Shown here piece after piece: positions 1-61,077 of a stretch of DNA of 61,077 nt. Location of the stretch: assembly GCA_017557325.1 (NCBI GenBank), contig JAFZAI010000083.1, positions 1 to 61,077 of the forward strand, in the 5' to 3' direction. The position numbers were made by a program, and so were the translations under genes. Position 1 is the first letter of the stretch. Each line of letters begins with the position of its first letter. The notes below the pieces were generated by a model. That model was not told the origin of the DNA. It searched no databases and was given only the letters and a program-made list of their open reading frames with translations. This DNA comes from Bacteroidales bacterium (GTDB lineage Bacteria > Bacteroidota > Bacteroidia > Bacteroidales > UBA932).

Positions 1-615
1 CAGCCACAGATCGAGGGCGGAAGACTGCTTCTGCTCGGCAATGGCCTTATTGATATTGCCGGGACCGGCGTTGTAGCTGGCCGCAGCCGTCATCCAGTCG
101 CCATAGCGCCGGTAGGAATTCTTCAGATACTGGCAGGCCGCCACCGTCTCCTTGTCGATGTTGTACCTTTCGTCCACCTCCTGGCTAACCTCCAGATTGT
201 AGGTGGCCGCCGCGGATTTCATAAACTGCCACAGCCCGGCCGCACCAGCCCTGGAATAGGCCTTGGGGTCGAGGTTGCTCTCGATGACGGCCAGATATTT
301 GAGGTCGTCGTGCACGCCCTGCACCCTGAGGATCGGCTCCACTTGCGCGAAGATGCGCGGCGCCCGCTTCAGGATCATCGTCGAGGAGCTGTGCATGTAA
401 GTGAAGGACAGCAGCTCGCGATCGAGGCGCTCCCGGAAATCGGGGCGGTCGAGGCGGACGGTATCCCCCGCGAAGACCACGTAGTCGGGAATGCCCGGGG
501 CTTTGGGATGCCGGAGGGAATCGGTGGCAAAGGAAACCGTGTCACGCTGAGTGCGCGCCGTGATGCAGGAAGTCGCGGCGGTCAGGAGGAGAATAGCGAG
601 GAGGATTCTTCGCAT
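1..615 (-). CDS. Lytic transglycosylase, SLT domain (MltD-like); 3' end runs off the window
   Basis: Manual translation from ATG at 615: MRRILAILLLTAATSC... with SLT motifs LKYLAVIES, AGAAGLWQFM and AAASYNAG. Confidence 0.9.
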   Translation of the reverse strand, partial: MRRILLAILLLTAATSCITARTQRDTVSFATDSLRHPKAPGIPDYVVFAGDTVRLDRPDFRERLDRELLSFTYMHSSSTMILKRAPRIFAQVEPILRVQGVHDDLKYLAVIESNLDPKAYSRAGAAGLWQFMKSAAATYNLEVSQEVDERYNIDKETVAACQYLKNSYRRYGDWMTAAASYNAGPGNINKAIAEQKQSSALDLWL

Positions 616-618
616 CGC

Positions 619-1206
619 TTACAGCAGATTGGCAGCGGAAGCCGTCTTGTCGGAAGCCTTGAATACGAAGCCGTTCTTCTTGTAAGTCCAGGTGTACAGC
701 GCGCCGGTCTTCTGGTTCTTAATGGTAAGGGTCTGGCGGAATACGCGGATCTCATTGACATTCCCTTTGACGGCACCGATCTCGCCAATGGAGATCCATT
801 TATTGTCCTTGTACTGGAGAATGAACGCGATGATCCCGTTGCCGGCGTCATCCCGGACGGCAATCACCAGCTCCGGAAGGGTGTCATCGGTAAAATCGTG
901 CACGCCGACGACGAAATCGCCCTTGAGCACGGGCATACTGTAGTCGTACGCGGCAGGGACCTTCAGCCCATCCTTGTAAAGAACGACTTTCTGGCTGCCC
1001 TTGGCGACACTCACGGTCTCTTCCAGGACTTCGACCTTGAAGGCGTTGTTCTTGATGGAAAATCCGAGCCCGCCGGCCTCGCCGACGATATAGTTGTCGA
1101 GTCCGATGACGAAGGTCTTGGAATCAATATCCGATCCGGTCCGCAGCTGCGCGGAGCATACTACGGCGGCAAGGAGCGCAGAAAAGAATAATGCTATTTT
1201 TTTCAT
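619..1206 (-). CDS. Exported hypothetical protein
   Basis: 195-aa ORF with signal peptide MKKIALFFSALLAAVVCSA; ends 3 bp before the SLT gene start. Confidence 0.75.
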   Translation of the reverse strand: MKKIALFFSALLAAVVCSAQLRTGSDIDSKTFVIGLDNYIVGEAGGLGFSIKNNAFKVEVLEETVSVAKGSQKVVLYKDGLKVPAAYDYSMPVLKGDFVVGVHDFTDDTLPELVIAVRDDAGNGIIAFILQYKDNKWISIGEIGAVKGNVNEIRVFRQTLTIKNQKTGALYTWTYKKNGFVFKASDKTASAANLL

Positions 1207-1266
1207 ATCACTGAATTTTTCGTTACAAATGCAATAAGTGTACTGAATTGCAAATATAATGTTTTT

Positions 1267-1839
1267 TTAGATTCCTTCGCTATCGCTCGGAATGACAGAA
1301 TATTCGCAGCCGCAGTAATTCTGATTGTAAAACTGCTGCTCGGCGATGACTTCGCTACGGCGCTGCTGGAGGCCGCCTTTGCGCCAGTTACGGCCCCACC
1401 AGGTCACGCCCGGGAACAGCGAGCAGGCCCACTCCCCTGCATCATCCACCTGATGGAGATCTTTCCAGCGGGAGGATGCCAGGGTGGTCGTCAGAACATC
1501 GAAGCCGTGCTTTGAAGCATATTTCGCAGCCCTTTCGAGGCGGAAGCGGAAGCATTCCAGGCAGCGGCGCCCCCGCTCCGGCTCCCCTTCCCAGCCGCGG
1601 ATCGCACAACGCCAGGCCTCGTGATCGTACGCATCATTCACGATCTCCAGTCCGAGCAGGCGGGAGTAACGGAGGATTTCGCCGTAGCGCTTGTCGTATT
1701 CCCCCTCGGGAACAATGTTGGCGTTGGAAAAGAACACCACAGGGCGCACGCCCTGCTGCACGAGGTACTCGAGAATCGCCCCCGAGCACGGCGCGCAGCA
1801 GCTATGCACCAAAATCCGTCCTGACGGAACCAGTTCCAT
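1267..1839 (-). CDS. queH: Epoxyqueuosine reductase QueH (DUF208)
   Basis: HSCCAPCS, RCLECFRFRL and YNQNYCGC motifs; ATG at 1839 lies 6 nt after TATCTTTG. Confidence 0.92.
   Translation of the reverse strand: MELVPSGRILVHSCCAPCSGAILEYLVQQGVRPVVFFSNANIVPEGEYDKRYGEILRYSRLLGLEIVNDAYDHEAWRCAIRGWEGEPERGRRCLECFRFRLERAAKYASKHGFDVLTTTLASSRWKDLHQVDDAGEWACSLFPGVTWWGRNWRKGGLQQRRSEVIAEQQFYNQNYCGCEYSVIPSDSEGI
1269..1296. repeat. REP-like palindrome (GTCATTCC...GGAATCT family) forming the last codons of queH
   Basis: AGATTCCTTCGCTATCGCTCGGAATGAC; same ends as the copies at 5198, 10887, 14861 and 47093. Confidence 0.8.
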
Positions 1840-1845
1840 ACACTG

Positions 1846-1996
1846 CAAAGATAGTAAAAAAAGCGCAAAATGTTATTTGCTGAAAATCAACGCTTTATAT
1901 AAAAGACCTTACTCGAAATATAGTAAGGTCTTTTTAATAAACCCCTAATATTCAAGTTGTTATATTTTACATCTTCCCAGTTTTTATGTATTTTTG
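1846..1996. promoter_or_regulatory. Divergent Bacteroidetes -7 promoters (queH and GH92) with a central 13-bp inverted repeat
   Basis: TATCTTTG on the minus strand (1846-1853), TATTTTTG on plus (1989-1996); AAAAGACCTTACT-N8-AGTAAGGTCTTTT at about 1900-1933. Confidence 0.7.
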
Positions 1997-2000
1997 CAGT

Positions 2001-4535
2001 ATGACGATCCTTTTTGTGCTTCTGACTGCCTTGTTGCGCTATGCCGACCCGATGGTCGGGACGGATGCGCACGGGCATACCTTTCCCGGAGCGGTGTACC
2101 CCTTCGGGATGGTGCAACTGAGCCCGGACACGCGGCCGCGGAGCGGCGACTGGGATGGCTGCAGCGGGTATCATTACAGCGACAGCGTAATCTACGGCTT
2201 CAGCCATACGCATCTCAGCGGAACGGGTTGCGACGACTGGTGCGACATTCTTGTCACGCCGGGCGACGGCCCCTCCCATTTTTCGCACAGCCGTGAAAAA
2301 GCTTCTCCGGGCTACTATGAGGTCTATCTGGACGATGCCCGGGTACTGGCCAGAATGACCGCAGGGAGGCGTTGCGGCGTGCACGAGTACACCTTCGATG
2401 CGGGTGTGACGCCTAGACTTACAGTTAACCTGAAGCATCGGGATTATCTGGAAGAAGGGATCCTCCATACCGGTTCGACCTGGTGCAGCGGCAAGCGGGT
2501 CTCCTCCAGTTGGGCTCGGCATCAGACCGTCTATTTTTATATGGAATTCTCCGCTCCCGGCGAGGCTGTCATAGAGGGCGATAAGGCCATCTTCACCTTC
2601 CACGACCGCGCCATTACCGTCCGGGCAGCGATTTCCAGCGTTTCCGAAGAGGCGGCTAAAGCCAACCTCCACGCCGAGTATCCGACCACCTTCCAATCCG
2701 TCCGAAAGGGTACGGAAAAAGCCTGGCAGGCGTATCTCGGCAAACTGAAATGCCCCTACAAAGACACGGAACATCGACGCCGATTCTACACGGCCCTCTA
2801 CCATACCGGCATTCACCCCTCCCTCTACAGCGACGCCGATGGCCGCTACCGCGGGATGGATGGGGAGATCCACCACACCGACGGCTGGGACCGCTACACT
2901 GTATTCTCCACCTGGGATACCTTCCGCGGCGAGCATCCGCTCCTGAGTATCATCGAGCCAGAACGGACGGTGGATTTCATCAAGACGATGATCTCCATCT
3001 GGGAGGAGAACGGCAAACTCCCCGTCTGGGAACTCTCGGGCTATGAAACCGACTGTATGATCGGTTATAACAGCGTTCCGGTTATTGCCGATGCGATTGC
3101 CAGAGGGATCACCGGATTCGATGTGGAGAAGGCCTACGAGGCGATGAAAGCTTCTTCCAAGCGTCCCGAACACGGAATGGAAAGCTTTCGCCGGAATGGG
3201 TTTGTGCTGGCTGACGACGAACACGAGAGCGTCTCCAAGACGTTGGAATTTGCCTACGACTACTGGTGCGTGGCACAGGTTGCAAAGTATCTGGGGCGCA
3301 CGATTGAATCTACGTATTATATGCGCTGCAGCGAGGCCTGGCGGAATGTGTTCGACCCCTCGACCGGCTTTATGCGGGCGCGGCTGAACGGCCGATGGTA
3401 CACGCCCTTCGATCCGCGGGAAGTCAACAATAATTATACGGAAGCTAATTCCTGGCAGTACAGTTTCTTTGTGCCGCACGATATCGACGGCTTGATTGTC
3501 GCGATGGGTGGGCCGGAAGCCTTTGAGGAGAAGTTGGATGCGTTATTTGACGGTCCGGAAGGCAATACCGGCCGCACGCAGGTCGATATCACGGGCTGCA
3601 TCGGGCAGTATGCCCACGGGAATGAGCCCAGCCATCACATTCCCTATCTGTACAATGCCATCGGCAAGCCCGAAAAGGCGGAGGCCCGGGTCCGGCAGAT
3701 TCTGGAGACGCTCTACACTTCCGCACCGGACGGATTGTGTGGGAATGACGACTGCGGGCAAATGTCTGCCTGGTACGTGCTCAGTTCGCTGGGGCTGTAT
3801 CCGGTTTGCCCCGGTAAGATCGGGGAACGTGACACGGTTAAGCGAAGGCTGATCACTTGCCCGGTCTTCAGGATGGAGAATGATATCTTCGCCGATTCCC
3901 TCCAGGTAAGCCTGGAAGGGGAAGGAATCCTGTGGTACCGCGTGAATGGAGGCTTGTTCAATCCTTATTTCGGGCCGTTCGTGGTCCGGAAAACGAGCAC
4001 GCTGGAGGCTTTTGCAAGGACGGATGCCGGAATGAGTCCATACACCCGTAGCCGGGTATACCGTATTCATACCGACCGGGACATAGCCATTCACTCCCGG
4101 GTCAGCAAATCATACACGGCTGGCGGCCCAGAGGCGCTCATCGACGACCGACGCGGCGGCCTCAACTGGCGCACCGGCGGCTGGCAGGGCTATCAGGGAG
4201 TGGACTTTGAAGCGGTTATCGACCTCCGGGAAGTTCGGAACATCCACCTCCTCGGCGCCGGCTTCTGCCAGGATGCCCGTTCGTGGATCTGGCTGCCGTC
4301 AAAAGTTCTTTTTGAAGTTTCGGAAGATGGCGAGAACTGGGTCGAAGCAGCCTCTGCCGCCTCTCCGATGGCAATGGACGATCATACCATCCGGATCTGG
4401 GACTGTAAATTCCCCGTCTCGCTCCAAGCTCGCTATATTCGGGTGCGGGCCCTCAACCCCGGCCCCATCCCCGACTGGCACCCCGGCGCCGGCAGCCCGT
4501 CGTTCATCTTCATCGATGAGATCCAGGTAGAGTAG
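2001..4535 (+). CDS. GH92 alpha-mannosidase with C-terminal Fn3-like and F5/8 (discoidin) domains
   Basis: GHTFPGAVYPFGMVQLSPDT, FSHTHLSGTG, YTEANSWQY, HGNEPSHH, GNDDCGQMSAW; C-terminal PDWHPGAG...FIDEI. Confidence 0.92.
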   Translation: MTILFVLLTALLRYADPMVGTDAHGHTFPGAVYPFGMVQLSPDTRPRSGDWDGCSGYHYSDSVIYGFSHTHLSGTGCDDWCDILVTPGDGPSHFSHSREKASPGYYEVYLDDARVLARMTAGRRCGVHEYTFDAGVTPRLTVNLKHRDYLEEGILHTGSTWCSGKRVSSSWARHQTVYFYMEFSAPGEAVIEGDKAIFTFHDRAITVRAAISSVSEEAAKANLHAEYPTTFQSVRKGTEKAWQAYLGKLKCPYKDTEHRRRFYTALYHTGIHPSLYSDADGRYRGMDGEIHHTDGWDRYTVFSTWDTFRGEHPLLSIIEPERTVDFIKTMISIWEENGKLPVWELSGYETDCMIGYNSVPVIADAIARGITGFDVEKAYEAMKASSKRPEHGMESFRRNGFVLADDEHESVSKTLEFAYDYWCVAQVAKYLGRTIESTYYMRCSEAWRNVFDPSTGFMRARLNGRWYTPFDPREVNNNYTEANSWQYSFFVPHDIDGLIVAMGGPEAFEEKLDALFDGPEGNTGRTQVDITGCIGQYAHGNEPSHHIPYLYNAIGKPEKAEARVRQILETLYTSAPDGLCGNDDCGQMSAWYVLSSLGLYPVCPGKIGERDTVKRRLITCPVFRMENDIFADSLQVSLEGEGILWYRVNGGLFNPYFGPFVVRKTSTLEAFARTDAGMSPYTRSRVYRIHTDRDIAIHSRVSKSYTAGGPEALIDDRRGGLNWRTGGWQGYQGVDFEAVIDLREVRNIHLLGAGFCQDARSWIWLPSKVLFEVSEDGENWVEAASAASPMAMDDHTIRIWDCKFPVSLQARYIRVRALNPGPIPDWHPGAGSPSFIFIDEIQVE

Positions 4536-4622
4536 CGGGGCTTCGTAAAGACACCAAGTGTCATTAGCGTGGTCAAAAAATGTCACGCTACAGTCAATAA
4601 AGGGTTTAGACACTGCCGAAAC

Positions 4623-5252
4623 TTACCGGTAGAAGAGAATTCCGAAGTAGAAGCGTGGCCCGTGGGGTAGAAGGGAGCCCTTATGGATGGGGCAGAGCCA
4701 ATCGGCCTTGAAGGTAAAGTGAAGGGGGCCGGCGACGAGGATGTCGAAGCCCGCGAAGGGCGCGACGGCCAGGAAGGGCTGGCGATGGTAGAGGGTACCG
4801 TCGATCGGTTCCCAATCGGAGGAGGGCTCTTCGGCCATCAGGAGCGTCGTCATTGAACCTCCGCCGATCGTGAAGCCCGCGTAGGGCATAAAACGCCCCA
4901 CAACGGTGTATGCATCGGCCAGCACGCCGCCCCAGCCGCTTTTGAGGTGGCTTCCGTTCCCCCGCTGCTTCAAGGTGGAGACATAGCCCTCGCCGCCGAG
5001 CCGGAAATGATTGCCCAGGTGAATCCGGAAGGCGCCGCCGACGCCGAAAGGCGCGCCCTTGAGCGCCTGGCCCGCCACGGTGCCATACTGGTAGCCCGTA
5101 TGCAGCATCATACCGCCGTCGAAGCCCTGGTAGACCTTCTGGCTCTGCGCGCCGAGGGGGGCGGCAAAGAGCAGAAGGAGGAAGGTGAGAAGGAAGGAGA
5201 TTCTCTCGGCCTTCGGCCTCGGAATGACAGAAAAGTGGCGAAGCAGTGTCAT
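4623..5252 (-). CDS. Outer-membrane beta-barrel-like hypothetical protein
   Basis: Signal peptide, Gly/aromatic amphipathic strands, C-terminal PRFYFGILFYR; overlaps the LuxR gene stop (ATGA). Confidence 0.7.
   Translation of the reverse strand: MTLLRHFSVIPRPKAERISFLLTFLLLLFAAPLGAQSQKVYQGFDGGMMLHTGYQYGTVAGQALKGAPFGVGGAFRIHLGNHFRLGGEGYVSTLKQRGNGSHLKSGWGGVLADAYTVVGRFMPYAGFTIGGGSMTTLLMAEEPSSDWEPIDGTLYHRQPFLAVAPFAGFDILVAGPLHFTFKADWLCPIHKGSLLPHGPRFYFGILFYR
5198..5228. repeat. REP-like palindrome in frame in the N-terminus of the beta-barrel gene
   Basis: AGATTCTCTCGGCCTTCGGCCTCGGAATGAC, read on the minus strand as VIPRPKAERI. Confidence 0.78.
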
Positions 5253-5845
5253 TCTACGGAGTTGATATCGATGAGATTGTTCAGCAGGGCGTAGACCGTG
5301 AGACCGGCGACGGTCTTGATGCCGGTCTTGCGGGTGATGTTCTTGCGGTGGGTGATAACCGTGTAGACAGAGAGATTGAAGCGGTCGGCAATCTCCTTGT
5401 TGAGCATTCCCTTGGCCACGCAGACAAGGATTTCCTTCTCGCGGGCAGAGAGTTCTTCTCCCTCCGAGCGGACGGTCTCACGGGCAGATTCCAATGCTCC
5501 CCGCACCTTGAAGATGATACCGGACGGCGCCTCGAACAGGTCGATGACCGCATCATACTGCCGGAGCGAATCTTCACTCTGGAGGGAAGTCAGCATCGCC
5601 ACGACGGGGGCGTCGGTATATTCGGCAATCAGGGTCCGGGCCTGCGAGCGCGATTCCACGTCGAAGACCGAGGGATCCACGATCAGCACGTCGGCGGCAA
5701 AGCTGCGGATCCGGGCCAGGGCTCCGTGGGAGAGATCCTGGAGATTGCCGCAGACGGAGAATTCGCCGAGCTCGGCAAAGACCTGCTCCAGCCCCTTCGC
5801 CACGACGGCGGACGGAATGATCAGCAATATCCCTTTCTTAGCCAC
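5249..5845 (-). CDS. LuxR/GerE-family HTH transcriptional regulator with a degenerate receiver-like N-terminus
   Basis: LSAREKEILVCVAKGMLNKEIADRFNLSVYTVITHRKNITRK. Confidence 0.9.
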   Translation of the reverse strand: MAKKGILLIIPSAVVAKGLEQVFAELGEFSVCGNLQDLSHGALARIRSFAADVLIVDPSVFDVESRSQARTLIAEYTDAPVVAMLTSLQSEDSLRQYDAVIDLFEAPSGIIFKVRGALESARETVRSEGEELSAREKEILVCVAKGMLNKEIADRFNLSVYTVITHRKNITRKTGIKTVAGLTVYALLNNLIDINSVE

Positions 5846-6395
5846 GTTCCATCCTCCTGATCATCGGGACGAGGATGTGATCCTCAATCGCCGTGTGTTT
5901 GCGAAGATCATCCGACAGATACAGCAGTTGCTTCAGCAGGGCGACGGATTCCACCGGATCGCATTCCGGGGGAAGATACTTCGTGACAATATTCTTCAGA
6001 TCGTCAATCTTCTCCACAATATCCGTGTGGTCTTCCTCCCCCACCTGCACCACTTCTGGATGCTGCCCCTCCAGCAGCGCCTCGGCATACGGGAACACCT
6101 TCTCCTCCTCGTAGCGGAAATGCGTGAGCATCTCGTCGCGATAAGTCGTGTAGAAGGAAAAAATAACCTTCCGGATCCGCTCCTCGCAGGGCTCCAGGAC
6201 CGAATGGATGGTCGATTCAAGGCTCGTGAGGGCGACGTCCACATAATACCGGTGCGAGACCCGGAGATAATTGATGATATCCGAGACCTGTACCTTCGAC
6301 AGGACTTCCGACGAAGGAACGTATCCGTCGTAGGTGTAAATGTTGCTGACGAGATCGATGAGATCCGCAAGCTTGGTATCTTTGCCAACCTTCAT
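5838..6395 (-). CDS. Hemerythrin-like (RIC/YtfE-related) domain protein
   Basis: SHRYY, HFRYEEEKVFP and HTAIEDHILVP di-iron ligand motifs; adjacent to the LuxR gene. Alternative starts at 6425 or 6431. Confidence 0.8.
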   Translation of the reverse strand: MKVGKDTKLADLIDLVSNIYTYDGYVPSSEVLSKVQVSDIINYLRVSHRYYVDVALTSLESTIHSVLEPCEERIRKVIFSFYTTYRDEMLTHFRYEEEKVFPYAEALLEGQHPEVVQVGEEDHTDIVEKIDDLKNIVTKYLPPECDPVESVALLKQLLYLSDDLRKHTAIEDHILVPMIRRMERG

Positions 6396-6417
6396 AGGCG
6401 GTAAAGATAATAAATTT

Positions 6418-7770
6418 TCAGGCATAAGCATGCATTCCTCCCAAAATAAAATTCACCCCGAAGTATGTAAAGAGGACGGCACCAAAGGCAAGCAGGGTGC
6501 AAAGGTGGAAAAGACGGGGGCGGCGGAAGACGCCAAGCGAGGCGCAGAGCAGGACGCTTCCATAGATCAGCCACGTAATGAGCGCCCAGGTCTCCTTCGG
6601 ATCCCAGCTCCAGTAACTGCCCCAGGCCGACTTGGCCCAGAAAGACCCGAGAATAATCCCGGCCGTAAGGAAAAATACGGCAGGATACAGGATGCGACGG
6701 CTGATTCCGGCGAGACGCTGCGAGGCAGACTTGACGGCCAGCCCCAGCACCCCATTCAGCGCAGCCAGCCCCAGCAGCGAATAACTCACCATCATACTCA
6801 ATACGTGCACCGCGAGAAAAGGCGATTGCAGCGCCGGATTGGCCGCCGTCAGGGATGGATCGGCAAAGGACAACGAGGCGACGAGCATCGAGAAGCCGGC
6901 AAGCATCAGGCCGGAGGGCAGCAACACGGGGATCCGACGACATAGCGGAAGCGCCAGGAGCAGAGCAAGCCAGGCTATGAGCAGCATTACGCAATAAGTT
7001 CCCGACAGCGGCGCGTGACCGGACACGTACCAGTTGAGCCCCAGCACAAGGCTCAGGTATGCCAGGAGCAGGGACGAAAGAACAATGGCGGCAACCGTCA
7101 TCCCCTTGGGGACAGATCTTACCCGCGTGAAGGACAGGATAGTAAGGATAAATAGTAGAAGCCCGGCTGCCAGCGAGACCATAAAGGGAATTTTCGGGCG
7201 GGCAATGCAGTTGTACAGTTTCTCAGCCCGTACCTTCGCCGCCGACGGGAGTGTATCCCCTGCCACTTTTTCCTGATAGGCGCGAATGCCGTCAATCAGA
7301 TATCCAGCCTCCTCCCAATTCTCCTCCCGGACGGCCTTCTCCACCATCCCCAGCGACTTGCGGATAAAGACCCACCGGTCGAAATCATCCATCACGGATT
7401 GCGGAAGTTCATCCTTCGCCGCATACCACTGCACCACATCCGCGGAATCCCTCACCGGAAACACCGGCATCGACCGCCAAACGGCCGGATCCTCCTCCAA
7501 CAACTCAACCGTCGTCACCCGTCCATAACGATAGACGTAGAGTTCGTCCTCCACCCCCTCCCGGGCTGAAAGAGGGATAGCCAGAAAGGCTAGAAGGAGA
7601 AGTAATGTAATTTTATGTATAACGCTTCCTGAAAATTTTGGTACTTCAGTGGATAAAACCGTGGCCGCCCGAGGCCTCGTGAACGGGAGGGGCCCGCAGT
7701 CGAAGACTGTGGGAGGGATGGAGGTGCGAAGCACCGGAAGTTTTAGGAACTGAAGTACCAAAATTTTCAT
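6418..7770 (-). CDS. ccsA: Cytochrome c biogenesis protein CcsA (system II haem synthase), N-terminally shortened
   Basis: WWD domain WAKSAWGSYWSWDPKETWALITW, conserved His in AVHV and GMHAY; the only in-frame ATG upstream of the signal-like segment is at 7770. Confidence 0.88.
   Translation of the reverse strand: MKILVLQFLKLPVLRTSIPPTVFDCGPLPFTRPRAATVLSTEVPKFSGSVIHKITLLLLLAFLAIPLSAREGVEDELYVYRYGRVTTVELLEEDPAVWRSMPVFPVRDSADVVQWYAAKDELPQSVMDDFDRWVFIRKSLGMVEKAVREENWEEAGYLIDGIRAYQEKVAGDTLPSAAKVRAEKLYNCIARPKIPFMVSLAAGLLLFILTILSFTRVRSVPKGMTVAAIVLSSLLLAYLSLVLGLNWYVSGHAPLSGTYCVMLLIAWLALLLALPLCRRIPVLLPSGLMLAGFSMLVASLSFADPSLTAANPALQSPFLAVHVLSMMVSYSLLGLAALNGVLGLAVKSASQRLAGISRRILYPAVFFLTAGIILGSFWAKSAWGSYWSWDPKETWALITWLIYGSVLLCASLGVFRRPRLFHLCTLLAFGAVLFTYFGVNFILGGMHAYA
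7630..7769. repeat. 140-bp structured MITE/RPE-like element with 21-bp perfect terminal inverted repeats
   Basis: TGAAAATTTTGGTACTTCAGT (7630-7650) and ACTGAAGTACCAAAATTTTCA (7749-7769); internal hairpins; related copy at 52493-52619. Confidence 0.85.
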
Positions 7771-7776
7771 CAAAGG

Positions 7777-9579
7777 TCAGATTGATTCAATAAACCGCAC
7801 CACGGCGTCACGGTCTTCCTTGGAGAGGTTGTAGAACTTCTCCGCGGAGGAATAGGCGTCGCTCTTGCGGGAGTATGCGTGCCACATAATCGCCTCGACC
7901 ACCGTCCGGGCGCGGCAGTCGTGCAGACGGTCGGAACTGCCGGTGTGCATCACCGACAGGCCCCGGCCCCAAAGCGGGGTCGTCCGGCACCAGGTGCCGT
8001 GGATGTCGTTCTTCATCCAAAGGCGATGCTGGATAAAGTCGGAATATGGCCAAATGGTCTGGTTCGCGTAACGCGGCAGCTTCTTCTTGCCATTGAGCGC
8101 CGGTGACCAGTAATTGTCCTCCCGGGTCTTCCAGGAGGGCCGATGGCAGGTCGCGCAACCCATTTCGTTGAACAGTTTCTTCCCCTTCTGCACCGCAGGA
8201 TCCTGCAGGTCACGAGCGCGCGGAATGGCCAGTCCCCGGTGCCAGACCATAAAGGCATAGAACTGATCCTCGGTCATTTCCGGCTCGAAGTTGTGGTAGG
8301 GATTGTCAAACTGATTGGTCGTGGGCTTCAAGAGTTCGTAGACTGTTTCTGCAATTTCAGCGTCGGTTACAGTACCATTCTTGTCAACGTCTACATAGTA
8401 CGGGGATGCGGCGCCTTCGGCCCGGATGGCGGCGATCACGGAAGCATTCTGACTCATCGCCTTGGCCCAGGGCTCGGTGGTGTAGAGGAACGGACGGTCG
8501 GGACGGGAAACGTTGGTGATATTCCAGATGGCGTTAGCCCCGGCGCCGTCCTGCAGGGTGCCGCGCGTCATCGCGTAGGTGAATTTCTTCAGCAGTTTGC
8601 CGTTGCGGTAAGTATCGCGGGGAATGAAATTCCCTTCCGCATCGTATCCATCGCCGCAATACACACCTTCCTGCCCATAGATGGGAACGGTGCCGGATTG
8701 CCAGTTGTGGTAATAGGCGCTGGCGGCAAAATCATTCGCCCCGGCATCCCAAAAGGAAGCATTCAGTTCCACGTAGGGCGCCTCGGCTCGGTACTGCTCG
8801 CGGATATCCTCCTGATCGATGGCATCGATGAGGCCGGTGCCGATGACACCGATGGTGCTCTCGAGGCGGAATCCCACCCCAGCGCTCCCTGCGGGAATCT
8901 CGTCATACGGGGTCGGCACCGTATTGAATGCATCCTGGGGGATATAAAGCGTCGGATACTGGAGGTGATACTCCTCGCCGTCGGCGAATCGGGTCGGAAG
9001 GCCGCTCTCCATCGCGGCGATTTCCGTCCAGTTCAGCTGGATCTTGGTCTCGTCGATGGGCGGCAGGAACGGAGCCTGCGCCATCGTCTGAGGCATTCCC
9101 GTCACATGACGGACGTAGGGGCCGTCATTATCGTTGTCGGCATTGGCGTAATAGACAACGAGCAGATACCCATTCCCCATCGACTTGGCGCCATTGGCGA
9201 CATAGCTCTGCTGCCACTGGCCGTGCCCGTAGCCGGGATGACAGTCGAGGCAGGATTTGCGCACAGAAGCAGGACCGAGACCGTTGAAGGGCTTCTGGTA
9301 CTCGCTGTAATTGCGCTCGAAGAAGTGCTCACCCATATTGAACTGGGTCGTGAGCCCCTGCGCATCCACCGCAGGGGTCGGGTCCTCATAACAACCCTCG
9401 GTCACGTTGAGCGTGGTGCCGAGCTGCCCGCCGGTATACCATTCCTCGGCGGTGAAATTCCCTACGGCCTTTCCGACATATTTAGCGTCGGATTCGATAG
9501 TTTTGGGCGTCTGGCCATTGTTGGTGCAGGCGATGGCCAGCGGGACAAGGGTTAGGAGGATATAATAGCTTTTATTCAT
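7777..9579 (-). CDS. Di-haem oxidoreductase (DHOR, putative peroxidase/thiol oxidoreductase) lipoprotein
   Basis: Lipobox LAIAC; two CxxCH haem motifs (CLDCH, CATCH); RTTPLWGRG and LHDCRART motifs. Confidence 0.88.
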   Translation of the reverse strand: MNKSYYILLTLVPLAIACTNNGQTPKTIESDAKYVGKAVGNFTAEEWYTGGQLGTTLNVTEGCYEDPTPAVDAQGLTTQFNMGEHFFERNYSEYQKPFNGLGPASVRKSCLDCHPGYGHGQWQQSYVANGAKSMGNGYLLVVYYANADNDNDGPYVRHVTGMPQTMAQAPFLPPIDETKIQLNWTEIAAMESGLPTRFADGEEYHLQYPTLYIPQDAFNTVPTPYDEIPAGSAGVGFRLESTIGVIGTGLIDAIDQEDIREQYRAEAPYVELNASFWDAGANDFAASAYYHNWQSGTVPIYGQEGVYCGDGYDAEGNFIPRDTYRNGKLLKKFTYAMTRGTLQDGAGANAIWNITNVSRPDRPFLYTTEPWAKAMSQNASVIAAIRAEGAASPYYVDVDKNGTVTDAEIAETVYELLKPTTNQFDNPYHNFEPEMTEDQFYAFMVWHRGLAIPRARDLQDPAVQKGKKLFNEMGCATCHRPSWKTREDNYWSPALNGKKKLPRYANQTIWPYSDFIQHRLWMKNDIHGTWCRTTPLWGRGLSVMHTGSSDRLHDCRARTVVEAIMWHAYSRKSDAYSSAEKFYNLSKEDRDAVVRFIESI

Positions 9580-9592
9580 TTTTGTATGGTTT

Positions 9593-10858
9593 TTAGCGTT
9601 CCAGCACCCAGGAGGCGGCTTTGTTGAGTTCTTCGTCGAGGTCGTTGATGGCGTCGATGGCGGCGTCAACTTCCGCGGCATTGAGGTTGTCGACGAAGGC
9701 GCCGAGGGCGATGCAGGCGTCCAGCGAGGCGACGGCGGCGTCGAGCTTAGATTTCAGTGTCTTGGCATCAAAGCCGTAGTCGGAGAGGAACTGGAAGATG
9801 GAGGCCTTTTCCGGAGCGGTCGCTCCATTCTTCCCGTAAAGGGAATACTGGATGGAGAGAATATTGTCCTTGAAGTCAATGAAGGAACGTTTCGAATACG
9901 GGGATTCGATGTAGTTGATCGGCGCATCGACATCGTTGGGATCGGCCGGGGCGGCGCCGTGCGCCGTGGCGATCTTGGTGTTGGCCACCTCGTTGCAGAT
10001 GTTGGAGCAACCGGCGACCAGGATGGCATTCACGGCCGTTGTCCAGGCGCGGTAGGTGCTGCCGAGCGTAGCCGTGGCGAGCAGATTCTCGCCGAAAGTG
10101 AGGCCGCTGCCCTCGATGGCGGTGGGAAGCTCCAGTACGTCCTCCACGTATGCGCGGCGTGTTTTGACCTCCTCGTCATAGTCAAACGGATAATCCTCCG
10201 GATCCCAGGCGGCCTGGAGCTCGAAGCAATAGCCCATCAGGTCATCGGCGATGGCCGTCGCGAAAATCAGTTCGCTGAGGCCGGATACCTGATAGCCCGA
10301 GATGTCATCCATCGCTTCCGCCTTGAAAGCGGCCGCATTCCTGAGGACCCCGTTGCGGAAGAGGATGAATTCTATCCCGTGGAAACCAAGTGCATCGGCA
10401 CCGACCAGCCCGATAGCGCCACCCTCATTCTCATCAAGGTCTTCGACGACAGCGGCATTGATCAGGCTCTTGGCCAGCGCTTTCTTGTCCAGCGGCCAGG
10501 AATCGATATGCGGATCGATCTTGTAGGCGCTTGCCGCACCGTACAGGAAGGCTTCGCTCTTCTCCCACCACTCGCGGGCGGCGAAGAAAGTGGTCTTGAC
10601 GGACTCCAGATCGGCATCCGTGAGGGTTCCGGCCTTGGCTTTGGCCTTGGCAGCCTGCAACTTCGAGTGCAGGGTCTCGGCGTTGTCGGCCAGTTTGCCG
10701 TAAATGTCGTAAATCACGCCGGGAACATATTGCTCCACGGCCGCCTTCATCGCCGCATCCTCCTTAGAGAGGTCTGCAGGATTCCTTCCGCCGCCATTAC
10801 AGGCGCACAGCGCCACCGCTACGGCAGCCACTGCGATCAGATTAAAACACTTTTTCAT
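9593..10858 (-). CDS. Imelysin-family (peptidase M75, IrpA/IruB-like) iron-regulated lipoprotein
   Basis: Lipobox ALCAC; WEKSEAFLYG, IDSWP, GFHGIEFILF (GxHxxE) and IESPYS motifs. Confidence 0.88.
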   Translation of the reverse strand: MKKCFNLIAVAAVAVALCACNGGGRNPADLSKEDAAMKAAVEQYVPGVIYDIYGKLADNAETLHSKLQAAKAKAKAGTLTDADLESVKTTFFAAREWWEKSEAFLYGAASAYKIDPHIDSWPLDKKALAKSLINAAVVEDLDENEGGAIGLVGADALGFHGIEFILFRNGVLRNAAAFKAEAMDDISGYQVSGLSELIFATAIADDLMGYCFELQAAWDPEDYPFDYDEEVKTRRAYVEDVLELPTAIEGSGLTFGENLLATATLGSTYRAWTTAVNAILVAGCSNICNEVANTKIATAHGAAPADPNDVDAPINYIESPYSKRSFIDFKDNILSIQYSLYGKNGATAPEKASIFQFLSDYGFDAKTLKSKLDAAVASLDACIALGAFVDNLNAAEVDAAIDAINDLDEELNKAASWVLER

Positions 10859-10886
10859 ATTATACGATTTTTGTTTGTTTCATTAT

Positions 10887-10933
10887 AGATTCCGGAACAA
10901 GTCCGGAATGACGAAAGGTATGATCGGAATGAC
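10887..10933. repeat. REP-like element (full palindrome plus extra GGAATGAC half-site) just after the porin stop
   Basis: AGATTCCGGAACAAGTCCGGAATGAC...CGGAATGAC. Confidence 0.8.
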
Positions 10934-10936
10934 GGG

Positions 10937-12247
10937 TCACTTCTTATTAAAAAACGCCATATATGCTATACCGAGGCTGACGGAGGGCTCGGGGTTGAAG
11001 TCGGAGTGGAGGAAACGGTGGGAGTATTCCGCTTTTAGCGCGATCTGGGGGATCGGGTAGTAATTGATGCCGGCCGCGATGCGGTGCTTGCGGGTGAAAT
11101 CGAAGCCGGAGGCGTCGCCCGGACCGGGAATGTAACTGTCGTAGAATTCGTATCGGGCGAAGAGGAAGAACTGTTCCTTCCCCTTCAATTTCGGGATGAA
11201 GTGGAACAGGTCCACACCGGCCTCGCAGCCCGCCGCAGCCGCGACCGTGGCGACCGGGGCGCTGGAATAGGGGCTGTCTCCCCCGCTCCGCCGGGCCTTG
11301 AGTTTCGACACCGTGGCAGCGTCGGAGAGATGACCGTAGTCGGCATTGGCCCGGACAACCACGCCGTGTCCTTTATACTGCATATCAAAAGCCCCCACCA
11401 GCAACGTTCCTTTCACATTATATTGCTCCGAAAGTTGCTCCTTGGGATAGGTATTGTTGACGGTATTCCCAGCGAAGCCGCTTAGGCCCAAGCGAAGGCC
11501 TGTCACGGGCATAAAATCGAGCCGTAAGGCACCGCCGTAGCTGTTGGCCACCTTGAATTCAAAGGCCGAATGGGCCCCGTTGTGGATAAATTTATCGCGG
11601 GAGAAGCGCATTGCGTCAAGTCCGGCCAGGACCTGCGCCTCGTAACGCATCGATGCGCCCTTCTTACCCAACGGAACCGTTCCCCAGATGCTGATGCCGG
11701 TGTCGTGCCAGGTGGAAGGGAGGATGGTGAATTCCCCTTCGGGGCGGTAGACCGTGAAGAAATTGAGCGGTTCGTGGGAATTGTTGAGCCCGCCGACCGG
11801 GACGACAATGTGTCCGGCCCGGACATTGAGCTGCGGGAAGAAGCTTTTCTGGAGCCAGAACTGCTCCAATTCCACTTCCCCGCCCTGCTCGGTCTCGGCC
11901 TCCCATTCCCCCGCTTCCTCGAATTCCCGCTCCACGGCGCTGCCGGTCCCGAGGTGCTCGAATTCCACCTCCGTCTGCATTGACCACCCCTTCCCGAAAT
12001 CGTAGCCGAGGTAAATCACCGCGTGGGGAATGTCGAAGCGGCCGTGCTGATCGCCCTTGTATTTTTCCGGCTGGGCATACCGGTACACGTTGTCGCTGTA
12101 GAAATTGCGTGTCAGGGCCACCTCGCCGTAACCGCCGACCGTCAGGCCGCCCAGGAATTTCTGCACGCCTGTCTTCTGAACGGTATCCTGCGCCAATGCG
12201 GGCCATGACAGGGCCAAAATCAAAACGGATGCGATATATTTTTTCAT
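10937..12247 (-). CDS. Outer-membrane porin-like beta-barrel of imelysin loci
   Basis: Signal peptide; VGGYGE, FDIPHAVIYLGYDF, EVEFEH and GEVELEQFW motifs; first gene of the imelysin/DHOR operon. Confidence 0.82.
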   Translation of the reverse strand: MKKYIASVLILALSWPALAQDTVQKTGVQKFLGGLTVGGYGEVALTRNFYSDNVYRYAQPEKYKGDQHGRFDIPHAVIYLGYDFGKGWSMQTEVEFEHLGTGSAVEREFEEAGEWEAETEQGGEVELEQFWLQKSFFPQLNVRAGHIVVPVGGLNNSHEPLNFFTVYRPEGEFTILPSTWHDTGISIWGTVPLGKKGASMRYEAQVLAGLDAMRFSRDKFIHNGAHSAFEFKVANSYGGALRLDFMPVTGLRLGLSGFAGNTVNNTYPKEQLSEQYNVKGTLLVGAFDMQYKGHGVVVRANADYGHLSDAATVSKLKARRSGGDSPYSSAPVATVAAAAGCEAGVDLFHFIPKLKGKEQFFLFARYEFYDSYIPGPGDASGFDFTRKHRIAAGINYYPIPQIALKAEYSHRFLHSDFNPEPSVSLGIAYMAFFNKK

Positions 12248-12249
12248 AA

Positions 12250-12399
12250 CGATTCAGAAAAGATGTTGCAAAATTGGCCGTTTCCCTCCGGAGCGGAAAT
12301 CCTAAAAAATAGGGACTTCACCGGGAAGAATCATCAATAATTAGGATGACACCCTTTCTGAAATAATATGTATCTTTGCAGTCGCAAAGCAAAAAAAAG
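12250..12399. promoter_or_regulatory. Divergent promoter region (porin operon and feoAB) with two imperfect palindromes
   Basis: TATCTTTG at 12371-12378 (+); degenerate CAATTTTG on minus; AATCCTAAAAAATAGGGACTT (12298-12318) and TCATCAATAATTAGGATGA (12331-12349). Confidence 0.55.
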
Positions 12400-14856
12400 A
12401 TGAAATTATCTGAACTCCAGACCGGGCAGCAGGCCGTGATCGTCCACGTGGACGGGCACGGGAGTTTCCGTAAGCGGCTGATCGAGATGGGGTTCATCCA
12501 GGGGAAGACCGTCCGGGTAGTGCTCAACGCACCGCTCAAGGATCCGATCGAATACGAAATTATCGGATACAAAGTCTCTCTCCGGCGGGAAGAGGCGGCG
12601 CAGATCGAGGTTGCGAGTGAAGAGGAAGCCCGGGAGGCCCTCATCACCGACGAACACCTTCAGGGTCTTCCGCAGGATATGGACGAGGCGGAGCGCCTCG
12701 CTAAGGCTATGGAGCACCTCGCCGAGGAGCGCAACCACGTCATCCGCGTGGCTCTCGTCGGCAATCCAAACTGCGGCAAGACCAGCCTTTTCAACATCGC
12801 CTCCGGCAGCCACGAGCACGTCGGGAACTATAGCGGCGTCACGGTCGACGCCAAGGAGGGGAAATTCACCTTCAAAGGCTACCAGATCGTGCTGGTCGAC
12901 CTTCCCGGCACCTATTCCCTCTCGGCCTACAGCCCGGAGGAACTCTACGTCCGGAAAAATCTGATCGACGCCCTCCCGGACGTCATCGTCAACGTTGTGG
13001 ACGCCTCCAACATCGAGCGCAACCTCTATCTCACTACTCAGCTCATCGATATGAACCTCCGCGTGGTGATGGCGCTCAACATGTACGACGAACTGCAGTC
13101 CAAAGGCGACAAACTCGACGTGGAGCAGCTCGGCAAGCTCCTTGGCATCCCGGTCTGTCCGACGGTCAGCCGCGACGGACAGGGCATTCCGGCCCTGTTC
13201 GAGACCGTCATCAAGGTGTACGAAGGGGCTGAAGAATCACTGGCCAGGCACATCCACATCAACCACGGCGCCGAACTCGAAAAGAGCATTACCCGCCTCC
13301 GCGACATCCTTTGGCGGGACGAAAACCTCCGGGCCAAATATTCCACCCGATACCTGGCCATCAAATACCTCGAAGGGGACAAGGAGGTCGAACGGATGCT
13401 CCAGGGCACCGTCATCGCCGCCGAACTGCTGACCGTCCGTCGCGAAGAGACGCAGCGCATCAAGGCCCTTGTCGGCACCAATCCCGAAAGCGCCATCGTA
13501 GACGCAAAATACGCCTTCATTCAGGGCGCCCTCGCCGAAACCTACGAGAAATATCAGGAGGAACGTCCCAGACGCACCCTCACCGACCGCATTGACGCCA
13601 TCGTCACCAATCGATGGCTGGCATTTCCAATCTTCGTCGCCATCCTCTATCTCGTCTTCTGGACGACCTTCACCGTCGGACAATATCCGATGGACTGGAT
13701 CGAATGGTTGATGACCCGCCTGGGCGACTGGGTCGGTTCCCTGATGCGGGAAGGCTGGTTCAAGGACCTTGTCGTGGACGGCGTCATTGCCGGTGTCGGC
13801 AGCGTGCTGGTCTTCCTGCCGAACATTATGATCTTGTATCTGTTCATCTCCCTGATGGAGGACAGCGGCTATATGTCGCGGGCGGCCTTTATCGTGGATA
13901 AACTGATGCACCGGATCGGGCTGCACGGGAAGAGTTTCATCCCGATGGTGATGGGCTTCGGCTGCAACGTTCCCGCCATTATGGCTACGCGCTCGATTGA
14001 GAGTCGCAAGAGCCGCCTCATCACGCTTTCCATCATCCCGTTTATGTCCTGCGCGGGAAGACTGCCGGTCTTCGTGCTGATTGCCGGGGCGTTCTTCCCG
14101 GAGAATCCGGCCCTGGCCCTGCTGGGCATCTATTTCCTCGGCGTACTGCTGGCAATTCTGTCGGCCGTTGTGATGGCGCGTTTCGTCAAGGATGATGATC
14201 TGCCGTTCGTGATGGAATTGCCGCCTTACCGCGTTCCGACGGCGAAAGCCACTTGGCGGCACACCTGGGAGAAGGGGAAGCAATATCTCCAGAAGATGGC
14301 GACGACGATTCTTATCTGCGCCGTGGTGATCTGGGCCCTCGGGTATTTCCCGCGGAATAAGGAACTCATTGCCGCGAAGGCAGAGAAGGAAGCGCTGGCA
14401 ACGGAAGTGCCGCCGACGCTGGATGCGCGGATCGATTCGCTCTCGCTCGTCCAGCAGGAGAATTCCCTCATCGGCCACCTCGGGAAGGGCATTTCCCCGG
14501 CGCTGGATCCGCTCGGATTCGACTGGCGGATGGATGTCGGCCTGATTGCCGGCGTCGGCGCCAAAGAACTGGTCGTAAGCACGATGGGGGTGATGTATGC
14601 ACAAAGCGGAACGACCGTGGAAGAGGAGGATGACGATACCCGTCTCCAGAGCGCCCTCAAAGGATCTGTTTCCAAGGCCGCCGCCCTGGCGTTTATGATC
14701 TTCGTGCTGCTGTACTTCCCCTGCATCGCGACCTTCGCAGCCATTAAGAACGAGACCGGATCCTGGCGCTGGGCCATCCTCTGCGCCATCTACACCATCC
14801 TCGTCGCCTGGCTCTTCGCCTTCGCCACCTACCGCATCGGCCTGCTGATCTGGTAA
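12400..14856 (+). CDS. feoB: Ferrous iron transporter, FeoA-FeoB fusion
   Basis: N-terminal FeoA (RKRLIEMG, APLKDP); GTPase motifs GNPNCGKT, VGNYSGVTV, DLPG, NMYD; gate motifs MGFGCNVPA and PFMSC. Confidence 0.96.
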   Translation: MKLSELQTGQQAVIVHVDGHGSFRKRLIEMGFIQGKTVRVVLNAPLKDPIEYEIIGYKVSLRREEAAQIEVASEEEAREALITDEHLQGLPQDMDEAERLAKAMEHLAEERNHVIRVALVGNPNCGKTSLFNIASGSHEHVGNYSGVTVDAKEGKFTFKGYQIVLVDLPGTYSLSAYSPEELYVRKNLIDALPDVIVNVVDASNIERNLYLTTQLIDMNLRVVMALNMYDELQSKGDKLDVEQLGKLLGIPVCPTVSRDGQGIPALFETVIKVYEGAEESLARHIHINHGAELEKSITRLRDILWRDENLRAKYSTRYLAIKYLEGDKEVERMLQGTVIAAELLTVRREETQRIKALVGTNPESAIVDAKYAFIQGALAETYEKYQEERPRRTLTDRIDAIVTNRWLAFPIFVAILYLVFWTTFTVGQYPMDWIEWLMTRLGDWVGSLMREGWFKDLVVDGVIAGVGSVLVFLPNIMILYLFISLMEDSGYMSRAAFIVDKLMHRIGLHGKSFIPMVMGFGCNVPAIMATRSIESRKSRLITLSIIPFMSCAGRLPVFVLIAGAFFPENPALALLGIYFLGVLLAILSAVVMARFVKDDDLPFVMELPPYRVPTAKATWRHTWEKGKQYLQKMATTILICAVVIWALGYFPRNKELIAAKAEKEALATEVPPTLDARIDSLSLVQQENSLIGHLGKGISPALDPLGFDWRMDVGLIAGVGAKELVVSTMGVMYAQSGTTVEEEDDDTRLQSALKGSVSKAAALAFMIFVLLYFPCIATFAAIKNETGSWRWAILCAIYTILVAWLFAFATYRIGLLIW

Positions 14857-14860
14857 TCCC

Positions 14861-14904
14861 GTCATTCCGCCATCAACCGTCATTCCGGGCTTGACCCGGA
14901 ATCT
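14861..14904. repeat. REP-like element (half-site plus full palindrome) just after the feoB stop
   Basis: GTCATTCCG...GTCATTCCGGGCTTGACCCGGAATCT; mirror image of 10887-10933. Confidence 0.82.
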
Positions 14905-14955
14905 TTTTGTCTTTCCGCGAAAAATTGTGTATCTTGCAAAAAATAATGCCCTGAT

Positions 14956-15525
14956 ATGAAGAAACTCCTCCTTCTTGCTGCTGCACTCCTTTTCTCCGCA
15001 GCCAGTCTTTTCGCCGGCGGCGTAACCGTCGTTTCCGGGGATGCCTCCATCCTGAAGAAAGCCGAGACGGCCAAGATCGTCTTCAATTATTCCAAGACCT
15101 ACGTCGGCGAGGACGGTGCCAAGACCCAGACCCTCAACCAGTATCTCAAATCCCGCGGATCCGACTACGTCCGTGACTGGCCTCAGGACCACAAGAAGGC
15201 GGAGGAATACTTCGTCACCCGTTTCAACAAGAAGAACAAGAAGGGCCTGACAATCGCCACCAGCGGTACCAAATACATCATCGAGGTGAAGGTGGAGGTG
15301 CTGGACATGGGCAATATGGCCGGATTTTTCATCGGCTACAACCCCAAGGCCGGCGGCGTCATTATGTGGGGCGACGTCCTCGTAAAGGACAGCAGGGGCA
15401 AGAAAACCCTCCTCAAACTTCGTGCGGACGGGGTCAAAGGCAAAGCCAGCCCCTCCGAAACCATGCGTCTCGGCCTCTGCTATATGGACCTTGCCAACCA
15501 GATCGCAAAAATCAAAGTCAAATAA
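14956..15525 (+). CDS. Exported basic hypothetical protein
   Basis: Signal peptide MKKLLLLAAALLFSAASLFA; host-like codon use. Confidence 0.75.
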   Translation: MKKLLLLAAALLFSAASLFAGGVTVVSGDASILKKAETAKIVFNYSKTYVGEDGAKTQTLNQYLKSRGSDYVRDWPQDHKKAEEYFVTRFNKKNKKGLTIATSGTKYIIEVKVEVLDMGNMAGFFIGYNPKAGGVIMWGDVLVKDSRGKKTLLKLRADGVKGKASPSETMRLGLCYMDLANQIAKIKVK

Positions 15526-15558
15526 GACCGTTAATAACATTAAAAACATACCTGTACT

Positions 15559-16920
15559 ATGGGAGCATTTCACGCTTACGACATCCGCGGCATCTACGGC
15601 AAAGACTGGGACCGCGAAACCGCTTATAAGGTCGGCTATTTCATTCCCCGGCTGCTGAAGGCAGACAAGGTCCTGGCGGGCCGCGACTGCCGCGTTTCTT
15701 CCCCCGAGGTGCACGACGCCGTCGTTAAGGGCATCAACGATGCCGGAGCCGACGTGTACGACATCGGACTCAGCTCGACGCCGATGGTCTATTTCGGCAC
15801 GGCCAATTACGGCTTCCACGCCTCCGTGCAGATTACGGCCTCACACAATGCTGCCGTATACAACGGGATGAAGGTCTCGACGACCGACGCCCAGGCTGTC
15901 GGATACGATGCCGGCCTGAAGGATATCAAAAAGTGGATTGAGGACGGTGAGCCCACTCCGGTGGCCGAAGTCCGCGGCAAGGTCTACCAGAAAGAGATTC
16001 TCCAGGACTACCTCGCCTTTATGCGCAAATTCGCCAAAGACCTCTCCGGCATTACCATCGCGATGGACCTCTCCAACGGAATGGCCAACCTCTTCGCCAA
16101 GGAGATTTTCGGCACCGGAAGCAACGTCCATTACCTCTTCGACACCCTCGACGGACGCTTCCCCAACCACGAGCCCAACCCGCTCATCGAAGCCAATGTC
16201 GTCCCGTTGGAGAATCTCGTCCGCGAGGTAAAGGCCGATGCCGGCGTCATCTATGACGGCGACGCCGACCGCGTGGTCTTTGTCGACGAGAAGGGCGGCT
16301 TCATTTCCCCGGATCTCCTCATTGCCCTGATGGGCCGCTATTATGTAGGAGAAAGAGGCCTTAAGGGAATCGTCCTGCAGGACATCCGTTCTTCCAAGGC
16401 CGTCGGCGAATATCTGGAGCCGATGGGCTGCCGGATGAAGACTTGGAAAGTCGGCCGGGCCTTTGCCGCCGCCAAGCTCCGCGAAATCGACGGCGTGTGG
16501 GGTGGCGAACTGGCCGGTCACTTCTATTTCCGTGATTTCTTCTACAGCGACAGCGGCCTTCTCGCCTCGATGATCGTCCTCGGAATCGTCGCCGGCCTCA
16601 AGAAGGAAGGCAAGACCCTCAGCGAGGCCATCGCCGAGATCGTCAAATACAAGAATTCCGGCGAAATCAACTTCCGCATCGAGGACAAGGCCGGTGCAAT
16701 GGAAGCCGTGAAAGAGCATTTTATGGCACAGGAGAAGGCGACCGCCTTCATGGATTTCGACGGCTACCGCGTGGAATTCCCCGACTGGTGGTTCAACATC
16801 CGTCCGTCCAATACGGAACCCTACCTGCGCTTCCTCTGTGAGGCCAAGACCGACGAACTTCTCGCAAGGAAGGTCGCCGAGACCAAGGCCCTCCTCGTGG
16901 AAAAATTCGACGCCCAATGA
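15559..16920 (+). CDS. Phosphomannomutase/phosphoglucomutase
   Basis: AYDIRG, TASHN, DGDADR, GELAGH and RPSNTEP motifs. Confidence 0.95.
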   Translation: MGAFHAYDIRGIYGKDWDRETAYKVGYFIPRLLKADKVLAGRDCRVSSPEVHDAVVKGINDAGADVYDIGLSSTPMVYFGTANYGFHASVQITASHNAAVYNGMKVSTTDAQAVGYDAGLKDIKKWIEDGEPTPVAEVRGKVYQKEILQDYLAFMRKFAKDLSGITIAMDLSNGMANLFAKEIFGTGSNVHYLFDTLDGRFPNHEPNPLIEANVVPLENLVREVKADAGVIYDGDADRVVFVDEKGGFISPDLLIALMGRYYVGERGLKGIVLQDIRSSKAVGEYLEPMGCRMKTWKVGRAFAAAKLREIDGVWGGELAGHFYFRDFFYSDSGLLASMIVLGIVAGLKKEGKTLSEAIAEIVKYKNSGEINFRIEDKAGAMEAVKEHFMAQEKATAFMDFDGYRVEFPDWWFNIRPSNTEPYLRFLCEAKTDELLARKVAETKALLVEKFDAQ

Positions 16921-17936
16921 GGGGCCTGATCCTGACGATCCTGCTGACGGTCGCCGCGGCGAATCCCGATTCGCTGCGGACGGCCTTCGGCAAGGAATCC
17001 GTCCCGACACCGAAAAAACCCGGCGCCACCACCCTGGCTGACACGCTCGACACCGGCAATCCCGATGTCAAAGTCGTCCTTTACAGCGACCACACCTGGC
17101 GGTACATCCGCGACGAAAAGAAGGTCTCCAAGACCAAAGTCTTTACGGAATACTGGAAGGAAAACATCACCAATCCCTACTATGGAGTGGCGCTGGAGAG
17201 CCTTCCCGACAAGGTAACGCTCTGGATTGTCGATACGCTCGATTCCTACTGCTGCCCCAACAAGACTCAGTATTCCTCCCTGTTCGGCTACCGGCACGGA
17301 CGCCGCCACCAGGGCATCGACCTCCCCTATCCGACCGGTACGCCCGTCTATGCCGCCTTTGACGGCAAAGTCCGAATGGCCGACTGGAATAGCGGCTACG
17401 GCAACCTGGTGGTCCTCCGCCACGCCAACGGACTGGAGACGTACTACGGTCACTGCAGCGAGCTCAAAGTAAAGGCCGGCGACTGGGTCCACGCGGGCGA
17501 CGTCATCGCTCTCGGCGGCTCAACCGGCCGCTCTTCCGGTCCGCACCTGCATTTCGAGACGCGCTATAAAGGCTACGCCTTCGACCCGATGTGGCTGATC
17601 GACTTCAAGACCGGAGACCTCCGCCACCGCCTCTTCACGCTGCGCAAGCGTTATTTCGACGCCAACAGCCGCTATGTACAGGAGGAGGACGATGAGGACG
17701 TCATCGCCGAAGGAGATGAAAAAGACCGCATCGCAGCCGAGCAGAAGGCCCGGGAAGAAGCGATTGCCCGCCAGAAGGCCGCCGAGGCCGCGATGCAGTA
17801 CTATGTCATCAAGTCCGGCGACACGCTGTCGAAGATTGCGGCGAAATACCATACCTCCGTCAACACCCTCTGCCGCCTCAACGGCATGACGGTCAATACC
17901 AAACTTCAAATCGGCAAACGGATCCGGGTCAAATAG
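16917..17936 (+). CDS. M23 metallopeptidase with C-terminal LysM
   Basis: HQGID and GPHLHFE motifs; LysM YVIKSGDTLSKIA. Confidence 0.93.
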   Translation: MRGLILTILLTVAAANPDSLRTAFGKESVPTPKKPGATTLADTLDTGNPDVKVVLYSDHTWRYIRDEKKVSKTKVFTEYWKENITNPYYGVALESLPDKVTLWIVDTLDSYCCPNKTQYSSLFGYRHGRRHQGIDLPYPTGTPVYAAFDGKVRMADWNSGYGNLVVLRHANGLETYYGHCSELKVKAGDWVHAGDVIALGGSTGRSSGPHLHFETRYKGYAFDPMWLIDFKTGDLRHRLFTLRKRYFDANSRYVQEEDDEDVIAEGDEKDRIAAEQKAREEAIARQKAAEAAMQYYVIKSGDTLSKIAAKYHTSVNTLCRLNGMTVNTKLQIGKRIRVK

Positions 17937-17984
17937 CCATACGGCATCTCCCACACCGCCGAATGGAATGTTTGATGAAACTTT

Positions 17985-18479
17985 ATGACTGATTTCGCGG
18001 CAATCGATTTCGAGACGGCGAATGAGTGCCCGTCCAGCGTGTGCAGCGTGGGGGTAGTGATCGTCCGGGGCGGAGAGGTCGTGGACACGTTCTACAGCCT
18101 TATTCATCCGGAGCCGGATTACTACCAGTGGTTCTGCCAGCGGGTGCATGGGCTGTGTGCGGAGGATACCGACTATGCACCTATTTTCCCGGATGTCTGG
18201 GCCCAGATCGCCCCGCTCATCGAGGACCTTCCGCTCGTCGCCCACAACAGCCGCTTTGACGAAGGCTGCCTGAAGGCCGTCTTCAAGGTATATCAGATGG
18301 ATTATCCGGACTATACGTTCTACGACACCCTGTCAGCTTCCCGTCGTCACTTCGGGCAATGCCTCCCGAACCACCTGCTCCAAACCGTTGCCGCCGCCTG
18401 CGGCTACGACCTCACCCGCCATCACCACGCCCTCGCAGATGCGGAGGCGTGCGCCAGGATAGCGATGAGGATACTCTGA
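17985..18479 (+). CDS. DEDDh 3'-5' exonuclease (DNA Pol III epsilon-like)
   Basis: AIDFETAN, VAHNSRFD and HHALADA motifs. Confidence 0.92.
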   Translation: MTDFAAIDFETANECPSSVCSVGVVIVRGGEVVDTFYSLIHPEPDYYQWFCQRVHGLCAEDTDYAPIFPDVWAQIAPLIEDLPLVAHNSRFDEGCLKAVFKVYQMDYPDYTFYDTLSASRRHFGQCLPNHLLQTVAAACGYDLTRHHHALADAEACARIAMRIL

Positions 18480-18490
18480 GGGCCCGCAGG

Positions 18491-19261
18491 TCAGGATATG
18501 TGGCGGCGGACTGTTTCCAGCACCCGCCGGCAATTAGTCTCATTGTTTCCCCCGATTACCATATCCGGTGCCAGGAGGGAAGGGGCGTTTCCGTCCAGCG
18601 AGCAGATTATGCCTCCCGCTTCGCGGAGAATGAGACCCGCAGCCGCATAGTCCCAGGGCATCAGTCGCATTTCAAAATAGAGTTCGGCCTGTCCTGCCGC
18701 CATCTGGCACAGCTCCAGGGCTGCAGATCCGATCCGGCGCAGGTCGTTGCATTCCATATAGAGGTCATAGATGATATCGCTGCAGGTGCGGGAGAATTCC
18801 TTGTGATAGGTACACATGGCCGAGAAGAGAAGCCCCTCCTCGAACGAGCGCCGGGAAACGCTGATGGGGTTGCCGTTACAGGTGGCTCCCTTTCCGAGCT
18901 CTGCCGCATATAGTTCATCCCGCCAGGGACTGAAGACAACGCCCATCGTCGGGACAGAGTCCTGGACAAGCGCCACGCTGATGCAGCAGTTCGCGTTGCC
19001 GCGCGCATAATTCGCCGTGCCGTCGATGGGATCGATGATCCAAAGATTTCGGTGTGCGGTATCTTCAAAATTCTCTTCCTCGCAGAGAAAGCCGCTCCCG
19101 GGCAGGAGTGCCGCGAGCCTCTCCGTGAGGAAATGCTGTACGGCCAGATCCGACGAGGTTACGAGGTTCTCCCGGGTGCCCTTGTCGGTAATGGAGAATC
19201 CGTCCCTGACCATCAGGGAAGAAGCCTCGCGCACAATCGCAATAATTTGTTCGAGCGTCAT
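18491..19261 (-). CDS. Inositol monophosphatase family (SuhB-like)
   Basis: CEE, WIIDPIDGTANY, RRIGSAA and PWDYAAA motifs. Confidence 0.92.
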   Translation of the reverse strand: MTLEQIIAIVREASSLMVRDGFSITDKGTRENLVTSSDLAVQHFLTERLAALLPGSGFLCEEENFEDTAHRNLWIIDPIDGTANYARGNANCCISVALVQDSVPTMGVVFSPWRDELYAAELGKGATCNGNPISVSRRSFEEGLLFSAMCTYHKEFSRTCSDIIYDLYMECNDLRRIGSAALELCQMAAGQAELYFEMRLMPWDYAAAGLILREAGGIICSLDGNAPSLLAPDMVIGGNNETNCRRVLETVRRHIS

Positions 19262-21834
19262 TGCGGGTGGGATGCAGGAAGGGACTTGACGTAAATGTCG
19301 CGCTGCGGGAACGGGATTTCGATGCCGTGGGCATTGAGGGCATTGTAGACCAGCTCTTTGGCGCGGGCCGCATAGGTAAAATGCTCTTCGACAGTAGTGT
19401 ACTGGACGATCTGGAGATTGATGCTGCTGTCGCCGAATTCCTTGAAACGGATGTCGATGCCGCGCTTGGGATCGACCACCTCCCGGCCGTATTTGTCCCT
19501 GACCTGGAGCGGCTTCAGGGCCTCCAGGATAATCTGGCGGACCTCTTCCACATCCACGCCGTATTTGACGCCCACATCAAAGGTAAGCAATTCGTAGGAA
19601 TTGTTCCGCGTGAGATTCTTGAAATTCTTGTTGAAGAGCGTCGCATTCGGGAAGGCCATCACCGCACCGTCCGTCGAGACGATGGTGGTCGTCTGGTAAC
19701 TGATGTTGTCGACCCGGCCGCGGACGCCGTCGCATTCGATGGAATCCCCTACCCGGAGGCGTCCCGACATCAGTTGCACCCCGTAGAAGAAGTTATTAAG
19801 GATATCCTTCATGGCGAATCCGAGGCCGGTCGCCAGACCTGCCGCAACCACCTTCACGGCCGCCGTCGGGATCTTCAGCAGGATAAACAGCGTGATCACG
19901 TAAATACCCCACAGGGAGATGGAGATCACATTCTCCACGAGGGTGAAATTCACCTCATTCTCGTGCAGGACCTTGATCCCGCGGCTCTTCATCACCGAGC
20001 GGGTCTTGAACAGGCGGTAACAGGCTTTCGCCACATAATTCAGGTAATTGAAGATGAAGGCGAGCACCACGACCAGCACGATGCGGGCGAAGGACAGGCT
20101 GATGTATCCCTCCACGTTCAGGAAAGGATAGGCGTAATATGTTTTGAATACATCCGTCAAGTCAAACACGCCGGAAGCCATATAGATGCTCAGCGGCACC
20201 GACAGCACGTATGCTGCGGGCAGCAGCGCCTTGCGCACCAGCGAGAACGGCCAGGTGACCGTGATGAGGTCCTCGTCGGTGCGGGATTTGAGATTCGGAT
20301 GGGCCTCGCGGTACAGGTCGCGGAGCTTGTCCCGGTGATTCCGGTAGTAGCGGTTGACGAGTTCCGAAATGGCCGTCACCGTCTGCAGGAGGGTCAGCAG
20401 GAAAATCCACCAAATCAGCATCTGGACTCCCAGCAGGACGTAGCCGCGAAGAGCCACGACCGTCGTGACCGTCATCGCCAGAAGGGATACCCATCCGAAG
20501 ATGGCATCCATCTGCGGGACGCTCTTCCGATGATGCAGCTGGGCGATCAGCTGGTACACCGTAAAGACCAGCAGAATCGGCGGGAAGAGGATATTCAGGA
20601 GGCTATTGGGGATGAATACGATGCGAAGCGATATGATCAGAAGGCACATCAGCATCACCGGCATATATAGCAGCACCCCGCGGCGCACCTTGTTCTCCTC
20701 CTTGAAGCGGATTACCAGCGAAACGAGAATCGCCGCCAGCATCCAGGCGAATTCCACCAGGAGGCGGGAAGCCATCGAGAAGAAATTCCTCGTGGAAACG
20801 GTGCTGGCGATGAGGATCGACACCGAGAAGATGAGCATGGCCACGATGGTGATCATCGACATCTTGTGACGCGTAAACCGCGGCCGCTTGAAGAAGGGCA
20901 CGGTGCGGGTCAGGATGGCGACCAGGATGGCACTGATGGAAATCGAAATCAGGAGGAACACCAGGGTGAAGAAGGAAAATCTAACCACAAGCGGTCCCCT
21001 CCACTGACTCTGCACCGACTCCATATCGGAACGGGCATACTTGTCCAGTGCATCGCGCTGAGCCTGTTTCCAATAGAAGCCAAACCGGGTGAGGATCTTG
21101 TCATAGGAGGTCTGCCCTTCGATGAAGATGCGGTTCTGTACCGTCTTGTAACGGGCCTGCGCATAGTCGTAGGCCGACTTCAGCAACGCCGCCGTCTCGG
21201 AATAATGGGTGCTGTCACGCACCAGTTTCTCCTTCTGGTTCTGGCAGGCCAGGAGCAGGGCCTCCGCATAGAAGAGGCAGCTGTCACGGTCGATCCGGCT
21301 CAGGGAATCCAGCACAAAGGGCCGTTCTTCCTCCTTTTCTCCGCCCCGCAGCTCCGGGACACTTCCCATCCCGACCTGGAGGACCACCACGTTGCCGAGG
21401 CTGTCCACGTATTCAACGGCGGGAGACGGCGGAAGGCTGCGGAGCGCGTGCACCAGGCGGTTGTACCGGTCGATGTCGATATCGAGCCGCGTGATGATGT
21501 CGTCGAACGGAACCCGCCGCGAAGAGAACTCATTGTAATTCTTCGAGACCTCGTTGAGGGCGTAGGTCATATCGAAGGTGTAGTCCTGCTTCTGCGAATA
21601 GAGCATCAGGGAAAGCTCGTGGCTGCGCTGCATTTCCTGGACCAGCCGCTGGTGCTGGCGTTCGCCGTTGCCCCGGACACGGGCGGCCCGGCGCTCCTGG
21701 CTCTTATAGGCGGAGTGAAGTTCGTAACGGAGGACTTTCAGCGTTTCGCCGAGGTTGCGTTCGTTGAGAACGGCAAACAAAGGGGCAACCGCCAGAAGGA
21801 TCGCGGTTGCCGCCAGAAGGAGTTTTCTTTTCAT
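19258..21834 (-). CDS. Large mechanosensitive channel, MscS family
   Basis: Periplasmic coiled N-terminus, many TM helices, GLGFAMKDILNNF...GDSIE and IEIPFPQRD. Confidence 0.9.
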   Translation of the reverse strand: MKRKLLLAATAILLAVAPLFAVLNERNLGETLKVLRYELHSAYKSQERRAARVRGNGERQHQRLVQEMQRSHELSLMLYSQKQDYTFDMTYALNEVSKNYNEFSSRRVPFDDIITRLDIDIDRYNRLVHALRSLPPSPAVEYVDSLGNVVVLQVGMGSVPELRGGEKEEERPFVLDSLSRIDRDSCLFYAEALLLACQNQKEKLVRDSTHYSETAALLKSAYDYAQARYKTVQNRIFIEGQTSYDKILTRFGFYWKQAQRDALDKYARSDMESVQSQWRGPLVVRFSFFTLVFLLISISISAILVAILTRTVPFFKRPRFTRHKMSMITIVAMLIFSVSILIASTVSTRNFFSMASRLLVEFAWMLAAILVSLVIRFKEENKVRRGVLLYMPVMLMCLLIISLRIVFIPNSLLNILFPPILLVFTVYQLIAQLHHRKSVPQMDAIFGWVSLLAMTVTTVVALRGYVLLGVQMLIWWIFLLTLLQTVTAISELVNRYYRNHRDKLRDLYREAHPNLKSRTDEDLITVTWPFSLVRKALLPAAYVLSVPLSIYMASGVFDLTDVFKTYYAYPFLNVEGYISLSFARIVLVVVLAFIFNYLNYVAKACYRLFKTRSVMKSRGIKVLHENEVNFTLVENVISISLWGIYVITLFILLKIPTAAVKVVAAGLATGLGFAMKDILNNFFYGVQLMSGRLRVGDSIECDGVRGRVDNISYQTTTIVSTDGAVMAFPNATLFNKNFKNLTRNNSYELLTFDVGVKYGVDVEEVRQIILEALKPLQVRDKYGREVVDPKRGIDIRFKEFGDSSINLQIVQYTTVEEHFTYAARAKELVYNALNAHGIEIPFPQRDIYVKSLPASHPQ

Positions 21835-21840
21835 AAACTG

Positions 21841-23178
21841 TTAAATGACGCCCTGGGCGAGCATGGCCTCGGCGACTTTCATAAAGCCGGCGACATTCGC
21901 GCCCTTGACGTAGTTGATGTAGCCGTCAGGCTGGGTGCCGTACTGGACACAGGCCTTGTGGATCGAGTCCATGATGCCATGCAGGCGCTGGTCGACCTCT
22001 TCGGCCTTCCAGCTGATGTGCATCGCATTCTGGCTCATCTCCAGGCCGGAAGTGGCCACGCCGCCGGCGTTGACCGCCTTGCCCGGAGCAAAGAGGATAC
22101 GGGCCTTCTGGAATGCCTCGATGGCACCCGGCTGGCAGCCCATGTTGGAGACCTCGGCGCAAAGCCAGGTACCATTTGCCAGGAGTTCCTCGGCGTCGGC
22201 CGCGCTCATCTCATTCTGGAAAGCGCAAGGAAGGGCGATGTCGCACTTCACGCTCCAGGCTTTCTTGCCCGGCAGGAAGGTCGCATCGGGGAATTTTTCG
22301 GCAAAAGGAGCCACCACGTCATTGTTGGAAGCACGTAGCTCCAGCATATAGTCGAGCTTCTCCTGCGTCATTCCCTCGGGATTGTAGATAGCGCCGTCGG
22401 GGCCGGAGATGGCCACGACCTTGGCACCGAGCTGCGTCGCTTTGGTCGCTGCACCCCAAGCCACGTTGCCGAAGCCGGAGAGAGCGACCTTCTTGCCCTT
22501 GATATCCTTGCCGTGCTCCTTGAGGAGGTTCTCCACGAAATAGAGAGCACCGAAACCGGTAGCCTCGGGACGGATCAGAGAGCCGCCGTACTGGAGGCCC
22601 TTGCCGGTAAGCACGCCGTTGTGTTCCCGGGTGAGCTTCTTGTACATTCCCTCGAGGAAGCCGATTTCGCGGCCGCCTACGCCGATGTCACCGGCGGGAA
22701 CGTCCATGTCAGGACCGATATTGCGCCACAGCTCCAGCATAAAGGCCTGGCAGAAGCGCATGATCTCGGCGTCGGACTTGCCCTTCGGGTTGAAGTCGCT
22801 GCCGCCCTTGCCGCCGCCCATCGGAAGGGTGGTGAGGCTGTTCTTGAAGGTCTGCTCGAAGCCCAGGAACTTGAGGATCGAGAGGTTGACCGAGGGATGG
22901 AAGCGCAGACCGCCCTTGTAGGGACCAATCGCGTTGTTGAACTGCACCCGGTAGCCGGTATTGACCTGAATCTGGCCCTCGTCGTCGACCCACGTCACCC
23001 GGAAGGTAACGATGCGGTCGGGCTCGACGATGCGCTCGACGATCTTTGCCGCCTCGAATTCGGGGTGCTGGTTGTACACATCCTCAATGGAGACGAGCAC
23101 TTCTTCCACGGCCTGAAGGAATTCCTTCTGGTCGCCGTACTTGGCGCTTAGGCGCGCCATGATTTCACTGGTTTTCAT
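21841..23178 (-). CDS. gdhA: NAD(P)-specific glutamate dehydrogenase
   Basis: GPYKGGLRFHP, GGGKGG, DVPAGDIGVG, RPEATG and NAGGVATS motifs. Confidence 0.97.
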   Translation of the reverse strand: MKTSEIMARLSAKYGDQKEFLQAVEEVLVSIEDVYNQHPEFEAAKIVERIVEPDRIVTFRVTWVDDEGQIQVNTGYRVQFNNAIGPYKGGLRFHPSVNLSILKFLGFEQTFKNSLTTLPMGGGKGGSDFNPKGKSDAEIMRFCQAFMLELWRNIGPDMDVPAGDIGVGGREIGFLEGMYKKLTREHNGVLTGKGLQYGGSLIRPEATGFGALYFVENLLKEHGKDIKGKKVALSGFGNVAWGAATKATQLGAKVVAISGPDGAIYNPEGMTQEKLDYMLELRASNNDVVAPFAEKFPDATFLPGKKAWSVKCDIALPCAFQNEMSAADAEELLANGTWLCAEVSNMGCQPGAIEAFQKARILFAPGKAVNAGGVATSGLEMSQNAMHISWKAEEVDQRLHGIMDSIHKACVQYGTQPDGYINYVKGANVAGFMKVAEAMLAQGVI

Positions 23179-23195
23179 TATAATGTTATTATAGG

Positions 23196-24215
23196 TTATA
23201 CTTCCCAGGTCGCGCCGCTGTGGAGCAGGTCGTCCATCGACTGGATGCGGGAGGTGGCCTTGACCTTCTCGAACTGCTCGATGATGCAGTCGTCGTAGGT
23301 AAGGTCCCGCACCGCGCGAATGACGCCGAGAGCAACCGGATACTCGGGATACTTCATCTCGGCGAGCATCGTGTGGAGGCCCAGGTCGGGATTGTGCGCA
23401 TCGTGGACCAGGATATCATCCTCCGTGACGCCGTCCTGACCGATGGTCACCACCTTGAGTTGGCGACCGTCAAGGACGAGGCCTTTGTCGCGGTTTTTGC
23501 CGAAGATCATCTTCTCGCCGTGACGGAGGAGGATGGTGCGGTCGGCGCGGACTTCACGATCGGTGATGTCGGCGTGTGTGCCGTTGTTGAAGATCACGCA
23601 GTTGGTGAGCATTTCCATCACGGATGTGCCGTCGTGACGCGCGGCCTCGACCATAATCTCCTCATTGAGCTGCAACTCAGTGTCGAGGCTGCGGGCGAAG
23701 AAGGTGCCCTTAGCGCCCAGCACGAGCGAGCCGGGATTGAACGGATGCTCCACGGTGCCGTAAGGCGACGTCTTCGTAATCATTCCAAACTTGGAAGTCG
23801 GCGAATACTGCCCTTTGGTAAGACCGTAGATGCGGTTATTGAAGAGGATGACGTTGATGTCGATGTTGCGCCGGATGGCGTGGATGAAGTGGTTGCCGCC
23901 GATGGCGAGCGAATCGCCGTCACCGGTGGAGACCCAGACGCTCAGGTGCGGATTGGCCACCTTGATGCCAGTCGCGATGGGAAGAGCGCGGCCATGGATG
24001 CTGTGGAATCCGTAGGTGTCCAGATAATACGGAAGACGCGACGAGCAGCCGATGCCGGATACCATCACGAATTGCTCCCGGGTATAATTTCTCGCTTCGC
24101 AAACCATCGGGAGGGCCCGCTGCAGGGCCGCAAGTACGCCGTGGTCTCCGCATCCGGGGCACCAGCGCACTTCCTGGTTGCTCTTGAAATCTTTGAATGT
24201 ATATTTCTCTGCCAT
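23196..24215 (-). CDS. korB: 2-oxoacid:ferredoxin oxidoreductase beta subunit
   Basis: WCPGCG, SGIGCSS, TPP-binding GDGD...NNRIYGLTKGQ. Confidence 0.93.
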   Translation of the reverse strand: MAEKYTFKDFKSNQEVRWCPGCGDHGVLAALQRALPMVCEARNYTREQFVMVSGIGCSSRLPYYLDTYGFHSIHGRALPIATGIKVANPHLSVWVSTGDGDSLAIGGNHFIHAIRRNIDINVILFNNRIYGLTKGQYSPTSKFGMITKTSPYGTVEHPFNPGSLVLGAKGTFFARSLDTELQLNEEIMVEAARHDGTSVMEMLTNCVIFNNGTHADITDREVRADRTILLRHGEKMIFGKNRDKGLVLDGRQLKVVTIGQDGVTEDDILVHDAHNPDLGLHTMLAEMKYPEYPVALGVIRAVRDLTYDDCIIEQFEKVKATSRIQSMDDLLHSGATWEV

Positions 24216-24218
24216 CGC

Positions 24219-26063
24219 TTACTCCTCCTCTGCTTTATGGATCGCCTCGACGATTTCCCCGACGAGGAAAGGCTGTCCCTGCACTTTGTTGCACTGCAGG
24301 ATTTGGAGATCCGGGAATTTGATACGGAGCCAGGCGGCGAAATGACCGCTGTTGAGTTCGCAGACCAGCACCTTGTCGAAGCGCCGGAGCACCTCCGCCG
24401 TATTCGCGGGCAGCGGATTGATCCACTCGAAATGCGCAAAACTGACCGGCTTTCCTTCGGCACGGACCTCATCCACCGCCGAGAAAATATGGCCGTACGT
24501 ACCGCCCCAGCCGACGACGAGGAGTCCCCCCTCCGCCGGTCCGTCCACTGCAAGCAGCGGAATCGAGGCGGCGATGCGCTCGATCTTCTCTGCCCGCTCA
24601 CGAACCATCAGATCGTGGTTGAGCGGAGCCGATGACAGTACACCGTTATGATCCTTTTCCAAACCGCCGATCCGGTGCTCGAAATCCTTCAACCCGGGGA
24701 CCGCCCATTTGCGGGCGAGCGTCTCGGGGTCGCGCTCAAACGGCTTGAATCCACCCTCGGGCAGTTCTCCAGAGACAAACGGCGGCTTGATGGCGGGATA
24801 ATCCTTCATCGAAGGAATCCGCCAGGGCTCCGAGCCGTTGCCGAGGAAACCTTCGGAAGCGACCACGACAGGCACCATATGCTCCAAGGCCGTCTTGGCG
24901 GCATAGAACGCCGCATCGAAACAGTCGGAAGGAGAATGCGGGGCGATCACGGCCACGGGGCATTCGCCATTGCGGCCGTAGAGAATCTGATTGAGATCGG
25001 TCTGTTCGGTCTTAGTCGGGATACCCGTCGAAGGACCCGCACGCTGGACGTCGACCACCACCAGAGGCAGCTCGGCCATCACCGCGAGGCCGAGGGCCTC
25101 ACTCTTGAGCGCAAGGCCCGGACCGGAAGTCGTTGTAACGGCCAGGCTTCCGGCGTAAGCGGCGCCGATGGCCGTGCAGATGCCGGCGATCTCATCCTCA
25201 GCCTGCATTGTCTTTACATTGAGGCTCTTGTAAATGGCAAGTTCCTCGAGTATGGAGGTCGCGGGCGTAATGGGATAGGAGCCGCAGAAGAGCTGCAGGC
25301 CCGCCTTCTCGGCCGCCGCCATCAGGCCCCAGGCCGTCGCCTGGTTGCCGGTGATGTTGCGGTACGTTCCCTTCTCCAGCGGAGCCGGCGCGATATGATA
25401 GGTATTCGGCACCATCTGGAGATTGGCCGCATAGTTGAAGCCGTCGAAGAGGACTTTCTTGTTGGGATAGACCATTTCGGGATGCTTTTTCCCGAACTTG
25501 GTCTCAATGTATTCGTAGAGATAATCCAGCGGACGCGAGAAAATGTAGCACGCCATTCCGAGCACGAACATATTCTTGCACTTGTCGATGGACTTGTTGT
25601 CGAGGGCGCTGCCCCTGAGGCTGGTGCCGGTGAGAGAGGAAACGGGAACGATGATGATGTCCCGGTCCTGAACGCCCAGTTCCTCGAACGGATTCTTCGT
25701 GAAGCCGGCTTTCAGGAGGGAGGCGTCATCGAAAGCATCCTGGTTGACGAGGATCATCCCCGTCCGCTTCACCCAGTGGGCGCTGACCTTGAGCGCCGCG
25801 GGATTCATCGCGACGAGCAGATCGCAAAAGTCTCCGGGGGTGCGGACATCGGTGCTGCCGATGTGAACCTGGAAACCGGAAACGCCGGAAACCGTACCCT
25901 TCGGGGCGCGGATTTCGGCGGGAAAGTCAGGGAATGTCGAAAGAGAGTTGCCGTACACGGCAGAGGTATTTGCAAAAAGAGATCCGGTGAGCTGCATACC
26001 ATCTCCCGAATCTCCTGCAAACCTAATTACAACATCTTTCGCATCAAGTACTTTATGTTGCAT
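24219..26063 (-). CDS. korA: 2-oxoacid:ferredoxin oxidoreductase alpha subunit (gamma-alpha fusion)
   Basis: FAGDSGDGMQLTG, YPITP, QAEDEIA, TSGPG and QRAGPSTG motifs. Confidence 0.93.
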   Translation of the reverse strand: MQHKVLDAKDVVIRFAGDSGDGMQLTGSLFANTSAVYGNSLSTFPDFPAEIRAPKGTVSGVSGFQVHIGSTDVRTPGDFCDLLVAMNPAALKVSAHWVKRTGMILVNQDAFDDASLLKAGFTKNPFEELGVQDRDIIIVPVSSLTGTSLRGSALDNKSIDKCKNMFVLGMACYIFSRPLDYLYEYIETKFGKKHPEMVYPNKKVLFDGFNYAANLQMVPNTYHIAPAPLEKGTYRNITGNQATAWGLMAAAEKAGLQLFCGSYPITPATSILEELAIYKSLNVKTMQAEDEIAGICTAIGAAYAGSLAVTTTSGPGLALKSEALGLAVMAELPLVVVDVQRAGPSTGIPTKTEQTDLNQILYGRNGECPVAVIAPHSPSDCFDAAFYAAKTALEHMVPVVVASEGFLGNGSEPWRIPSMKDYPAIKPPFVSGELPEGGFKPFERDPETLARKWAVPGLKDFEHRIGGLEKDHNGVLSSAPLNHDLMVRERAEKIERIAASIPLLAVDGPAEGGLLVVGWGGTYGHIFSAVDEVRAEGKPVSFAHFEWINPLPANTAEVLRRFDKVLVCELNSGHFAAWLRIKFPDLQILQCNKVQGQPFLVGEIVEAIHKAEEE

Positions 26064-26096
26064 TATGTAGGTTAGTTTTAGTCTTTGCTAGGAATT

Positions 26097-26648
26097 TTAT
26101 TGTTGCTGCTGGGCGGCGGCCATCTCCTGCTGGAGCTGCTCGAGGGTGCGTCCTTCCTTGATGCCGAGGGCCTTGCGGGCCTGAGCCGTGATGTCAACGA
26201 TGGCATCGCTGTAGTAAAGGGCGCTGGAAGTGTCGAGAAGGACATCAAAGCCCTGCTCCTTCGCGATCTTCTGGACTTCTTCCTGGGCCTTCTGGTAGAT
26301 GGGGGCCATCAGGGTGCTCTGCTGCTCCTGGAGCTCCTGGCTTACGGACTGCTGGAAATCCTGGATGCGCTGCTGCATATCGCTGAGTTCACGCTCCTTG
26401 CTCTCCTTGATCGAAGCCGTCCAGGTAGAGGCCTTCTGCTGATACTGCTGATACTTGCTCTGGAATTCCTCCACCATCGTCTTGTAGGTCTCGTCGGCCT
26501 CCTTGCTGGCTGCGGCCATCGTTTCACGGGCCTTGTCGGCCTCGGGCATCAGCTGGACGAGTTCGGTGAAGTTGACACGGGCGATTTTCTGCGCGGAAGC
26601 AGAAAGGGTGAGAAGCGCCATTGCGGCAATTGCGAAAATCTTTTTCAT
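26097..26648 (-). CDS. skp: Periplasmic chaperone Skp/OmpH
   Basis: Signal peptide, KIARVN, Gln-rich coiled coil, DIT motif; directly downstream of bamA. Confidence 0.9.
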   Translation of the reverse strand: MKKIFAIAAMALLTLSASAQKIARVNFTELVQLMPEADKARETMAAASKEADETYKTMVEEFQSKYQQYQQKASTWTASIKESKERELSDMQQRIQDFQQSVSQELQEQQSTLMAPIYQKAQEEVQKIAKEQGFDVLLDTSSALYYSDAIVDITAQARKALGIKEGRTLEQLQQEMAAAQQQQ

Positions 26649-26687
26649 ATCAATAACTGTTAAATTTTTCAAACGTTGGGTCTCTTT

Positions 26688-26703
26688 TGCAAATACAATA
26701 CCA
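26688..26703 (-). promoter_or_regulatory. Possible sigma-54-type (-24/-12) promoter for skp
   Basis: TGGTATTGTATTTGCA matches GG-N10-GC spacing. Confidence 0.4.
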
Positions 26704-26705
26704 TT

Positions 26706-29285
26706 TTAGAATTGCTGGCCGATCACGAAGTGGAACTGGCTCTTGCCGTTGATGGGATCGTCGAAGCCCCAGCCCCAGTCGATACCCAGCAGACCGATCA
26801 TCGGCAGGAACACGCGGACACCGACGCCGGCGGACCGCTTGATCTGGAACGGATTGAAGTCGCGGATGTCGTACCAGCAGTTACCGCCCTCGAGGAAGGC
26901 GAGGACATAAATCGTCGACTGCGGCTGCATAATGACGGGATAACGGAGCTCAATCGTGAACTTGTCGTAGACGTTGCCCTGGAGGATGGTGCCCCGCTTG
27001 GTCGAAATCTCCGGCGTCAGCTTGTAGTTGTCGTAACCACGCAGGGAGACGATCTCGGAGCCGTAGGAACTGTAGTAGCCGGTCATTCCGTCGCCGCCGA
27101 CGAGGAAGTATTCGAACGGGGAATAGCCCCAGTTGCGGTTATAATAACCGAGATAGCCGAACTGGGCGCGGCACATCAGGACCAGGTTGTCGACGAGTTT
27201 GGTATAGACGGTGGCACTGAATTTCCACTTGTGATACTCAATCCACTTGTAGTGCTGGGCATCGGTCCAGTTCTCGTACGTAATGTCGCGCCAGTTGCTC
27301 TTAGCCACGCGGTTGCCGGCAGCATCATACGTATGCTTCCGGAACAGCGAGTACGGCGGGGTGAGCTGCAGCGAGAAGCTGAACTCGGATCCTTGACGCG
27401 GGTAGATCTGCTGGTCGGTCGAGTTACGCGACAGGCTGAGGGTATAGCTCAAGTTATGCGAAATACCCGTATCGAAGATGAAGGATGAGGTATAGCCGCT
27501 GTTCCAGCTGGTGAGCTTGTAGGTCTGCCAGCTGAGACCGTTGTAGAGGACAAAGTAATTATCAGGCCACTTGAGGCGGTTGCCGATGCCGGCCGAGAAG
27601 CCGAACACCTCGAAGGCCTGGTCGGTGGACTGGATGAAGAAGGTGGAATTCGTGAGTCGCGTATAGTACGCCGACAAACTCAACGAAGTCGGCTTCTTGC
27701 CGAAGAGCCACGGCTCCATAAAACTGGCCGTGAGGGCCGTGTAATAGCGGCCGTTGGTCTGGAAACGGAACGAGAGGTTCTGGGCGTCGCCGAGCGGAAC
27801 GGGCCGCCAGGCCGTCTTGTCGAAGAAGCGTCGCGTGGAGAAGTTGTTGAAACTTACGCCGGCCGTTGCGACGAAGGTGTAGCCGCCCCATCCTCCGGAG
27901 AGCTCCAACTGTGAAGATGGCTTCTCCGTTACATTATAAATAATGTCAACCGTATTGTTGAGCGAATTCGGGATGATGGAATATCCCCGGTTGGGATCCA
28001 TAATGGCCTCCGGGTCGAACTGGCCGAGGGAGGCGATTTCCCGGACGGAACGCTCGAAATCGGACTGGCTGAAGAGATAGCCCGGGCGCGTGAACACCTG
28101 CCGGCGGACGACGCGCTCGTTGGTGAGGTCGTTGCCGTTGATGATGATGTTGTTGAGCGTAGCGGGCTTGCCCTCGACGATGCGCATTTCCACGTCGACG
28201 GAGTCGTTCTGGATGTTGAGCTCGACGGGGGTAAGGTTGAAGAAGAGGTAGCCGTTGTCGCGATAGAGTTTGGAGATGTCGTAGTCGGTCTGCTTGCCGC
28301 CGCCGAAGAGGCGCTTGTTCATCGTCACGACGTCGTACACATCGCCTTTCTTGACCTGCAGAATCTCGTTGAGCGTCTCGCTGGAATAGACGGAGTTGCC
28401 CGTCCAGGTGATGTTGCGGAAGTAGTACTTGGTGCCGGGCTCGAAGGTCATATCGATGTTGACGTGGCCGGGGTCGACGTAATAGACGGAATCCCGCACG
28501 AGCCGTGCATCGCGGTAACCGGCCTCGTTGAAGGCCTCGATGGCGGTCTTGCGGTCGTTCTTGTACTCCTTCTCGATGAATTTATGGCTCTTGAAGATGT
28601 TGTAGAGCTTGGCGTCTTTGGTCTTCTTCATCGCCTTGGCGATCTTGAAGGGCTTGACGCTTTCGTTGCCGTAGAAATTGATGCTTTGGACACGGACCTT
28701 TTCGCCGCGGTCAACGTGGAAATTGACCCGGATGGCGTTGCGGATGACGGAGTCGCGCTTGGTCTGGACATCCACATTCACCAGTTGGAAACCCTTCTCC
28801 TGATAATAACGCTTGATGATGTCGACGGAGGCGGAGGAGACGTATTCGGAGAATTCCCGGCCGGGACGGAGGTTCAGGCGCTCCTGCAGGTCTTTCTTCT
28901 CCCCTCCCTTGATCCCGGAGAACGTCCATTTGGACACCCTCGGGCGCTCCAGCAGGGAAATCTTGAGCCATACGCTGTCACGGCCTGCGCTGAGCGAATC
29001 GGCTGAAATAGAGACGTCCTCGAAGTAGCGCTGCTGCCAAAGGCGTTTCACCACCGTGGTGACATCCTCGCCGGGGATGGTGATCTGCTTCCCCTTGCGA
29101 AGACCCGTCAGCGAAAGAATCTGCTGCTCGCTGAAATAGGTGTTGCCCTCGACCTTCACGCCTCCCAGATAATACGACTTGGGGGCGGTATAGTCCACTT
29201 CTACACCGCCGCCGCTTTGCGCCCGCATCGTAAACGATGCAAGGAGCAGTGCACACAGCGTGAAGAATATCCGTCTATATTTCAT
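26706..29285 (-). CDS. bamA: Outer-membrane protein assembly factor BamA
   Basis: POTRA repeats, LRGY motif, C-terminal FHFVIGQQF. Confidence 0.96.
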   Translation of the reverse strand: MKYRRIFFTLCALLLASFTMRAQSGGGVEVDYTAPKSYYLGGVKVEGNTYFSEQQILSLTGLRKGKQITIPGEDVTTVVKRLWQQRYFEDVSISADSLSAGRDSVWLKISLLERPRVSKWTFSGIKGGEKKDLQERLNLRPGREFSEYVSSASVDIIKRYYQEKGFQLVNVDVQTKRDSVIRNAIRVNFHVDRGEKVRVQSINFYGNESVKPFKIAKAMKKTKDAKLYNIFKSHKFIEKEYKNDRKTAIEAFNEAGYRDARLVRDSVYYVDPGHVNIDMTFEPGTKYYFRNITWTGNSVYSSETLNEILQVKKGDVYDVVTMNKRLFGGGKQTDYDISKLYRDNGYLFFNLTPVELNIQNDSVDVEMRIVEGKPATLNNIIINGNDLTNERVVRRQVFTRPGYLFSQSDFERSVREIASLGQFDPEAIMDPNRGYSIIPNSLNNTVDIIYNVTEKPSSQLELSGGWGGYTFVATAGVSFNNFSTRRFFDKTAWRPVPLGDAQNLSFRFQTNGRYYTALTASFMEPWLFGKKPTSLSLSAYYTRLTNSTFFIQSTDQAFEVFGFSAGIGNRLKWPDNYFVLYNGLSWQTYKLTSWNSGYTSSFIFDTGISHNLSYTLSLSRNSTDQQIYPRQGSEFSFSLQLTPPYSLFRKHTYDAAGNRVAKSNWRDITYENWTDAQHYKWIEYHKWKFSATVYTKLVDNLVLMCRAQFGYLGYYNRNWGYSPFEYFLVGGDGMTGYYSSYGSEIVSLRGYDNYKLTPEISTKRGTILQGNVYDKFTIELRYPVIMQPQSTIYVLAFLEGGNCWYDIRDFNPFQIKRSAGVGVRVFLPMIGLLGIDWGWGFDDPINGKSQFHFVIGQQF

Positions 29286-29356
29286 TCTTTCCAATTCAAA
29301 CAAGTCCGCAAATATAACCAAAAAACTTGTATCTTACAAGTCAAACCGCCTCCCTT

Positions 29357-30067
29357 TTATACCTTACCGAAGCGGCGACTGCGATGGGCATACGCTGCGA
29401 GGGCGGCGCGGAACTCGGGTTTGCGGAAATCCGGCCAGAGGACATCCGTGTAATAGAATTCGGTATAGGCGGCCTGCCAGAGGAGGAAATTGCTGATGCG
29501 CTGCTCGCCGGAGGTGCGGATCAAGAGGTCGGGATCGGGAACGCCGGCCGTGATGAGGTACTGCGAGAAGGTGTCCTGATCCACATTTTCCGCCTTGACT
29601 TTGCCAGCCGCCACATCCTCCGCCAGGCGGCGGGAGGCCTGGAGAATGTCCCACTTGCCGCTGTAACTGAGGAAGACGATCAGAGTCATCCGCTCGCAGA
29701 TGGAAGTTTTTTCCATCAGGCCCGCGATTGCGCTCTGGAGTCCTTCACTCAGGCGCCCGAGGTTTCCGAGAACCACAAAGCGGACACCGTTCTTCATCAG
29801 GGTATCCACTTCTTTCTCGATAGAGCGCATCATCAGGCCCATCAGGGTCTCGACTTCGGCGGCGGGGCGATTCCAGTTCTCCTCCGAGAAGGCGAAAAGC
29901 GAAAGGTATTTGACTCCCGCCTCAACGGCGGCTTCCGTGCAGGCGCGGACACTCTCCACGCCTTCAAAATGTCCGTAAATGCGGTCTTTCCCGCGAGCCT
30001 TGGCCCAGCGGCCGTTGCCGTCCATAATGAACGAGACGTGGACGGGCGTGTTATTCTGCTCTGTCAT
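29357..30067 (-). CDS. uppS: Undecaprenyl diphosphate synthase
   Basis: IMDGNGRWA, FSEENWNRP and RTSGEQRISNFLLWQ motifs. Confidence 0.97.
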   Translation of the reverse strand: MTEQNNTPVHVSFIMDGNGRWAKARGKDRIYGHFEGVESVRACTEAAVEAGVKYLSLFAFSEENWNRPAAEVETLMGLMMRSIEKEVDTLMKNGVRFVVLGNLGRLSEGLQSAIAGLMEKTSICERMTLIVFLSYSGKWDILQASRRLAEDVAAGKVKAENVDQDTFSQYLITAGVPDPDLLIRTSGEQRISNFLLWQAAYTEFYYTDVLWPDFRKPEFRAALAAYAHRSRRFGKV

Positions 30068-30069
30068 AA

Positions 30070-30861
30070 TCAGTCGTTGTTTCGTACATCTTCTCCCCAG
30101 AAGAGCTTGCTGGTGAGGGCCTGGATGAAGGTATGGCCGTCCAGGCAGACCCGGCGGAGCCGGAAGGGTGCCTTCGTCACCTTGAGGACAATCCCGGCGT
30201 CGACGTCGGTGATCCGGTTGTCGAGCGAGAAGGTCACTTTCGGGTCACGTGAGCGGACTGAGATTTCGATCTCCGACGTATCCGGAACGACGAGCGGCCG
30301 GACATTGAGGTTATGGGGGGCAATCGGCGTAATGAGGAGCACCTGGGCGCCCGGCATACAGATTGGCCCGCCGGCGCTCAGGGAATAGGCCGTGGAGCCG
30401 GCGCTTGTCGCAACCAGCAGGCCGTCGGCCCAATAGACCGGCAACGGCCGGCCATCGATCTTCACTTCCACTCCGAGCATCGCGCCGCCGTGGCGGTGCA
30501 CGGCCACTTCATTAAGCGCATATTGGCCATTCACCTCCAGCAAAGTACGCTCTTTGATCCGGTAAGTCCCTTCCACGAGCGCCTTTACCATATCCTCCGG
30601 CGTATTCTCCGACAGGAATCCCAACCGTCCGAAATTCACCCCGGCAACAGGCACGCCACTCGCTCCGACCAGCCGTGCCGCCGACAGGAACGTCCCGTCT
30701 CCTCCAAGGCTCAGCACCATATCCGTCCCCTCCCGGAGCGTCTCCCCCGCAGGGATGTCATAATATGTAAAACCAGCCTCCGCCAGCCGCGCCTTCAGCG
30801 CCGCCGTCCGCTCATCCGCCTTCAAGGCTCTATTCTTTATATATATAACGAGATTCATCAT
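30070..30861 (-). CDS. nadK: NAD kinase
   Basis: GGDGT, GRLGFL, NE and DGLLVATSAGSTAYSLSAGGP motifs. Confidence 0.95.
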   Translation of the reverse strand: MMNLVIYIKNRALKADERTAALKARLAEAGFTYYDIPAGETLREGTDMVLSLGGDGTFLSAARLVGASGVPVAGVNFGRLGFLSENTPEDMVKALVEGTYRIKERTLLEVNGQYALNEVAVHRHGGAMLGVEVKIDGRPLPVYWADGLLVATSAGSTAYSLSAGGPICMPGAQVLLITPIAPHNLNVRPLVVPDTSEIEISVRSRDPKVTFSLDNRITDVDAGIVLKVTKAPFRLRRVCLDGHTFIQALTSKLFWGEDVRNND

Positions 30862-30936
30862 TTTGTCGTTAAAACTTTCAAATTTAACTAAAATCCTTGA
30901 ATTTTGGTTATTTTTGTAGGAATTATCATTTTAGCG

Positions 30937-31656
30937 ATGACCAGACTGAGTGTAAATATCAATAAGATCGCGACCATACGCAATGCCCGGGGCGGGAATG
31001 TGCCGGACGTCAGGAAGGCGGCGCTCGAGATCGAGCGGTTCGGGGCGGAAGGAATTACCGTGCATCCCCGGCCCGACGAGCGGCATATCCGGTATGCCGA
31101 CGTGAGGGAGATCCGGCCGCTCGTCACGACCGAATTCAATATCGAGGGCAATCCCATTGCCTCTTTCCGTGAACTCGTGCTGGAAGTGCGACCCGATCAG
31201 GTGACACTGGTGCCGGACGCCCACGATGCCATTACCTCCAATGCCGGATGGGATACGCTGACGCACAAAGAATTCCTGACGGAAATGTGCCGCCTTTTCA
31301 AGAGCCACGGCATCCGAACCTCGATCTTCATCGATCCGGATCCGCGGATGGCCGAAGGGGCCGCCGCCTGCGGGGCCGACCGGGTCGAGCTCTACACAGC
31401 AGCCTACGCAGAGGAATTTGCAGCCGGGAAGGAGAAGGCCATCGCGCCGTATCTGGAGACGGCAAAGGCCGCCAGGGCCGCCGGGCTCGGGCTCAATGCG
31501 GGGCACGACCTGAGTCTGGAGAACCTCAACTACTTCATCCGGACCATTCCCTGGACGGACGAAGTCTCCATCGGCCACGCCCTCATCAGCGACGCCCTTT
31601 ATCTCGGACTGGAGAAAACCGTAGCCGCGTACCTTGCGGAAATCCGGAATATTTAA
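30937..31656 (+). CDS. pdxJ: Pyridoxine 5'-phosphate synthase
   Basis: LSVNINKIATIRNARG, HPRPDERHI, NAGHDL and EVSIGHA motifs. Confidence 0.97.
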   Translation: MTRLSVNINKIATIRNARGGNVPDVRKAALEIERFGAEGITVHPRPDERHIRYADVREIRPLVTTEFNIEGNPIASFRELVLEVRPDQVTLVPDAHDAITSNAGWDTLTHKEFLTEMCRLFKSHGIRTSIFIDPDPRMAEGAAACGADRVELYTAAYAEEFAAGKEKAIAPYLETAKAARAAGLGLNAGHDLSLENLNYFIRTIPWTDEVSIGHALISDALYLGLEKTVAAYLAEIRNI

Positions 31657-31708
31657 CTATATTTGTAGTTTGTATATTATACGCAATTAAAAATAAGTTC
31701 AAATCAAT

Positions 31709-32371
31709 ATGAAAAAGAGTATCATTATTCTCAGCGTGGCCGCCCTTGCAGCGGCATTCTCCCTGGTATCCTGCAATCAGAACGGCTCCGGTGACACCGG
31801 CAACGGCACCCAGACCGACAGCACGGCCGTCGCAAAGGTCCAGTACAACAACCAGATCGTCTTCTACAACATCGACCGCCTGTCGGATGAATACGATATG
31901 GCCAACGACCTCACTTCCGCCCTGGAAGCCAAGGTCAAGGGGATCCAGAACGAGATTACCCGCCGGGAGAACAACCTCAAGGCCGAGATGAACAGCTTCC
32001 AGCAGAAGTATGAGAAAGGCCTCCTGACCCGCACCGTCGCCGAGGAGCAGGGTGCCAAACTGCAGAAGAAACAGACCGACTACCAGAACTTTGCGATGCG
32101 CAAGCAGGAAGAAATCGCCGAGGAGCAGGCCGTGACGATGCGCCAGATCTTCGACGCCATCAACACCTACATCCAGAAATTCAACGATGAGCACCACTAT
32201 TCGATGATCATCGCCACCTCGAGCGCCGCACAGGGCGGTCTTCTGTCCGTTCCCATCACGGTCGCCGATCCGGGCCTGGACATCACGGATGCCCTCCTGA
32301 AGGGCCTCAACGAGGAATACGTCAAATCTAAGGACAAACCCGCTCCCGCCGACAGCACCAAGACGAAATAA
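31709..32371 (+). CDS. OmpH/Skp-family lipoprotein
   Basis: Lipobox LVSC, coiled coil, LDITDALLKGLNEEY. Confidence 0.8.
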   Translation: MKKSIIILSVAALAAAFSLVSCNQNGSGDTGNGTQTDSTAVAKVQYNNQIVFYNIDRLSDEYDMANDLTSALEAKVKGIQNEITRRENNLKAEMNSFQQKYEKGLLTRTVAEEQGAKLQKKQTDYQNFAMRKQEEIAEEQAVTMRQIFDAINTYIQKFNDEHHYSMIIATSSAAQGGLLSVPITVADPGLDITDALLKGLNEEYVKSKDKPAPADSTKTK

Positions 32372-32374
32372 TTG

Positions 32375-33496
32375 ATGAAGGTCGCGATCCTGTCTTGTTT
32401 CTACCCCTTCCGGGGCGGCATCTCCCAGTTCAATGCAGGCATCCTGCAGGGGCTGGAAGCGGCCGGTCATACCGTGAAGGCCTTCAATTTCACAAGACAG
32501 TATCCGTCCTTCCTCTTCCCGGGCAAGACGCAGTATGTCACAGCGGATGACGAAGCAATCCGCGTGGAGAGCGAGGCCGTTCTCGACACCGCCAATCCCT
32601 TCTCCTGGGGCCGGACGGCCCGGGCCATCCGCGCCTGGCAGCCCGACCTTCTCGTGATGCGGTACTGGATGTCGTGGTTCGCCCCGTCGCTTGGATATAT
32701 CGCCCGCAGGGCCGGATGCCCGACGCTCGCCATCACCGACAACGTCATTCCGCACGAGCCGCGTCCTTTCGACAAACCCCTCACGAAGTATTTCCTCAAG
32801 GGATGCGACCGATTTATCACGCTGTCGGACGCGGTAAAAAGCGACCTCCTGGCCCTTCGGCCGGACGCGGACGTCACCGTCCTCCCCCACCCGCTCTACA
32901 GCCATTTCGGGGAGAAACTTCCCCGCGAAGAGGCGGAGAAGGCCCTGGGGCTCGCACCCGGCAAAAAGAACATCCTGTTCTTCGGCCTCATCCGGGAATA
33001 CAAGGGGCTCGACATCCTGCTGGAAGCCTACCGGGACCTGCCGGAAGACTACCAACTGATCGTCGCCGGCGAGCCTTACGGCTCCTTCGAGCGGTATCAG
33101 CGCATCCTTGACACCCTGCCCGGCAAAGACCGCGTGCACCTTTTCCTCCACTACGTGAAGGATTCCGAGGTCAAGCGGTATTTCAGCGCGGCCGACGTCA
33201 CGGTCCTTCCCTACCGGAGCGCCACGCAGAGCGGCATCAGTTCGGTCTCGTACCATTTCGAGGTACCGATGATCGTGACCGACGTCGGAGGGCTCCGGGA
33301 CACCATCGGAGACCGGGGGACGGGGATGCTTGTCGACGCACCGGAAAGCGGTGCGGTGCGGGACGGGATCCTGCGCTATTTTGCCGACCCCTCCATCGGG
33401 GAATCCTGCATCGAGGCGATCCGCCGTGAAAAGCAGCGGCTCTCCTGGCAGGAATTTTGCCATCAAATGACCGCCTTCCGAGGCACAAAATCATAG
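32375..33496 (+). CDS. Glycosyltransferase, GT4 family
   Basis: PFRGGI, FFGLIREYKG and LPYRSATQSG motifs. Confidence 0.9.
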   Translation: MKVAILSCFYPFRGGISQFNAGILQGLEAAGHTVKAFNFTRQYPSFLFPGKTQYVTADDEAIRVESEAVLDTANPFSWGRTARAIRAWQPDLLVMRYWMSWFAPSLGYIARRAGCPTLAITDNVIPHEPRPFDKPLTKYFLKGCDRFITLSDAVKSDLLALRPDADVTVLPHPLYSHFGEKLPREEAEKALGLAPGKKNILFFGLIREYKGLDILLEAYRDLPEDYQLIVAGEPYGSFERYQRILDTLPGKDRVHLFLHYVKDSEVKRYFSAADVTVLPYRSATQSGISSVSYHFEVPMIVTDVGGLRDTIGDRGTGMLVDAPESGAVRDGILRYFADPSIGESCIEAIRREKQRLSWQEFCHQMTAFRGTKS

Positions 33497-33502
33497 ATAT
33501 TT

Positions 33503-35137
33503 ATGAGACGAACGCTAACGATGATCCTTATCGGGCTCTGCCTCCTCGCGGGGACAGCGGTGACCGCCCGTGCACAGGCCTACGATCCCGTGCCCGTCAC
33601 CATATCCAAGGACAAGGTCAAGATCGGAGGGAAGATTTACTATTCGCACATTGTCCTGGAGCGGCAGACGCTGTACTCGATCAGCCGCGCCTACGGGGTC
33701 TCCATCCGGGAAATCACGGAGATGAACCCCGCCATCAAGGAAGACGGTTCCGGCCTGACGAAGAATTCGATCATCCTGATTCCCGTCAAGGAGAATGAAG
33801 CCGCCGTTGAAGGCCGCCCGGAGGAGACGGCCGTCGCCACGGGCGAATATCGCACCCATACGGTCAAGTGGTATGAGAACCTCGACGACATTGCCGCCCA
33901 GTACGGCGTGACGGTCAAGGAGATTATGGAGGCCAACAGCCTCACATCCAAAGCCATCAAGAGCCGTCAGGAATTGAAAATTCCCGTCAAGACGGTCGCG
34001 GAAATCACCGAGCCGACCGATGTCACCACCGTCGCCATCAACGCCGTCGACACGGTCTTCACTGTCCCGGTGGACAGCACGCTGCTCTCCGCCCCGGCCG
34101 ATACCGTCGATCTCGGCCCCGCCTACGTCGGCACCGACCGCGTGACGGTCAACCTGCTCCTCGCCCTCAACGCCAGCAAAGGATTCAGCAACATCAATAT
34201 GGACTTCTACAGCGGCGTGCTGATGGCGCTCAAGCAGCTCGAATCGGAGGGCATCGGCACCACGCTCAACGTCTTTGACGTCGCGGACGGCGCCGTTCCC
34301 GGCCTCGATACCCTCGCCGCGACCAACCTTGTCATCGGTCCTTCCGCCCCCGCCGACATCAAGAATGTGCTGAAGGTAGCAGGAGAGAACATCACCCTCA
34401 TTTCCCCGCTCGACCCCAAATCCGCTTCCCTCTCCGAGGAATATTCCAACGTATTCCACGCCGCGGGCAACAATGACTACCAGTTCGACGATATCGCAGA
34501 CTGGATTGCCGGCAATACCGGCGCCAAGGTCGCCGTCCTCGTGAACCGGTCCGCCCCGGGCTCCATTCCCGAAAAGATCAAGGGCGCGCTCGACGGAAAG
34601 GGCGTCCGTTATACCGTCGTCTCCGACGGGAGCACCCTCTATTCCACCCTCCGCAAAGGACGGTACAGCGACATCATTATCGCATCCGAGAACGAACTCT
34701 ACGTCACCAATGTGCTCACATCGCTGGAGACGCTGTCGAAGGAATTAACCTTCAACACGTATGCGCCCAACAAGATCCGCTCGCTGAAGGAACTCGACAC
34801 CGATCTCTTCTATCCTGTCAGGATGCACCTCTCGACGGCCTATTTCGTGGATGAGAACGATGCCGCCTACAACAGTTTCTACAACCGGTACTGGGACGTG
34901 TTCCAGTTCGAGCCCAACCAGTTTGCCCTGCAGGGATACGACGTCGCCTACTACTTCGTCAAACTGTATTCGGTCTACAGCGACAAGTGGAAGGAGTATG
35001 CCGGGGAGCTGGACCTGAGTCTGATGCATTCCGACATCCGGATGCGGCCCAATGACAACAAAGCCCTTGTCAACAAGGGCATCAGAAGGGTGGTATTCAA
35101 CAAGGATATGACCGTTACGCTTGAGAAGCCTGAATAA
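33503..35137 (+). CDS. Double-LysM protein with periplasmic-binding-protein-like (LpoA-like) C-terminal domain
   Basis: Two LysM repeats (QTLYSISRAYG, ENLDDIAAQYG); DFYSG, IGP and QGYD motifs. Confidence 0.82.
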   Translation: MRRTLTMILIGLCLLAGTAVTARAQAYDPVPVTISKDKVKIGGKIYYSHIVLERQTLYSISRAYGVSIREITEMNPAIKEDGSGLTKNSIILIPVKENEAAVEGRPEETAVATGEYRTHTVKWYENLDDIAAQYGVTVKEIMEANSLTSKAIKSRQELKIPVKTVAEITEPTDVTTVAINAVDTVFTVPVDSTLLSAPADTVDLGPAYVGTDRVTVNLLLALNASKGFSNINMDFYSGVLMALKQLESEGIGTTLNVFDVADGAVPGLDTLAATNLVIGPSAPADIKNVLKVAGENITLISPLDPKSASLSEEYSNVFHAAGNNDYQFDDIADWIAGNTGAKVAVLVNRSAPGSIPEKIKGALDGKGVRYTVVSDGSTLYSTLRKGRYSDIIIASENELYVTNVLTSLETLSKELTFNTYAPNKIRSLKELDTDLFYPVRMHLSTAYFVDENDAAYNSFYNRYWDVFQFEPNQFALQGYDVAYYFVKLYSVYSDKWKEYAGELDLSLMHSDIRMRPNDNKALVNKGIRRVVFNKDMTVTLEKPE

Positions 35138-36788
35138 GGGCGGCGGCGTTGCGGATGGCGGCTTCCGTCAAAGAGGAGCCGCTAAGCATGCGCGCAAGCT
35201 CCAGCAAACGGTCTTCGCCTGAAATTTCCGAGATTCCCGTGACAGACTCCCCTGTCGCGGGATCTTCGTTTTTGGTCACGAGATAATGAGCATCCCCTTT
35301 AGCGGCCACCTGGGGAAGATGCGTGATGGCAAGCACCTGCATATCGCGGCCCATCGCACAGATGACGGAGCCCATCTTGTCAGCGGCGCTGCCGGAGACG
35401 CCGGTGTCAATCTCGTCGAAGATCATCGTCGGCATCTCGGTATAACGGGCCATCATCGCCTTGAGGGCCAGCATAATGCGGGACATTTCTCCACCGGAGG
35501 CCGCCTTGCCGACCTCGATTTCCCGGGTGCCGTCTGCCGAGAACAGGAAACGTACGGCATCCTTGCCCGTCGCGCCAGGGGCCGTTTCAGAAACCTCCGC
35601 CCGGAAGGTGGCCTTCTCGAGTTCCATAAAACGGAGCTCTCCGGCAATGGCTTCGGAGAAAGCGACGCAACGGTCGCGGCGGAGTTTGGCCAGGCGCTCG
35701 CCGACGGTGTTGTATTCCGCTTCCGTCCGGCGGATTTCAGCCTTGAGCTGCTCCGACTGCTCCTCAAGAGACTCCGCTCCGCCGAATTCGGCCTGGAGCC
35801 GGTCGCGGACGGCGATTAATTCCTCCAAAGTAGTCACGCGGTGGAGTTTCATCAGGGTATAAAGCGCGGAAAGCCGCTCCTCCACCTGCTGCAGACGGTC
35901 TCCGGAGACTTCGATGCCTCCGGCGATGTCTTCCAGGGCCGAAAGGATGTCATCGAGTTCCGTCCGGGAGGCGTCCATCCGCTCTTCCAGTGACTCTGCT
36001 TCCGGAATATATTTCCCGGCACGGTTGATGGCCCGGGAAGCGTCCTTTAGCTGCGACAGAACACCTCCGCCCTCCTCGGGAGAAAGGGCATTTATCGCCG
36101 TATAGAGGTTCTCCTTGATCTCCTCCGCGTTGGAAAGGCGCTTCTGCTCGGCCTCCAGCTCTTCCAGTTCACCCTCGACGAGCCGGGCGGCGTTGAGACG
36201 CTCCAGCCGGGCTGCGTTGAACTCCAGCTCCTCTTGCTGACGAGACATCCGCTCCTGAAGGGCCGCGTAATCCTTCCTGAGCGCACTAAGGCGCTTCCAA
36301 AGGGCCCGGCAGGCCTCCGTATCGGCAGAGCAACCGGCATAACGATCCAGCACCTCCAGCTGGTAGGCAGCATCCGTCAGGATGCGTGTCTGCTGCTGGG
36401 AATGGATATCCACGAGATCGGCAGCAATTTCACTCAGCACACCGACCGGGACGGGAAGATCTCCGATGAAACTCCGGGAGCGCCCCGCCGCGGAGACCGT
36501 CCGGCGGATGGTGATCTGCCCGTCGTTCCACTCAAGGTCATTCTCCTCGAAAAACGCCTTGAAGGGGCTGTCCGACCGCAGTTCGAAATCAGCTTCGACG
36601 ACACAGCCGTCGCCGTGGGAGCCGATCATTTCGGGGCCGGCCTTGCCGCCGAGGACAAGGTTCAAAGCCCCGAGCAGGATGGATTTCCCCGCGCCGGTGC
36701 GGCCGGTAATAATGATGAGACCCCCCGGAAAAGAGATATCCAGGGAGTCGATCAGTACGTAATTCCGGATGTGCAGGCGCGAGAGCAT
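35115..36788 (-). CDS. recN: DNA repair protein RecN
   Basis: TGRTGAGKS, ASGGEMSR, IFDEIDTG and THLPQVAA motifs. Confidence 0.96.
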   Translation of the reverse strand: MLSRLHIRNYVLIDSLDISFPGGLIIITGRTGAGKSILLGALNLVLGGKAGPEMIGSHGDGCVVEADFELRSDSPFKAFFEENDLEWNDGQITIRRTVSAAGRSRSFIGDLPVPVGVLSEIAADLVDIHSQQQTRILTDAAYQLEVLDRYAGCSADTEACRALWKRLSALRKDYAALQERMSRQQEELEFNAARLERLNAARLVEGELEELEAEQKRLSNAEEIKENLYTAINALSPEEGGGVLSQLKDASRAINRAGKYIPEAESLEERMDASRTELDDILSALEDIAGGIEVSGDRLQQVEERLSALYTLMKLHRVTTLEELIAVRDRLQAEFGGAESLEEQSEQLKAEIRRTEAEYNTVGERLAKLRRDRCVAFSEAIAGELRFMELEKATFRAEVSETAPGATGKDAVRFLFSADGTREIEVGKAASGGEMSRIMLALKAMMARYTEMPTMIFDEIDTGVSGSAADKMGSVICAMGRDMQVLAITHLPQVAAKGDAHYLVTKNEDPATGESVTGISEISGEDRLLELARMLSGSSLTEAAIRNAAALIQASQA

Positions 36789-36797
36789 CCCGAGGAA

Positions 36798-37121
36798 TTA
36801 TTTCTCCTCGCTGCCGGCGTTGCGGTAATAGAGCTCTCCGTTCTCGAACTCGGAAATGGCGACGAGGTCGGGCTTGGGCTGACGCTCGTAGTATTTGGAG
36901 ATTTCGATCTGCTCTTTGTTCTCGAACACTTCTTCCATCGTGTCGCGGTCGCCCCGGAAGTCTTCCAGCTTGCGCTGCAACTCTTTCTTCTCGGCAAGGG
37001 CGATCTGGTTGGCCCTCTTGTAGAGGATGACGACGGATTCGTAAATGTTTCCGGTAGGTTCCGCGAGGTTCTTGATGTCCCGCGTGATGGTGTTCACAGG
37101 AATTTTCTTTTTCGTTTCCAT
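36798..37121 (-). CDS. rpoZ: RNA polymerase omega subunit (Bacteroidetes type)
   Basis: TGNIYESV...KRANQI...EQIEISKYYE...PKP; bamD-rpoZ synteny. Confidence 0.88.
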   Translation of the reverse strand: METKKKIPVNTITRDIKNLAEPTGNIYESVVILYKRANQIALAEKKELQRKLEDFRGDRDTMEEVFENKEQIEISKYYERQPKPDLVAISEFENGELYYRNAGSEEK

Positions 37122-37150
37122 ATCTTATCTTTCGTATTGTCTATTATGTA

Positions 37151-38056
37151 TTACTTGCCTTTTTTAGGGGAGGTTTCATTTTTTTTCGATTCGGCCTTTT
37201 CCAACTGCCGGCGCTCCCGCTCGAATTCGCGGCTCTTGGCCTCCAGCTCCTTATCGGTCCCGTCATAGCGGCCGAGGGCCTTCAGGGCGCGCTTATACAT
37301 CACGTCCAGTTCTTTCCGGTACTTGGAATCGGGATTCTCCCCGATGAAATTGAGGTAGTCGTCTACGAAGGTCAGATAGCGCTCTTTCCGCTTCGACGCC
37401 ACGCTGTGGAAGGCATAGTTGTACGAAGACATTGCCGTGTAATAGAGGATATCCTCGCGGTAAATGTTCTCGGAATCGTCCCGGAGAATGTTGCGGAAGG
37501 CAACGCGAGAGGCCTTGTAGTCCTCCATTTTATAATACAGGCGCGCAGCCTCGTAGGCCTTGCGGTCCAGCCGCTCCTCCAGGTCGTCAAGCATCTTCTG
37601 GCAGGCCTCGCGGTGGATATCATCTTCGGGCACCTCGGTCAGATACTGGTTGATGGAGGAAATGGCCGTCCGGGTGGGCGTCTGGTCGAGCTCGTAGCGG
37701 AGGGTGCTCCGGAAGAGGCAGTCGATCCTGAGGAAACGTGCCTCATCCGAAAAGGGACTCATCGGATAGTTGGTGAGGAACTTGGTGAAGTTGGTCTCCG
37801 CCGTGTAGAAGTCTTTGTAGCGATAGTTGCTGAGGCCCCAGTAGAACTGCACCGTGTCGTCGCGGGCCGTGCCGCCGGTCAGGGCGGACAGTGATTCGAA
37901 GAGCTGGGAGGCCTTCTGGTATTTCTTGTTATTGAAATACTCGAAGGCGGCCTTGTACTTGGCATCGGCATCGTTGCTGGACAGGAGGGCGTCGAACTGG
38001 CTCTTGCAGGAAACCAGCAGGACGGGAAGCAGCAACAGGATGGTGTATTTCTTCAT
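37151..38056 (-). CDS. bamD: Outer-membrane assembly lipoprotein BamD
   Basis: Lipobox LVSC, TPR helices, LDQTPT. Confidence 0.9.
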   Translation of the reverse strand: MKKYTILLLLPVLLVSCKSQFDALLSSNDADAKYKAAFEYFNNKKYQKASQLFESLSALTGGTARDDTVQFYWGLSNYRYKDFYTAETNFTKFLTNYPMSPFSDEARFLRIDCLFRSTLRYELDQTPTRTAISSINQYLTEVPEDDIHREACQKMLDDLEERLDRKAYEAARLYYKMEDYKASRVAFRNILRDDSENIYREDILYYTAMSSYNYAFHSVASKRKERYLTFVDDYLNFIGENPDSKYRKELDVMYKRALKALGRYDGTDKELEAKSREFERERRQLEKAESKKNETSPKKGK

Positions 38057-38057
38057 T

Positions 38058-38987
38058 TTATTCGTTGTTCTCGATTAAAAATCTTTCGGCATCCCGGGCG
38101 GCGCGGCATCCCGATCCGGCGGCGGTGATGGCCTGTCGGTACAGGGGATCCTGCACGTCTCCGGCGGCAAAAACGCCCTGACGGGAAGTTTCCGTGGTCT
38201 TGCCGCGGGTGATGATGTAGCCCTCCGCATTGGTCTCGATCCAGCGGGAGAAAAGTTCCGAGTTGGGATGGTGGCCGATGGCGAGGAAGAAACCGTCAAC
38301 GGCGATATCGAAAACGGTACCGTCCTTGTGGAGAAGGCGGGCACCGGTGACGCCGGACACATCCCCGAGGATTTCCTGGGTGTTGCAATTCCAGAGGACC
38401 TCGATATTCTCCCGGGAGAGGACCTTGTCCTGCATCGCCTGAGAGGCACGGAACACGTCGCGGCGGACGATCATATAGACCTTGCGGCAGAGGCCGGAAA
38501 GATAGAGGGCTTCTTCGCAGGCAGTGTCTCCCCCGCCGACCACAGCGACGTCCTTCTTCCGGTAGAAGAAGCCGTCGCAGGTGGCGCAGGCCGATACGCC
38601 GAGCCCGCGGAATTTTGTCTCCGAGGGAAGACCGAGATATTTGGCGGAGGCACCGGTCGCAATGATGAGGGTGGAGGCTTCAATGGAATCGCCGCTGTCC
38701 ACGGTGATATGGAAAGGACGCTTGGACAGGTCGGCCTCGGTCGCAATTCCCCGCCGGATATCGGCACCCATCGCGGCGGCCTGCTTCCGCATTCCGTCCA
38801 TCAGGGAAGTCGCATCGATCCCGTTTTCAAATCCGGGGAAATTCTCGATGACGGTGGTCGTCATCAGCTGACCGCCAGGCTCAGGCCCCTCATAGAGGAT
38901 CGGCAGCAGCCCCGCCCGCGACGCATAAATCGCCGCGGTATATCCCGCAGGCCCTCCTCCCAATATCAAACATCTCGTCTTTTCCAT
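38058..38987 (-). CDS. trxB: Thioredoxin-disulfide reductase
   Basis: GGGPAG, CATCDG, GGGDTA and FAAGDV motifs. Confidence 0.96.
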   Translation of the reverse strand: MEKTRCLILGGGPAGYTAAIYASRAGLLPILYEGPEPGGQLMTTTVIENFPGFENGIDATSLMDGMRKQAAAMGADIRRGIATEADLSKRPFHITVDSGDSIEASTLIIATGASAKYLGLPSETKFRGLGVSACATCDGFFYRKKDVAVVGGGDTACEEALYLSGLCRKVYMIVRRDVFRASQAMQDKVLSRENIEVLWNCNTQEILGDVSGVTGARLLHKDGTVFDIAVDGFFLAIGHHPNSELFSRWIETNAEGYIITRGKTTETSRQGVFAAGDVQDPLYRQAITAAGSGCRAARDAERFLIENNE

Positions 38988-39111
38988 AAATAATCTTTGT
39001 AGCTTGCAAATATAACGATTTTTTTTGAGACTGGTTAACTCTGCGTCAACCAGTCTCATGAATAAAAGTCGGAAATCTTTATTATATTTGTGACGATAAA
39101 GCGATAGGACT

Positions 39112-39795
39112 ATGAAAAAGTTTACAGTCATACTGGTTGCCCTGCTGCTTGCAGTGGTATCCTGCCAAAAGGACAAGGTGCTGTTCTACAACGATGTTAC
39201 TTTCGTCAATGCGGTCGACGGAGTTTATACGACCGATTATGGTCTGATATTCAACGTCGTGGAGAATACCTCCGAGCGGGAAATTCCCACCGACGGGCGC
39301 CTGATTTTCCAGTGCGACGTTCTCAAGTCCACGGATATAGGCGTATATAACGTGCGGGTCACGAATTTCGCGGTGCCGCTGACGAAGGATCCCATTCCCG
39401 CAGTGGAGGAGCCCGAGGCCGACGACCCCATTACCATCGAGACGGGCTGGTTCTCCGGCGGGTATTTCAACGCCCTGCTGGGGCTGTATACCAAAGACGA
39501 GTCCGAGGTCAAGCACCTCATCAACGCGGAATACACCTTCCCCACCGAAACCAACGACACCCTCTACATCCGCATCCGGCACAACGCCCTCAGCGAACTG
39601 CCCGTCGATCCGGACGATGACAAAGACGAATATTCCTACGTGCGCACCTATGCCTGCTTCCACCTGGACGGCCTGATGCCCTCCGGCACGGAAGTCCCGG
39701 CCAAAATCCTCTGGAAATGGTATGGCGAAAAGGATGAAGGCGGAGAGGTAACCTACGAAGAGCATCATCACATCATCAACAATCTCATCTTCTAG
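39112..39795 (+). CDS. Lipoprotein, NigD-like
   Basis: Lipobox VVSC; DPITIETGWFSGGYFN and IRIRHNA resemble the NigD C-terminal domain. Confidence 0.65.
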   Translation: MKKFTVILVALLLAVVSCQKDKVLFYNDVTFVNAVDGVYTTDYGLIFNVVENTSEREIPTDGRLIFQCDVLKSTDIGVYNVRVTNFAVPLTKDPIPAVEEPEADDPITIETGWFSGGYFNALLGLYTKDESEVKHLINAEYTFPTETNDTLYIRIRHNALSELPVDPDDDKDEYSYVRTYACFHLDGLMPSGTEVPAKILWKWYGEKDEGGEVTYEEHHHIINNLIF

Positions 39796-39807
39796 CGGCC
39801 ATTCCTT

Positions 39808-40941
39808 ATGAAGAAATCGTTACGCTGGATTCTCGGCATCCTCGCCGCGATCATCCTGGCCGTCCTCTGCATCTGGGGCGGTGAAATCCTGACCCTTTCC
39901 ACCGTCGAATCCGTGGAAGGGAACCCCTATCTCTACCGGATGGAATTCAAGGCCTCCTACGACCTGGATGATGTCATCTCAAAGGACATAGACAGCAATG
40001 CCAAACTCCTGGAGTATGTTGTCGGCCGGATCGGGAAAGGGATTCCGATCAAGATCAGCAGCGCCCAGGTGGCGGATGAGAACGGGGAACTTGCGACGTT
40101 CAACTGCACCAGTTTCCAGGCGACAAAGGCAGACGGGAACGGCTTCTGGTACGGACGTAACTACGATTATTTCAAGAATCCCACGATGGTCACCGTCTCG
40201 CACCCGAAGAAAGGCTATGCCTCCATCGCCGTGAGCGATATGTCCCATTTCGGGTATGGTCTTGACAAACTTCCCACTTCCGTCGCAAAGAAGGTCAACT
40301 GCCTCGCTGCCATCTACGCCCCCGTGGACGGCATCAACGAGAAAGGGCTCTGCACCTCCATTATGGCGCTCCCCCACCAGGCGGCCTGCCAGGAAAGCGG
40401 GCAGCACAAGGTCGGGACAACCATCCTGATGCGGCTCTGGCTGGATCGCTGCGCAACGGTCACCGAAGCCCTGGATCTCCTCAGTGGGCTTGACGTCCGC
40501 CACGACGCCACGGTAGGCTCCGGCTATCATTATATGGTAGCGGATGCGACAGGTGATGCCGCCGTCGTCGAATTCGACAAAGAGGACGGCTGGAAAACGA
40601 TGATTGTGAGGAAAGATCCGTCGGAGAAATCGATGCTCGTCACCAACCACCTCCTCTCCCCAAAATACTACACCACCGAGCCCGACGAGGCCGTCGGCAA
40701 TCCCCACAGCAAGAGCTGGTGGCGCTATGAGACAGCAGGGGCTTACCTCAGGGAACACGACGGCACCCTCACCCTCGAAGAGGCGCAGGAATGCCTCTCC
40801 CTGGTCCATTGGAAAGATCTCGTTTGGGATACCGGCACTATCGAAGACACCCAGTACAGCAATGTCTACGACCAGTCCGCGATTACGCTGTATCTCCGCA
40901 ACTGGAACGATTACGAGAAAACCCTGACGTTCTCTCTATAA
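39808..40941 (+). CDS. Ntn hydrolase, linear amide C-N hydrolase/choloylglycine hydrolase family, membrane-anchored
   Basis: Internal NCTSF (nucleophile Cys), YGRNYD, DGINEKGL and TNH motifs; N-terminal TM helix. Confidence 0.85.
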   Translation: MKKSLRWILGILAAIILAVLCIWGGEILTLSTVESVEGNPYLYRMEFKASYDLDDVISKDIDSNAKLLEYVVGRIGKGIPIKISSAQVADENGELATFNCTSFQATKADGNGFWYGRNYDYFKNPTMVTVSHPKKGYASIAVSDMSHFGYGLDKLPTSVAKKVNCLAAIYAPVDGINEKGLCTSIMALPHQAACQESGQHKVGTTILMRLWLDRCATVTEALDLLSGLDVRHDATVGSGYHYMVADATGDAAVVEFDKEDGWKTMIVRKDPSEKSMLVTNHLLSPKYYTTEPDEAVGNPHSKSWWRYETAGAYLREHDGTLTLEEAQECLSLVHWKDLVWDTGTIEDTQYSNVYDQSAITLYLRNWNDYEKTLTFSL

Positions 40942-40946
40942 CGTAG

Positions 40947-41177
40947 CTAGAACAGCGTCGGATGGCTCTGGTCGAGCTCGTCCAGGATGCGCTGCATGAT
41001 GGCTTCGCGGAGGAGGACGCTGCGGGCGCGGGGATTGAAACGGCGGCAGTATTCGTCGATAGCTTCCCGCTCCATATCGTTCAGGTAGATGACCTGGCGG
41101 TGACGGTGGAGGAGCGCCTGGCGCTGTTTGTCGAGGTAGCCGGGATCGACGCCCGGCATTTTCTTTTTCCGGGGCAT
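40947..41177 (-). CDS. Small hypothetical protein, ribbon-helix-helix-like
   Basis: 76 aa; RQVIYLNDME...LLREAIM pattern; C-terminal PTLF; starts 2 bp after the DJ-1 gene stop. Confidence 0.7.
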   Translation of the reverse strand: MPRKKKMPGVDPGYLDKQRQALLHRHRQVIYLNDMEREAIDEYCRRFNPRARSVLLREAIMQRILDELDQSHPTLF

Positions 41178-41179
41178 AG

Positions 41180-41749
41180 TTACGTAAGCAGTAGGCCTTT
41201 GCGGACGCTGGCGGCGACGTCGGCGCCCTGAAGGAATGAAACGATGGCGAGGCCGAATTCAATGGCGAACGCCGGGCCACGGCCGGTGATCAAATGGCCG
41301 TCGGTGACAGTGCCCTCGCCGGTATAGATGGCGCCCTTCTCCTGCAGGAAGCCTTCAAAGCCATCGTAGCAGGTAGCCTTCAGGCCCGTGATGCCGGGAA
41401 GCTGCGAAGCGACGAGGCCGGGAGCCGCACAGATGGCCGCGACCGGACCGCATTCGGCGAAATGCCGCATGGCAAAGGCCATTAGAGGACCGCATTCGGC
41501 CAGGTTGGCCGCGCCGGGAAGACCGCCGGGGAAGACGAGGATGGCATCTTTATCGGGAGCCTCCTCAAGAAACTCCGGGAGCGACATATCGGCAAGGACC
41601 GTCACACCGTGCGAACTGGTGACTTCCAGGTTGTTTTTGTTGATGGAAACGGTTGCGGCCGCGACGCCGCCCCTGCGCAGGATATCCAGGGTTCCGAGGG
41701 CTTCAATGTCCTCAAACCCGTCGGCGAGGAAGATGTAGGCGCCTTTCAT
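41180..41749 (-). CDS. DJ-1/ThiJ/YajL family protein
   Basis: LADGFEDIEA, PGGLPGA, AAICAAP and TGRGPA motifs. Confidence 0.92.
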   Translation of the reverse strand: MKGAYIFLADGFEDIEALGTLDILRRGGVAAATVSINKNNLEVTSSHGVTVLADMSLPEFLEEAPDKDAILVFPGGLPGAANLAECGPLMAFAMRHFAECGPVAAICAAPGLVASQLPGITGLKATCYDGFEGFLQEKGAIYTGEGTVTDGHLITGRGPAFAIEFGLAIVSFLQGADVAASVRKGLLLT

Positions 41750-41764
41750 AAGCAGTAGAATAAG

Positions 41765-41836
41765 TTGAGATATCAGGACTCGAACCTGAACTGAGGGAAC
41801 CAAAATCCCTAGTGCTAGCCATTACACCATATCTCA
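41765..41836 (-). tRNA. tRNA-Gln (anticodon TTG)
   Basis: Cloverleaf TGAGATA...AGGGA-TTTTGGT-TCCCT...GGTTCGAGTCC...TATCTCA-A; TATCTTTG promoter upstream. Confidence 0.95.
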
Positions 41837-41894
41837 AGAGTTCCAAAAATGGAAGTGCAAAGATACTTCCATTTTCGGAATAAACAAAATCCTC

Positions 41895-42761
41895 TTACTG
41901 GAGTTTGAAGACCAGCGGGCAGGTGTAGGAGACGTCGACGGGCTTGCCGTTCTGCTCGCCGGGCGTCCACGCGGGGGCGCTCTTTACAACCCGGAGAACC
42001 TCGGCGTCAATCTCGGGATCGACACCCTTTGCCAGGGCGACATCCTTGATCTGGCCATCAGCGCCGACCTTGAAGGTGACCACCACGCGGCCCTCGGCCT
42101 TGCGCTCCTTGGCCCCTTCGGGATAGACGATCTGGCTGTTGATCCACTTGGCAAAGCCGTTGGCATCGCCGCCGTTGAAGGTCGGCTTCTTCTCAACCAC
42201 GATGTAGGGAATGACCTCGGGAATCTCCTCGGCGACTTCTTCCTCAACCTTTATGTCTGCGGCGGAATAGTCTCCGATGGCCTCGATAACGTTATTGGCA
42301 GCCTCTTCGGTAATCTCCTTGACGGCTTCCATATCGGTGCTAAGGCTGTCGGCGAGCTCCTCGAGGGGCTTCTCTTCCCCTTCGGCGGACGGCTCCTCGC
42401 CTTCCACTTTCACCTCGGCCTGAGGGCCGACGGGAATTTCGATACCCCGTTTCTTGAGGATTTCGAGGATGGCGTCCTTCACGACACCGTTGTCCTCGAG
42501 GGTGTTCTCATACGTATCGTTGTAAAGGGCGACCAATTCAGGGGTCTTCTCCTCGCTGATGCCGAGGGTGGCGTAAGCGGCAGCATCGGCGCCGAGGGCG
42601 GCCTTGATGTTGTCGGTGTCATTGGCCATCACCGCGGTCACGAGGTCGGTGGCGTTCTTGACGGCAGCGGCCTCGACGGCCTCTGCGGAGGGCTTGTGGG
42701 AGCAGGAAGCGGCGACAAGTAGCAGCGCGGCGCCTGCAAGGATGGAAACTAATTTTTTCAT
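41895..42761 (-). CDS. TonB C-terminal-domain protein with lipoprotein signal and acidic linker
   Basis: Lipobox AASC; Glu-rich linker; TonB_C motifs YPEGA...EGRVVVTF...WTPGEQNGKPV. Confidence 0.85.
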   Translation of the reverse strand: MKKLVSILAGAALLLVAASCSHKPSAEAVEAAAVKNATDLVTAVMANDTDNIKAALGADAAAYATLGISEEKTPELVALYNDTYENTLEDNGVVKDAILEILKKRGIEIPVGPQAEVKVEGEEPSAEGEEKPLEELADSLSTDMEAVKEITEEAANNVIEAIGDYSAADIKVEEEVAEEIPEVIPYIVVEKKPTFNGGDANGFAKWINSQIVYPEGAKERKAEGRVVVTFKVGADGQIKDVALAKGVDPEIDAEVLRVVKSAPAWTPGEQNGKPVDVSYTCPLVFKLQ

Positions 42762-42835
42762 TATAAAATAAGGTTTAATGTTTTTCGCAACGCAAAAATA
42801 GCAATTTTCGGGGAGATACGCAAAAATGCTGAGAA

Positions 42836-43273
42836 TCAGGGCCTTTTCTCCCGGAAGAAATCGAGCATCAGGGAGGCGCATTCCTCGGAGAGGACGCCAC
42901 TCAGGACCTCGGTCTTCGGATGGAGCAACGACGGGCTGTAGAGGGAGTAACCCCTGCGCGGATCGGGAGCGCCGTAAACGATCCGGCCGACCTGCGACCA
43001 GTTCAGCGCACCGGCGCACATCGGGCAGGGCTCTACGGTGACATACAGGGTGCAGTCCGCAAGATACTTCGCCCCGATGGACTCGGTGGCGGCAGTAACC
43101 GCGATCATCTCAGCGTGGGCCGTGGCGTCGTGCAGGCGCTCGGTCATATTATGCCCGCTGCCGATGATCCGCCCCCGCGAGACGACGACCGCCCCGATGG
43201 GAATCTCCCCTTCCTCGCCGGCCTTGCGGGCCTCCCGGAGGGCTTCCACCATAAATTTTTCGTCCAAAGTCAT
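42836..43273 (-). CDS. tadA: tRNA adenosine(34) deaminase
   Basis: EIPIGAV, HN, TAHAEM, TVEPCPMCAGA and FF..KR motifs. Confidence 0.92.
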   Translation of the reverse strand: MTLDEKFMVEALREARKAGEEGEIPIGAVVVSRGRIIGSGHNMTERLHDATAHAEMIAVTAATESIGAKYLADCTLYVTVEPCPMCAGALNWSQVGRIVYGAPDPRRGYSLYSPSLLHPKTEVLSGVLSEECASLMLDFFREKRP

Positions 43274-43291
43274 ATCGAAGTGCAAGTTACG

Positions 43292-43321
43292 AAAAAAATG
43301 CAGACCGTTTGCAGGCCTGCA
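43292..43321 (-). terminator. Intrinsic terminator after rpmH
   Basis: TGCAGGCC/GGTCTGCA stem followed by T7 on the minus strand. Confidence 0.7.
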
Positions 43322-43356
43322 CTTAATTTCTCGAGAAGTTGTTGTTTAACCGTGTC

Positions 43357-43509
43357 CTAGAAGCGGTCTTCGTCGGATACGGTGAGTTTCTTGCGGCAGT
43401 GACGACGACGGGCAGAGAGCACCCTGCGGCCGTTGGCGGTAGCCATTCTCTCGCGGAAACCGTGCTTGTTGACACGTTTGCGACGTGAAGGTTGAAAAGT
43501 CCTTTTCAT
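43357..43509 (-). CDS. rpmH: 50S ribosomal protein L34 (not in ORF track)
   Basis: Manual translation [50 protein letters not shown]. Confidence 0.97.
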
Positions 43510-43587
43510 AATATCTGTTTTTTATATTTTCGACAAATGGACTGCAAAGGTAGTATTTTTCCCGGAATCTGCAAAATTTTTTTTCTT

Positions 43588-44274
43588 CTATCTCCTGGAT
43601 CCGATGGAAATATAATAAAACAGCGTGGCGATGGAGCCCAGGGCGGCGATGACGTAGGTGTAGGCGGCCCAGCGAAGGGCGGAGGCGGCCATCGGCCGGG
43701 TTTCGTAATTGGTGATGCCGGCGACTTCGAGCCACCCGAGGGCGCGGCGGCTGGCGTTGATTTCAACCGGAAGGGTGATGAGGCTGAAGAGGGTCGTGAG
43801 CGCGAAGAGACCGATACCGATCCACAGCAACTGCGGGAATACTTCAACCAGCAGGATGCCGGCGAGGAGGACCCACATTACCCATTTATTGGCAAAGGTG
43901 ACGACCGGAACAAGGGCCGTGCGGAGTTTAAGAGGACCGTATCCGGCCGCGTGCTGGAGGGCGTGGCCGCACTCGTGCGCAGCCACGGCGGCCGAAGCCA
44001 CACTGCGACCGTGGAACACATCTTCGCTGAGATTGACCGTCCGGGTCTCGGGATTGTAATGGTCGGTCAGGGAGCCGTCGACGCAGACGACCGAGACGTC
44101 GCGGATGCCGTTGTCAAGCAGCATCCGCTGCGCGACCTGCGCACCGGTCAGACCGGAAGTAATCGGCACTTCGCCGTATTCGCGGAAGCGTTTTTTCAGC
44201 ATCCACTGGATGATAAAACTCAGTATCATCACGGCGATCATTACGATCCAAATCATCATCGAACTCATAGCCAT
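43588..44274 (-). CDS. Membrane neutral zinc metallopeptidase (YugP-like)
   Basis: LTDHYNP, AAHECGHA, TLPVEINAS and AAYTYV motifs. Confidence 0.92.
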   Translation of the reverse strand: MAMSSMMIWIVMIAVMILSFIIQWMLKKRFREYGEVPITSGLTGAQVAQRMLLDNGIRDVSVVCVDGSLTDHYNPETRTVNLSEDVFHGRSVASAAVAAHECGHALQHAAGYGPLKLRTALVPVVTFANKWVMWVLLAGILLVEVFPQLLWIGIGLFALTTLFSLITLPVEINASRRALGWLEVAGITNYETRPMAASALRWAAYTYVIAALGSIATLFYYISIGSRR

Positions 44275-44302
44275 AACCTTTTTGAATGATTTACTGCAAA
44301 AA

Positions 44303-47071
44303 TTACACCCGTGGGGTGGTGCAGGAATTGACTAAATAGACAATGGAGACGTACGGGATGCCGCTGTGGGTTTCGAGGCCGATCTCGCATGTGCGGCTGT
44401 TGGAATAGCCCACCGTGGCGCCGCCTTTCTCCACCGACTCGCGAAGATGGCGGAGCGCCCAGGCATTGAGCTCGGGGTGCGTCATACCCTTGTCGCCTGC
44501 GAAAGCGCAGCAGCCGACATCTTCCGGAACCGTCACATGGGAAGAGCATAGCCGGGCCAGATTCACGATCGTGTCTCCTAAGCCCATCAAACGCATCGTA
44601 CAGGTCTGGTGAACGGCGACGGGCGTGTCGGTCTGCGTAAAGACCAGGCGGTCACGGAGGAATTTCCAGATGAATTCCGCCGGCTCGTAGAGCGGCATTT
44701 TCGTAATCTTTGCCCGCATTCGGTGGAGGCAGGGGCTCTGATCGCAGAGAACGGGATATTTGCCGCATTCAGAGGCCTTCCAAAGGGCATTCTCCAATTC
44801 GCGCACCTTCGCTTCGGCCACATCCGGCATTCCCTTGCTTTCCCAGACAGTGCCGCAACAGAGACTGTCCTTCCCCTCCGGGAAAATCACTTCGTAACCG
44901 GCCTTGTGCAGCAGGTAGACCGTCTCTTCCACCAGCGGCCGGCACGACGGGGATGCTTTCGACGGGCCCATCATCTGATTGAGACAACTCGGGAAATAGA
45001 CCACCTTGGGCTTGTCGCCTGAGGAATCGGAAACGGCCTTGCGGGCATTGTACGCCCGGGGCGTCGAAGGAGTCCAGAGCGGCAGGCCCAGACCGTGCAG
45101 GCCGCGGCAGATCCCGCCCATCAGCTTGTCTCCAAGCAGGGCACGACCCGCCCAGGCGAGGCTCAGCACCCCGCGAATCATCGTCTTGGTACCGTGATAG
45201 TGGCCGGCGGCCCAGCGCCAGAGAGCCGTTCCGGAGGCATTCTGGCGACGGACTTCGTGCGTCAGGTCCGCTACGCTGATCTTCATCGGGCAGCTCATCG
45301 AGCAGAGGCCGTCTCCCGCGCAGGTCGCTTCCCCTGGCCAGGCGTACAGCTTCCGGAGCTGCCGGAGTCGTCCGGGATCACTACCGTCTTTTTCAAGTCT
45401 GGTCATCTCCCGGATGGCGGCAATCCGCTGCCGCGAAGAAAGGGTAAATCCGCACGAAACGCAATTGACCTCGCAGAAGCCGCATTCAATGCACTTGTTA
45501 AGTTTCCCGTAAGCCTCGAGCGTCTCTTCGGGGGCGCCGGGGCCGGGATGCAGGATGGGAAGCGCCTTGATATCCTGGATGAAGCATTCCGGGTCGTCGT
45601 TGAAAATAACACCGGGATTGAGGATCCCCTCCGGATCGAAGATATCTTTGATGCGGCGCATCACGCCGAAGGCTTTCTCGCCCCATTCGTACGGAACGAA
45701 GGGGGCCATATTCCGGCCGGTACCGTGCTCGGCCTTGAGGGAACCATCGTATTTGCCGACCACCATTTCCGCCACGTCGCGAATCATTGCCTCGTAGCGC
45801 TTCACCTCCGCCTCCGTGTCGAAGGACTGGTTGATGATGAAATGGAAATTGCCCTCCAGCGCGTGGCCGTAGATGCAGGAATCCTTGTAGCCGTGACGGT
45901 CCAGCAGGACGCAGAGGTCGGCGGTCGCCTCGGGAAGGTCTTTGATGTGGAATGCGATGTCCTCGATAAGGCAGGTAGTACCTTCGGGACGCATTCCGCC
46001 CACCATCGGGAAGATGCCGGAACGGATGGCCCAGTAGCGGGCACATTCGTCCTTGTCGCGGGAAAAGCGGACTCCCGTGACCGTGTCGAAATCCTTCAGG
46101 GCCTCTTCAATCTCCCGAATCTGCTTTACGAGGGTTTCTTCGTCGGAAGCCTCGGTCCGTACCAGAATGGCCGTGAGATCCTCCCCCGTCGTATCGCCGG
46201 CGGCCGCAAGGGACTTCTTGTCGAGCAGCTCGGCCGCCTCGATGGGCAGTTGCCGCATCCGCACCACGGAGCGGGCCGCGTCGGAGATGTCGCGGAAATA
46301 GATCATCGCACTCGCCTGCAGCGGAGCGAGAGGGATCGTCCGGAGCGTCGACTCGCTGAGGAAGGCCAGAGTCCCCTCGGAGCCCACCAGAAGATGGGCG
46401 ATCATATCGAAAACATCGTCCTGCTCCACAAGCGGGAGGATGTTGAGACCGGTGACGTTCTTGATGGAATATTTGTAGCGGATGCGGTCCGAAAGGTCTT
46501 TGTCGCTTCGGACCTCGTCCCTCAGCGCCTCCAGTTGCCGCAGAAAGTCCGGATGGCTTTCCCGGAAGGCCGCCCGGCTCTCCGGATCGCCCGTATCGAG
46601 AAGGGTACCGTCCGTGAGGATCAGGCGGGCGGAGAGGAGGGTCTTGTCGGCATTGGCGTGCACGCCGCAACTCATCCCGGAGGCATTGTTGGCGATGATG
46701 CCGCCCACCATACAGCTGCCGATGGAGGCCGGGTCAGGGCCGAATTTGCGGCCGTAGGGCTTCAGAATGCGGTTAACTTTTGCACCGACGATGCCGCTCT
46801 GGAGGGTGATGGTCTCTCCCCCTTCTCCGACCCTGTACTTCTCCCAGCCTTTGCCAGCGATGAGCAGAACGGAGTCACTCACGCTCTGGCCGCTGAGGCT
46901 CGTCCCGGCCGCCCGGAAGGTAACGGCCTTCTTCTCCGCATTGCACTTCCTAAGCACGGCGGCCACATCCGCCTCATCGTCGGCGCGAATCACAAGTTGG
47001 GGGGTCTTTCTGTAGAAACTGGCGTCAGTCCCGAGACAGAAACGCAGGAGGGAGTCGGTGATCTTTTCCAT
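44303..47071 (-). CDS. FAD-binding, Fe-S-containing D-lactate dehydrogenase (Dld-II type)
   Basis: FRAAGTSLSGQ, GSEGTL, LKAEHGTGRN; ferredoxin motifs CIECGFC and CAGDGLC; two CCG domains. Confidence 0.9.
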   Translation of the reverse strand: MEKITDSLLRFCLGTDASFYRKTPQLVIRADDEADVAAVLRKCNAEKKAVTFRAAGTSLSGQSVSDSVLLIAGKGWEKYRVGEGGETITLQSGIVGAKVNRILKPYGRKFGPDPASIGSCMVGGIIANNASGMSCGVHANADKTLLSARLILTDGTLLDTGDPESRAAFRESHPDFLRQLEALRDEVRSDKDLSDRIRYKYSIKNVTGLNILPLVEQDDVFDMIAHLLVGSEGTLAFLSESTLRTIPLAPLQASAMIYFRDISDAARSVVRMRQLPIEAAELLDKKSLAAAGDTTGEDLTAILVRTEASDEETLVKQIREIEEALKDFDTVTGVRFSRDKDECARYWAIRSGIFPMVGGMRPEGTTCLIEDIAFHIKDLPEATADLCVLLDRHGYKDSCIYGHALEGNFHFIINQSFDTEAEVKRYEAMIRDVAEMVVGKYDGSLKAEHGTGRNMAPFVPYEWGEKAFGVMRRIKDIFDPEGILNPGVIFNDDPECFIQDIKALPILHPGPGAPEETLEAYGKLNKCIECGFCEVNCVSCGFTLSSRQRIAAIREMTRLEKDGSDPGRLRQLRKLYAWPGEATCAGDGLCSMSCPMKISVADLTHEVRRQNASGTALWRWAAGHYHGTKTMIRGVLSLAWAGRALLGDKLMGGICRGLHGLGLPLWTPSTPRAYNARKAVSDSSGDKPKVVYFPSCLNQMMGPSKASPSCRPLVEETVYLLHKAGYEVIFPEGKDSLCCGTVWESKGMPDVAEAKVRELENALWKASECGKYPVLCDQSPCLHRMRAKITKMPLYEPAEFIWKFLRDRLVFTQTDTPVAVHQTCTMRLMGLGDTIVNLARLCSSHVTVPEDVGCCAFAGDKGMTHPELNAWALRHLRESVEKGGATVGYSNSRTCEIGLETHSGIPYVSIVYLVNSCTTPRV

Positions 47072-47092
47072 AGTACAAATGTACAAAGAAAA

Positions 47093-47112
47093 AGAATCCG
47101 GGTCAAGCCCGG
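47093..47112. repeat. Degenerate REP-like palindrome
   Basis: AGAATCCGGGTCAAGCCCGG, near reverse complement of the 14879-14904 core. Confidence 0.65.
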
Positions 47113-47117
47113 TATAG

Positions 47118-47258
47118 AGGTTCCGCACGTTTTCCCGGGTTTTCGCCCGGAACCTATGCATACAAACGAAGGTTCCGCACGTTTGGGCCACTTTTCGCCC
47201 GGAACCTATTCAGCGGGAAGGGGGCAAGTAACAGTTTGGGCCGTTTTTGTGACTTGCC
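47118..47258. repeat. Tandem array of three hairpin units with a 52-bp period
   Basis: AGGTTCCGCACGTTT-N7-TTTTCGCCCGGAACCTAT at 47118 and 47170; diverged third unit GGCAAGT...GTTTGGGCC...ACTTGCC. Confidence 0.75.
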
Positions 47259-48223
47259 TATTTCGTGGGTAGGGGGCCGTCGGCGCCGGGGAGGGTGCAG
47301 ACGTAGGCGGCGACCTCTACCGCCCGGGCGTGGGAGGCCTGGAGCGACATTCCCTGGCGGAGACTGGTCGCGAAGGCTGCGGTGAAGGAGTCCCCCGCCC
47401 CGACCGCATCGACGAAGTCCTCGACGTGCGGGGTCGGGATTCGGGAGGCAAGGCCCTGGCGGTCATAGACTTCGCTCTTGTCCGCCCCGCAGGTATAGAT
47501 TACATACGCCAAACGAGGATACCGCTGCATCAAGGAAGCGACCCAGGCCGCAGCCTGCTCATCGGGCGACTCGGGGGTGGCGGGGGAAGGCGTTTCGGCT
47601 GGCCGGAGCAGGACGTCGTGCGGCGCCGGGCATCCCGGCAATTCCAGCTGGCGGGCCACTTCCGGGAGTTCGTCCTCATTGAGTTTCAACATCGTGGCCA
47701 ATTCCAAAGAGGCCTCAATGACGGGGCGGTCATAATACCGCTGACGAAGATTGACATCGAAGACCCGACAGCAGGCTTCCGGACTCGCCTGTACCAGAGC
47801 GAGAATCGCCTTACGGGAGGCCTCCGACCGCTGGGCCAGCGAGCCCCAGCAGATGATGTCGGCCGATGCAATGCGGGAGAGCATCTCCTCTGAGGCACTC
47901 ATTGCATCCCAGGCGGAAGGTTTCACAATATCGTATCGAGGAGCGTTCGGATCGGATTTATCGACCCAGACGACACCCGTGGGAAGCTCATTAACCCCAA
48001 TTCCCGATATATCCATCCCATCCTGCCGGATTATCCGAAGGGTTTCCAGCCCGAGCTGGTCCCGTCCGACGGCACTGACGACAACGGCATCCGCACCGAG
48101 TTCTTTGGCAAAATGCGCAAAATTCCTCGGGGCGCCGCCCAGGATGCGCTCCACGCGTCCATCTGGTTTCCGCTCGGAGTCCCAGACGATTTCTCCGAGG
48201 CCAAAGACAGTGATTTTTTCCAT
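47258..48223 (-). CDS. PfkB-family carbohydrate kinase (fructokinase-like)
   Basis: GLGEIVWD, GGAPRNFA, FDVNLR, KLNEDEL and DAVGAGDSF motifs. Confidence 0.92.
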   Translation of the reverse strand: MEKITVFGLGEIVWDSERKPDGRVERILGGAPRNFAHFAKELGADAVVVSAVGRDQLGLETLRIIRQDGMDISGIGVNELPTGVVWVDKSDPNAPRYDIVKPSAWDAMSASEEMLSRIASADIICWGSLAQRSEASRKAILALVQASPEACCRVFDVNLRQRYYDRPVIEASLELATMLKLNEDELPEVARQLELPGCPAPHDVLLRPAETPSPATPESPDEQAAAWVASLMQRYPRLAYVIYTCGADKSEVYDRQGLASRIPTPHVEDFVDAVGAGDSFTAAFATSLRQGMSLQASHARAVEVAAYVCTLPGADGPLPTK

Positions 48224-48356
48224 ACTTTGGCAAGATAGTTTTTTTTTATATAACCCGCAAACTAAATCGATATACTGATTACTCACCGTACAGAACATCC
48301 GGTCGGTGGTGTGTGAGAATTGTGGATTCCACCATTTTTTTCTATCTTTGCAGGCT

Positions 48357-49466
48357 ATGACAAGGGAAGAGGATTTCACCAGGCTTGAGATCAACCTGAA
48401 GGGCTGTACCGACAACTACCGGTATTTCCGTTCGCTGCTGCGGCCGCGGACTAAGATGCTCGTGCTGGTGAAGGCCAATGCGTATGGCCACGGAGCCGTG
48501 GAATTCGCCTCCCTGATGCAGGCAGCCGGAGCGGATTATCTGGCCGTCGCCTCCCCGCTGGAAGGAATTGAACTCCGCAAGGCCGGTATTTCACTGCCGA
48601 TTCTCGTACTGACAGCCCGCACGGATTCGTTCGACGAGACCATCCGCAACCGTCTCGAGCCCGGCATTCCCAATATCTTCACCCTCCAGGCCCTGCTGGA
48701 AGAACTGAAGCACCGCGGTCTCCGGGATTACCCGATCCATATCAAACTCGACACCGGCATGCACCGCCTCGGCTTCACGACCTCGGAACTTCCCGCCTTG
48801 CAGGAGGCCCTTCGTCAGGAGACTAGCGTGCGCGTCCGCTCAGTGTATTCGCATCTCTGCGTCGCAGAGGATCCTGCGGAGGATCCCTACACGCTGGGGC
48901 AAATCGAAATGTTCCAGGCCAATGCCGGCGCGCTGACGGATTCGCTCGGCTACAAGCCGATGTGGCACATCCTCAACTCGGCCGGCATCGAACGGTTCCC
49001 GCAGTATCAGTTCGATATGGTGCGGCTCGGGATCGGCATCTACGGGATCAGCGCCCTGCCGGGCGTGCATCTCGCCCCGGTCGCTTCGCTCAAATGCAAG
49101 ATCCTCCAGATCAAGCATCTGGAGCCCGGAGATGGCACCATCGGCTACGGCCGCTACGGTCACATCGCCCCGGGCGGGACGACCATCGCCACCATTCCCG
49201 TCGGGTATGCCGACGGCATCGACCGCCACCTGGGCCGCGGCGCCGCCTCATTCTCCCTAAACGGCCACCGCGTGCCTCCGATCGGCAACATCTGTATGGA
49301 TATGTGTATGCTGGACATCACGGGCGTCGATGCGCAGGTCGGCGATACGGTCACCATCTTCGGTGACGACCCCACCGCCTCCGAACTCGCCGGCATCCTC
49401 GGCACCATTCCCTACGAAATCCTCACCTCCGTCCCGCGCCGCATCGACAGGGTGATTGTACGGTAG
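48357..49466 (+). CDS. alr: Alanine racemase (stand-alone)
   Basis: VKANAYGHG, KLDTGMHRLG, VRLGIG, GYADG, ICMDM and TIPYE motifs. Confidence 0.96.
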   Translation: MTREEDFTRLEINLKGCTDNYRYFRSLLRPRTKMLVLVKANAYGHGAVEFASLMQAAGADYLAVASPLEGIELRKAGISLPILVLTARTDSFDETIRNRLEPGIPNIFTLQALLEELKHRGLRDYPIHIKLDTGMHRLGFTTSELPALQEALRQETSVRVRSVYSHLCVAEDPAEDPYTLGQIEMFQANAGALTDSLGYKPMWHILNSAGIERFPQYQFDMVRLGIGIYGISALPGVHLAPVASLKCKILQIKHLEPGDGTIGYGRYGHIAPGGTTIATIPVGYADGIDRHLGRGAASFSLNGHRVPPIGNICMDMCMLDITGVDAQVGDTVTIFGDDPTASELAGILGTIPYEILTSVPRRIDRVIVR

Positions 49467-49487
49467 ATGCATAAAATCCGCTTTTTC

Positions 49488-49518
49488 TTTGTTCTTTCGA
49501 AAAATCTCGCTATTTTTG
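49488..49518 (+). promoter_or_regulatory. Bacteroidetes -33/-7 promoter of the small-ORF cassette
   Basis: TTTG (49488-49491) and TATTTTTG (49511-49518). Confidence 0.7.
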
Positions 49519-49522
49519 CATC

Positions 49523-49685
49523 AGATTATTTGAATCAGCAAGTGGAGATAAGCGCCCACCAATGCTGGAACACCAAACAGAGCACCGATTCTTTTTATAG
49601 ATTCAGGTGCTCTGTGTTTTAAAAACGGGCAGCGGTACTGTCACAAGCCGCCCCAATGCTCACAATCGCTTTTATGTAATCAACT
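49523..49685 (+). ncRNA. Candidate structured 5' leader (about 160 nt)
   Basis: 5' 15-mer complementary to the start region; 10-bp hairpin ACAGAGCACC/GGTGCTCTGT followed by GTTTT; additional short hairpins. Confidence 0.5.
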
Positions 49686-49838
49686 ATGATTCAAATAATC
49701 TATTTTCAAACCAGCATTGTAGAGCGCCTTTGCATAGTATGCGAGAATGAGCTCTCTAAAGCCGTCTTTGTCAGAGGTCATTTTAAGATGGTCAATGGCA
49801 AAAAGGTATATGTGAAACCTCATTACCGTAAGAGGTAG
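49686..49838 (+). CDS. 50-aa basic small protein (not in ORF track)
   Basis: MIQIIYFQTSIVERLCIVCENELSKAVFVRGHFKMVNGKKVYVKPHYRKR; own promoter and terminator. Confidence 0.7.
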   Translation: MIQIIYFQTSIVERLCIVCENELSKAVFVRGHFKMVNGKKVYVKPHYRKR

Positions 49839-49864
49839 TTAGGGTCTCATCCGAGTTGTCCGTT

Positions 49865-49896
49865 CTGCAGTCACCTAGGGGTGGCTGCAGTTTTTT
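49865..49896 (+). terminator. Intrinsic terminator after the small ORF
   Basis: CTGCAGTCACC-TAGG-GGTGGCTGCAG followed by T6. Confidence 0.85.
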
Positions 49897-51355
49897 ACAA
49901 ATCGACATACCGCCGGGTGACGATGCCTTTTTTGTCTAGATAAATGAGATAGGGAAGGCTGGAGAGATCGAAGTCGTCCAGCAGGTCGGGGGATGCCTTG
50001 GTGACGAGGACTTTGAGTTTGCGCGGGCCCTGAGAGAGAAGGCGGTCGATGCCCGGGGCGGCGTCGGCGCAGGAGGCACAGGAGTCGGATGCAAATACGA
50101 CGACACCGGGCTCGCCGCGGAGTTTCCTTAGACGCAAGCCCTTCACCGCCTTGTCGGGGCGGGGAACAAACGATGCCTCGCCGCCGGAAGCCGATTTCGC
50201 GCGCCGCCCCGGCCGCCGGAGCGTCCCGTCCACCGCCACATCGGGCGCAGGAGATCCTACCGGGCACTTCGCAAGCAGACCCATCATCATATCGGCAAGC
50301 GTAAGCACCTGCAGAGAATCCGTCGCTGACCAGACGTCCCGGCCGTAGATATAATGGTCCATAAAAGGAGTCAACACCTCCCGGAACGCCTCGCTCCGGT
50401 GGAAAGAAAGGTAATACAGCAGATCTCCCATCGTGTGGGCGTACGCGGCCGGATTCCCCTCCCCGAGGGTCCGCTGCTCGATGTAGGCAGCCGTCTCCAG
50501 GACATCGGCGCCATTGGAGAATATGCCGTCCAGCATCGCCTCCGACTCCTTGGAGCCATACACGTACGCCTGCACCTCCTCGTGCGGCGCCAGTGCCTCA
50601 ACCAGCGCCGTCAGCGCCTTGGTGTCGAGCCGTCGGCCCACGATGGTAAGGTCCGGGGCGATTAGAAAGAGCGCCGGGGTCTTGATGACGCCGTACGCTT
50701 CGTGGAAATCGGACTGCATCCCCGGGTCCCAGAGATGCTGTACGCCCTCCAGCGTAAGCCCCGTCGCCCGATACCGCGCCCAGGAGGGCTCCCGGATGCC
50801 GACATACACCGCCACGACATCCAGCGGAATCGGCGCTTCCGGCAGATAGCGCTTGAGATATTCCGTCTCCAGCGCGCACGGGGCGCAGGTCGTATCGTAA
50901 AACAGCAGCACCGTATAATTCTCCCTCGGCTGGTCGAAAACACTGACGGTCTGCTGATTGACATCGCGCAGTGTCAGCACCGGCGCCTTCATTCCGATGA
51001 GCGACCGTCCGTTAAAGCGGACGTAGGACTGTGCCGTTGTGAGATCGGAGGGCGACACTTCCACCTTGCCGGCCATCATCCATTCCCGGGCGACATACAC
51101 CGCCACGGTCTCATCCCCCATCACGGAAGAGTTGCTGTAGTGCGTGAAGACATATTGCGCGATATGCGCGCGAATCGCCGGATCCGTCGCTGAGGAAATG
51201 AGGAAGTCCGCCTCGGAGCACTTATCCGCCGTCGAGGCCGCTTCTATTGTCTTGAAATAGGCGTCCATCTTCCCGTCCAATGCCGAGTAGTCCTGGGCCG
51301 CCGCCCCGAAAAGGGACAGCAGCAGGGCCGTCAGCACCGGAAGGAAGCGTCTCAT
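49895..51355 (-). CDS. Exported protein with two thioredoxin-like (redoxin) domains, DUF5106-like
   Basis: Signal peptide; CAPC and CASC motifs; cis-Pro-type loops KTPAL and SLPYL. Confidence 0.78.
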   Translation of the reverse strand: MRRFLPVLTALLLSLFGAAAQDYSALDGKMDAYFKTIEAASTADKCSEADFLISSATDPAIRAHIAQYVFTHYSNSSVMGDETVAVYVAREWMMAGKVEVSPSDLTTAQSYVRFNGRSLIGMKAPVLTLRDVNQQTVSVFDQPRENYTVLLFYDTTCAPCALETEYLKRYLPEAPIPLDVVAVYVGIREPSWARYRATGLTLEGVQHLWDPGMQSDFHEAYGVIKTPALFLIAPDLTIVGRRLDTKALTALVEALAPHEEVQAYVYGSKESEAMLDGIFSNGADVLETAAYIEQRTLGEGNPAAYAHTMGDLLYYLSFHRSEAFREVLTPFMDHYIYGRDVWSATDSLQVLTLADMMMGLLAKCPVGSPAPDVAVDGTLRRPGRRAKSASGGEASFVPRPDKAVKGLRLRKLRGEPGVVVFASDSCASCADAAPGIDRLLSQGPRKLKVLVTKASPDLLDDFDLSSLPYLIYLDKKGIVTRRYVDL

Positions 51356-51819
51356 AGCTCGATACCTTCGGGAATAAAAGCCGAATAGTCGCCGTGGTGC
51401 TTGAGAATATCACGCACCGCGGAAGACGAAATGTGGGCGAACTCCTGCGCCGTCGGGATGATGACGGTCTCGATGTCGGGTGCCAGCCGGCGGTTGGCGT
51501 CAGCGATGGAACGCTCCGTCTCGAAGTCGATCATATTCCGGACACCGCGGACAATGTGGTGAATGCCGAGAGACCGGCAAATGTCGATGGTCAGCGTATC
51601 GTACTGGACGACGGATACGCCCTGCAGCCCTTCCGTAGCCTTGCGGATAATGTCAAGACGCTTCTCCATACTGAAGAAGCCCCGCTTGTCCTGGTTGATA
51701 CCCACGGCGACGACGACCTCGTCGAACATCGTGAGGGCGCGGCGCAGGATATTGAGATGACCGGCCGTAAAGGGATCAAATGAGCCCGGGAACAGGGCCC
51801 TGCGTATCTGTGTACTCAT
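51352..51819 (-). CDS. coaD: Phosphopantetheine adenylyltransferase
   Basis: FPGSFDPFTAGH, IVRGVR and ISSSAVR motifs. Confidence 0.96.
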   Translation of the reverse strand: MSTQIRRALFPGSFDPFTAGHLNILRRALTMFDEVVVAVGINQDKRGFFSMEKRLDIIRKATEGLQGVSVVQYDTLTIDICRSLGIHHIVRGVRNMIDFETERSIADANRRLAPDIETVIIPTAQEFAHISSSAVRDILKHHGDYSAFIPEGIEL

Positions 51820-52484
51820 AATTGCCAGTTGATGGGTGTTTTGCCCTCGCGAATGAGGACTTCGTTTGTCTTGGAGAAATGCCGGCAACCGAAGAAAGCG
51901 CCCCCCGCGAGCGGGGAAGGATGCGCTGCCTCCAGCACGGTATGCCGGGAAGTATCGATGAGGGCCTTCTTTCCCCGGGCGAAATTGCCCCAGAGAAGGA
52001 ATACGACGCCGTCGCAATGATCGGAAATATAACGGATGACCGCATCGGTGAATTCCTGCCAGCCAATGCGGCTGTGGGAAGTCGGCTGCCCAGCCCGCAC
52101 CGTGAGGCAGGCATTCAGCAGAAGCACGCCCTGCCGGGCCCAGCTCTCCAGATTGGGACGGCCGCTCATCGGAATGCCGAGATCGGTGGAAATCTCGCGG
52201 AAAATGTTCCTGAGCGAGGGCGGTGCGGGAACGCCGTCGGGGACGGAGAACGAGAGGCCCATTGCCTGGCCGGGCCCGTGATAGGGATCCTGCCCGAGGA
52301 TGACCACCTTCACGGCGGAAACGGGCGTCAGGTCAAAGGCGCGGAAAATGGCGCCTCCGGGCGGATAAATCGTCTGCCCGGACGCCTTTTCCCCGTGGAG
52401 GAATCGCACCAGAGAGGCGAAGTACGGCTTCCCGAACTCCGGCGCAAGCGCTTCCTTCCAGCTCTGTTCTATTCTTACATCCAT
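51816..52484 (-). CDS. ung: Uracil-DNA glycosylase
   Basis: GQDPYH, PPSLRNI, GVLLLN and HPSPL motifs. Confidence 0.97.
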   Translation of the reverse strand: MDVRIEQSWKEALAPEFGKPYFASLVRFLHGEKASGQTIYPPGGAIFRAFDLTPVSAVKVVILGQDPYHGPGQAMGLSFSVPDGVPAPPSLRNIFREISTDLGIPMSGRPNLESWARQGVLLLNACLTVRAGQPTSHSRIGWQEFTDAVIRYISDHCDGVVFLLWGNFARGKKALIDTSRHTVLEAAHPSPLAGGAFFGCRHFSKTNEVLIREGKTPINWQL

Positions 52485-52492
52485 TTTATTCG

Positions 52493-52619
52493 GAAAATTT
52501 ATGTGATACCCTTTCTGCAATCATTTGCACCCGCGCAAGTAGCGGGAGGGGCCCAACTTGTTGGGAGGGACGAGGGCCGGACGGCCCGAGGATGGAAGAA
52601 AGGGTATCACTAAATTTTC
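52493..52619. repeat. Second copy of the structured MITE/RPE-like element (127 bp)
   Basis: Terminal stem GAAAATTTATGTGATACCCTTTCT / AGAAAGGGTATCACTAAATTTTC (one bulge); core CGGGAGGGGCCC...GGGAGGGA shared with 7630-7769. Confidence 0.82.
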
Positions 52620-54987
52620 ATTCAAATATGTATTTAATCACTTCCTGAATATCTTTTACGTAGACAAAGGTAAGACCTTTTACGTAAATATCCTTGATAT
52701 CCTCGACATCTTTGCGATTTTCTTCGGAAATAACGATGGTGTGGACCCCGGCGCGCTTGGCAGCGAGGATCTTTTCCTTGATGCCGCCGACCGGAAGCAC
52801 GCGGCCACGGAGGGTCATTTCACCCGTCATTGCGACCCCGCTCTTGATCTTCTCGCCGCGAAAAGCGGAGACCATCGAACTGACCATCGTGATACCCGCG
52901 GAAGGGCCATCCTTCGGCACCGCGCCTTCCGGCACGTGCACGTGGATATCCTTCTCGGCGAAGGTATCGTACGGCATATTGGCAAGCTCCGGATGTGCCT
53001 TGATATACTGGTAGGCAATCTGGGCCGACTCCTTCATTACGTCGCCGAGATTACCCGTCATCGTGAGGACGCCCTTGCCCTTCGACACGGAGCTTTCGAT
53101 GAAGAGAATCTCCCCGCCCATCTCCGTCCAGGCCAGGCCGGTCACCACGCCGGGAGCCTCGTTGCCTTTCTGGAGGTCGTGGAAGGCTGTCGGAAGACCG
53201 AGATAATCCTTGAGGTTGTCCTTCCGGGGGCCTTCATTTTTCTCTCCGAGGGCGATCTTCTTGGCCGTCACGCGGGCGATCTTAGCAATCTGCTTCTCCA
53301 GGCCGCGGACACCGGACTCGTGCGTATAGCTGTCGATAATCTCCCGGAGGGTGTCCTGGGAAATCTTGAGATCGTTCTTCCCGAGCCCGTGCTCCTCCGT
53401 CTGCTTGGGGATCAGATAATGTTTCGCGATTTCCATCTTCTCCTCGGCCAGATAACCAGTCACATTGATCATCTCCATCCTGTCCTTGAGGGCCGGCTGA
53501 ATGGTCGACGTGACGTTGGCCGTGGTGATGAACATCACGTGCGAGAGGTCGTAGTCGATGTCGAGATAATTGTCGTGGAAGGTAGAATTCTGTTCGGGAT
53601 CAAGCGCCTCCAGCAATGCGGAGGACGGGTCTCCCTTGAAGTCGTTGGAAAGTTTGTCGATCTCGTCGAGGACGATGACGGGATTGTTGGTCCCCGCCCG
53701 CTGGATGCCGTTGAGGATCCGGCCGGGAAGGGCGCCGATATAGGTTTTGCGGTGACCGCGGATCTCCGCCTCGTCGTGCATACCACCGAGCGAAATCCGG
53801 ATATACTTGCGGCCGAGGGCCCGGGCAATGGACTTGCCGAGCGAGGTCTTACCCACCCCCGGAGGGCCGTACAAGCAGAGGATCGGGGACTTCATATTGC
53901 CCTTGAGCTTGAGGACGGCCAGGTACTCGATGATACGGTCCTTGACGTTCTCCAATCCGAAATGATCCTCGTCCAGCACCTTCTGGGCGTTCGAGAGGTC
54001 CAGGTTGTCCTCCGAATATTCGCCCCAGGGCAGATCAAGCATAAACTGGATATAGTTGTACTGGATGCTGTAATCCGGCGAGGAAGGATTGTACTTCTCA
54101 AGCTTCTGCATCTCGCGGTCGAAAATCTCGCGGACCTCTTTGGACCATTTCTTCTCGTCGGCACGGGCGCGCAACTTGGCGAATTCCTCCTCCTCGTCCA
54201 TTCCGAGGGCCTCCTGGATGGTCTTGAGCTGATTGTTCAGATAGTATTCCCGCTGCTGCTGGTCGATATCGGATTTGACCTTCTGGTTAATTTCCTGCTT
54301 GATCTTCAGCAACTCCACCTGGGTATCGAGCACCTTCAGGAGAGCCATTGCACGCTCCCGCAGATCCGTGTAGGAAAGGAGGGCAACGCGGTCGGCGAAG
54401 TTGTCGACCTCGATGGTGGTGCCGATGAAGTTGACGAGGAATTCGAAATTCCCGATGGATTCCATCGCCGTGATGGCTTCCTTCGGGGCGAAACCCGAGC
54501 TCCGGATGATGTTGCCTGCCTTCTCCCGGAGGGATTCCGAGAGCATTTTTTCCGTGGCGGGATCCATCTGCGGGACAAAATCATTCAAATAATGGACGCG
54601 CGCAACTAGATAAGGGTCCGACTGGATGATATCGTCCAACTCGAAACGCTTGAAACTCTGCAGAATCGCCGTAACGCTGCCGTCCGGCATCTCCAGCATC
54701 TTCACCACGCGGGCGACCACGCCATAGCCGTACAAGTCGGTTTTGGCAGGCTCTTCAACGGAAATATCCTTCTGTGGGAGGGCGCCGATAAACAGATTCT
54801 TCTCCTCGGCTTCCCGCACCAGCCGCATTGATTTGTCGCGGCCGATGGTGACAGGATAGACCGTCCCAGGCAGGATCACGGCATTGCGCAATGCCAGGAT
54901 GGGAAGCACGTCGGGCAGTTCGGAATCACTCACCTTCGGAAGGCCTTCACCCTGGAGAACGGGGATAATATTGACTTCTCTTTGCAT
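52618..54987 (-). CDS. lon: Lon protease
   Basis: GPPGVGKTS, LDEIDK, PKDGPSAG and GGIKEK motifs. Confidence 0.98.
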   Translation of the reverse strand: MQREVNIIPVLQGEGLPKVSDSELPDVLPILALRNAVILPGTVYPVTIGRDKSMRLVREAEEKNLFIGALPQKDISVEEPAKTDLYGYGVVARVVKMLEMPDGSVTAILQSFKRFELDDIIQSDPYLVARVHYLNDFVPQMDPATEKMLSESLREKAGNIIRSSGFAPKEAITAMESIGNFEFLVNFIGTTIEVDNFADRVALLSYTDLRERAMALLKVLDTQVELLKIKQEINQKVKSDIDQQQREYYLNNQLKTIQEALGMDEEEEFAKLRARADEKKWSKEVREIFDREMQKLEKYNPSSPDYSIQYNYIQFMLDLPWGEYSEDNLDLSNAQKVLDEDHFGLENVKDRIIEYLAVLKLKGNMKSPILCLYGPPGVGKTSLGKSIARALGRKYIRISLGGMHDEAEIRGHRKTYIGALPGRILNGIQRAGTNNPVIVLDEIDKLSNDFKGDPSSALLEALDPEQNSTFHDNYLDIDYDLSHVMFITTANVTSTIQPALKDRMEMINVTGYLAEEKMEIAKHYLIPKQTEEHGLGKNDLKISQDTLREIIDSYTHESGVRGLEKQIAKIARVTAKKIALGEKNEGPRKDNLKDYLGLPTAFHDLQKGNEAPGVVTGLAWTEMGGEILFIESSVSKGKGVLTMTGNLGDVMKESAQIAYQYIKAHPELANMPYDTFAEKDIHVHVPEGAVPKDGPSAGITMVSSMVSAFRGEKIKSGVAMTGEMTLRGRVLPVGGIKEKILAAKRAGVHTIVISEENRKDVEDIKDIYVKGLTFVYVKDIQEVIKYIFE

Positions 54988-55013
54988 ATCTTTTATCCTA
55001 TTTTAGTATCACA

Positions 55014-55078
55014 CTGACAAAATGGCATATTTCCCCCTCTTTCGGGGGCGGATCCCTTTATGGTCAATCTCCGTGCCA
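55014..55078 (-). promoter_or_regulatory. Possible sigma-54-like promoter and TGCCA-TTT-TGTCA repeat upstream of lon
   Basis: TGGCACGGAGATTGAC on minus (55063-55078); CTGACAAAATGGCA at 55014-55027. Confidence 0.45.
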
Positions 55079-55189
55079 CATTTATAAGCAAAAAGATTTT
55101 GATAATTGAAAAATAAAGGCTATTTTTGTCGGCTGAATTTGAATAATTAAGCAAACTCTTATAATATCATATAAAATTTTACAGTAACT

Positions 55190-55465
55190 ATGACAAAGGC
55201 AGAAATCGTAAATGAGGTTGCTAAGTCAACCGGCATTGAGAAAAATCAGGTACAGGCAGTAGTTGAGGCATTTATGGAGACCGTGAAGGATTCTCTCGCC
55301 CAGGGCAATCACGTTTACCTCCGGGGCTTCGGCAGCTTTATCATCAAGCACCGCGCCCAGAAGGCTGCAAGGAACATCACGAAGCACACCACGCTGACGA
55401 TTCCCGCGCACGACATCCCGGCCTTCAAGCCTGCAAAGGTTTTCATAGCCTCTGTAAAGAAGTAA
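55190..55465 (+). CDS. hup: HU/IHF-family DNA-binding protein
   Basis: MTKAEIV, LRGFGSF, ARNI and PAFKPA motifs. Confidence 0.95.
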   Translation: MTKAEIVNEVAKSTGIEKNQVQAVVEAFMETVKDSLAQGNHVYLRGFGSFIIKHRAQKAARNITKHTTLTIPAHDIPAFKPAKVFIASVKK

Positions 55466-55485
55466 ACCTCTAAATTTTTCTAATT

Positions 55486-55575
55486 ATGCCCAGCGGTAAA
55501 AAGAGAAAGAGACATAAAATGGCGACGCACAAACGTAAAAAACGTTTGCGCAAGAACCGTCACAAGAAGAAATAA
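55486..55575 (+). CDS. 30S ribosomal protein bS22 (DUF1713/COX24-like; not in ORF track)
   Basis: Manual translation MPSGKKRKRHKMATHKRKKRLRKNRHKKK. Confidence 0.88.
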   Translation: MPSGKKRKRHKMATHKRKKRLRKNRHKKK

Positions 55576-55615
55576 TCCGGTGTCTGTCATTTTAGCAGTC
55601 TCTGCTTGAAACTAA

Positions 55616-55649
55616 GGGCCGACCGGCCATCCGGGACGGCCCGTTTTTT
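55616..55649 (+). terminator. Intrinsic terminator after hup-bS22
   Basis: GGGCCG...CGGCCC stem followed by a T run. Confidence 0.65.
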
Positions 55650-55662
55650 AATTAAATTCCCA

Positions 55663-57228
55663 ATGGAGTCTGAAAAACCGGACAAAGACCTGATCGTCGA
55701 CGTGTCGGCGAGAGAAGTTCGCATCGCCCTGATGGAGAACCACAGGCTGATCGAACTGGGCAAGGAGTCCAGCGAAGGGGAGCATTTCGGTGTGGGGGAC
55801 GTCTATCTTGGCAAAGTCAAGAAGATCCTCCCCTCCCTCAACGCTGCCTTTGTGGATATCGGTGACCAGAAGGAAGCATTCGTCCATTATCTCGACCTGG
55901 GGCTTTATTTCTACGCCTTCGACGAATTCGTCCGGAGGAGCAATCCCAACACCAACCTCGAGGACCTCTACCACAGCATCAAGCTCAAGGATGTCCTCCC
56001 GAAGGAAGGCCGGATTGAAGAGCAGTTGAAGCCCGGACAGATGATGGTGGTGCAGATCGTCAAGGAGCCCATTTCCACCAAAGGTTCAAGACTGACTGCG
56101 GAGATTTCATTGGCAGGACGCAACATCGTGCTTCTCCCCTTCGCCGAGAAGGTGTCGATCTCGCAGAAGATCGGCTCGAAAGAGGAGAAACGTAGACTGG
56201 AAACGCTCGTCAGGAGCATCCTCCCCGGCAACTACGGGGCCATCATCCGCACCGCGGCCGAAGGCAAGAAAGCGGCCATCCTGGTAGCGGAAGTGCAGGC
56301 CCTCATCGAGAAGTGGGAGTCCTCCTGGACGAAGATTGCACACCACAAGGTCGTCAGCCCGCTGTTCAACGAGTACAGCAAGACCACCACGATCCTCCGG
56401 GATCTGCTGAACGATTCCTTCTCCAACATTTACATCAATGACGAGAAGGTATGCGATGAGGCCATCAAGTACATTTCGCTGATCTCCCCCGGCCAGGAGA
56501 AGATCGTGCACCTGTACGACAACAAGAAGCCCATCTTCGACCATTTCGAGGTCACGCGGCAGATCAAGAGTTCCTTCGGGAAGGTGGTTCCCCTCCGGGC
56601 AGGCGCATACCTTGTCATCGAGACGACTGAAGCGCTGAACGTAATCGACGTCAACAGCGGCATCCGCGCCAAGACCAGCGACCACGAGGAGAATTCCTTC
56701 GAGGTCAACAAGGCGGCCGCAGAGGAGATTGCGCGCCAGCTCCGGCTCCGGGATATGGGAGGCATCGTCATCGTCGACTTCATCGATATGGAGTCAAACG
56801 ATCACAAGAACGCCCTCTTCAAGTATATGCAGGAGCTGATGGAAAACGACAGGGCCAAGCACAACGTGCTCCCGCTCACCAAGTTCGGGCTGATGCAGAT
56901 CACCCGGCAGCGGATCCGGCCCGTGACAGAGATCAACACCATGGAAGTATGCCCGGTTTGCCACGGCACCGGCAAGATTGCTTCCAGCGTGGTGATCGAC
57001 GAGCAGATCGAGCGGCGGCTCTCCTACTACGTCATCGAAAAAGGCATCCGGAGCTTCATCCTCAAGACCAGCCCGATTCTCGGGGCCTACCTCACGAGGG
57101 GTTTCTTCAACTCCTATGTCAAGAAATGGAGGAAGCGCTACGGCTGCAAGATCGAAATCCAGGAATCCACGGACTTCTCCGTCCTGCAAAATGAAATGTA
57201 TGATGAGAAAGGGGGCAAGCTCGACTGA
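55663..57228 (+). CDS. rng: Ribonuclease E/G family (Rne/Rng)
   Basis: S1 domain, KEPISTKG, IDVNSG, LRDMGGIVIVDFIDM and CPVCHG motifs. Confidence 0.94.
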   Translation: MESEKPDKDLIVDVSAREVRIALMENHRLIELGKESSEGEHFGVGDVYLGKVKKILPSLNAAFVDIGDQKEAFVHYLDLGLYFYAFDEFVRRSNPNTNLEDLYHSIKLKDVLPKEGRIEEQLKPGQMMVVQIVKEPISTKGSRLTAEISLAGRNIVLLPFAEKVSISQKIGSKEEKRRLETLVRSILPGNYGAIIRTAAEGKKAAILVAEVQALIEKWESSWTKIAHHKVVSPLFNEYSKTTTILRDLLNDSFSNIYINDEKVCDEAIKYISLISPGQEKIVHLYDNKKPIFDHFEVTRQIKSSFGKVVPLRAGAYLVIETTEALNVIDVNSGIRAKTSDHEENSFEVNKAAAEEIARQLRLRDMGGIVIVDFIDMESNDHKNALFKYMQELMENDRAKHNVLPLTKFGLMQITRQRIRPVTEINTMEVCPVCHGTGKIASSVVIDEQIERRLSYYVIEKGIRSFILKTSPILGAYLTRGFFNSYVKKWRKRYGCKIEIQESTDFSVLQNEMYDEKGGKLD

Positions 57229-57241
57229 GCCCCCTTTTTTT
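57208..57241. terminator. Likely bidirectional terminator between convergent rng and lnt
   Basis: AAAGGGGGC...GCCCCCTTTTTTT. Confidence 0.7.
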
Positions 57242-58847
57242 ATGCCTTCCTGCGCGGCAGGATCGCCGCTCCCAGCAGGAGCAGGAAGACGAGGATGGCG
57301 AGGCGGCCGGAAATATCGCCGAAGCGGACAAAGAAGGTTTGCCGGTCGGAGAGATTGACCCGGCCCGAAAGTGTGGCGCTCTGCCACCAGGGGGTTTTCG
57401 CGACGATGCGGCCCCGCTGGTCGATGAGGGCGGAGATGCCCGTATTGGCGCAACGGGCGATGTCGCGGCGGGTCTCGATGGCCCGGAGCGAAGCGTAGCT
57501 CAGATGCTGCTTATAACCCGGAGTGTCGCCCCACCAGGCGTCGTTGGTAATCACGGTCAGGAGCCGGGCTCCGGCCTTGATATAATCGCGGCAGTAGTTG
57601 CCGTAAATAGATTCGTAGCAGATGGCGCAGCCGATGGGAATTTCGCGCTCCGCCGCCCGGAATGTCAGGCAGGTGACGCTGTCCTGGCCGACGTCGCGTC
57701 CCATCACGCCGCCGAGCAGATTGTCAATCGGGACGAATACGGCCGGATAAGGCGTGCTCTCGACGCCGACGACCAATTTGGACTTGTGGAAAATATCCGT
57801 CCGGGCCGTCGAGTCCACCATCAGCGCGGAATTGTGCGTCTCGATCCATCCGTCGTAACCGGCCCACTGCCGGGCAGTACGGGAGGGACGGGCATCAAAG
57901 CGCTCAAGCGTCACGGCTCCGAGGAGAATATTGCACCAGGGATGCTCCCGCGTGAAGCCAACCATCCGGCGGAAGGTGGGACTCAGCATCGGGTCATTGG
58001 CCCAGACGTCGCTCGTAAAGGTTTCCGGGGTAAGGATCAGCAGCGGGGAGACGGTGTCGTTCCGTTCCCGGACGGCCTTCTGCGCCTGATCGAGAAGGAT
58101 GGCGTTCTGCTGCTGCTGGGTCATCGCCGTGAATTTGTTGTACGGGTCGATGTTGGGCTGGAGGATAGCGACATCCAGCGGATCCTCCGTTTCCTTGTAA
58201 TTCCACCAGATGCCGAGTGAAAGGGCGATGGGCGCAAGGACTGACAGAACGATCCCCGTAATAGCAGATCCGCGGGCTTTGCCATTCCAGCGCCCCCAGG
58301 AGCCATCCGAGAGGGTTACCATCAGTCCAAAAAGGGCCAGATTGACCGTCCAAACCCAGAGCGAGCCGCCGAGCGTGCCGGTGAATTCATACCACTGCAC
58401 CAGCGGCAGCGTACGGGAAAAAGCGTTGCCGAAAACCAGCCACGGCCAGGAAATCTGGGCCGCATCGAGGTAGTATTTCTCCCAGGCAATCCAGGCGGCC
58501 GCAAGGAAAATATACGGCAGGACGCCGCCCTTCATCCGCTTTTTCACCCAGCGGAACAGGCCGAATACCACTGACATCTGCAGGGCATTGGCCACCGAGG
58601 CGAAGATACCGCCCCCGACGGTGGCGTTGCAGACCCACCAGGTCGTGATGAGATTCCACATCAGGAAGAACGGGTAGTGGAACAGCCAGAAATGCTTCTT
58701 CCCCTCCAGCGTCGCCATCCGCTCGGCTGAGAGAAGAGGAATCATCGCAATCAGCATCAAAGCACCGCAACCGGGCACGAGAAACGCACCCGAGGCGAGC
58801 AGTACGCCAAGGGCGAAGAGAAGGATGTATTTCCCATTCTTCTTCAT
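57240..58847 (-). CDS. lnt: Apolipoprotein N-acyltransferase
   Basis: TM N-terminus; nitrilase triad PET, HKSKLV, ICYES; TNDAWW and ANTGIS motifs. Confidence 0.93.
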   Translation of the reverse strand: MKKNGKYILLFALGVLLASGAFLVPGCGALMLIAMIPLLSAERMATLEGKKHFWLFHYPFFLMWNLITTWWVCNATVGGGIFASVANALQMSVVFGLFRWVKKRMKGGVLPYIFLAAAWIAWEKYYLDAAQISWPWLVFGNAFSRTLPLVQWYEFTGTLGGSLWVWTVNLALFGLMVTLSDGSWGRWNGKARGSAITGIVLSVLAPIALSLGIWWNYKETEDPLDVAILQPNIDPYNKFTAMTQQQQNAILLDQAQKAVRERNDTVSPLLILTPETFTSDVWANDPMLSPTFRRMVGFTREHPWCNILLGAVTLERFDARPSRTARQWAGYDGWIETHNSALMVDSTARTDIFHKSKLVVGVESTPYPAVFVPIDNLLGGVMGRDVGQDSVTCLTFRAAEREIPIGCAICYESIYGNYCRDYIKAGARLLTVITNDAWWGDTPGYKQHLSYASLRAIETRRDIARCANTGISALIDQRGRIVAKTPWWQSATLSGRVNLSDRQTFFVRFGDISGRLAILVFLLLLGAAILPRRKA

Positions 58848-58900
58848 TGGAATACAAAGATATGATTATTTTTCGTAACTTTGTCAAAATCTCGTCTGCT

Positions 58901-59710
58901 ATGGCAAAGACCCAAAGAAAACACAAGATACCCGAAGGAAAGCTGACCTGGGGTTTTGTCCTCAAGAACGCCGTCGCGGCGGTGGTGGTCATTACCCTGA
59001 TTTTTCTCGGCATTTCCTGGTGGCTCAACGGATATACCAACCACGGCAAGACCGTCGTGGTCCCCGACCTTACCAACATGACCGGCAAAGAAGCCGCCAA
59101 AGCCGCCCGCAGCGCCGGTGTACGGGCGACAGTGGAGGATTCTGTCTTTATGCCCAAGCTTGGCAAGGGAATCGTCTTCCGCCAGGAGCCACGGGCCGGC
59201 CTGACCGTCAAGAAAGGCCGCCATATCCGCCTTACGGCCAATGCCGTCATCCCCAAGAAAGTCCAGATGCCGAACCTCGTCGGCTACAACATTATGGAAG
59301 CAAAGGCTGAAATCATCAGCCACGGTCTTACGATCGGCCGTCTGGAATACGTCCGGGATATCGCCACCAACGTCGTGATGGAGCAGAAAGTGGCAGGCCG
59401 GGTCATCCGCCCGGGAACGGAGATTATCTCCGGGTCCGAGGTGACGCTGGTCCTGGGTCTCAATCCCCGGTTTGGCACGACCGTCGTTCCGAATGTCGTC
59501 GGCAGCAAATTCCTCAGCGCCATTGACGGCCTCCACGACAACTTCCTCAACCGGGGCAAGGTCGTCGCCGATCCCGACATCCGCACCTACGCCGACTCTA
59601 TCCAGGCATACGTCTACCGTCAGGATCCCTCGCCGCGCGCCTCCCGGTCGATGGGTTCTCCCGTCGTCCTCTATCTCACCAAGAACGAGAGCAAGATCCC
59701 CACGAAATGA
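58901..59710 (+). CDS. PASTA-domain membrane protein
   Basis: One TM helix, YTNHG, three PASTA repeats (VPDL, MPNL, VPNV). Confidence 0.88.
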   Translation: MAKTQRKHKIPEGKLTWGFVLKNAVAAVVVITLIFLGISWWLNGYTNHGKTVVVPDLTNMTGKEAAKAARSAGVRATVEDSVFMPKLGKGIVFRQEPRAGLTVKKGRHIRLTANAVIPKKVQMPNLVGYNIMEAKAEIISHGLTIGRLEYVRDIATNVVMEQKVAGRVIRPGTEIISGSEVTLVLGLNPRFGTTVVPNVVGSKFLSAIDGLHDNFLNRGKVVADPDIRTYADSIQAYVYRQDPSPRASRSMGSPVVLYLTKNESKIPTK

Positions 59711-60717
59711 GTCCGGACAGCGGCGATCTCTTCGAGCATTACCGCCTGGTGGCCGACAAAGGACAGGCTCCCGAGCGGATCGACAAATTCATATCCACCC
59801 ACCTCGAGGGCACTTCGCGCCATCGGGTACAACTGGCCATCAAGGCCGGTTACGTCTTCTTGAATGAGACCCCGGCCAAGGCGAATGCCATCATCCGGCC
59901 GGACGATGTCATCTCTGTCCGGATGCCGTATCAGCGGCGTGGCGTGGAGATTCTGCCCGAAGACATTCCCCTGGACATCGTCTACGAGGACGAAGACGTG
60001 CTGGTGATCAACAAACCCGCCGGAATGGTGGTGCATCCCGGTCACGGCAATTTCTCCGGCACGCTCATCAACGCCCTGTCCCATTACCTCGGCATCACCC
60101 AGGGCCCGGACGCAGAGGACGAGCGGATGGGAATCCTCGTACATCGCATCGACAAGGATACCTCCGGACTGCTGCTGGTCGCCAAAACCGTCGAAATGCA
60201 GCAGCGTCTTGCCAAGCAGTTCTTCGAGCATAGCATCGAGCGCAAATACATCGCAGTCGTCTGGGGCAACATCAAGGAAGACGAGGGGACCGTGGAAGGC
60301 ACCATCGGCCGCGATCCCAACGACCGCCTCCGCTACCGCGTCTACGACGACCCCGAGAAAGGCAAATACGCCTGCACGCATTACAAGGTGCTGGAGCGCT
60401 TCGGCTTTATCACGGTCATCGAATGCCGCCTGGAGACGGGCCGCACGCACCAGATCCGCGTACATATGTCTTCACTGGGGCATCCGCTCTTCAACGACGA
60501 GCGCTACGGTGGCGCTGAAATCCGCCAGGGCACCATCTACAGCAAATACCGCCAGTTCATCGAGAACTGTTTCGCCATCTGCCCGCGCCAGGCCCTCCAC
60601 GCCAAGACCCTCGGCTTCGTCCATCCCCGCACCGGCGAGATGATGCGCTTCGACTCGGAAATCCCCGCCGACATGACCGCCCTCATCGAAAAGTGGCGGC
60701 GGTACGTGGCGGAGTAG
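59707..60717 (+). CDS. rluD: RluA/RluD-family pseudouridine synthase
   Basis: S4 domain; NKPAGMVVHP, HRIDKDTSG, TGRTHQIRVH and QALHA motifs. Confidence 0.92.
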   Translation: MSPDSGDLFEHYRLVADKGQAPERIDKFISTHLEGTSRHRVQLAIKAGYVFLNETPAKANAIIRPDDVISVRMPYQRRGVEILPEDIPLDIVYEDEDVLVINKPAGMVVHPGHGNFSGTLINALSHYLGITQGPDAEDERMGILVHRIDKDTSGLLLVAKTVEMQQRLAKQFFEHSIERKYIAVVWGNIKEDEGTVEGTIGRDPNDRLRYRVYDDPEKGKYACTHYKVLERFGFITVIECRLETGRTHQIRVHMSSLGHPLFNDERYGGAEIRQGTIYSKYRQFIENCFAICPRQALHAKTLGFVHPRTGEMMRFDSEIPADMTALIEKWRRYVAE

Positions 60718-60787
60718 AAGATTATTTCAAGAAAAAATTGCAGAATTTCAAAAACTTTGATTATCTTTGCAGTCCCTTTCGGGGAAT

Positions 60788-60860
60788 CTGGGTGTGGCGC
60801 AGTTGGTAGCGCACCTGGTTAGGGACCAGGAGGTCGCTCGTTCAAGTCGAGTCACCCAGA
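60788..60860 (+). tRNA. tRNA-Pro with anticodon AGG
   Basis: Acceptor CTGGGTG/CACCCAG, D arm GCGC-AGTTGGTA-GCGC, anticodon arm CCTGG-TTAGGGA-CCAGG, T arm GCTCG-TTCAAGT-CGAGT, discriminator A73; TATCTTTG promoter at 60762-60769. Confidence 0.92.
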
Positions 60861-60863
60861 CGC

Positions 60864-60910
60864 AAAAATCAAGCACTTGTGGACATTCCGCAGGTGCTTT
60901 GATTCTTTTC
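60864..60910 (+). terminator. Intrinsic terminator after tRNA-Pro
   Basis: AAGCACTTGTGGA-CAT-TCCGCAGGTGCTT followed by a T-rich tail. Confidence 0.75.
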
Positions 60911-60988
60911 CGGCAATCAGACAGCAATATCTTGGCAAATCCGCCGAAAATCGCTAACTTGCAGCGTTAAATCAAGCATTCCCCGATT

Positions 60989-61077
60989 ATGAAAAGAATC
61001 CTTCTCCTTCTTTACTCCATCGTCGCGCTCGTGATGCTCGGCAGCGTCAATGTTTATGCGCAGAACAAAAAGGACAA
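60989..61077 (+). CDS. Exported protein, 5' fragment (runs off the window)
   Basis: MKRILLLLYSIVALVMLGSVNVYAQNKKD signal peptide. Confidence 0.65.
   Translation, partial: MKRILLLLYSIVALVMLGSVNVYAQNKKD

Follow-up and report, generated by a model that had tools for sequence, protein, structure and literature searches.

Organization of the locus

The window analysed here is positions 1 to 61,077 (61,077 nucleotides) of contig JAFZAI010000083.1 from a Bacteroidales bacterium (GTDB lineage UBA932, assembly GCA_017557325.1). Between its convergent alr and redoxin-fold genes lies a unit of about 410 bases, made of a promoter, a leader, an open reading frame (ORF) and a terminator, which fills the 428 bp that separate the two stop codons. 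The features of the region are as follows.

48306..49466, + strand: alanine racemase gene (alr; Pfam PF01168 and PF00842), flank, outside the unit
49488..49491 and 49511..49518, + strand: Bacteroidota-type promoter, TTTG and TATTTTTG, read from the sequence; predicted activity
49523..49620, + strand: predicted 5' RNA of about 100 nt, with a free 5' seed, a small hairpin and a terminator-like hairpin with a T-run; proposed same-strand antitoxin
49523..49537, + strand: seed 1, the 5' strand of helix P1, pairing with the start-codon region
49552..49568, + strand: seed 2, the 5' strand of helix P2, pairing with codons 9-14; P2 crosses P1
49577..49620, + strand: leader hairpin and T-run, from a repeat scan; stem 49577-49586/49606-49615, 10 bp
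49624..49633, + strand: element B, pairing with the 3' end at 49855-49864; rejoining point of a relative's RNA contig
49633..49660, + strand: 5' strand of helix P3, which in the 5'-trimmed RNA would enclose the start codon in a loop
49686..49838, + strand: ORF of 50 codons for a 50-residue basic protein of an unnamed family
49687..49701, + strand: target of seed 1, the TG of the ATG and codons 2-5
49711..49743, + strand: target common to seed 2 (49711-49727) and P3 (49713-49743)
49764..49829, + strand: coding stretch of the basic beta-hairpin, residues 27-48, from an AlphaFold2 model
49855..49864, + strand: element B', the partner of B, abutting the terminator stem
49865..49896, + strand: intrinsic terminator, with a T-run that shares bases with the stop codon of the redoxin-fold gene
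49895..51355, - strand: AhpC/TSA-redoxin protein gene (Pfam PF00578), flank, outside the unit

Bacteroidota promoters follow a -33/-7 consensus, and the promoter claimed for the unit in a preliminary description of the locus is indeed present, with TTTG at 49488 and TATTTTTG at 49511. Its -7 box is aligned across relatives, and the transcription start at 49523 is predicted from its position. The -7/-33 motif as such is confirmed in the accessible text of PMC7366714. The 15-nt inverted repeat that was said to join the 5' end of the transcript to the start codon (49523-49537/49687-49701) is perfect; none of 500 dinucleotide shuffles of 49488-49896 reached 15 bp, the best long-range perfect inverted repeat among them being 12 bp. 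The second pairing (49560-49568/49711-49719) is exact as well, crosses the first helix, and reaches 17 bp at 82% when lengthened to 49552-49568/49711-49727. The fold of 49520-49900 has a z-score of -5.5, and its minimum-energy structure includes the 15-bp helix. The ORF is, as described, AT-richer than its neighbours (39% GC versus 61 to 62%, and 47% versus 77% for both neighbours at third codon positions), and a simple terminator scan listed the strong 3' terminator (49865-49890). For the leader hairpin, which had been called terminator-like, the 10-bp stem was recovered; the T-run is interrupted in this copy, and the same scan did not list it.

Distribution of the family

Gut and rumen Bacteroidales carry an uncatalogued family of such units, which is real and conserved. 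Relatives of the ORF were found in 39 of 301 genomes of the genus, at one to three copies each, and in 2 of 401 genomes sampled evenly over the order, the genome of the window being included in both counts. A profile search gave 136 cluster representatives, ten of which were looked up and are all without a name, and a metagenome scan gave 78 loci. There is also a distant subfamily, with 37 loci mostly from uncultured Bacteroidales, two of them in Candidatus Cryptobacteroides; its leader motif occurs in 23 of the 301 genomes of the window's genus. Searches of plasmids and phages returned one weak partial match each, and three queries against viral contigs returned none; the only two loci on viral contigs both belong to the distant subfamily.

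The spread of the unit is patchy, and its neighbours are many unrelated chromosomal genes (91 of 105 neighbour ORFs were scanned). None of 29 orthologous redoxin loci has a unit within 1.5 kb. Type I restriction-modification genes flank 17 of 49 core copies, 11 of which form one clade, with the label of L028 resting on a neighbour that has the length and spacing of a scanned methylase; fimbrillin-like or DUF6562 genes flank 7 of 49. Each of the two associations needs at least three changes on the tree.

One clade (L014, L025, L027, L028, L030, L033, L035, L045, L113, L134 and L136) sits between type I methylase and specificity genes; which specificity gene stands on the other side differs between copies, the pattern of a shuffled hsdS locus. 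Single copies lie beside Cas1, AbiEii, Schlafen-group helicase and Mrr genes (L034:1994-2794, L073:327-998, L085:1241-2230 and L054:204-1037). At the locus of the window itself, an 87-nt contig of run X3 joins the end of alr directly to the redoxin stop (window 49459-49897), possibly a cassette-free allele; with a depth of 2 and 30 letters on one side, it is too thin to be used as evidence.

Pairings conserved between copies

The loci contained 149 matches, of which 47 were without a parsed promoter and start and 10 were duplicates; the 92 kept reduced to 62 non-redundant copies, and dropping distant, broken and contig-cut rows left a core set of 49. The distant subfamily set started from 45 loci, of which 38 could be parsed; 32 of these were non-redundant, and 31 entered the analysis. 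Each 5' segment was then paired with its own target, with the targets of all other copies and with shuffled sequences.

Seed 1 prefers its own start-codon region. The P1 energy in the core set is -20.3 kcal/mol with the own partner, -9.5 with other copies and -8.6 with shuffles, the own partner beating the non-cognate mean in 49 of 49 copies and being strictly the best in 34. P2, between about +20 to +55 of the leader and the early codons, gives -26.6, -18.8 and -11.5 kcal/mol, with 49 of 49 copies above the non-cognate mean and 16 strictly best. The sequence of the 5'-end/start-codon helix thus changes between copies while the pairing is kept. We also found a helix that was absent from the preliminary description and is new here, between leader element B and the 3' end (own -14.8, others -11.5, shuffled -8.0 kcal/mol; own better in 46 of 49). 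The rest of the leader can form P3 with the coding stretch that is also targeted by seed 2 (own better in 43 of 49, strictly best never); having overlapping targets in 49711-49743, seed 2 pairing and P3 are mutually exclusive. Kinship among copies inflates all these own-partner counts; control segment pairs showed no own-partner preference (23 to 26 of 49), and the preference for the own target is not produced by relatedness alone. Two further candidate pairings were rejected for lack of such a preference: that of the leader AGCCGC box with the 3' arm of the terminator (28 of 49, despite 9 bp in the window's copy), and that of element E with the leader's first hairpin (25 and 28 of 49).

Column-wise covariation on a plain alignment (37 rows, three of them decayed copies) gave 62.6% paired cells, above both controls overall (36 to 50% when slid). 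It is weak for P1 and P2, both of which shift in register. At the base of the leader stem, 7 of 7 base pairs have two-sided changes and 94.7% of cells are paired. A U-tract follows the leader hairpin in 48 of 49 core copies and in all 31 of the distant ones, and an RYGTA motif is conserved after the hairpin in both subfamilies.

Among the distant copies, own-partner preference was again found for P1 (28 of 31) and B:B' (28 of 31). The core-type P2 is absent from this subfamily (10 of 21), and the second seed differs, the loop of the leader hairpin pairing with the stop-codon region (22 of 31), with swaps such as CCCTAA/TTAGGG, CCACTAA/TTAGTGG and GCTCTAA/TTAGAGC. In 15 of 31 distant copies B:B' is the only stem before the final U-run and is followed directly by it, so that termination would use B:B' as its stem. 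Copies with such a candidate intrinsic terminator of long range, one arm being a leader element about 200 nt upstream, are L171, L173-L175, L177, L179-L181, L184, L185, L187, L188, L200, L202, L015 and L055.

The RNA lock is well supported by covariation. Together with the covariation of both helices in relatives, the absence of a named match for the RNA or the protein in Rfam, Pfam, NCBIfam and PADLOC upholds the description of the unit as a translation-locked mRNA outside the named systems. The specificity of seed 1 mostly extends to paralogues within one genome: over nine co-resident pairs, self energies range from -15 to -26, and cross energies are weaker than -12 in 15 of 18 directions. 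Seed 2 is less copy-specific than seed 1 between such paralogues.

Timing of the lock

Opening bases -12 to +13 costs a mean of 11.9 kcal/mol at the point where transcription has reached 18 bases into the coding region, and more than 5 kcal/mol in 46 of 49 RNAs; the mean is 6.2 at +55, 4.7 at full length and 3.1 kcal/mol after 5' trimming, all being minimum energies that exclude pseudoknots, with one copy (L062) carrying a wrong promoter. Given the fall from 11.9 in the nascent to 4.7 in the full-length RNA, P1 would be mainly a lock during transcription. As the two helices cross and both are long, P1 and P2 more likely form in turn than together. Once P3 and B:B' pair, the ATG is predicted to be left in a loop. 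The type I mRNAs of tisB, dinQ and zorO are 5'-processed; here, 15 of 49 full-length RNAs open the start region for less than 3 kcal/mol untrimmed, so that processing may not be needed.

Taken alone, the 5' piece folds like a small RNA (z-score -4.7), with 13 unpaired 5' bases, then a predicted hairpin exposing part of seed 2, then the terminator-like hairpin. As modelled, it has the build of a free antisense RNA, a point that the preliminary description had missed.

The protein

Selection on the ORF is uneven: pN/pS is 0.19 in the 20 C-terminal codons and 0.71 in codons 2-9, which are nearly free of protein selection and are the RNA target. The AlphaFold2 model contains a confident beta-hairpin at residues 27-48 (pLDDT 87 to 92 for residues 31-50) and an N-terminus without resolved structure. 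Net charge in the core set is +6 to +12, and no protein among the 49 has a 19-residue window above 1.6, the maximal 19-residue hydropathy being 1.4. The product is thus a basic beta-hairpin under selection and does not have the character of a membrane peptide.

Fold searches with the model gave no structural match (best Z 2.5, no E below 0.001), and weak HU/IHF rows among their results are not evidence. The best E against PDB sequences was 0.048, and a word-based protein search found nothing. Pfam, NCBIfam, PADLOC and Rfam returned no significant family match for the RNA or the protein, the Rfam matches being chance ones, and Pfam zinc-finger matches to a CxxC-like stretch fell below cut-off. 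The undescribed PHROG family phrog_21154 matched 8 of 31 members, the protein of the window not being among them, and the Atlas, queried with homologue P0008, returned unnamed clusters only.

The basic hairpin motif is also present as the C-terminal part of longer proteins that appear to be exported, as well as in repeats and in a protein of 642 aa (P0064, P0090, P0093, P0098, P0114, P0119, P0122 and P0131 carry this portable, unnamed module). As it ends longer, apparently exported proteins (P0064, P0090, P0098), the motif is not by itself the mark of a toxin.

Antisense search and RNA data

No minus-strand -7 box was found in this copy, and no conserved one in 41 copies; such boxes are scattered over 14 of the 41, six of them at -112 to -121. 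With the space between the stop codons filled by the unit, there is no room beside it for a separate gene.

The RNA data are assembled contigs, not reads, and two thin contigs from one rumen run (X1) make up the evidence; run X2 contributes nothing on the unit. A 160-nt contig covers 49566-49726, with a single gap as its sole difference, and spans the leader hairpin; among 20 pieces on 1.8 kb it is the only near-identical one, and it may come from DNA in the library. The other contig, from a relative, runs through the end of the ORF to 49850, continues for 50 further letters and then reads 49624-49666 (a single contig, depth 5.4, 12 differences in 81 letters). This order, 3' end and then 49624, was found in the DNA of 0 of 149 matches by a motif that recognises 56 of the 92 leaders. 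Such a back-joint would be expected from an RNA whose 5' end lies at B, after ligation or template switching.

Decay and ORF-less copies

A leader-motif search of the 301 genomes of the window's genus gave 45 matches, read by eye: the ORF is intact and parsed in 28, and in 7 it is a remnant or was left unparsed; 2 are cut by a contig end and 3 are without a promoter. In the remaining 5, four of which have a promoter, the ORF is cleanly deleted between leader and B', two sharing one junction. These copies (L208, at G015:C72:6335-6362, L224, L221, L223 and L229) keep the leader, B:B' and the terminator, as orphan small-RNA genes; an intact copy stands 612 bp away from L208. At seed 1, orphan leaders show no clear targeting of intact copies in the same genome (L224 with L227, -7.8); at seed 2 the same pair gives -39.6.

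Among 33 irregular copies read by eye, six events removed the 5' seeds (L006, L017, L037, L047, L087 and L123/L124), and in every one of them the normal start is gone as well or a stop has appeared. Other irregular copies keep the leader and lose the frame or the start (L049, the L023 group, L122). Loss of the seeds together with the start is what a toxic gene would leave, which is an indirect argument from sequence; it may also follow simply from adjacency.

Proposed mechanism and alternatives

We put at about even chances the reading of the unit as an addiction module of the toxin-antitoxin (TA) type, in which the first ~100 nt of the transcript that encodes the toxin would themselves be the antitoxin; toxin and trans-acting antitoxin are both predictions. 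Many transcripts would end at the leader hairpin, as short RNAs in which both seeds are exposed. When the polymerase reads through, seed 1 would cover the emerging start codon, and seed 2 would then cover codons 9-14. Loss of the 5' piece near 49624, or refolding, would produce a compact message of about 275 nt with paired ends and the ATG in a loop, and the short RNA could rebind this trimmed message in trans, copy-specifically. Should transcription stop, upon DNA loss or phage shut-off, the short RNA would decay first; the basic, nucleic-acid-binding peptide would then be made and would stall or kill the cell, so that the unit and the DNA linked to it (for instance type I restriction loci) would be kept.

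Several observations argue for such a module: compensatory changes keep the two seed helices and the leader-to-3'-end helix, a U-tract hairpin stands between the seeds and the gene body, and the basic C-terminus is under protein selection. We also count in its favour the copy-specific seed 1, the ORF-less copies, the pattern of seed loss, the patchy spread, the restriction-locus neighbours and the X1 back-joint. Against it we count the protein, with no membrane helix and no structural match, the interrupted T-run of this copy's leader, and the RNA contig that reads through the leader hairpin. Moreover, pairing in cis would account equally well for every covarying helix.

This last point is the strength of a non-toxic, autoregulated gene, whose cis-only helices would act as a folding timer and whose basic hairpin peptide would bind its own RNA or the leader hairpin and so set termination or translation; it would spread as a near-neutral passenger, or as the supplier of a small nucleic-acid-binding protein. 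The charge of the protein and its confident beta-hairpin suit this explanation, as does the presence of the motif at the end of longer, apparently exported proteins, and it would correspond to the autoregulated RNA-binding peptide suggested in the preliminary description. We nevertheless think it rather unlikely, since it leaves unexplained the copy-specificity of seed 1, the placement of the seeds in a piece closed by its own U-tract hairpin, and likewise the persistence of ORF-less copies that have a promoter, and the patchy spread. A classical type I pair would combine cis locks like those of aapA/IsoA or hok/Sok with a separate antisense RNA, made from a promoter that our motif missed. The nascent lock and the 5'-3' long-range helix match aapA3 as described in the accessible part of PMC6733600, and some copies have an A-rich 5' flank of the leader hairpin that could terminate transcription of the other strand. 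Such a pair is improbable, given the missing and elsewhere scattered minus-strand boxes, the lack of space and the missing membrane peptide, and the type I toxin first considered for this locus loses ground accordingly.

Two other explanations have very little probability. One is a ligand-sensing riboswitch or general attenuator with the small gene downstream by chance, also proposed at the outset, to which the terminator-like leader hairpin and the RYGTA motif shared by both subfamilies could point. However, in the 301 genomes of the window's genus the leader motifs precede the ORF family, its remnants or directly the terminator, and none of the 45 matches that has a promoter shows another gene in that place; pairing to the ORF and the 3' end accounts for the conserved leader letters, and Rfam has no match. 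The other, similarly far-fetched, is a selfish RNA whose body, once trimmed and paired at its ends, would close into a circle, acquire a coat of the basic peptide that it encodes and from time to time be reverse-copied into DNA. B:B' holds the ends together, one 3'-to-49624 joint exists in an RNA run, and the insertion sites are many and unrelated; yet intact copies have an upstream promoter, which copying from RNA would lose, no ribozyme family matches, and the joint may be a library artefact. A likeness of leader words to twister-sister ribozymes was not borne out by Rfam.

Comparison with known systems

The closest parallel to the proposed module is c4/icd, from the immI region of phages P1 and P7. 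The available portions of PMC5320573 and PMC8198154 describe an antisense RNA with two loops that is processed from the same transcript and silences the small division inhibitor gene icd. In both, an antisense RNA would come from the front of the transcript on which it acts, which for the unit is a proposal; there are two seeds, of which one gives specificity, and the target is the start of a small downstream gene, which inhibits growth in the phage system and would do so here. Two 5' seeds complementary to downstream targets at the small gene are found in core and distant copies. The unit differs in having no antirepressor or phage context, in ending its 5' piece with a terminator-like hairpin, whereas c4 is a three-stem RNase P substrate, and in being a stand-alone unit with its own terminator and seeds of 15 to 25 nt. 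The Rfam C4 model did not match 48500-50800 at E up to 10, nor 18 loci at gathering score.

Type I mRNAs (aapA/IsoA, hok/Sok, timP) resemble the unit in size, with about 375 nt and a product of 47 to 51 aa, in the replacement of a transient start-site lock by long-range pairing, and in several non-cross-reacting copies per chromosome, according to excerpts of PMC6733600, PMC8594479 and PMC13000454; the transient co-transcriptional lock and the 5'-3' long-distance pairing are those of aapA3 (PMC6733600, in part). A sequestered initiation region together with a 5'-3' long-distance helix is found here too, as predicted pairings with covariation. In contrast to these systems, neither an antisense RNA nor a separate antitoxin gene was found, the product is a basic beta-hairpin without a membrane helix, and the lock covers the ATG itself, not the Shine-Dalgarno box. 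No catalogued type I antitoxin RNA or toxin family matched in Rfam, Pfam, NCBIfam or PADLOC. With no C4 match or phage context, no antisense gene found and no membrane peptide, the unit is a member of neither c4/icd nor type I.

Type III systems (ToxIN, CptIN, TenpIN, AbiQ) place a promoter, a short RNA, a terminator and a toxin gene in one transcript, the same order of elements as here. Their RNA binds a nuclease, whereas the RNA of this unit pairs with the message; no tandem repeat array was found before the terminator-like leader hairpin, and the protein did not match any endoribonuclease toxin of known family. Within the same order of bacteria, Bacteroides thetaiotaomicron has seven putative type I pairs, all cis-antisense, and the paralogous FopS small RNAs, as far as the sections available from PMC7366714 and PMC11697453 go. 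These are multi-copy small RNA loci that block start codons; unlike the unit, FopS loci lack a small ORF, and their targets are susC messages.

No description of the family was found in the literature, with the large small-protein catalogues covered in part, and its motif was not found in the searched supplements of PMC7366714, PMC8040213 (all files except 7 and 8) and PMC12821620. The text of T1TAdb has no occurrence of 'Bacteroid' and no Bacteroidota type I family. Existing searches rely on an antisense gene and a hydrophobic peptide and would therefore miss such a unit. For a stand-alone, chromosomal, same-strand antitoxin derived from a leader, we found no example in the literature; the principle is known from phage immunity (c4). 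The stronger claim, namely a new TA architecture with one transcript, a two-seed antisense RNA released by early termination, a nucleic-acid-attacking basic beta-hairpin of about 50 residues and, in one subfamily, a ~200-nt leader-3' terminator stem, is tentative and falls somewhat short of even chances.

The family supplies more than 80 natural lock-and-key variants with which action in cis and in trans could be told apart, besides a candidate for a long-range intrinsic terminator and a new small basic protein, and the unit is possibly a compact orthogonal switch for gut Bacteroidales. In L123-L126, a cassette of the distant subfamily, in opposite orientation, replaces the 5' half of a core cassette. 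Further subfamilies (L050, L054, L056 and L043) have VRxHW/YWR hairpins, different leaders and weaker seed 1 pairing.

Follow-up and report, generated by a model that had tools for sequence, protein, structure and literature searches.

The window, meaning the whole stretch of DNA analysed here (61,077 nucleotides), comes from a genome of 1.53 Mb (G000; 73% complete, 57.7% GC, 180 contigs) and carries a proline tRNA gene whose anticodon begins with A, together with its putative signals and, at some distance, a gene for a tRNA adenosine deaminase:

60762..60769, + strand: promoter-like TAnnTTTG element, TATCTTTG, 18 nt upstream of the tRNA gene
60788..60860, + strand: tRNA-Pro(AGG), 73 nt, no encoded CCA, with the gene body called A below
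60821..60823, + strand: anticodon A34-G35-G36, within the loop U32 U33 A34 G35 G36 G37 A38
60871..60909, + strand: terminator-like hairpin of 13 pairs (the hairpin itself at 60871-60899) with a T-rich tail
42836..43273, − strand: tadA, tRNA adenosine-34 deaminase, 145 aa, candidate editor, 17.5 kb from the tRNA

ARAGORN called tRNA-Pro(agg) at 60788-60861, and Rfam RF00005 covered 60788-60860 with its full model at 62.8 bits (gathering 29) and every stem paired, including the anticodon stem CCTGG/CCAGG at 60814-60818/60826-60830, in agreement with an initial annotation of this DNA that had read the gene as an intact tRNA-Pro with an AGG anticodon. The elements by which ProRS identifies bacterial tRNA-Pro are G35, G36, the C1-G72 pair, A73, and G37, and all of them were found here in a full cloverleaf. 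Minimum-energy folding did not return the cloverleaf, as is usual for unmodified tRNAs, and its result was not used. The initial annotation had also given the gene a promoter and a terminator of its own. The first of these stands as a promoter-like motif, since TAnnTTTG, which we take to be the Bacteroidota promoter consensus, occurs no more than 45 nt upstream in 25 of 30 AGG loci (counted without a shuffle control), and the second is weak when taken alone, with 2 terminator-like hairpins observed against 0.8 ± 1.0 expected. Across window positions 60868-61077, some 8 kb separate 60899-60965 from 60959-61077 in one contig of run X5, and splits occur there in other runs as well, which hints at a strain-variable insertion just past the tRNA terminator. 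An ordinary tRNA-Gln(UUG) gene lies at 41764-41836 (− strand).

In principle, A34 might have come from misreading or misassembly of a gene with a UGG, CGG, or GGG anticodon, and a bin that is 73% complete and divided into 180 contigs gives some room for it. The same tRNA, letter for letter, is nevertheless present in two other records (L002, from genome G014, and L097), AGG occurs in 85 further genomes of the genus, and where short contigs of 4 runs (2 studies) overlap 60797-60838, they agree on every letter, base 60821 being A; these contigs are common to several species, and none spans the site with 31 letters on each side. Because of the identical genes, the spread of AGG across the genus, and the run contigs, an assembly error is excluded, and we put its probability as negligible. 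In the one RNA run (X20), two contigs were found at the place of the tRNA, both of the UGG type and neither from the AGG gene, a gap in coverage that says nothing about expression. The runs that matched the window best are metagenomes from animal guts.

Distribution and descent of the AGG tRNAs

We surveyed 201 genomes of the genus (200 at ≥85% completeness plus G000) with a pattern for proline tRNAs that have A or G at position 34. Matches were obtained in 87 genomes, with AGG in 86 and GGG in one, leaving 114 with neither; the two anticodons never occurred together, and AGG was present in 65 of the 153 genomes of ≥90% completeness. The 20 tRNA genes of G000 include Pro(AGG), Pro(UGG), and Arg(ACG), with Pro(GGG) absent from the set, and a proline pattern that allowed any anticodon gave 453 matches, the 150 listed being UGG, CGG, or AGG only. 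The suspicion that Pro(GGG) is missing was thus borne out, with GGG in 1/201 genomes, and the AGG gene proved to be conserved among relatives (86/201) rather than private to one assembly or decaying. The sole Pro(GGG) of the survey (G115:C46:10490-10530) has a foreign-looking body, and contamination or transfer is possible. Because over half of the genomes show neither AGG nor GGG, AGG is an optional reader of CCC and CCU and not an obligatory substitute for GGG; genomes without both presumably rely on UGG plus CGG.

The initial annotation had proposed to look for other A34 tRNAs. With A, G, or U at position 35, none was found in the 201 genomes, all 88 matches being Pro(AGG), under a pattern that is blind to Leu, Ser, Gly(ACC), and purine-32 tRNAs and that matched 7 of the 20 tRNAs of G000 in its free-anticodon version. 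Thr(GGT) and Gly(GCC) were kept in 5/5 genomes.

By hand count the AGG genes have two bodies, A in 67 genomes and B in 19, with none carrying both. Body A, recognised by its CCTGG anticodon stem, U2-A71 pair, and 8-nt D loop, is close to UGG genes (82% identical to G000's own UGG gene) and near-invariant in its 67 genomes, with compensatory changes in the stems; body B has a CCACG or TCACG stem and almost matches the CGG gene found alongside it in those genomes. Records titled Ca. Cryptobacteroides (L112, L083) have the same two proline tRNA bodies as the genus, which is thus likely Ca. Cryptobacteroides. Outside the genus, 145 genomes of the same order had GGG in 75 cases and AGG in none, and the GGG genes of the order mostly show an A32-U38 loop, unlike either AGG body; AGG is therefore likely not a G34A change of GGG. 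Judged by their bodies, the AGG genes look to have arisen from UGG-like (body A) and CGG-like (body B) genes. On a tree built from RpoB and RpoC of 58 genomes of the genus, with 2 outgroups, the two bodies are intermixed, one basal clade is entirely without AGG, and the AGG state changes at least 11 times, gain and loss being indistinguishable on this tree.

The notion that A34 tRNAs other than Arg(ACG) are limited to a few Firmicute and Mollicute exceptions was too narrow. A GTDB scan gave at least 119 Pro(AGG) genes by ARAGORN among the 120 stretches listed, and titles among the matches listed include Bacteroidales, Cytophagales, Christensenellales, and scattered others. In a sample centred on a Fulvivirga record, AGG was present in 14 and GGG in 58 of 141 genomes, and in one centred on a Borkfalkia record the counts were 9 and 76 of 141, never both in one genome (hand counts). 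All 122 pattern matches among the GTDB AGG loci listed have U32, and GGG tRNAs are mostly A32 in three samples (the order and the Fulvivirga- and Borkfalkia-centred sets). The universal U32 fits recognition by TadA, but would fit tuning on the ribosome equally.

In a Clostridiales record (L131:138-316), Pro(AGG) adjoins Leu(AAG), making two non-Arg A34 tRNAs, and in L163:41-212, as well as in L090, L113, L119, and L156, it stands in tandem with Pro(CGG); only two positions separate the bodies of L163, a picture of gene duplication with a subsequent C34A change. Genomes of 0.9-1.1 Mb (G232 with locus L077, G272, G346, G235, and G317), one of them titled Amoebophilaceae, keep Pro(AGG) and tadA, and their Pro(AGG) has a GGG-like body in which U38 is kept and U32 replaces A32. 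Pro(AGG) was also seen under the titles E. coli, F. prausnitzii, Enterobacteriaceae, Succinivibrio, and Bacteroidaceae (L066, L102, L114, L073, and L123); some of these bodies look non-native to the title, and titles or bins may be wrong.

CCC codon use in genomes with and without AGG

The share of CCC among the proline codons of rpoB and rpoC had a median of 0.372 in 29 AGG genomes compared to 0.018 in 29 genomes without AGG. It was ≤0.06 in 28/29 genomes without AGG and ≥0.12 in 27/29 with AGG, the exceptions being the AGG genomes G112 (0.03) and G127 (0.08) and the non-AGG genome G177 (0.30; 93% complete). In up to 20 kb around tadA, counted in 40 genomes of each kind that were chosen from the best 150 TadA matches and not at random, the CCC median was 0.368 with AGG and 0.111 without, CCU was 0.204 and 0.343, and the C-ending share of five other four-codon boxes was 0.468 and 0.391, respectively. 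CCC made up 38% (0.383) of the 18,468 proline codons in the ORF set of G000, and the earlier impression that this codon is abundant and served by the AGG tRNA is upheld by these counts. Codon counts for Cytophagales and Christensenellales covered just 3-4 kb per genome.

In PGLS across 56 genomes, CCC was associated with AGG at t = 10.0 (t = 6.0 under Brownian motion), and no effect of AGG was seen on GCC, GTC, or GGC. Among 8 independent pairs, on average 6.8 went the same way and 0 the opposite way (median p = 0.016). ACC and TCC rose slightly with AGG in PGLS (t = 2.7 and 3.0; L181-L260), which is unexplained, and CCA in rpoB/rpoC dropped from 0.072 to 0.009 with AGG. The AGG gene was not found in G177 and G178 (93% and 86% complete), yet their CCC shares were 0.33 and 0.50 and their TadA has Gly26; both are probably AGG carriers with the gene unassembled.

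Neither CmoB over the cut-off nor a TrhO domain was found in the 5/5 near-complete genomes searched, and a UGG tRNA that reads CCC poorly would therefore fit. From codon use it is very likely that tRNA-Pro(AGG) functions as a CCC reader and that species without it cope by avoiding CCC. The initial annotation had argued that, if AGG has replaced GGG, the organism needs either a relaxed TadA or wobble by unmodified A34; neither AGG nor a relaxed TadA is strictly needed, because 114 of the 201 genomes are without AGG and GGG and avoid CCC instead.

A passenger role, neutral or mobile, as for a duplicate or the remnant of an integration site that translation does not use, is very improbable; the differences in codon use and in TadA would then have other causes. 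Such a passenger would suit the patchy presence (11 changes on the tree of 58 genomes), the variable neighbours, the mixing of two bodies over the tree, and the CCC values that are low in G112 and G127 and high in G177 without detected AGG, but it is at odds with a sequence that is near-invariant in 67 genomes with compensatory stem changes, with a promoter-like element in 25/30 loci, and with a proline-specific, twenty-fold difference in CCC that survives tree correction. Neither the passenger nor the error reading is tenable, and the function of tRNA-Pro(AGG), as predicted from codon use, is strongly supported by evidence that is indirect.

TadA and the state of A34

The TadA of the window scored 129.3 bits against NF008113, below the 150 cut-off; its HAE and PCxxC motifs are present, and the names of its 7 best PDB matches are those of adenosine deaminases, TadA-type or putative. 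TadA-level matches occur once per genome as a rule, and no tadA match was obtained in 4/86 AGG genomes vs 2/115 others, these missing matches being probably assembly gaps. A dedicated second deaminase was unsupported, the other deaminase-domain genes of G000 scoring far lower against TadA. The tRNA gene comes after a gene for an RluA-family pseudouridine synthase, and around the 30 AGG loci compared, the flanking sequences are for the most part unrelated to each other, forming five small clusters only; therefore, neither tadA nor the RluA-family gene is part of a module. We rejected a positional link between tadA and the tRNA, as the neighbours differ and no rluD orthologue lies beside the other 29 AGG loci. 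The presence of tadA in the same window, which the initial annotation had considered meaningful, is a coincidence that carries no weight, because the neighbours of the tRNA vary and tadA is found in 195/201 genus genomes irrespective of AGG. The anticodon loop of the G000 tRNA-Arg(ACG), C32 U33 A34 C35 G36 G37 A38, is two changes away from that of Pro(AGG). The T loop of tRNA-Arg(ACG) reads GTTTGA, with U for the usual C56, in 6/6 genomes (G000:C125:207-281, G074, G096, G044, G103, and G152).

We scanned the columns of 79 usable TadA sequences (G079 and G172 were left out) for association with AGG, and two codons of tadA are concerned:

43208..43210, − strand: codon of TadA Gly26 (P0001 numbering; S. 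aureus G22, E. coli R26), which tracks AGG
42956..42958, − strand: codon of TadA Arg110 (S. aureus K106, E. coli K110, a phosphate contact), with a weaker association

Position 26 was Gly in 30, Glu in 5, Asp in 5, and Asn in 1 of the 41 genomes with AGG, compared to Asp in 32, Glu in 3, and Gly in 3 of the 38 without. With tree correction in 54 genomes, it ranked first among the 60 TadA columns that could be tested (t = 4.84); none of 572 RpoB/RpoC control columns reached this value, and 1/572 matched its uncorrected p. GC content as the cause of the pattern was rejected, since GC3 adds nothing. In held-out genomes, with the prediction set beforehand, Asp26 was found in 5/15 genomes with AGG vs 13/15 without (Fisher p = 0.008, kinship uncorrected), and the named predictions held for G094 (Gly) and failed for G076 (Asp). 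Independent pairs gave 5.2 the same way and 0 the opposite way (median p = 0.06, short of 0.05). Among the Christensenellales, too, Asp26 differed between the two kinds of genome, being present in 0/9 with AGG vs 17/21 without; this count was made without a tree, and six of the nine seem to belong to a single clade. No such link between position 26 and AGG is seen in Cytophagales, where Gly is the common state (7/14 genomes with AGG, 19/26 without) and two AGG genomes have Asp. Gly is likewise the residue at this position in the TadA of S. aureus and in TadA of the B. subtilis type.

Residue 110 was rejected as a general determinant. Arg was present in 22/41 genomes with AGG and Lys in 36/38 without; the association is weak in the genus (pairs 2.0 vs 0, p = 0.5), was not repeated in the held-out genomes (Arg in 3/15 with AGG vs 1/15 without), and the residue is unchanged in Christensenellales. 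A difference at position 110 in Cytophagales (Lys in 3/14 with AGG vs 23/26 without) was found post hoc. Position 48 (43142-43144) is mostly Thr in the genus and in Cytophagales, where S. aureus has Arg44, and the same Arg-to-Thr swap is noted for yeast ADAT2 (PMC7713142); Thr48 occurs whether or not AGG is there and may form a permissive background.

According to a review of TadA, C35 bonds to the carbonyl of G22 in the S. aureus enzyme, and R26 and R152 narrow the base-35 pocket of the E. coli enzyme, where R26 is proposed to restrict base 35 (PMC10586758); the S. pyogenes paper describes this pocket as a likely site of TadA-tRNA co-evolution (PMC11472039). The reading that we prefer, to which, as to the editing of A34 as such, we give a probability of about 0.58, is that the tRNA reads CCC and CCU and that its A34 is at least partly converted to inosine by the ordinary TadA, with the base-35 pocket predicted to be opened by Gly instead of Asp at position 26. 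The tRNA would most likely be transcribed from a promoter of its own, carry proline, and serve both codons. In a genus without GGG, where AGG is patchy, an early loss of GGG may have let UGG, poor at CCC, take over, so that CCC was purged from the genes; AGG would then have come from UGG-like (body A) and CGG-like (body B) genes and not from GGG, and CCC use returns with AGG, as a correlation. TadA already takes the G37/A38 loop of Arg(ACG), and it would have to accept only C32>U and C35>G, which Gly26 may permit by making room for G35. The support that residue 26 lends to the expanded-inosine idea of the initial annotation appears real but indirect.

Codon use is silent on editing, since in E. 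coli and Salmonella an AGG tRNA with unmodified A34 decodes CCC and CCU to nearly the same extent (PMC11066159). The codon shift thus does not need inosine, and the preference between CCC and CCU has no power to tell I34 from A34. Unmodified A34 could do the work, with two G-C pairs at codon positions 1 and 2 allowing both CCC and CCU, and the TadA residue could track AGG by shared ancestry or as a side effect; we regard this joint reading as a serious possibility at well under even odds. It agrees with the behaviour of E. coli proL-AGG, which stays unmodified and is neutral (bioRxiv 10.64898/2026.05.15.725136), and with the absence of a residue-26 signal in Cytophagales and the paired p of 0.06. 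Asp26 is kept in 10/56 AGG genomes, among them G014, which has exactly the tRNA of the window, and CCC is used equally freely in AGG genomes with either residue (0.26-0.45 in 5 measured genomes with Asp26; medians for body A of 0.37 with Asp26 and 0.36 with Gly26). As the 201 genus genomes yielded no other A34 tRNA (A, G, or U at 35), only the proline box, where unmodified A34 works well, took this route. Decoding by unmodified A34 leaves unexplained, however, why, out of 60 TadA columns, it is the base-35 contact that ranks first, ahead of all 572 control columns, and why the pattern repeats in held-out genomes and in another phylum. A precedent for editing is that S. pyogenes TadA edits Leu(AAG) and E. 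coli TadA does not (PMC11472039); on the other side, just 2/4 A34 tRNAs are edited in O. oeni.

If the preferred reading, with inosine at position 34, is extended, gut Bacteroidales may have evolved a eukaryote-type Pro(IGG) with a plain homodimeric TadA, through an Asp/Gly pocket switch that was toggled repeatedly within one genus with CCC following, Christensenellales having done so independently and Cytophagales via other residues; we offer this wider picture tentatively, as slightly less than an even bet.

Why bacteria shun anticodons that start with A is an open question (bioRxiv 10.64898/2026.05.15.725136). About 11 AGG state changes and a twenty-fold change of CCC in core genes of a GC-rich genus make a replicated natural experiment on the path from tRNA to codon use. 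If A34 is edited, Pro(AGG) would be a third bacterial inosine tRNA type, a single TadA residue would be named as setting the choice of base 35, and the case would bear on the origin of eukaryotic ADAT breadth and on the role of sequence context for base editors derived from TadA; without editing, this would be a large natural case of unmodified A34 decoding.

Comparison with known A34 systems

A 2026 GtRNAdb survey describes all A34 anticodons as sporadic, with only Leu(AAG) and Thr(AGT) at clade level, in AT-rich genera of the Firmicutes and Mollicutes, and its available text does not mention Bacteroidota (bioRxiv 10.64898/2026.05.15.725136). Pro(AGG) is given for eukaryotes only in the accessible part of a 2021 review (PMC8007984). 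We found no published report of a natural Pro(AGG) in Bacteroidota in the full-text literature, and an earlier listing in subscription papers or supplements is possible.

Eukaryotic Pro(IGG), the product of ADAT2/ADAT3, has the same anticodon, and its GGG isoacceptor is likewise absent (PMC8007984). ADAT2/ADAT3 is a sequence-tolerant heterodimer that serves 7-8 tRNAs, whereas a single TadA orthologue is present here and the genus survey gave no further A34 tRNA of this kind; broad editing of the eukaryotic type, with several A34 tRNAs in place of G34 tRNAs, was not seen in that survey. The bacterial Arg(ACG)/TadA system employs the same enzyme family, and Arg(ACG) is present in G000, but the E. 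coli version is reported to require C35 and to leave AGG tRNAs unedited. Engineered Pro(AGG) tRNAs (the Salmonella proL G34A mutant of Chen et al. 2002, via PMC11066159 and bioRxiv 10.64898/2026.05.15.725136; E. coli proL-AGG; an orthogonal AGG tRNA) share the anticodon and read CCC and CCU. They are described as laboratory mutants of a GGG gene or as having a foreign body, and as unmodified, whereas here a natural UGG-like gene is kept across many species.

The Leu(AAG)/IAG system of Lactobacillales, with its widened TadA (S. pyogenes, PMC11472039; oral streptococci, PMC13249217; O. oeni), is alike in that a second A34 tRNA stands beside Arg(ACG), the G34 isoacceptor is absent, synonymous codon use is shifted throughout the genome, and base 35 differs from that of the Arg substrate. 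Unlike Leu(IAG), Pro(AGG) belongs to the proline box and has G35 rather than A35, its host is a member of the Bacteroidota with 58% GC whereas the known A34 genera are reported to be AT-rich (bioRxiv 10.64898/2026.05.15.725136), it is patchy within one genus and not fixed, and the codon shift is toward the C-ending codon. Editing was shown for Leu(IAG), and mRNA editing widened along with the second substrate in S. pyogenes, whereas for Pro(AGG) editing of A34 is predicted from sequences, and membership in this type of system hinges on inosine. Taken as a whole, Pro(AGG) here is real, functional on strong indirect evidence, and a variant of the Lactobacillales Leu(IAG) case.
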